19,935 nucleotides of DNA, taken from NCBI GenBank assembly GCA_049964795.1, contig JBMFWY010000014.1, forward strand, positions 1 to 19,935, read 5' to 3'. Both the position numbers and the translations under genes were made by a program. Source of the DNA: Candidatus Micrarchaeia archaeon. GTDB taxonomy: Archaea > Micrarchaeota > Micrarchaeia > Micrarchaeales > Micrarchaeaceae. Of the stretch, positions 1 through 19,935 are shown one piece after another; the stretch's first letter is position 1; each line of letters starts with the position of its first letter. Under the pieces are notes generated by a model, which searched no databases, was not told where the DNA came from, and saw only the letters and a program-made list of their open reading frames with translations.

Positions 1-2
1 GC

Positions 3-158
3 AGTGGCATAACGGGCTTGCCTATCAGTGCTGTAGGTCTTGTCGGCTGGTACCCATTGGAAGGAAACGCCAACGACTATAGCGGCAACGGCAACAACGG
101 AGTTCCAAGCAATGTTGTTTTTGTGAGCAACTGGTGGTCTGGCTACACGCCGCCGTAA
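3..158 (+). CDS. 3' end of LamG/concanavalin-like surface protein (partial, runs off 5' edge)
   Basis: Frame 3 reads ...GLVGWYPLEGNANDYSGNGNNGVPSNVVFVSNWWSGYTPP* (TAA 156-158). LVGWYPLxGNANDxSGNGN is the typical LamG-like jelly-roll motif. Confidence 0.8.
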   Translation, partial: SGITGLPISAVGLVGWYPLEGNANDYSGNGNNGVPSNVVFVSNWWSGYTPP

Positions 159-166
159 AGTTAACC

Positions 167-206
167 TTTAACCTTTGTATATTGCTATATATGAACAAGG
201 GTTAAA
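167..206. terminator. Inverted repeat between convergent genes (possible terminator or binding site)
   Basis: TTTAACCTTTGT (167-178) and ACAAGGGTTAAA (195-206) pair over 12 bp with one G-T. Confidence 0.4.
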
Positions 207-323
207 TCGATTTACGGCTGCTAATTTCTTACAGTATTACAAATAGGGCAATAATAACAATTAATTTTAAGATATTGCTTGCTGGCGTAGAAAAGTTAGT
301 TGCAGGATATATAGTTGAAGAGC

Positions 324-1793
324 CTATCCTGCAGAATTTGTTTTTGCCGTGTATTTTGCAAGCAGCAAGTGCGCCTCTTGCCTGTGCTCGTCTATTATAT
401 TATAGCGCTCTTCTTTGTCGTTTGTGTAGTACATTTCATCCTTCTTCTTTCCGAAGAAATGAATGAGCTTAAGCCCTTCTTCTGATCCGTATATTGCTAC
501 TGAGCGCATATTGAATTTGCTCTTCGCTTTGTAGATTTTCATCGCGGTCTGCGACCTTTCTTTTAGCATGGCAAGAAGAGAATAATCCCACCCTTCGCTT
601 ATGCCTGAATGCTCGCTTATTACATAGCGATCTTTGCGGAGGTTGCCGTTCAGGTGTTCCTCCTTGCCTGTAGCAAGATTCATTATTGAATCGTGCAGAG
701 CAAGCAGGCTTACAGGATTTTCAACTAAGTCTTTTGTTTTGATTAGCTTGCCGTTTTCGAAGTTTGCACCTACAAGAGGTACTTCGACTTCGTCCTTGTA
801 TGGAAAAAGGGAATGATAGAGCATGCTATGCTCGCCAAAGAATTGCCCATGATCTGATGTAATTACTACTGTGGCGTCTTCTAGCATGCCGTGAGACTTT
901 AGCATCGAAAGGTATTCTTTCGCCTTTCTGTCCAAATAGCGAAGCCTTTCTAGATAAGCATCGTGAAGCTTTGATGAAGCATAGCTGTCGAGCTCCTCTA
1001 TGCCACTCATGTAAAGCCACTTGTCCTGCACTATGCTCTTATCGCGCACCGGATAGTTCTCATGAGCTTCTATGAAATTTGCAAATATGAAATGTGGTAG
1101 GTAGTTGTACTTTGTCTCGAAGTATTCCTTCAGGAGCCTTATTGTATCGTTAGCTCCACGGTCGAGCTTGTATGTACCATCGGCTTTGGCAACGCCTTCG
1201 TCTAGCCTAAGCCTTAGTTTGAGATAAAGGCTGTCGAAGAAGGGTTGCGGAACAAGCTTGCCTATCATATTGCTTAATGTAAAAAGCCTCTCTCTTGTCC
1301 TTACGCCTCCCTTAAGCACAAAGGAAAGCTTGTCGGCGAGGCTTCTGTTGTACTTGACATTTGAATGCATCCAAATGTCATATACCCTATCAAATCCTAT
1401 TGCAAGGTTAGTAAAGCTTGTCAAAAATGGATTGTTTGAGAATAGCACAGAGTAATAGCCCAAGGAATGAAGCTTGCTTGCTAAAGTCGCTTCGTTGCCA
1501 GACAGAAAACGGGTCTTTACAAACCAGGGCTCGATTTTTGTACCAGCCTTGAAAAAATTCTTTGAAACCCCTTTTATGCTGCTTACTTTCCTGTTTGAAA
1601 ATAGAGAGGCATGACTAGGGGCAGTCCATGTGCCAGGAGAAACTGCTATATTGTACTTTGTGGATCTGCGCGCAATGTTGTTGAGGAAAGGCATTGAACT
1701 ACTGTACGCATCAGAAGCGCGCACTGTGTCCAGCAGCAATACAATTATATTTTTGCTTTTATTGTTAATAGCGTTTTGGCGCATACTGGTCAC
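324..1793 (-). CDS. Alkaline phosphatase superfamily / sulfatase-like hydrolase or transferase
   Basis: Motifs NIIVLLLDTVRA, WTAPSHASLFS, NFIEAHENY and ITSDHGQFFGEH. Start is GTG 1793 or ATG 1784. Confidence 0.85.
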   Translation of the reverse strand: MTSMRQNAINNKSKNIIVLLLDTVRASDAYSSSMPFLNNIARRSTKYNIAVSPGTWTAPSHASLFSNRKVSSIKGVSKNFFKAGTKIEPWFVKTRFLSGNEATLASKLHSLGYYSVLFSNNPFLTSFTNLAIGFDRVYDIWMHSNVKYNRSLADKLSFVLKGGVRTRERLFTLSNMIGKLVPQPFFDSLYLKLRLRLDEGVAKADGTYKLDRGANDTIRLLKEYFETKYNYLPHFIFANFIEAHENYPVRDKSIVQDKWLYMSGIEELDSYASSKLHDAYLERLRYLDRKAKEYLSMLKSHGMLEDATVVITSDHGQFFGEHSMLYHSLFPYKDEVEVPLVGANFENGKLIKTKDLVENPVSLLALHDSIMNLATGKEEHLNGNLRKDRYVISEHSGISEGWDYSLLAMLKERSQTAMKIYKAKSKFNMRSVAIYGSEEGLKLIHFFGKKKDEMYYTNDKEERYNIIDEHRQEAHLLLAKYTAKTNSAG

Positions 1794-1807
1794 GCATTAG
1801 GTTCTGA

Positions 1808-1824
1808 AACCCTTTATATAATTT
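1808..1824. promoter_or_regulatory. Archaeal TATA box in the divergent sulfatase/GT4 intergenic region
   Basis: AACCCTTTATATAATTT lies between the two divergent starts and can be read on both strands. Confidence 0.5.
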
Positions 1825-1886
1825 GCGCTGAAACGGTTAAAGCAGTCAATGAAACCGTTTCAGACATAAGGATGTGTTGTGAGTCG

Positions 1887-3038
1887 ATGAAAATTTGTGT
1901 TCTAAATCCGTTTTACTATCCTTACCTTGGTGGCACAGAGAAGGTGCTTTTTGAACTTTATAGCAGGATTGCACGGAGAAACGAGGTATGCGTAGTGTCT
2001 GCTACGCTGCGCGAAAATCCCCATGAAGGCGAAGAGGAGATTAACGGAGTTAGAGTAATACGACTTAAAACAAGGTATATTGATTTGCCGGGATTGCCTA
2101 TGGCGATGCCCATAATCTACGGAGTGCCTAAGGTTATTGTGGAGGAGAGTGCGGACATATACCACATAAACAACAGGTATCTTTATTATCACGACACGCT
2201 AAGCGCGATTACCAAATCGAAAGGCAAGCTTGCGATAACATTGCACAATGCATTGCCTAGAGGTATAAACGCGTTCACTGATTTTGGGGGCCTTGCATAT
2301 GACCTTTTTTGGGGGAGAAACATAATGAACAGGTCGGACACTATTATAGGCATAACGCAGAATGTGGTAGACACTACCGTACCAAAAAACCTCCTCTGGA
2401 AAACCTCTGTGGTATTCAACGGTATAGATTATAATAGGTTTAAGGAAAGAAAGAAGGGAAAAGGCTCTGAAAAAATAAGCACCATAAAGGAGGAATTCGA
2501 GAATAAACGCATAGTGCTTAACGTTGCAAGGCTTACTTGGCAGAAAGGACAGCGTTACTTAATTAAGGCTTTTGCGGAACTTGCAAGAGAACACAGTGAT
2601 CTTTTCCTAATTATTATAGGCAGGGGTCCGTTGCAGCCTTTCCTATACAAAGAAGCGAAAAGGTATGGCGTAGAAAAACACTTTAGGATACTTTCGAATA
2701 TAAGTGAGGAGATGCTTCCTTACTACTATAACGCGGCAAGCGTATTTGCTTTGCCTTCCCTTTATGAGCCAGCTTCGGTAGCCCTTCTTGAGGCGCTTGC
2801 AAGCAAAGTGCCGGCAGTTGCATCTAGAATAGGAGGCATACCTGAAATGATGAAAGATGCAGGAAGGTACTGCAAACCAAATGACAGCGAGGATCTCGCA
2901 AAAAAGATGGAAAGTGCATTGGAAGAGAAATCGCTTTCTTTGCGACTTTCTGAGAAAGGCAGAAGGCTCATGAAGAAAGAACATGATTGGAACAAAATTG
3001 CAAATAAATATGAAGCTTTGTTCAAGAATATATTGTAA
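1887..3038 (+). CDS. Glycosyltransferase family 4 (GT-B)
   Basis: Motifs MKICVLNPFYYPYLGGTE, VARLTWQKG and PSLYEPASVALLEALAS (E-x7-E). Start moved to ATG 1887 because the ORF-track extension overlaps the divergent gene. Confidence 0.93.
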   Translation: MKICVLNPFYYPYLGGTEKVLFELYSRIARRNEVCVVSATLRENPHEGEEEINGVRVIRLKTRYIDLPGLPMAMPIIYGVPKVIVEESADIYHINNRYLYYHDTLSAITKSKGKLAITLHNALPRGINAFTDFGGLAYDLFWGRNIMNRSDTIIGITQNVVDTTVPKNLLWKTSVVFNGIDYNRFKERKKGKGSEKISTIKEEFENKRIVLNVARLTWQKGQRYLIKAFAELAREHSDLFLIIIGRGPLQPFLYKEAKRYGVEKHFRILSNISEEMLPYYYNAASVFALPSLYEPASVALLEALASKVPAVASRIGGIPEMMKDAGRYCKPNDSEDLAKKMESALEEKSLSLRLSEKGRRLMKKEHDWNKIANKYEALFKNIL

Positions 3039-3088
3039 GAAAAGCAAACAAACTGCACAATTTTTTCAAATTTTAGAAAAATGAGAGG

Positions 3089-4153
3089 ATGGCGAAAAAA
3101 AGTTCTGTTTGGAGCGACCTCAAGAATAAAAAAGAGGTGAGCCGAGAGGAGTATATAAAGATAGTCAAGAGAGTCAGGTATTTTATTGTGGCAGGCCTTG
3201 CGGCGAGCCTCGCGGTGTTCCTTGGGATAGCACTTTTTGGCGGAATATACAAAGTAAGCGACATTATAGCCAGCATGAATTTCTATATTTACGCGATTGC
3301 TTTGCTTCTCGTATTTGTTAGCTACATAATAAGATTCGCAAAATGGGATTACTATCTAAAGAAGTTGGGATTACGCGTACCGTTGAAGGAAAACATGATG
3401 GTATACCTCTCGCTCTATTCAATGAATATAACCCCAGGAAAGATAGGCAGAGTAGTCTCTGCATATACCCTGAGCAAAATCTCCGGAATAAAAGTCGCAA
3501 AGATAGTGCCTGCTGTAACAATGGATATATTCACTGATTTTATAGGCTTTGCTGTTTTTGCCCTGCTTTTCAGCATATACGCGCATAGATTTGTGATTTA
3601 TATCCTTGCTGCTGATATTGTGCTTCTGCTTCCTTTTGTTTTCGTAACGCATGATTGGCTCTATCAAAAGTTGAAGAATGCGTTTAAACGCTTCAGGAGA
3701 AACCAGTATTTTGGCTTGTTCAGCGTCTATGGAGATGAATATTTCTCATCGCAAAGTGACTTGAACAACTTCAAAACTTATGCATATTCTCTCCTTGTTA
3801 CGCTGCCTGCCGACTTCCTTGTGGGACTTGCACTTTTTATAACTCTTTCCTCATTTGGCATAACCGCGCCGATCGGCGCAACTATCTTCGTTTACTCTTC
3901 ATCGCAGCTTTTTGGAATGGTTTCGGGCTTGCCGGGAAGTATAGGAGTAAGCGATGGGACACTCGTTGCGATGGTTGGAGGAGTATTCAATCTCAACGCG
4001 ATGGCAAGCTCTGCAGCAACTATAATGACAAGGGTTGCAACGCTCTGGCTTGGAGTCCTGATAGGCTCTGCGTTCCTTTTCTACACGCTGAAGTACTGGG
4101 ATCTGCCTGAAAAAAGCAGAAGGAGCAGAAAGAAGAGACAACAAACAGGATAA
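3089..4153 (+). CDS. Lysylphosphatidylglycerol synthase TM / AglD2 flippase-like membrane protein
   Basis: Multiple hydrophobic helices; motifs IRFAKW, NITPGKIG, LPGSIGVSDG and R-x-ATLW; adjacent to GT4. Confidence 0.85.
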   Translation: MAKKSSVWSDLKNKKEVSREEYIKIVKRVRYFIVAGLAASLAVFLGIALFGGIYKVSDIIASMNFYIYAIALLLVFVSYIIRFAKWDYYLKKLGLRVPLKENMMVYLSLYSMNITPGKIGRVVSAYTLSKISGIKVAKIVPAVTMDIFTDFIGFAVFALLFSIYAHRFVIYILAADIVLLLPFVFVTHDWLYQKLKNAFKRFRRNQYFGLFSVYGDEYFSSQSDLNNFKTYAYSLLVTLPADFLVGLALFITLSSFGITAPIGATIFVYSSSQLFGMVSGLPGSIGVSDGTLVAMVGGVFNLNAMASSAATIMTRVATLWLGVLIGSAFLFYTLKYWDLPEKSRRSRKKRQQTG

Positions 4154-4199
4154 AGCAAGAGAAACAAAAAGAAGAAGTTACTTACTTAGTAAAAGCGCA

Positions 4200-4562
4200 T
4201 TACATTTCTTCCTCTGGCGCGTCGTCTACGTCTTCGCTTCCGAAGTCGGAGGGCTCGCTTTCGCCGCTTCCTTTCTCCTTGACAGTTATTTTGCCAAATT
4301 TTCCGGTTGAAAGCTGAGGCGTTCCGCGAAACTCGTTTACATAACCGTTCGATACTTCTATTGTGTCTCCTACGCTAACGGTATTTATGTCGTTTCCCCA
4401 CAAGGACATTTTTATCGTTCCTGTGGAGTCTTCAAGCACTACATCAGCAACGCTCAGCCTTTTTCCGTACTTGGTTATGACCTCACGAGGCTCGCTCTTT
4501 TCCTTTACTTTAGCAACAATTGTGACGTTGCTGGCGCCAGCTTTTAGTTCATTGATATTCAT
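4200..4562 (-). CDS. ssb: Single-stranded DNA-binding protein (single OB fold, acidic tail)
   Basis: Motifs INELKAG, DSTGTIKMSLW and NGYVNEFRGTPQLSTGKFG, followed by an acidic C-terminal tail. Resembles crenarchaeal-type SSB/RPA. Confidence 0.88.
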   Translation of the reverse strand: MNINELKAGASNVTIVAKVKEKSEPREVITKYGKRLSVADVVLEDSTGTIKMSLWGNDINTVSVGDTIEVSNGYVNEFRGTPQLSTGKFGKITVKEKGSGESEPSDFGSEDVDDAPEEEM

Positions 4563-4831
4563 TCAATACGCCCGAATAAGTTTACTCCTACTATATGTTC
4601 AAAAAGTTATTTAAATGTGCTTGATGCGAGTTGCAAGCGTTTTTTACACTTTATTTTGATTTCTGCCTATTTCTCTTTGCAGTTTGCTTGCACGGATTGT
4701 TCTTGTAGCGACGCATTTATAGGGAAAAGATGGAAGAAGCAATGATATAAGGCTTGCAGGCCTTTTGCAAAAACGCATTTGGAGAGGTAAAGACTTTTAA
4801 ACCTTGTCATTTTATAGCTTCTTGTGGTATC

Positions 4832-6025
4832 ATGTCGAAATGGGGAGAACTTGCACCATATTGGTTCTTGCTTTTTACGATAGGGTTTGGATGGTTTATA
4901 CTGGCACCGCTGTTGCCTGCGCTGACAAAAGCGCTCTCTACAGGGCTTGCAAACGTACTGCTGATAATTTCATCCTATGGATACACTATGGTAATACTGG
5001 GTTTGCTTGCGGGCTATATCTCTGCTAAATTCACGGTTAAGAGCGCGCTTTATTCAGCTATGGTAATATCAATAATAGGCTTTATTGGAAGGGCAGTTTC
5101 TCCAAACTACATCTCGTTTCTTATATTCGGCATAATAGCGGCAATCGCGTATCCTCTTGCCATGGCCCCGGTGGGCACCGTGGCAGGCTCCATATACAAG
5201 GAGAAGTCGCACACGATCATAGGCATTAGCGTAGGAATGCTGTTCCTTGGGATGGCGGTCGGAGCGCTTCTTGGGCCATATATTTTTGAAGGATTTGGAC
5301 TTTCCGGCACACTGTGGCTGACAGTAGTGCTCGCAATACTCGCGGCAATATGGCTTCCTTTCAAGGTCAAGGATTACCCAACATACTACAAAGGAAAATC
5401 GCTGCATGGCTCATTCAAGCTGGGCATGATAAAGAACTGGTATGTCGGGCTTGCAATTGCCTCAATGTCTGTAATGTTTGGTAGCATTGCATCTACGGTG
5501 CTTTTGTTGCACAAGCTACCGTTGGGCGCGGCGCTGGGCTATGGAGGGCTTTTCGGAGGGCTGGCCTTTCTTGGTTCGGCACTGGGAGCGATAATATTGC
5601 CTCCGGTATTTGAAAAGTACAAAGCAGTAAAAGCAGGCTTGATTACAACGGGAGTGCTTAGCTTTGTTTTTGTTGCTACAATGGCGCTTACACTTTCCTA
5701 CACGAGCATGATTGCGATAATAGCGCTAGCATATTTCCTGTTTGGCTTCTTTGGTAACGCGTACTGGTCAATGGCAATGACATCGACCACAAACTACGTT
5801 GAAGATCCTGCCAAAGCAGGATTTGCAACTTCTATGTTCAGTGTAGCAACGAACCTTGGAGTTGCTATAATACCAGTTTTCCTCGGGGTAGAATTCGGGA
5901 GCATGAGCACAATAGCAGTAGGAGTAAGCGCTGTGCTGGTAATAGAAGTAGTGGCAATGATACTTGCACCAATGCTGCGGGAAAGGTCCATGCATGAGTC
6001 GACTTCGAAGAAGAGAAGGAAATAA
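4832..6025 (+). CDS. MFS transporter
   Basis: About 12 hydrophobic segments; GYISAKFTVK resembles motif A. Start moved to ATG 4832, downstream of TATA-like TTTTAAA at ~4795. Confidence 0.88.
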   Translation: MSKWGELAPYWFLLFTIGFGWFILAPLLPALTKALSTGLANVLLIISSYGYTMVILGLLAGYISAKFTVKSALYSAMVISIIGFIGRAVSPNYISFLIFGIIAAIAYPLAMAPVGTVAGSIYKEKSHTIIGISVGMLFLGMAVGALLGPYIFEGFGLSGTLWLTVVLAILAAIWLPFKVKDYPTYYKGKSLHGSFKLGMIKNWYVGLAIASMSVMFGSIASTVLLLHKLPLGAALGYGGLFGGLAFLGSALGAIILPPVFEKYKAVKAGLITTGVLSFVFVATMALTLSYTSMIAIIALAYFLFGFFGNAYWSMAMTSTTNYVEDPAKAGFATSMFSVATNLGVAIIPVFLGVEFGSMSTIAVGVSAVLVIEVVAMILAPMLRERSMHESTSKKRRK

Positions 6026-6029
6026 TAGC

Positions 6030-6086
6030 TTTAGATATTTTTATTCTTTTTTATTTTGATTCTTTGTATTTCTCTTTTTCTTAGTT
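6030..6086 (+). terminator. Oligo-T tract terminator region
   Basis: Repeated T-runs directly after the MFS stop, between convergent genes. Confidence 0.45.
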
Positions 6087-7157
6087 TCACTTGTTGATAG
6101 CCTTTTCTACTTCGGATGCGGAAGATATGGCAATGCCTCTTGCATCTACAGCATACTTGTTTAGCCGTTGTATTTCTAGTACTACTTTAATATTATTTTC
6201 AACCCCTGCAATTAGCGCATTTACCCTTTCAAGATTTGGAGTGGAAAACTTTTCCGAGCTAATACTAAGCTTTGCTTCGGTGTTATTTATTGCTTTTTCT
6301 AGAGAAAGAGTAAGGAAATGAGGCACTACTTGCACTACCGCCATGGCCTTTTCATGCTCATCCAATGAAACAATTTCAGGGGTTATGCCCATTTCTGAAT
6401 AAAAAGAAGAAACCTCTTCTGCATTTGTGTTGGATTCTGCGTTATCTGATATTATTGCTATCTTGCGCCCTATAGGCATCGCCTCGCCTCCGAAAAGTGG
6501 ATGCGTACTCACGTATCTGAATTTTAAGGATTCGGAAAGTGTCTTCATTATTTCGTATATTGGGTGCTTTGCAGAGGCAATGTCCATGACGAGCTTGCCG
6601 CTTGCGCCTTTCAAAGCATTTTCTACAAAACCGCTTTCAAAAGCGTCAGGCGAAAGCGCAACTACTATATATTCAGAACTGGAGACTGCTGAACCTATAG
6701 GCGCGCTTGTGCACCCCAAAGAATTAGCCAGTGTGCTAGCCTTGCCGCCGTCTCTTCCCGTTATAGTTACGCTGTTGCCGGCGTTGAGCATGACCCAGGC
6801 AAGCACCTTTGCCATAGAGCCGTAGCCGATTATGCATATGGAATGCCTGCGGCTGCTCTTTACCTCACGCACCTTTGAATAAGGGAAAATTACACTCACT
6901 ACAGAACCAGCAAGACCCGGAGGCAAGCCTAGCGAGTGGCCCATACCTTCCCATTTCTCAACTACTTTGGCCTCCCTCCCTGAATCAGTTACAGCAATGC
7001 CGTGCTTTTTCTTCAGTTCGCCTACTTCGCTTACTACTTCCATGCGCTTTGCGAGCAGTTGCACTATCTCGCTGTCAATACCATCTATCTTAAGCCTCAA
7101 TGATTCGAGCTCTTTTGAAACTTTGGAGTCCGCTTCGCCGCCGTTTGTTCCGTTCAT
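6087..7157 (-). CDS. tyrA: Bifunctional chorismate mutase / prephenate dehydrogenase (TyrA-like)
   Basis: N-terminal AroQ motif LRLKIDGID..LLAKR..K..D..RE; Rossmann IIGYGSMA; DIASAK, THPLFG and EHEKAMAVVQVVPH. Confidence 0.85.
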   Translation of the reverse strand: MNGTNGGEADSKVSKELESLRLKIDGIDSEIVQLLAKRMEVVSEVGELKKKHGIAVTDSGREAKVVEKWEGMGHSLGLPPGLAGSVVSVIFPYSKVREVKSSRRHSICIIGYGSMAKVLAWVMLNAGNSVTITGRDGGKASTLANSLGCTSAPIGSAVSSSEYIVVALSPDAFESGFVENALKGASGKLVMDIASAKHPIYEIMKTLSESLKFRYVSTHPLFGGEAMPIGRKIAIISDNAESNTNAEEVSSFYSEMGITPEIVSLDEHEKAMAVVQVVPHFLTLSLEKAINNTEAKLSISSEKFSTPNLERVNALIAGVENNIKVVLEIQRLNKYAVDARGIAISSASEVEKAINK

Positions 7158-8482
7158 ATTATAGCACCGTTTTTCTTTAGAAGATGCTGAAGCATTTTTA
7201 CGTCTATGCTATTCGCGGACTTTCTTGAATTAATAGAGAGATATGCCGCGGTTGCTGCTGCCTGCCCCATCGCAAGGGCTGCGCCGCTTATCCTCGCACT
7301 CGCTTGCGCCTCAAACTCAGCGCTAAGGCACCTGCCAACTGCAAAAAGGTTGTCAACGCCTTTTACAACAATAGAACGATAGGGTATTTGATACCAAGAA
7401 TCATCGCCTCCCTTAAGATGCGTATAATAATTACCGAGCAAAGGATCGTGCATTTCTATCGCGTGCCCACATCTTGCAATCGCATCCTCAAATCTCCTAT
7501 TTTCAATTACATCCTCCTTGGTTAGCACGTACTCTCCTTCTGCACGCCTTGTCTCGCGCAAGCCGAGATAAGAAGCAGAATCAACAATATAAGAATCTTC
7601 AAAGCCAGGTATGCTCTCCTTCATAAAATTAAATACAGAATATGCCTGGCGCCTAAGATCTTCAAGCACTGAAGAGATTTCCTTGCCATCTGTAAAATCG
7701 CCAATAGGAGCGTGAGTTGCATTGCAGACCATTTCTCCATGTTGCGATGTGTTGAACATGAAAATGTTATCGGAATGAGGAAGGTAAAGTTTCCCATTTT
7801 TCTTTGCCGAGTCAAGAGCTGGCTTAAGTATATGAAGCCTGTCTATGTCTCCGTTTTTGCGCAGATTTATAGATGCGAGATTATTTTTTAATTTAGCATA
7901 CTTTACAAACTCCTTTTCTTTTATTCCTCCGATCCTGAAAGGAAGAGTAGTTTCTTGATGATAACCTTTCCCTTCCCTTCCTGACATGTATTTCAAGTGG
8001 AGCCTGTATGCAAGATCTGCATCTCCACTTGCATCTGCAAACGCCTTGCCATATATCCTTTTTACTCCGTCTTTGCCTGAAATCTCTACATATTTTACTT
8101 TTTTGCCTTGCATTTTTGCATCTGTAACAAGAGAACTGAAATAGCAATCGACATTAAGAGCTTTCGCCATTTCACCCAAAATATATTCCATCTCTGCAGG
8201 CCTGAAAGGTATTAGATTGCCACTTTTGCCTATTGTGCCTCCCGCTTTTTTCAGCTTTTTTATTATTTCATCGGCTATGCCTCCCACGATTTTCGTCTTG
8301 CCTGAATAAGTGTATATGCCAAGCATTGAAAGAACATATGCATTAGTCCAATTTCCGCCAAGCATTCCGTGCCTTTCTATTATTGCTGCACGCATGCCTA
8401 GCTTAGCTGCAGAAAAAGCCGCCCCGATCCCAGCAGGACCTCCGCCTACTGCAACAAGATCATACATAGGCATGGTTTGCAT
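7154..8482 (-). CDS. FAD-dependent oxidoreductase (FAD_oxidored family)
   Basis: Motifs YDLVAVGGGPAG, DASGDADL, GLRETRR, YQIPYRS and AVGRCLS. Start is ATG 8482 or 8473. Stop overlaps the next start (ATGA). Confidence 0.88.
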   Translation of the reverse strand: MQTMPMYDLVAVGGGPAGIGAAFSAAKLGMRAAIIERHGMLGGNWTNAYVLSMLGIYTYSGKTKIVGGIADEIIKKLKKAGGTIGKSGNLIPFRPAEMEYILGEMAKALNVDCYFSSLVTDAKMQGKKVKYVEISGKDGVKRIYGKAFADASGDADLAYRLHLKYMSGREGKGYHQETTLPFRIGGIKEKEFVKYAKLKNNLASINLRKNGDIDRLHILKPALDSAKKNGKLYLPHSDNIFMFNTSQHGEMVCNATHAPIGDFTDGKEISSVLEDLRRQAYSVFNFMKESIPGFEDSYIVDSASYLGLRETRRAEGEYVLTKEDVIENRRFEDAIARCGHAIEMHDPLLGNYYTHLKGGDDSWYQIPYRSIVVKGVDNLFAVGRCLSAEFEAQASARISGAALAMGQAAATAAYLSINSRKSANSIDVKMLQHLLKKNGAII

Positions 8483-8606
8483 GCTCAAAAAAATGATATA
8501 AGCCTTGCGAAGTTTTATGCGGATACAAGTAAACAATACTTCAGCTTAGGAAAGTAAATGGTAGATTCCAGCAAAGCAATGAAGTAGAAATTTAGAGAGG
8601 TATAGT

Positions 8607-10334
8607 TCACCATGCCTCTATTGCGCCATCAAGTTCAGGAAGGCTGCTGGCTGCCAGCACTTTTACCTTTTCAATTGCAAAATAGTTTGAATAGAAGTTG
8701 AATGCGCCGTCATTTACAACTATTATCACATGGTCGAAATCTTTTAGCCTGCGCTTTATCATTGAGGAAGTAGATGATACGGACTTCCTTCCGGTTTCAT
8801 ACTCTATCGCTATTTTTCTTCCTTCTGCATATGCGACTAAATCAGGGCCATTGCTGTTGTCTATTATTATAGACTTTATGCTACTTTGTTCGAGCTTTTG
8901 AAAGATCTTCTTTACCATCACTTCGTGCTCTATGCTGAGGGACTTGTTCTTTTTCATGACCCAGCGCTCCTGCTTGTCATACTCTCCAAGCTTGAGTTCC
9001 TCAACATTTTCATACTCTTCTCCATCACAAGCGAGCAGAGGCTTGCTGGAAACGAGAATTGCTGGTTTTGCGTGTACAATTTGCGCCTGCCCGTCCTTGG
9101 AAAAGACGCGAGGAGTCTCTATTACGCTTGGCTCCCTTATGTTATAGCTGATTGCTATTGCTTCATTTTTCCTGAGCCTGCGCAGCATCTTCTTAACCTC
9201 GAATGCACGCTCCCCGATTCCGGAAGAAAATATATTAGAAATGTAGTTTACCTCCTGCGGCTCCCTGGAATAAAAACTGATGAATGTGCTTGAATTTGCT
9301 ATTATTTCGCGCGGAAGAGAGCTTGCCATGTGCGTGGCAAGTATCACCCCTACCCCGTACTTCCTTCCCTCCTGCATAAGCTTCTTCACTATTTGAGAAT
9401 CTGAATCGTTTATTATAAACTGCGCCTCGTCTATTACTATATAAAGGCTTACACCTTTACCTATTCCGTGCATTTTCATGCTAGTGTAAATTCTGCGGAG
9501 AAGCTCGTTGATATAAATTATTTGCGCTTCTGCGCTTCTTATGCCGGCGAGGGAGAATGAGCTTATGCCGTTGCGCAACGCCTCAACATCAAGCTCGCCT
9601 TCGGAGAGAGGCTGCAAGGACAGAGAAGAAAGCTTGCTGCGCAGATGTGCCAGGCTGCTCCTTTCAGAGCTATTCCTTGAATTCGCTATGAAAATGCTAA
9701 GCTCTCCGAGCACATCAGACATAGAAGGCGGTTTTTGAAGCTGCATGTCATTGCGCGATGCTGCGCCGTGCCTTCTGTATGCATACCACATGCATTCGGC
9801 AAGCTTCTGGGATTGTACGTACCCTAGAGAGTACACGCTTTTGAAAAGTTGCGAGAGTTCTGCTATCCTATCCCCTACCGTGCTGCCGTCAAGCGAGAAT
9901 ATGTTTATGCCATGACGCGAGGAATCTATTACCCTGCCCCCAAGAGAGAAAACTGCCTCCTCGTGCTCGTTGTGCGCATCGAAGATTATTGCGGGCTTGT
10001 ACGCCGCGCCTATGTCCTTTATCATGCTCCTCAAAAGCGTGCTTTTGCCCTGCCCGCTCATGCCAAATATCAATATGTGAGGATTTGCTTCGGCAGATGG
10101 TATTATAATAGCTTTGCCATGCCTTTTTTTCCATCTTATAGTAGGTTGTATTTCTATAGCGCCTTTGAAGCTGCTTATTGAAACTGTGTTTGAAAGCGTG
10201 TATCTAAAGCGACCAATTTGCAGGAGCAGCTCATTTTCCTTTGCCTTTGGCTTTTCTGCAATCTCGGCAATTCGAGAAAAAAAGCTTGCGAAAGGCTTAA
10301 AGGCGTTTCCAAAAGCGTCAATTATATAATTCAT
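8607..10334 (-). CDS. HerA/VirB4-like P-loop ATPase with C-terminal PD-(D/E)XK-like domain
   Basis: HILIFGMSGQGKS (Walker A), IFDAHNEH, IVIDEAQ (Walker B), EGRKYG and ATH. The C-terminus has EH..GPDL..IAIEYETG. Start moved to ATG 10334, preceded by GGTG RBS, because the longer ORF overlaps the tRNA. Confidence 0.82.
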   Translation of the reverse strand: MNYIIDAFGNAFKPFASFFSRIAEIAEKPKAKENELLLQIGRFRYTLSNTVSISSFKGAIEIQPTIRWKKRHGKAIIIPSAEANPHILIFGMSGQGKSTLLRSMIKDIGAAYKPAIIFDAHNEHEEAVFSLGGRVIDSSRHGINIFSLDGSTVGDRIAELSQLFKSVYSLGYVQSQKLAECMWYAYRRHGAASRNDMQLQKPPSMSDVLGELSIFIANSRNSSERSSLAHLRSKLSSLSLQPLSEGELDVEALRNGISSFSLAGIRSAEAQIIYINELLRRIYTSMKMHGIGKGVSLYIVIDEAQFIINDSDSQIVKKLMQEGRKYGVGVILATHMASSLPREIIANSSTFISFYSREPQEVNYISNIFSSGIGERAFEVKKMLRRLRKNEAIAISYNIREPSVIETPRVFSKDGQAQIVHAKPAILVSSKPLLACDGEEYENVEELKLGEYDKQERWVMKKNKSLSIEHEVMVKKIFQKLEQSSIKSIIIDNSNGPDLVAYAEGRKIAIEYETGRKSVSSTSSMIKRRLKDFDHVIIVVNDGAFNFYSNYFAIEKVKVLAASSLPELDGAIEAW

Positions 10335-10401
10335 TACACCACCAATATTTATGCAGCGGCAGATATGCCGCGAAGAGCAGGTCTTTGAAAGACAAAGCAA
10401 T

Positions 10402-10521
10402 GCCAGGGTGGCGGAAACTGGTAACGCGCCGGTCTTGAGATTTCTCAAGAGCTGATTAATGATGCAAAACAAGGCAACCGGTTCCCTCTGGGAATTTAGG
10501 GTTCAAATCCCTACCCTGGCG
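10402..10521 (+). tRNA. tRNA-Ser(TGA) with 36-nt intron at 37/38 (intron 10440-10475)
   Basis: Acceptor GCCAGGG/CCCTGGC; anticodon stem CCGGT/ACCGG; anticodon TGA at 10436-10438; long variable arm TTCCC-TCT-GGGAA; T arm TAGGG-TTCAAAT-CCCTA; discriminator G. BHB central helix is CTTG/CAAG with 3-nt bulges. Confidence 0.93.
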
Positions 10522-10591
10522 CATATAATTTAAGCAGATTTTAGTAAATAGTGCGATGATCTTGGGTAAAGTTGTGAGCAGGAGATAAGGC

Positions 10592-11362
10592 ATGAGAATA
10601 ATTTCTTTGAACTTGTGGGGCGGAAGGGTATATGGCAAGCTTGCTAAATTTCTTGAGAACGAGAAAAAGGACGTAGATATCTTCTGTTTCCAAGAGGTTT
10701 TAGACACTAGCACCAAAGCCAGCGGAGAAGCCAAAGCTATCAAGCAATTATACCAAGGAACAGAGTTTGAGGAAGTTCAGGACTTGTATAGTAGATTAGA
10801 ACGTATACTGACAGGCTTCCATGGTTTTCTTTCGGAGTCTTATAGTGAAAGTTCCGAAAAGCTGGCGATGTTTATAAGGAATAGAATAGATGCAGAAGTG
10901 CTGACTGATTGGGCGCACAGACAGATTAGAGTAATATACAAAGGAAAGCCTTTCAAGGTAGGCAGCATTATACAATATGCAAAAATTTCAGATGGTAGTA
11001 AGGCATATTTTATAGCAAATGTTCATGGGCTATGGCAAGGCGGAGGAAAGGGTGATACGCCAGAAAGGATAGAGCAATCAAAAAATATTTTAAGGATAAT
11101 GTCAGGTTTTGGCGACCGCAAGGTTTTATGTGGAGATTTTAACCTTGACCTATCTACAGAGAGTGTGCGTATGCTTGAGCAAGAGATGAAAAACTTAGTG
11201 AAAGAATTCAAGGTAACTTCTACGCGTAGTGCTCTTGCACCATCAAGTAAAGGCAAGTTCGCAGATTATATATTTACCTCGGATAAAATAAGGGTATACA
11301 AATTCGATGTTCTAAATGATGTAGTGTCAGATCATCTGTCGTTATATTTAGATTTTAAATGA
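10592..11362 (+). CDS. Endonuclease/exonuclease/phosphatase (EEP) family protein
   Basis: Motifs MRIISLN, DIFCFQEV, NVH, LCGDFN, DYIF and VSDH. Confidence 0.9.
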   Translation: MRIISLNLWGGRVYGKLAKFLENEKKDVDIFCFQEVLDTSTKASGEAKAIKQLYQGTEFEEVQDLYSRLERILTGFHGFLSESYSESSEKLAMFIRNRIDAEVLTDWAHRQIRVIYKGKPFKVGSIIQYAKISDGSKAYFIANVHGLWQGGGKGDTPERIEQSKNILRIMSGFGDRKVLCGDFNLDLSTESVRMLEQEMKNLVKEFKVTSTRSALAPSSKGKFADYIFTSDKIRVYKFDVLNDVVSDHLSLYLDFK

Positions 11363-11555
11363 ATAATATAGGCTGTAAATAATAGAATTATGCAAAGAAT
11401 TTTAAAAGCAAATACGCAGGTTAAAAGCCATCTATTATTGATAGAAATCAAAACTTAAGAGTGTATTTCTCTATTTAAGTTTGCCATCGAAGCACTTACC
11501 TAAAGCTTGCTTTTTGCCTCTTCAAGGCAGTGGCTGTTAATCCTTTATTTCTCGC

Positions 11556-11571
11556 TGTGCTGGCCAGCACA
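11556..11571. promoter_or_regulatory. Perfect 16-bp palindrome, possible operator
   Basis: TGTGCTGGCCAGCACA equals its own reverse complement and lies in an intergenic region. Confidence 0.4.
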
Positions 11572-11730
11572 TTAATAAAATATAGGTAAAGAAGAGAGGA
11601 AAAGCTCTTACAGAAATATCCACTTAAGGCAAAGACTTATCGAATTGGCAACAACTTTGAAAAACAAACCAACTAAACCGCAAACCTCAATCAATAAATA
11701 TCTGGCAAGCCGATTTTAATCGGTGTTTAT

Positions 11731-12282
11731 ATGGGTAAAGTATTCATTGGCAACGAAACGAGCATTGCTGTATATCTTGCAAGCCCCCTGGGTTTTACGG
11801 AAGAAGGCAGGACATACATAAAGAATGTGCTGATACCAAAGGTGAGCAAAATCGAAAGCGTTTTGGTGATAGACCCGTGGTCTTCTATTTTGCGCATGGA
11901 GGAAAGCCAAATAATGCAAATGGGCATACTTAACGCACAAGAGGCTTCTAAGATAGGAAAAATGAATTTTGAATCGATAAGAAGGGCAGATATAATACTC
12001 GCAAACCTAAATGGTTCTGATCCAGATAGCGGTACGTGCATAGAAATAGGATATGCCTATGCTTTGGGCAAGACCGTAATAGGATATAGGACTGATTTTA
12101 GGCGCATGGGCGATTCCACCTCAGGAATAAACATGCAAGTAGAGGCGGCAGTGGTGGGCTCTGGCGGCAAATTATTCGGCACGCTTGACGAAGCGTTGGC
12201 TTTCCTGAAAGGGCTGGTTGCAGATGAAGTAGACCAGAAACTATCAAAGCGCCAAGGCACAAGGCTGCGCAGCAAAGGCTAG
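11731..12282 (+). CDS. Nucleoside 2-deoxyribosyltransferase / nucleotide N-glycosidase family protein
   Basis: Motifs VYLASPLGF and DPDSGTCIEIGYAYALGK..IGYRTDFR, with the catalytic Glu present. Confidence 0.88.
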   Translation: MGKVFIGNETSIAVYLASPLGFTEEGRTYIKNVLIPKVSKIESVLVIDPWSSILRMEESQIMQMGILNAQEASKIGKMNFESIRRADIILANLNGSDPDSGTCIEIGYAYALGKTVIGYRTDFRRMGDSTSGINMQVEAAVVGSGGKLFGTLDEALAFLKGLVADEVDQKLSKRQGTRLRSKG

Positions 12283-12564
12283 ATATTTGTGATGAAGAAG
12301 CATAGGAAAGGCTTTACCGAAAAGATTAATCTTTGTTTATAAAACCAGGGCAAATCAGCAAAGTTACATAGATGGCTTTGTTCATAAACTCCCACTTTAT
12401 GGATAGAATATAGAGGTTATGGACAGATTTGGAGTTTTTAAACAAGGCTTACATAGATAAAAGGTATAAATACCGGTATATTCAATTATTTGACAGGGCA
12501 AGAAATGCTATAACCGTTTCGCTACAGAAGCTTTATGATACGTGCATGTTGTGGGTGGAGGTGA

Positions 12565-13596
12565 ATGGCTAGCAAGGAGAAAGAGTTTGTATCTGGAAGG
12601 GGTGTATTCAGGCAGGAGCTTTACGATGCTGCGGAGAGTATAGAACTGATGGCTGAAGATGTAGAGATAGATTATGTAAGGCTATTAGACTTCGCTAAGG
12701 AGCATGCTTTTTCAGAAGTTTCATTGCCAAAGTGGGATCTGCCTGTCTTCCTAGAAAAGGCAGACGATGCTACGCTTGGCTTCATGATCCTTGGAAACAC
12801 CCAGAACTTCGCATTTACTGATTTTATAACTAAGAAGAAGTACTTCACAGATTACGAAGGCAGCAATTATTCTGGCGCGATGGGGATGTGGGCATCGCTT
12901 AAGAAAGCAATAGAGAAGGGCGTGCCTTTGCTTGATGGAGGGTACCTTTCAACTATAACATACAAGGAACTTGAAAGTATCTACAATGGAAAGTCAAAGA
13001 TACCCATGCTGCAAGATAGATTAGAAATACTCAATGAAGTTGGCGACGTCCTTTGCAAGAGATATGAGGGCAGGTTTCACAATATAGTAGCGGGCTATGA
13101 GGAAGGCAAAGCAAGGATGTTTGACAATGGCAAAGGATTCGTGGAGAGGCTAATTTCAGATTTCCCTTCGTTTAGGGATGAGAGTGAGTATAAGGGGATA
13201 AAAATAAGATTTGAGAAGAGGGCACAACTCGCCGCAGGAATGATCTATGAAAAGTTTAAGGGGCTAGGAAAAAAGGTGTTTGCGGAAGGCGAGGAAACAA
13301 AACTTTCTGTGTTCCCCGATTACGAGTTGCCAAAGGCGCTTAGGTCCATAGGTATATTTAAATATAGCAATAAATTGCAAGAGGAGATAGATGAAGGAGT
13401 GCCTCTAAAAAGCGGCGGAAACGAAGAGGTAGAATTGCGCGCTGCGACAGTGTACGTTGCTGACCTTCTTGAGGAAACAATAAAGCATTTCAACCCCGGC
13501 TCAAAGATAAACCAGTTATGGATAGACTACTTACTATGGTCTGCAGGCAGGAATAGCCCTGGAAATTCCCATCTTACTATAACTACGGCTTACTAA
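12565..13596 (+). CDS. Queuosine salvage protein / Q-nucleotide N-glycosylase (QNG1, DUF2419) homologue
   Basis: Motifs NFAF, FPSFRD, FEKRAQL, FPDYELP, EVELRA, DYLLW and terminal HLTITTAY follow the order seen in the QNG1 family. GGAGGTGA RBS precedes the start. Confidence 0.85.
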   Translation: MASKEKEFVSGRGVFRQELYDAAESIELMAEDVEIDYVRLLDFAKEHAFSEVSLPKWDLPVFLEKADDATLGFMILGNTQNFAFTDFITKKKYFTDYEGSNYSGAMGMWASLKKAIEKGVPLLDGGYLSTITYKELESIYNGKSKIPMLQDRLEILNEVGDVLCKRYEGRFHNIVAGYEEGKARMFDNGKGFVERLISDFPSFRDESEYKGIKIRFEKRAQLAAGMIYEKFKGLGKKVFAEGEETKLSVFPDYELPKALRSIGIFKYSNKLQEEIDEGVPLKSGGNEEVELRAATVYVADLLEETIKHFNPGSKINQLWIDYLLWSAGRNSPGNSHLTITTAY

Positions 13597-13638
13597 AGCA
13601 ATGTAGTAGAATCAGTTGTTTGGTTTGGAAAAAGCACT

Positions 13639-14085
13639 TTAAGGGCTATATACTTCTTCGCAGAAGCTGCTTGCACAAACGCAACTTTCGTTTCCTCTCT
13701 CTATAAAAAGGGGGCATATGGCGTTTTTGCTTATTGCTGCTTTATGAATAGCATAAGAAGGGTATGCTGCTGGATTTATACAGCCAAACTGATTTGGAAG
13801 ATTATTGTCGCACGGTGCCAATTGCACAAGTTCGCAGTCAGATGATTGACCGCAGTAGAAGCTTGCAGTGGTGAAATTGTACCCAAGAGATTTAGAAGTG
13901 TTTAGCTGTTGGAGGTAGTTGATGAAAAGCTTGCCATTCGCTGTAATCACTTGTGAGGAGTTAATATTATAGTGCTGCGAAGAAGAGGCATTGCTAGTGC
14001 TATGTCGCATGAAGGTGAAAAAGGCAAGTAGTATTAAGGCTGCTGCGACGCTAATCACAACAATTGCTGCTAGTTTAGCTTTCAT
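13639..14085 (-). CDS. Membrane-anchored/secreted Cys-rich hypothetical protein
   Basis: N-terminal hydrophobic helix, Ser/Asn-rich linker with N-x-S/T sequons, and 8 Cys in the C-terminal half. Confidence 0.75.
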   Translation of the reverse strand: MKAKLAAIVVISVAAALILLAFFTFMRHSTSNASSSQHYNINSSQVITANGKLFINYLQQLNTSKSLGYNFTTASFYCGQSSDCELVQLAPCDNNLPNQFGCINPAAYPSYAIHKAAISKNAICPLFIERGNESCVCASSFCEEVYSP

Positions 14086-14094
14086 TATATTACC

Positions 14095-14604
14095 TCATAG
14101 CTTGTAGCCTATGTCTCTCAAGAACTTCTTCCGTTTATACTTGTCTTGCTTGCTTTCAATACCTTTTGCTGCTGAGCCATCAACAACGCCAAGCACCGAT
14201 CTGCCATTACGGGTAATGCCCGTTATTACTTCTACGTCATTTGCGGTTGCACAGTACACTCTCGCTACTTCGGGCACTGCTTTTATAGAATTGAGGACGT
14301 TTATGGGAAAGGCATTCTTGAACAGTATTATGAAGGTATGCCCTGCACCTATTGCAAGGGCATTCTGTTCGGCTTGTCTAATCAGAGAATCGTCGTTGCC
14401 TTCGCTTCTTACAAGGCAAGGCCCGCTTGCTTCCACAAAGGCCACGCCAAATTTAACTGCGGGAGAAGACGAGACCATGGCTTCGTAGAGATCTTCAATT
14501 GACTTGATAAAGCCTGCGTGCCCCAGAATGAGCTGTGTGTCTATATCTTTCTTCACTAGTACGGTACTCACACGTAGAGCGCGTGAATCTTTAGTACCGG
14601 CCAC
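14095..14604 (-). CDS. Adenosine-specific kinase family protein (DUF355)
   Basis: Motifs FIKSIEDLYE, FVEASGPCLVRSEGND, IGAGH, YCATAN, LGVVDG and FLRDIGYK. Confidence 0.9.
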   Translation of the reverse strand: MAGTKDSRALRVSTVLVKKDIDTQLILGHAGFIKSIEDLYEAMVSSSPAVKFGVAFVEASGPCLVRSEGNDDSLIRQAEQNALAIGAGHTFIILFKNAFPINVLNSIKAVPEVARVYCATANDVEVITGITRNGRSVLGVVDGSAAKGIESKQDKYKRKKFLRDIGYKL

Positions 14605-14667
14605 ATAATACTTAGAAAAAGGAAAATATATCTTTTTTCCTGCGCATGTGAAAAGTTATGCTTCTAA

Positions 14668-15087
14668 TCAGCCAAGCTTCCAGAAGCTGTTCGCAAACAG
14701 CGCATTAAGTGCTGCTGTGAGGTCTATTGTTGCGGCGCTTTTCTTTGCAGTTTTCGATGACCCTTGCAGATCCTTATGGCCCAGCCTAAATATCAGCAAG
14801 TCTTCTTGCTTTAGGCTAGTCTTTTTGGATTCCTTGCCTGGCTTTGCCTGCAGCTCTGTTATCTTGCGTAGTGCCTCTTCTGCAGGATTTTGGGCTATTG
14901 TCGTTGTACTTACAGAACTGCTTAGTATCACTACGCTGCTTATTCCTGCAGAATTTGTATGTGCCTGCAGAACCTCTTTTTGCGGGTCTCTGCGCAGGTA
15001 TTTTGCTTCGTTTTCTATGCTTCTACTTCCATTTATATTTGGCATCATTATATCTTGCTGAACCGATTTTTCCCTTAACCCCCACAA
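14668..15087 (-). CDS. Hypothetical protein (start uncertain, possibly frameshifted)
   Basis: 139-aa ORF with no recognisable motif. The ATG with the best RBS (15100) is in another frame. Confidence 0.4.
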   Translation of the reverse strand: MWGLREKSVQQDIMMPNINGSRSIENEAKYLRRDPQKEVLQAHTNSAGISSVVILSSSVSTTTIAQNPAEEALRKITELQAKPGKESKKTSLKQEDLLIFRLGHKDLQGSSKTAKKSAATIDLTAALNALFANSFWKLG

Positions 15088-15163
15088 TCGAGTTCCTCAT
15101 ACTTCTCCCTAAAAGATATAAATACTTTTCGGTTAGATAGTTCACACGCGTTGGTTGAGCAGC

Positions 15164-15334
15164 ATGGCAAACAGGGAATTAGATAGGAGCAAAGAAAGAG
15201 GTATAATTAAGAAACTTGACAAGGTATTCCATCCGATAAGCGAGGAGACTCTAGAGAGGTTTGAGAAGGATATAGTCAGCGGAAGATTCGATCGAGTAGA
15301 CAAATTTATTAGAAAAGAGGAGAAGCGGCAGTAA
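15164..15334 (+). CDS. Small charged hypothetical protein (56 aa, not in ORF track)
   Basis: MANRELDRSKERGIIKKLDKVFHPISEETLERFEKDIVSGRFDRVDKFIRKEEKRQ*. Upstream AAAGATATAAATA (~15112-15124); fills an otherwise empty gap; purine-rich coding bias. Confidence 0.65.
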   Translation: MANRELDRSKERGIIKKLDKVFHPISEETLERFEKDIVSGRFDRVDKFIRKEEKRQ

Positions 15335-15353
15335 GTTCAAGACTATCTTGCGA

Positions 15354-15920
15354 CTATTTTTCTATCAGCAATACGACTATATCTTCGAATGAATAGTGCG
15401 CTTTCCCTACTATCCGGACTTTTTCTGAAGCTACGTCTTTTTCATAAGAGTTTAAGCTGCTTTCCAGCAGCAATGCAATACCGTTAGGATTGAGGAAGCC
15501 CCTGAAATCGCGTAGAAAGATATCTATGAGGCGCCTGCCATCCTTGCCTCCATCGAGGCTCACGTCAGGAGGGCCTTCCATCTCTGCATCACCCCCACTA
15601 GGAAGATAAGGCGGGTTGAATACGATTATATCAAATTTTCTATGCAGTGAGGAAAACATGTCGCTTTTCACGAACTTTGAGTGCTCTAATACAGAGTTTG
15701 CCGCTGCATTCTTACGGGCGCATTCAAGCGCTATCTCTTGCACGTCTGAAAAGGTAACGCTACAGCCAATGAGAGCTGCAGTTATGCCCTGTATGCCTGT
15801 GCCTGTTCCTAGATCAAGTACACTTCCGCGAGCATACTTCTCAACAGCTTCTGCAAGAAGGTAGGAATCCTCGCGAGGTTCATAAACGCCGTTGCATGCT
15901 AATATTTTTGCAGGTTTCAT
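15354..15920 (-). CDS. HemK2/Mtq2-like SAM-dependent methyltransferase
   Basis: Motifs VYEPREDSYLL, VLDLGTGTG, FNPPY and LDGGKDGR. Confidence 0.9.
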   Translation of the reverse strand: MKPAKILACNGVYEPREDSYLLAEAVEKYARGSVLDLGTGTGIQGITAALIGCSVTFSDVQEIALECARKNAAANSVLEHSKFVKSDMFSSLHRKFDIIVFNPPYLPSGGDAEMEGPPDVSLDGGKDGRRLIDIFLRDFRGFLNPNGIALLLESSLNSYEKDVASEKVRIVGKAHYSFEDIVVLLIEK

Positions 15921-15949
15921 TAAAAAGCCACGAAAAGTTAAATGCGTAT

Positions 15950-16687
15950 TCAGGGCTTGTCGCCTTGTCTCAAAAGGGAGATCACAAAAGTGGAGATTTT
16001 TTCTATGTTTTCTTGCGCGCTTCTTTTTCCTGTGTCGATTTCAAGGAAATGGCTACCTCTATCCTTTAAGATTTGGTAGAGCAGGTCATCATCTCTGCCC
16101 ATAAGGATCTCATGCGCTTTGTCTTTGCCATCGCTTCTCGAAGCAGCTCTTTCTGATAGAGTCTTGCCATCAGCACGCAGATAAACAATTAGATCTGGAT
16201 TTACCAGCTTCCTTGAAAGCGACGAAGCGCTTCTGAGCAGGATATTGAGCCCGTTTTGTGCCCTCATGAAAGTGCCTAATGCAAAGGCGAAGTCCTCGGG
16301 CATGCGTTGCATTATCAATACATGATAATCGCTTCTGTTTGAAAGCGCGATAGAAAGTTCGCAGGCGTATGAAAGCACATGCGTCATAGAAATTGCCGCT
16401 GAAGTGAAAGGGTTTTTCCCCTCTCCGAAGCTTTCCGAAAGTAGATCTATGAAACGGCCGAGTGATGTGTTCTCATGCAGATATTTCTTTGAATCGAAAG
16501 CCTTTACATGCATGCCGCTAAGCTTTTCAGAAAGCATTTGCGCGTATGTAGTCTTGCCGGTTGAAGGTTTTCCTTCAAATACTACAAGCAATGGAGTGAA
16601 TGGCTTTATTTCCACCGTGAACTTCGGATCGTTCTGCAACAACGTAGCGTGCTTGAACGGCAAGTTGTTACTAATGCTGTAAGACAT
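15950..16687 (-). CDS. Thymidylate/deoxynucleoside kinase-like P-loop protein (divergent)
   Basis: Motifs VVFEGKPSTGKTT, PDLIVYLRAD and EIDT; the usual DR motif appears as QR. Start ATG 16687 after AAAGGTG. Confidence 0.7.
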   Translation of the reverse strand: MSYSISNNLPFKHATLLQNDPKFTVEIKPFTPLLVVFEGKPSTGKTTYAQMLSEKLSGMHVKAFDSKKYLHENTSLGRFIDLLSESFGEGKNPFTSAAISMTHVLSYACELSIALSNRSDYHVLIMQRMPEDFAFALGTFMRAQNGLNILLRSASSLSRKLVNPDLIVYLRADGKTLSERAASRSDGKDKAHEILMGRDDDLLYQILKDRGSHFLEIDTGKRSAQENIEKISTFVISLLRQGDKP

Positions 16688-16835
16688 GAAAAGCACCTTT
16701 CACTGCTGCTTCTTTGCATTTTTGATATATAAAGCTATGTTTTCATTTTTATGAAACAGATTTTATTTGAAATAGCACACGGCATGAATGCGACGGAGTG
16801 GCGTGCGAAAGCAGAAAAAAATAAAAAAGAAACTG

Positions 16836-17165
16836 CTACCTGCTTGCCTTTGCGGAGATACCTTCTATGAGACCGAGGAATTCATCGCTGCTTACCTTGC
16901 CTGAAAGCCTGTATTCCGTATCATACAGCGCTTCTGCCATCATCTCGCAGACCCTTCTTGATTCTATTATGCTTTCCACGTACTTTGCAAGCTGTTTCTT
17001 GAACTTCAGGTCTTTGAGCTCCTGCAATGCCAGCTCTTCCTCGCTCATTTCCTTCGTGCTCACACCTTCGCTTTGGCTTAGGAGATCTTCAATCCCCTCC
17101 TCTAGCTTCCGCTCTGCTTCGCATTTTGCCACTCCATTACCCAGAAAACGTGCCTGCATTAACAT
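16836..17165 (-). CDS. Acidic helical hypothetical protein (start may be GTG 17132)
   Basis: 109-aa Glu/Lys-rich ORF, followed on the minus strand by a T-tract (A-run ~16815-16832). Confidence 0.6.
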   Translation of the reverse strand: MLMQARFLGNGVAKCEAERKLEEGIEDLLSQSEGVSTKEMSEEELALQELKDLKFKKQLAKYVESIIESRRVCEMMAEALYDTEYRLSGKVSSDEFLGLIEGISAKASR

Positions 17166-17393
17166 ATCGCGCAGGTTGCCAACTTATTAGGCGCTTGGCA
17201 GCGCAACTTTCCTAGTTATTTTACTGCAAAAGGATATTTAAATCTTTATATACCTTAGTAAAAGTTATTATACTGAAATAAACAATGTATTACATTACAA
17301 CAAAAGCTTTATATATTTTCAATGCCTGAATAATAGCGCCAGAAATGGCACCCAGAAACGTGCCTGCGCTTTGCGCAGGCCGCTTATTAAGCG
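17139..17393. repeat. Imperfect direct repeat pair (17139-17193 and 17350-17393) flanking an AT-rich spacer with divergent TATA boxes
   Basis: ACCCAGAAA(A)CGTGCCTGC..GCGCAGG..CTTATTA(G/A)GCG is present in both copies. Confidence 0.75.
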
Positions 17394-17553
17394 TCGAAAT
17401 GGATTTTGCATATTTGATTTTTGAATATAATAGTTGAATATCAAAAATGCTCCCAAGAAGCAGGGTATAAGGCTCTCTTCCTTTTGTGCCAGCTTACAGA
17501 AGTTCTAATAATTTGCGCAGACCAAAATTGAGAAGAGTTTAATAGGTGACTTT

Positions 17554-18126
17554 ATGGAAATCAATGAAATAGACGCTTATCTCAAAGAAGGGGCAAGAGT
17601 CCGCCTAAACATAGACAAGGATTCTGTATATAACCTTGGCAATATGATATATGAAAGCATGCAAAAAGGCGGCAAGCTTCTTGTTATGGGAAACGGAGGC
17701 TCTGCGGCCGACGCACAGCATATTGCAGCTGAATTTGTTGGGAAGTTCTTTGCGGAACGACGCGCCCTTCCTGCGATTGCACTGCACACCAACACTTCTT
17801 CGCTTACTGCAATTGCAAACGACTATACCTATGACGAGGTATTTTCCAGGCAGATAGAGGCTTTCGCAAGATCCGGAGATGTGGTAATAGGCATATCTAC
17901 TAGCGGCAACTCAAAAAACGTGCTTAAAGCAATAGAGAAGGCTAACGCTCTTGGCTGCCTTACTGTTGCACTTACTGGCAAATCGGGAGGGAAATTAAAA
18001 GATCTTGCGCGAATTACAATAAGGGCAGACAGCGACTCGACGCCAATAATCCAGGAAGCACATATAACAATAGGCCATATAATATCAAAAATAGTAGAAG
18101 ACAGAGTAATAAAAGAGGGCAAGTGA
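17554..18126 (+). CDS. gmhA: D-sedoheptulose-7-phosphate isomerase
   Basis: Motifs GNGGSAADAQHIAAE, TAIAND, ISTSGNS and IQEAH; AGGTGA RBS. Confidence 0.95.
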   Translation: MEINEIDAYLKEGARVRLNIDKDSVYNLGNMIYESMQKGGKLLVMGNGGSAADAQHIAAEFVGKFFAERRALPAIALHTNTSSLTAIANDYTYDEVFSRQIEAFARSGDVVIGISTSGNSKNVLKAIEKANALGCLTVALTGKSGGKLKDLARITIRADSDSTPIIQEAHITIGHIISKIVEDRVIKEGK

Positions 18127-18130
18127 TGCC

Positions 18131-18694
18131 ATGAAGCCTGCGCTCTTCATAGACCGCGATGGCACTATAAATATGGATTGCCCCTACTGCAAAAGCGCTT
18201 CAGAAATAAAAATCTACAATGATGTATATGCTCCGCTTGCTGAACTTTGCAAGAATTTCTACATAATAATAGTGACGAACCAGTCAGGCATTGCAAGAGG
18301 CTACTTCTCTGAAAATGATCTCGAAGCTATGCATTCAAAAATAAAGAAGCTAGTTGCAAGGCACGGTGGCAGGATAGACGCAGTTTATTACTGCCCGGAT
18401 CTCCCAAAAAGTGAATCTCCGTGCAGAAAGCCCAATACAGGCATGATTGAAAAGGCACTGCGCGACTTCAACTTTGACATAGACTTAAGTAAGTCTTTTG
18501 TTATAGGAAACGATGATAAGGACATTGAGATGGCGAGGCGCCTTAGTATAAAATCAATCCTAGTTGATAGAGCTTCAACTTCAAGCACTGCAGCTGATCG
18601 CGACTCTCATAGTACTGCTCCTGCAGCCTGCCCAGACTTTGTTGCAAAAGATTTTAAGGATGTGTTGGAAATCATAAAAAGGGTGTTTCGGTGA
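18131..18694 (+). CDS. gmhB: Heptose-1,7-bisphosphate phosphatase (HAD IIIA)
   Basis: Motifs FIDRDGTIN, VTNQSGIARG and CRKP; lies between gmhA and hddA. Confidence 0.9.
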   Translation: MKPALFIDRDGTINMDCPYCKSASEIKIYNDVYAPLAELCKNFYIIIVTNQSGIARGYFSENDLEAMHSKIKKLVARHGGRIDAVYYCPDLPKSESPCRKPNTGMIEKALRDFNFDIDLSKSFVIGNDDKDIEMARRLSIKSILVDRASTSSTAADRDSHSTAPAACPDFVAKDFKDVLEIIKRVFR

Positions 18695-19701
18695 ACTCAG
18701 GTTCCGACTTTTCGCTTGTGACTACCAAGACGCCCCTGCGCATTACCTTCACTGGTGGAGGCACTGACTTAATGGACTACTATAGAAAGCACGGGCCTGG
18801 GGCTGTGGTTTCTTCGACCATTAACAGGTATATTTACGTGACTGTCGCCAGAAACTTCTATCGCGACGAAATCCGTGTCTCATACTCTAAAAGCGAGGAC
18901 AAGCTCAAGAGCATTGATGAGATCCAGCATCCTAGCGTAAGAGAGGCGCTGCGATTCCTTGGAATAAAAGGGGGCTTGCAAATCGTAAGCATAACCGAAA
19001 TTCCTTCCAAAGGCACAGGGCTAGGGTCCAGCAGCAGCTTTCTTGTAGGCTTACTTTATGCTTTGCACACATGGCTTGGGGAAGCCGCAACGCAGGAGCA
19101 GCTCGCAAGCGAGGCTTTCCATATAGAGCGCGAAGTGCTGCGCGAGGAGGGAGGCAAGCAAGACCAGTATATTGCGGCTTATGGAGGCATAAGGCTCATG
19201 GAGTTCAACAGTGATGAAAGCGTGTCGATGAAGCCCATAGTGCTGAAGGAAGATGCCCGTGAAATACTGCAAGACAGCTTGCTCATGCTGTATACAGGCA
19301 AGGAGAGAAGCTCTTCTGAAATACACAAGGAGCAAGCGAAGAGCATTGAGGATAAGCTTGAAGCTTATGGGGAGATGCGCAAGCTTGCTTATGAGACGTA
19401 TAGCGCAATAGCAAAGTGCGACATAGCTGAGCTGGGAGCTCTCATGGATACCAACTGGAAGCTAAAGAAGAAGCTCAGCAATGGCATAAGCGATCCGTTG
19501 ATTGACTCGTATTATGAAAAGGCAATAAAATCCGGAGCTTTAGGAGGCAAGCTGATGGGCGCAGGCGGAGGTGGTTTTCTGCTGTTTGTCGCTCCAAAAG
19601 AAAGGCACAAAGCTATAGAAGATGCGCTCGGGCTAAGGCAGGAGCCTTTCAAGCTAGACCCGCTTGGCTCAAGAATAATAAATATGGAAGGGCTTGCATG
19701 A
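18691..19701 (+). CDS. hddA: D-glycero-alpha-D-manno-heptose-7-phosphate kinase (GHMP)
   Basis: Motifs TPLRITFTGGGTD, GTGLGSSS, GGKQDQY and GKLMGAGGGGF; GTGA overlap with gmhB. Confidence 0.9.
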   Translation: MNSGSDFSLVTTKTPLRITFTGGGTDLMDYYRKHGPGAVVSSTINRYIYVTVARNFYRDEIRVSYSKSEDKLKSIDEIQHPSVREALRFLGIKGGLQIVSITEIPSKGTGLGSSSSFLVGLLYALHTWLGEAATQEQLASEAFHIEREVLREEGGKQDQYIAAYGGIRLMEFNSDESVSMKPIVLKEDAREILQDSLLMLYTGKERSSSEIHKEQAKSIEDKLEAYGEMRKLAYETYSAIAKCDIAELGALMDTNWKLKKKLSNGISDPLIDSYYEKAIKSGALGGKLMGAGGGGFLLFVAPKERHKAIEDALGLRQEPFKLDPLGSRIINMEGLA

Positions 19702-19725
19702 TTCTTCAAGCCGTAACCGCTATAT

Positions 19726-19935
19726 ATGCAAGCAGCAAGCCAACAAATAGAAAGCCAATTTTCACCATACTTAAAATATAATAATAATTTTGCTAATTTT
19801 GAGGTTTTTTACACAGCTAACGCTACACCTGTACCATGCTGGATAGAAAGCAACCAGACAGGAAAACTCATTACTTGGTGCAAAATAAATAATCCCGTAG
19901 CTACAAATGGTATAGCAATTGGTTTCTTTTCGACT
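19726..19935 (+). CDS. DUF2341-like surface-protein domain (partial, runs off 3' edge; possibly a truncated fragment)
   Basis: MQAASQQIESQFSPYLKYNNNFANFEVFYTANATPVPCWIESNQTGKLITWCKI... shows an NF-x-F..P-x-WIE..W-x-K pattern. No signal peptide; in-frame stop at 19714-19716. Confidence 0.55.
   Translation, partial: MQAASQQIESQFSPYLKYNNNFANFEVFYTANATPVPCWIESNQTGKLITWCKINNPVATNGIAIGFFST

Follow-up and report, generated by a model that had tools for sequence, protein, structure and literature searches.

A Qng1-family N-glycosidase homologue with an altered substrate pocket in a micrarchaeal genome without detectable TGT

Introduction

What might a Qng1-family protein do in an archaeon whose genome contains no detectable TGT? 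The window analysed here, a 19,935-nucleotide stretch of DNA from a Candidatus Micrarchaeia archaeon, encodes such a protein, of the kind that NCBI names 'queuosine salvage family protein' when it occurs in archaea. Archaeosine is usually seen as a hallmark modification of archaeal tRNA. As described by Hung et al. (2023, PMC9881137), Qng1/QNG1 (DUF2419, C9orf64) is a queuosine-5'-monophosphate N-glycosidase of S. thermophilus, human and S. pombe, and its sole demonstrated role is the supply of queuine to TGT for tRNA modification. Among the articles covered by a literature search, supplementary files aside, none discusses Qng1/DUF2419 in archaea. The original prediction offered two functions for the archaeal protein: release of preQ0 or the archaeosine base from host-derived nucleotides, or participation in a horizontally acquired route to Q-tRNA. 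Both end with TGT-catalysed insertion of a base into tRNA, by the archaeal type for preQ0 and archaeosine and by the bacterial/eukaryotic type for queuine.

Results and discussion

The locus and its host

The open reading frame comprises 343 open codons between an ATG start and a TAA stop, and an in-frame TGA immediately 5' of the ATG makes position 12565 the earliest possible start. The gene, its putative upstream signals and its neighbours in the window are as follows.

12565..13596, + strand: Qng1-family (PF10343) N-glycosidase homologue CDS, 343 aa, stop codon included
12465..12472, + strand: TATAAATA, a TATA-box-like string read from the sequence, about 100 nt 5' of the ATG
12557..12564, + strand: GGAGGTGA, a Shine-Dalgarno-like motif adjoining the ATG with zero spacer
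10592-11362: ExoIII-like nuclease gene, 1.2 kb upstream of the Qng1-family gene
11731-12282: nucleoside 2-deoxyribosyltransferase (NDT)-like gene, PF05014, from a PDB search
Also in the window, flanking the Qng1-family gene: a member of the PF04008 'adenosine-specific kinase' family; every relative with a solved structure bears the name hypothetical
Also in the window, flanking the Qng1-family gene: a dNK/dTMP-kinase-like gene

The TATA-like element predicted near position 12465 is present as the string TATAAATA and may act as a promoter element. At the predicted strong ribosome-binding site, the AGGTGA of GGAGGTGA is complementary to a UCACCU close to the 3' terminus of the same genome's SSU rRNA, as a putative Shine-Dalgarno-like motif would be, but the motif runs directly into the ATG.

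The genome to which the window belongs, as contig C14, comprises 724,721 bases (34 contigs, 91.56% complete, 2.19% contaminated). The SSU rRNA of this genome, on contig C1, is best described by the archaeal model RF01959 (1313 bits), and the nearest named homologues of the 343-aa protein belong to MAGs titled Micrarchaeota or Micrarchaeaceae. Together these identify the host as a DPANN archaeon, most likely a member of the Micrarchaeota, and the SSU rRNA bears out the archaeal origin claimed for the contig.

Family membership and fold

The protein matches the PF10343 Q_salvage profile with an E-value of 5.1e-56 (190.8 bits, cut-off 25) across residues 65-331 and profile positions 5-268 of 285, and the gene is also recovered by a six-frame search of the whole genome. 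With phmmer, it matches Sphaerobacter thermophilus Qng1 (StQng1) at E 2e-46 and human QNG1 at E 1.6e-36. An AlphaFold2 model built from an alignment of 62 homologues has a mean pLDDT of 96 and a pTM of 0.93, and the top 10 Foldseek matches to it are Qng1/QNG1 chains throughout (TM 0.82-0.92), with scores of 0.85-0.92 for the StQng1 crystal structures and 0.82-0.83 for human QNG1. The next fold is that of the archaeal 8-oxoguanine glycosylase AGOG (TM 0.43-0.56). Strand pairs in the model at residues 94-103 and 206-215 coincide with the alignment positions of the two Qng1-specific beta-hairpins, and a C-terminal tail is also present; the predicted structure combines the two lobes of an HhH-glycosylase-like fold with the hairpins and tail that set Qng1 apart. 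The 343-aa protein is a true Qng1 family member and almost certainly an N-glycosidase. The profile and structural matches confirm the claim of an intact, full-length QNG1/DUF2419 homologue, and no outcome named in advance as refuting the original prediction came up.

The shared architecture raises the question of whether the protein could instead be an HhH-superfamily DNA glycosylase with a part in base excision repair. AGOG and OGG1 have the HhH Lys/Asp pair too (PMC9881137), and the ExoIII-like nuclease gene lies 1.2 kb upstream. Against this, the model is far closer to Qng1 than to AGOG in TM score, and it carries the tail as well as strand pairs at both hairpin positions. In the published structural account, the Qng1-specific hairpins and C-terminal tail block the DNA cleft, and neither StQng1 nor human QNG1 excises a base from tRNA (PMC9881137). 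We consider a role in DNA repair extremely improbable, the least likely of the explanations discussed here.

Catalytic residues and a rebuilt pocket

All five motifs named in the original prediction occur in the translation: KRAQ (218-221), FPDY (250-253), ELR (290-292), DYLLW (321-325) and H336...Y343, with Tyr343 as the final residue of the protein. Across the 62-sequence alignment, K218, Q221, Y253, E288, E290, R292, D321 and Y343 are invariant, and conservation reaches 90% or more at D252, W325 and H336. Among 261 aligned homologues, the HhH lysine is found in 261, the catalytic aspartate in 251 and the ribose/phosphate tyrosine in 259, while the histidine and terminal tyrosine of the C-terminal tail are found in 256 and 257, respectively. 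The residue comparison with StQng1 is based on a HMMER alignment and the published description of the structure (PMC9881137), not on a superposition, and the codons concerned are listed below.

13216..13227, + strand: K218-R-A-Q221; K218 aligns with the HhH-motif lysine K199 of StQng1
13318..13323, + strand: D252-Y253, aligning with the catalytic aspartate D231 and the ribose/phosphate tyrosine Y232 of StQng1
12877..12891, + strand: A105-M106-G-M-W109; A105 and M106 replace StQng1 Y93 and W94, and W109 replaces A97
13525..13551, + strand: D321-Y322-L-L-W325...R329; D321 and W325 correspond to D298 and W302, the base anchors of StQng1, whose pocket residue W299 is replaced by Y322 and whose phosphate-binding Q306 is replaced by R329
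13570..13593, + strand: H336...Y343, the C-terminal tail, aligning by spacing with StQng1 H316...Y323

Every catalytic and anchor residue expected of the Qng1 family is present. The HhH lysine (K199 in StQng1, K218 here) and the nucleophilic aspartate (D231/D252) are retained, as are the ribose contacts F75/F84 and Y232/Y253, the guanine-face anchor D298/D321 and the stacking tryptophan W302/W325. The aliphatic I203 of StQng1 becomes L222, which forms the stacking pair with W325. The triad of E267/E288, H316/H336 and the C-terminal tyrosine Y323/Y343 is likewise kept; in StQng1 the terminal carboxylate of Y323 is described as part of the active site, and tagging the C-terminus abolishes activity (PMC9881137).

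The part of the site that receives the queuine side chain is different. In StQng1 the cyclopentenediol pocket consists of W48, Y93, W94, W299, P46 and H53, of which only the proline and tryptophan are kept here, as P55 and W57. Four of the six positions are changed (H53 to F62, Y93 to A105, W94 to M106 and W299 to Y322), and a tryptophan, W109, additionally replaces A97, so that the pocket signature of the characterised Q-5'MP enzymes is absent from the 343-aa protein. All three phosphate contacts also differ (R80 to K92, K233 to E254 and Q306 to R329), with Y232 retained as Y253; positive charge appears still to be there in the phosphate pocket, in a rearranged form. The alignment at residues 105-109 is ungapped and bounded by a conserved Y-x-G and ASLK on either side. 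These features, together with the kept residues, point to an intact catalytic machinery in which the part reading the 7-substituent and the phosphate has been rebuilt. Because four of six pocket residues differ and the phosphate contacts are rearranged, the substrate may not be queuosine, or may not even be a 7-deazaguanine.

The main rival to the reading that we prefer below follows from this pocket, and holds that the enzyme hydrolyses some other purine nucleotide or nucleoside, such as a deoxynucleotide or a GMP that has been damaged or methylated, in the course of ordinary purine metabolism and with no involvement of 7-deazaguanine. In addition to the changes at the 7-substituent and phosphate sites, this is favoured by the lack of a TGT partner, by the NDT-like and kinase-like neighbours, which act on ordinary nucleosides, and by a tree side with zero characterised members (all described below). 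Conversely, the guanine-face anchor D321 and the L222/W325 stacking pair are retained, and the pocket seems not to have collapsed but to persist as a hydrophobic aromatic one (W57, F62, W109 and Y322). The characterised enzymes, moreover, are described as not cleaving AMP, UMP, CMP or GMP (PMC9881137). On balance we regard a substrate outside the 7-deazaguanines as unlikely, if still the strongest competitor.

No TGT and no route for a released base

The Pfam TGT family (PF01702), which also covers ArcS-like and DpdA-like proteins, has zero matches in the window's genome; the same profile matched all 14 control genomes, four of them archaeal. None of 41 relatives from the same genus, family and order gives a match either. 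In a 401-genome sample of the phylum searched for both families, Q_salvage occurs in 14 genomes and TGT in eight, with no genome carrying both. The TGT-less holders include two single-contig assemblies, G013 (a 952 kb contig, 96% complete) and G109 (~0.9 Mb, 95% complete). When the window's genome was searched by tblastn with seven TGT queries, six from DPANN genomes and of bacterial type and the seventh a haloarchaeal arcTGT, no match appeared at E<=1. As a side observation, the matches in this tblastn came only from flanking non-TGT ORFs. QueC was found neither in the window's genome nor in that of G004, a member of the same genus, and three relatives give merely 18-22-bit N-terminal fragments with the QueC profile. 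YhhQ/Vut_1 was found in none of five genomes searched.

The window's genome thus shows neither the mark of a salvage pathway, a TGT in the same genome as Qng1, nor that of an archaeosine pathway, an arcTGT or ArcS TGT-fold protein with QueC, as searched with PF01702 and QueC. The question of whether its tgt is of archaeal or bacterial/eukaryotic type falls away, with no TGT of any type found, and the queC sought alongside it is missing as well. Since no TGT, QueC or YhhQ/Vut_1 was found, the proposal that this organism makes Q-tRNA through a horizontally acquired route is unsupported; such a route is plausible in four Woese/Pacearchaeota-type genomes that pair a member of the protein's clade with a bacterial-type Tgt. 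The proposed release of preQ0 or the archaeosine base fares differently in its two halves: salvage into tRNA fails for want of a TGT, whereas breakdown of host-derived 7-deazaguanine nucleotides could still occur. The same searches suggest that the window's Micrarchaeota lineage lacks archaeosine.

Canonical salvage, in which queuine, preQ or preQ0 would be supplied to a TGT missed by the assembly or the searches, draws on the only role demonstrated for the family (PMC9881137), on a genome that is 91.6% complete, and on the four DPANN genomes just mentioned. It is opposed by the absence of TGT from every relative and every phylum holder, single-contig assemblies included, by the empty search with seven TGT queries and by a profile that succeeded in each control genome. 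This makes canonical salvage very improbable here.

The fate of a released base is constrained further by the host's nucleotide metabolism. The window's genome has no match to a PF00156 phosphoribosyltransferase, to PNP or to the PRPP-synthase N-domain, and with neither TGT nor phosphoribosyltransferase a released base could be neither inserted into tRNA nor rebuilt as a nucleotide. RuBisCO, RpiA and the transketolase N-domain were also not found in this genome. Recovery of ribose-5-phosphate was considered as a benefit of the reaction and is weakened by these results; without RpiA, transketolase, PRPP synthase or RuBisCO, ribose-5-phosphate would have no evident use, which, as a conjecture, leaves a clean-up role.

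A tree side without characterised members

A quick maximum-likelihood tree of 92 rows places the protein in a 28-row clade (SH-aLRT 99) comprising Micrarchaeota, Woese-, Pace- and Nanoarchaeota, one Aenigmatarchaeon, Halogeometricum, one Armatimonadetes row and one Patescibacteria row, with 55 Actinomycetota rows as its sister. A FastTree phylogeny of 168 rows divides at its midpoint into two sides, each with support 99; the root was not inferred, and the sample is skewed towards the query's relatives. On one side, of 62 rows, are P0248 and P0240, which stand in for StQng1 and human QNG1 and match their solved chains at 296 and 290 bits by PDB phmmer; five further Micrarchaeia sequences form a separate, distant group on this side. 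The window's protein falls among the 106 rows of the opposite side, which has the signature F-K-A-[MFY]-W ... D-Y ... R, so the altered pocket is typical of an entire tree side. Within the 168-row tree and the literature covered, this side has no solved structure and no characterised enzyme.

Q_salvage is patchy among the host's relatives, occurring in three of the 41 and in 14 of the 401 phylum genomes, and its rarity in the phylum implies that the gene is dispensable. Nine other DPANN genomes carry a member of the clade; four of the nine have a TGT, and these four form a single subclade (support 99, 92-row tree). Seven DPANN TGT ORFs are of the bacterial G34 type, scoring 405-478 bits against TIGR00430 (cut-off 306.75) and 137-158 bits against the arcTGT model, under its cut-off of 350. 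The bacterial type fits the account of DPANN genomes in Castelle et al. 2021 (PMC8204110), which places QueA, QueH and Tgt in 12 of them. Five bacteria that carry the family on the window's tree side were searched as well: TGT was found in three Actinomycetota, and none was detected in a Patescibacterium of 0.8 Mb or an Armatimonadetes genome of 4.4 Mb.

A second DPANN phylum, which includes one of the four TGT-bearing clade holders, was also sampled at 401 genomes, of which 40 contain Q_salvage and 215 contain TGT. Counted by hand, TGT is present in 19 of 40 Q_salvage holders and 196 of 361 non-holders, and in 16 of 31 holders when these are restricted to E<=1e-30; the counts are raw, come from related genomes of unstated completeness and pool the whole Q_salvage family across tree sides. 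There is no sign of an association in them, and carriage of Q_salvage appears independent of TGT in this phylum. Six of the 215 TGT carriers are unpublished genomes, and zero of these are Q_salvage holders.

Neighbouring genes

None of the window's neighbour genes recurs at the G013 or G004 loci, and the NDT-like gene is present in 12 of the 41 relatives regardless of Q_salvage. An operon-based inference of function was accordingly dropped, the three closest Micrarchaeota loci (window, G013 and G004) having no common neighbour. At 13 other archaeal loci of the clade, an SNase-type nuclease adjoins the gene in all four loci of the TGT-bearing subclade, and single-case neighbours include an NT5C nucleotidase, a cytidine/dCMP deaminase, a GTP cyclohydrolase II, a CCA-adding enzyme, Trm1, tRNase Z and a beta-CASP RNase. 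With no neighbour common to the three closest loci, nucleic-acid scavenging is a recurring theme and not a conserved operon.

Selection and variant copies

Compared with the 70%-identical G013 orthologue, the gene has a dN of 0.21 and a dS of 1.68, a ratio of ~0.12 (NG86) that is to be read with dS near saturation and that argues against decay. The estimate is based on the G013 pair; dS is saturated against the more distant L008, L003 and L012. Some copies depart from the family pattern. The nucleophilic aspartate is an asparagine in G004, G109, G336 and P0009-P0011. An Asp-to-Asn change at the nucleophile position inactivates other HhH glycosylases. The same change is found in the D231N mutant crystallised with Q-5'MP, according to the title of the structure entry. 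Two copies in the phylum sample are interrupted or incomplete, G158 by an internal TAG and G121 by truncation at a contig end.

These variants bear on whether the gene is a horizontally moving passenger without present function, left over from a bacterial-type queuosine module acquired earlier. Its patchy distribution and unconserved context are compatible with such a history, as are the broken or cut copies, the asparagine subgroup and a copy in G004 that is just 47% identical despite belonging to the same genus. The window's gene itself has a low dN/dS, given the near-saturated dS, a full-length frame, every catalytic and anchoring residue, and promoter-like and Shine-Dalgarno-like signals, all of which speak against decay into a passenger. 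We therefore judge this explanation improbable.

Proposed function

The reading we prefer, tentatively and at slightly less than even confidence, is that the protein is an active N-glycosidase that works independently of TGT and breaks down a modified nucleotide, probably of the 7-deazaguanine type, derived from scavenged nucleic acid. With no enzyme to insert a base into tRNA, the gene's probable purpose is the scavenging or clean-up of nucleotides. In favour of this reading are the family and fold, the retained catalytic residues, the failure to find TGT, QueC, YhhQ or a route back to a nucleotide, purifying selection, the lack of association with TGT in the second phylum, the two bacterial holders without detected TGT and the recurring nucleic-acid theme among neighbours. 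Against it stand the changed pocket and phosphate contacts, the unconserved neighbourhood, the unclear benefit, the rarity of the gene in the phylum and a 91.6% complete genome that may hold a non-homologous transglycosylase. The HhH Lys/Asp pair, together with the C-terminal carboxylate, would cut the base from a guanine-like nucleoside 5'-monophosphate or nucleoside in the manner of Qng1. The likeliest substrate would be a 7-substituted 7-deazaguanine nucleotide of queuosine, preQ or archaeosine type, arriving with scavenged host or environmental RNA. The freed base would go without reuse, there being no TGT or phosphoribosyltransferase, and the lack of a reuse route points to a breakdown role in which a modified GMP analogue would be cleared from a wholly imported nucleotide pool, rather than to tRNA modification. 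Here, we infer both the identity of the substrate and the benefit to the cell.

A broader proposal would extend this function to the window's whole tree side, which comprises DPANN archaea, Patescibacteria, Armatimonadota, streamlined Actinomycetota and one haloarchaeon. These proteins, with their rebuilt pocket, might form a separate, TGT-independent class of hydrolases destroying 7-deazaguanine or other modified guanine nucleotides from scavenged nucleic acids. We consider this possible but doubtful; if true, it would represent a modified-nucleotide sanitation step in ultra-small symbionts whose nucleotides are all imported, and the subgroup with a natural asparagine at the nucleophile position may now bind such a nucleotide without cleaving it.

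The locus is of interest because an intact, selectively maintained homologue occurs in a lineage without detectable TGT (0/41 relatives, 0/14 holders), with a specificity pocket unlike that of every characterised enzyme. Its substrate, if determined, would reveal either 7-deazaguanine nucleotide metabolism beyond tRNA modification or a second specificity in the family, and would bear on how DPANN archaea that import all of their nucleotides handle modified ones.

Comparison with known systems

The closest known system is Qng1/QNG1 itself, with which the window's protein shares a Pfam family, a fold (TM 0.82-0.92), the catalytic Lys/Asp, the ribose and base anchors and the arrangement of the C-terminal tyrosine carboxylate. 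It differs in lying across the deepest split of the family tree from the proxies of both characterised enzymes, in its pocket, where Y93, W94, W299 and H53 become A, M, Y and F and a Trp occupies the A97 position, in its phosphate contacts, where K233 and Q306 become E and R, and in having no TGT to receive its product.

DNPH1-type sanitisers are N-glycosidases of the PF05014 fold that destroy modified nucleoside monophosphates and so bar them from further use. DNPH1 offers an analogy for how the window's enzyme may work, although the folds differ. The PF05014 neighbour in the window has nucleoside 2-deoxyribosyltransferases among its PDB matches, which include no DNPH1 entry.

The bacterial-type queuosine module of DPANN archaea (QueA, QueH and Tgt; PMC8204110) is, as described, a precedent for bacterial 7-deazaguanine genes in this group. 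Four Woese/Pacearchaeota-type genomes resemble it in pairing a clade member with a TIGR00430-type Tgt, unlike the window's genome and all 14 phylum holders, from which Tgt is absent. The account of the module in Castelle et al. 2021 (PMC8204110), in its passages on these genes, makes no mention of Qng1/DUF2419.

QueK of C. difficile, described as a Ca2+-dependent queuosine nucleoside hydrolase, also releases a 7-deazaguanine base from a riboside (PMC9881137). Unlike the Qng1 family, it has a Rossmann-type fold and a different mechanism, and it works with TGT (PMC9881137). Finally, the HhH DNA glycosylases AGOG and OGG1 share the two-lobe HhH architecture and the invariant Lys/Asp pair in the published comparison (PMC9881137). 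The resemblance to AGOG extends to a TM score of just 0.43-0.56, and the window's protein, with its tail and the strand pairs at the Qng1 hairpins in its model, would be expected to take a mononucleotide rather than DNA.

Natural variation among Q_salvage proteins

In a natural subgroup of the DPANN-rich clade that holds the window's Qng1-family protein, the catalytic aspartic acid (D252 in the window, D231 in Sphaerobacter thermophilus Qng1) is replaced by an asparagine, and all remaining active-site residues are retained. The subgroup is found in genomes G004 (locus L003), G109 (L012) and G336 (L013) and comprises proteins P0009-P0011, P0125 and P0136; a single cluster represents 23 member sequences. 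These proteins may be inactive, may function in binding, or may be enzymes acting on a labile substrate.

A distant second type of Q_salvage (PF10343) protein is found in the same archaeal class as the window, in genomes G260, G082, G126, G348 and G261 (loci L007, L010, L011, L014 and L015). In the tree, these proteins fall on the same side as the characterised enzymes, yet they carry a distinct pocket signature, D-K-T-W-I ... N-D. No tRNA-guanine transglycosylase (TGT) was found in any of these holders. In another genome, G158, the Q_salvage frame is broken by a TAG codon (contig C8, 10812-11565; L016, L018), consistent with either a pseudogene or read-through.

Neighboring genes

Each of the four genomes in the Woese/Pacearchaeota subclade that carries TGT has a staphylococcal-nuclease (SNase) homologue beside its Qng1 homologue, in divergent orientation.

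About 3000-4080 in each of L033, L037, L039 and L040, minus strand: SNase homologue

Outside the Qng1-family gene, the window holds the following.

8607-10472, minus strand: HerA/VirB4-like ATPase, 621 aa
17554-19701, plus strand: three successive genes, SIS_2 isomerase-like, HAD phosphatase-like and GHMP kinase

The ATPase gene is immediately upstream of the ExoIII-like nuclease and nucleoside-salvage genes, and in NCBIfam its product weakly resembles two archaeal DNA-import proteins, CedB (51 bits) and CedD (43 bits), with both scores far under the cut-offs. The gene trio looks like an activation pathway for a sugar phosphate, possibly heptose; glycosyltransferase genes are located at the opposite end of the window.

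rRNA and tRNA genes

Contig C1 of the window's genome (G000), 39215-41222 (L006, 1501-3508): SSU rRNA match

Because this match spans 2008 bases against a 1478-position model, the gene contains ~530 extra bases, as insertions or introns. Where a CCTCC tail is usual, its 3' end has GATCACCTTTAC. ARAGORN, run on the whole genome (91.6% complete), returned only 22 tRNA genes, and tRNA-Tyr was not found in this default scan, which probably overlooked the remaining tRNA genes as intron-containing or split.

TGT and archaeosine in DPANN phyla

Only 8 of the 401 genomes sampled from the window's phylum have a TGT match, with none among 41 close relatives of the window's genome, and the three ORFs tested from this phylum (L019, L021, L022) are of the bacterial G34 type, not arcTGT. 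The window's lineage seems to be without archaeosine altogether. In the DPANN phylum of genome G404, TGT is present in 215/401 sampled genomes, a tally that counts six unpublished genomes. Nearly all listed matches there score 415-486 bits in frames of ~366-430 aa, resembling four confirmed bacterial-type Tgt in score and frame length. A 2021 report gives bacterial-type Tgt in 12 DPANN genomes (PMC8204110); within the phylum of G404, the enzyme may be far commoner than that number.
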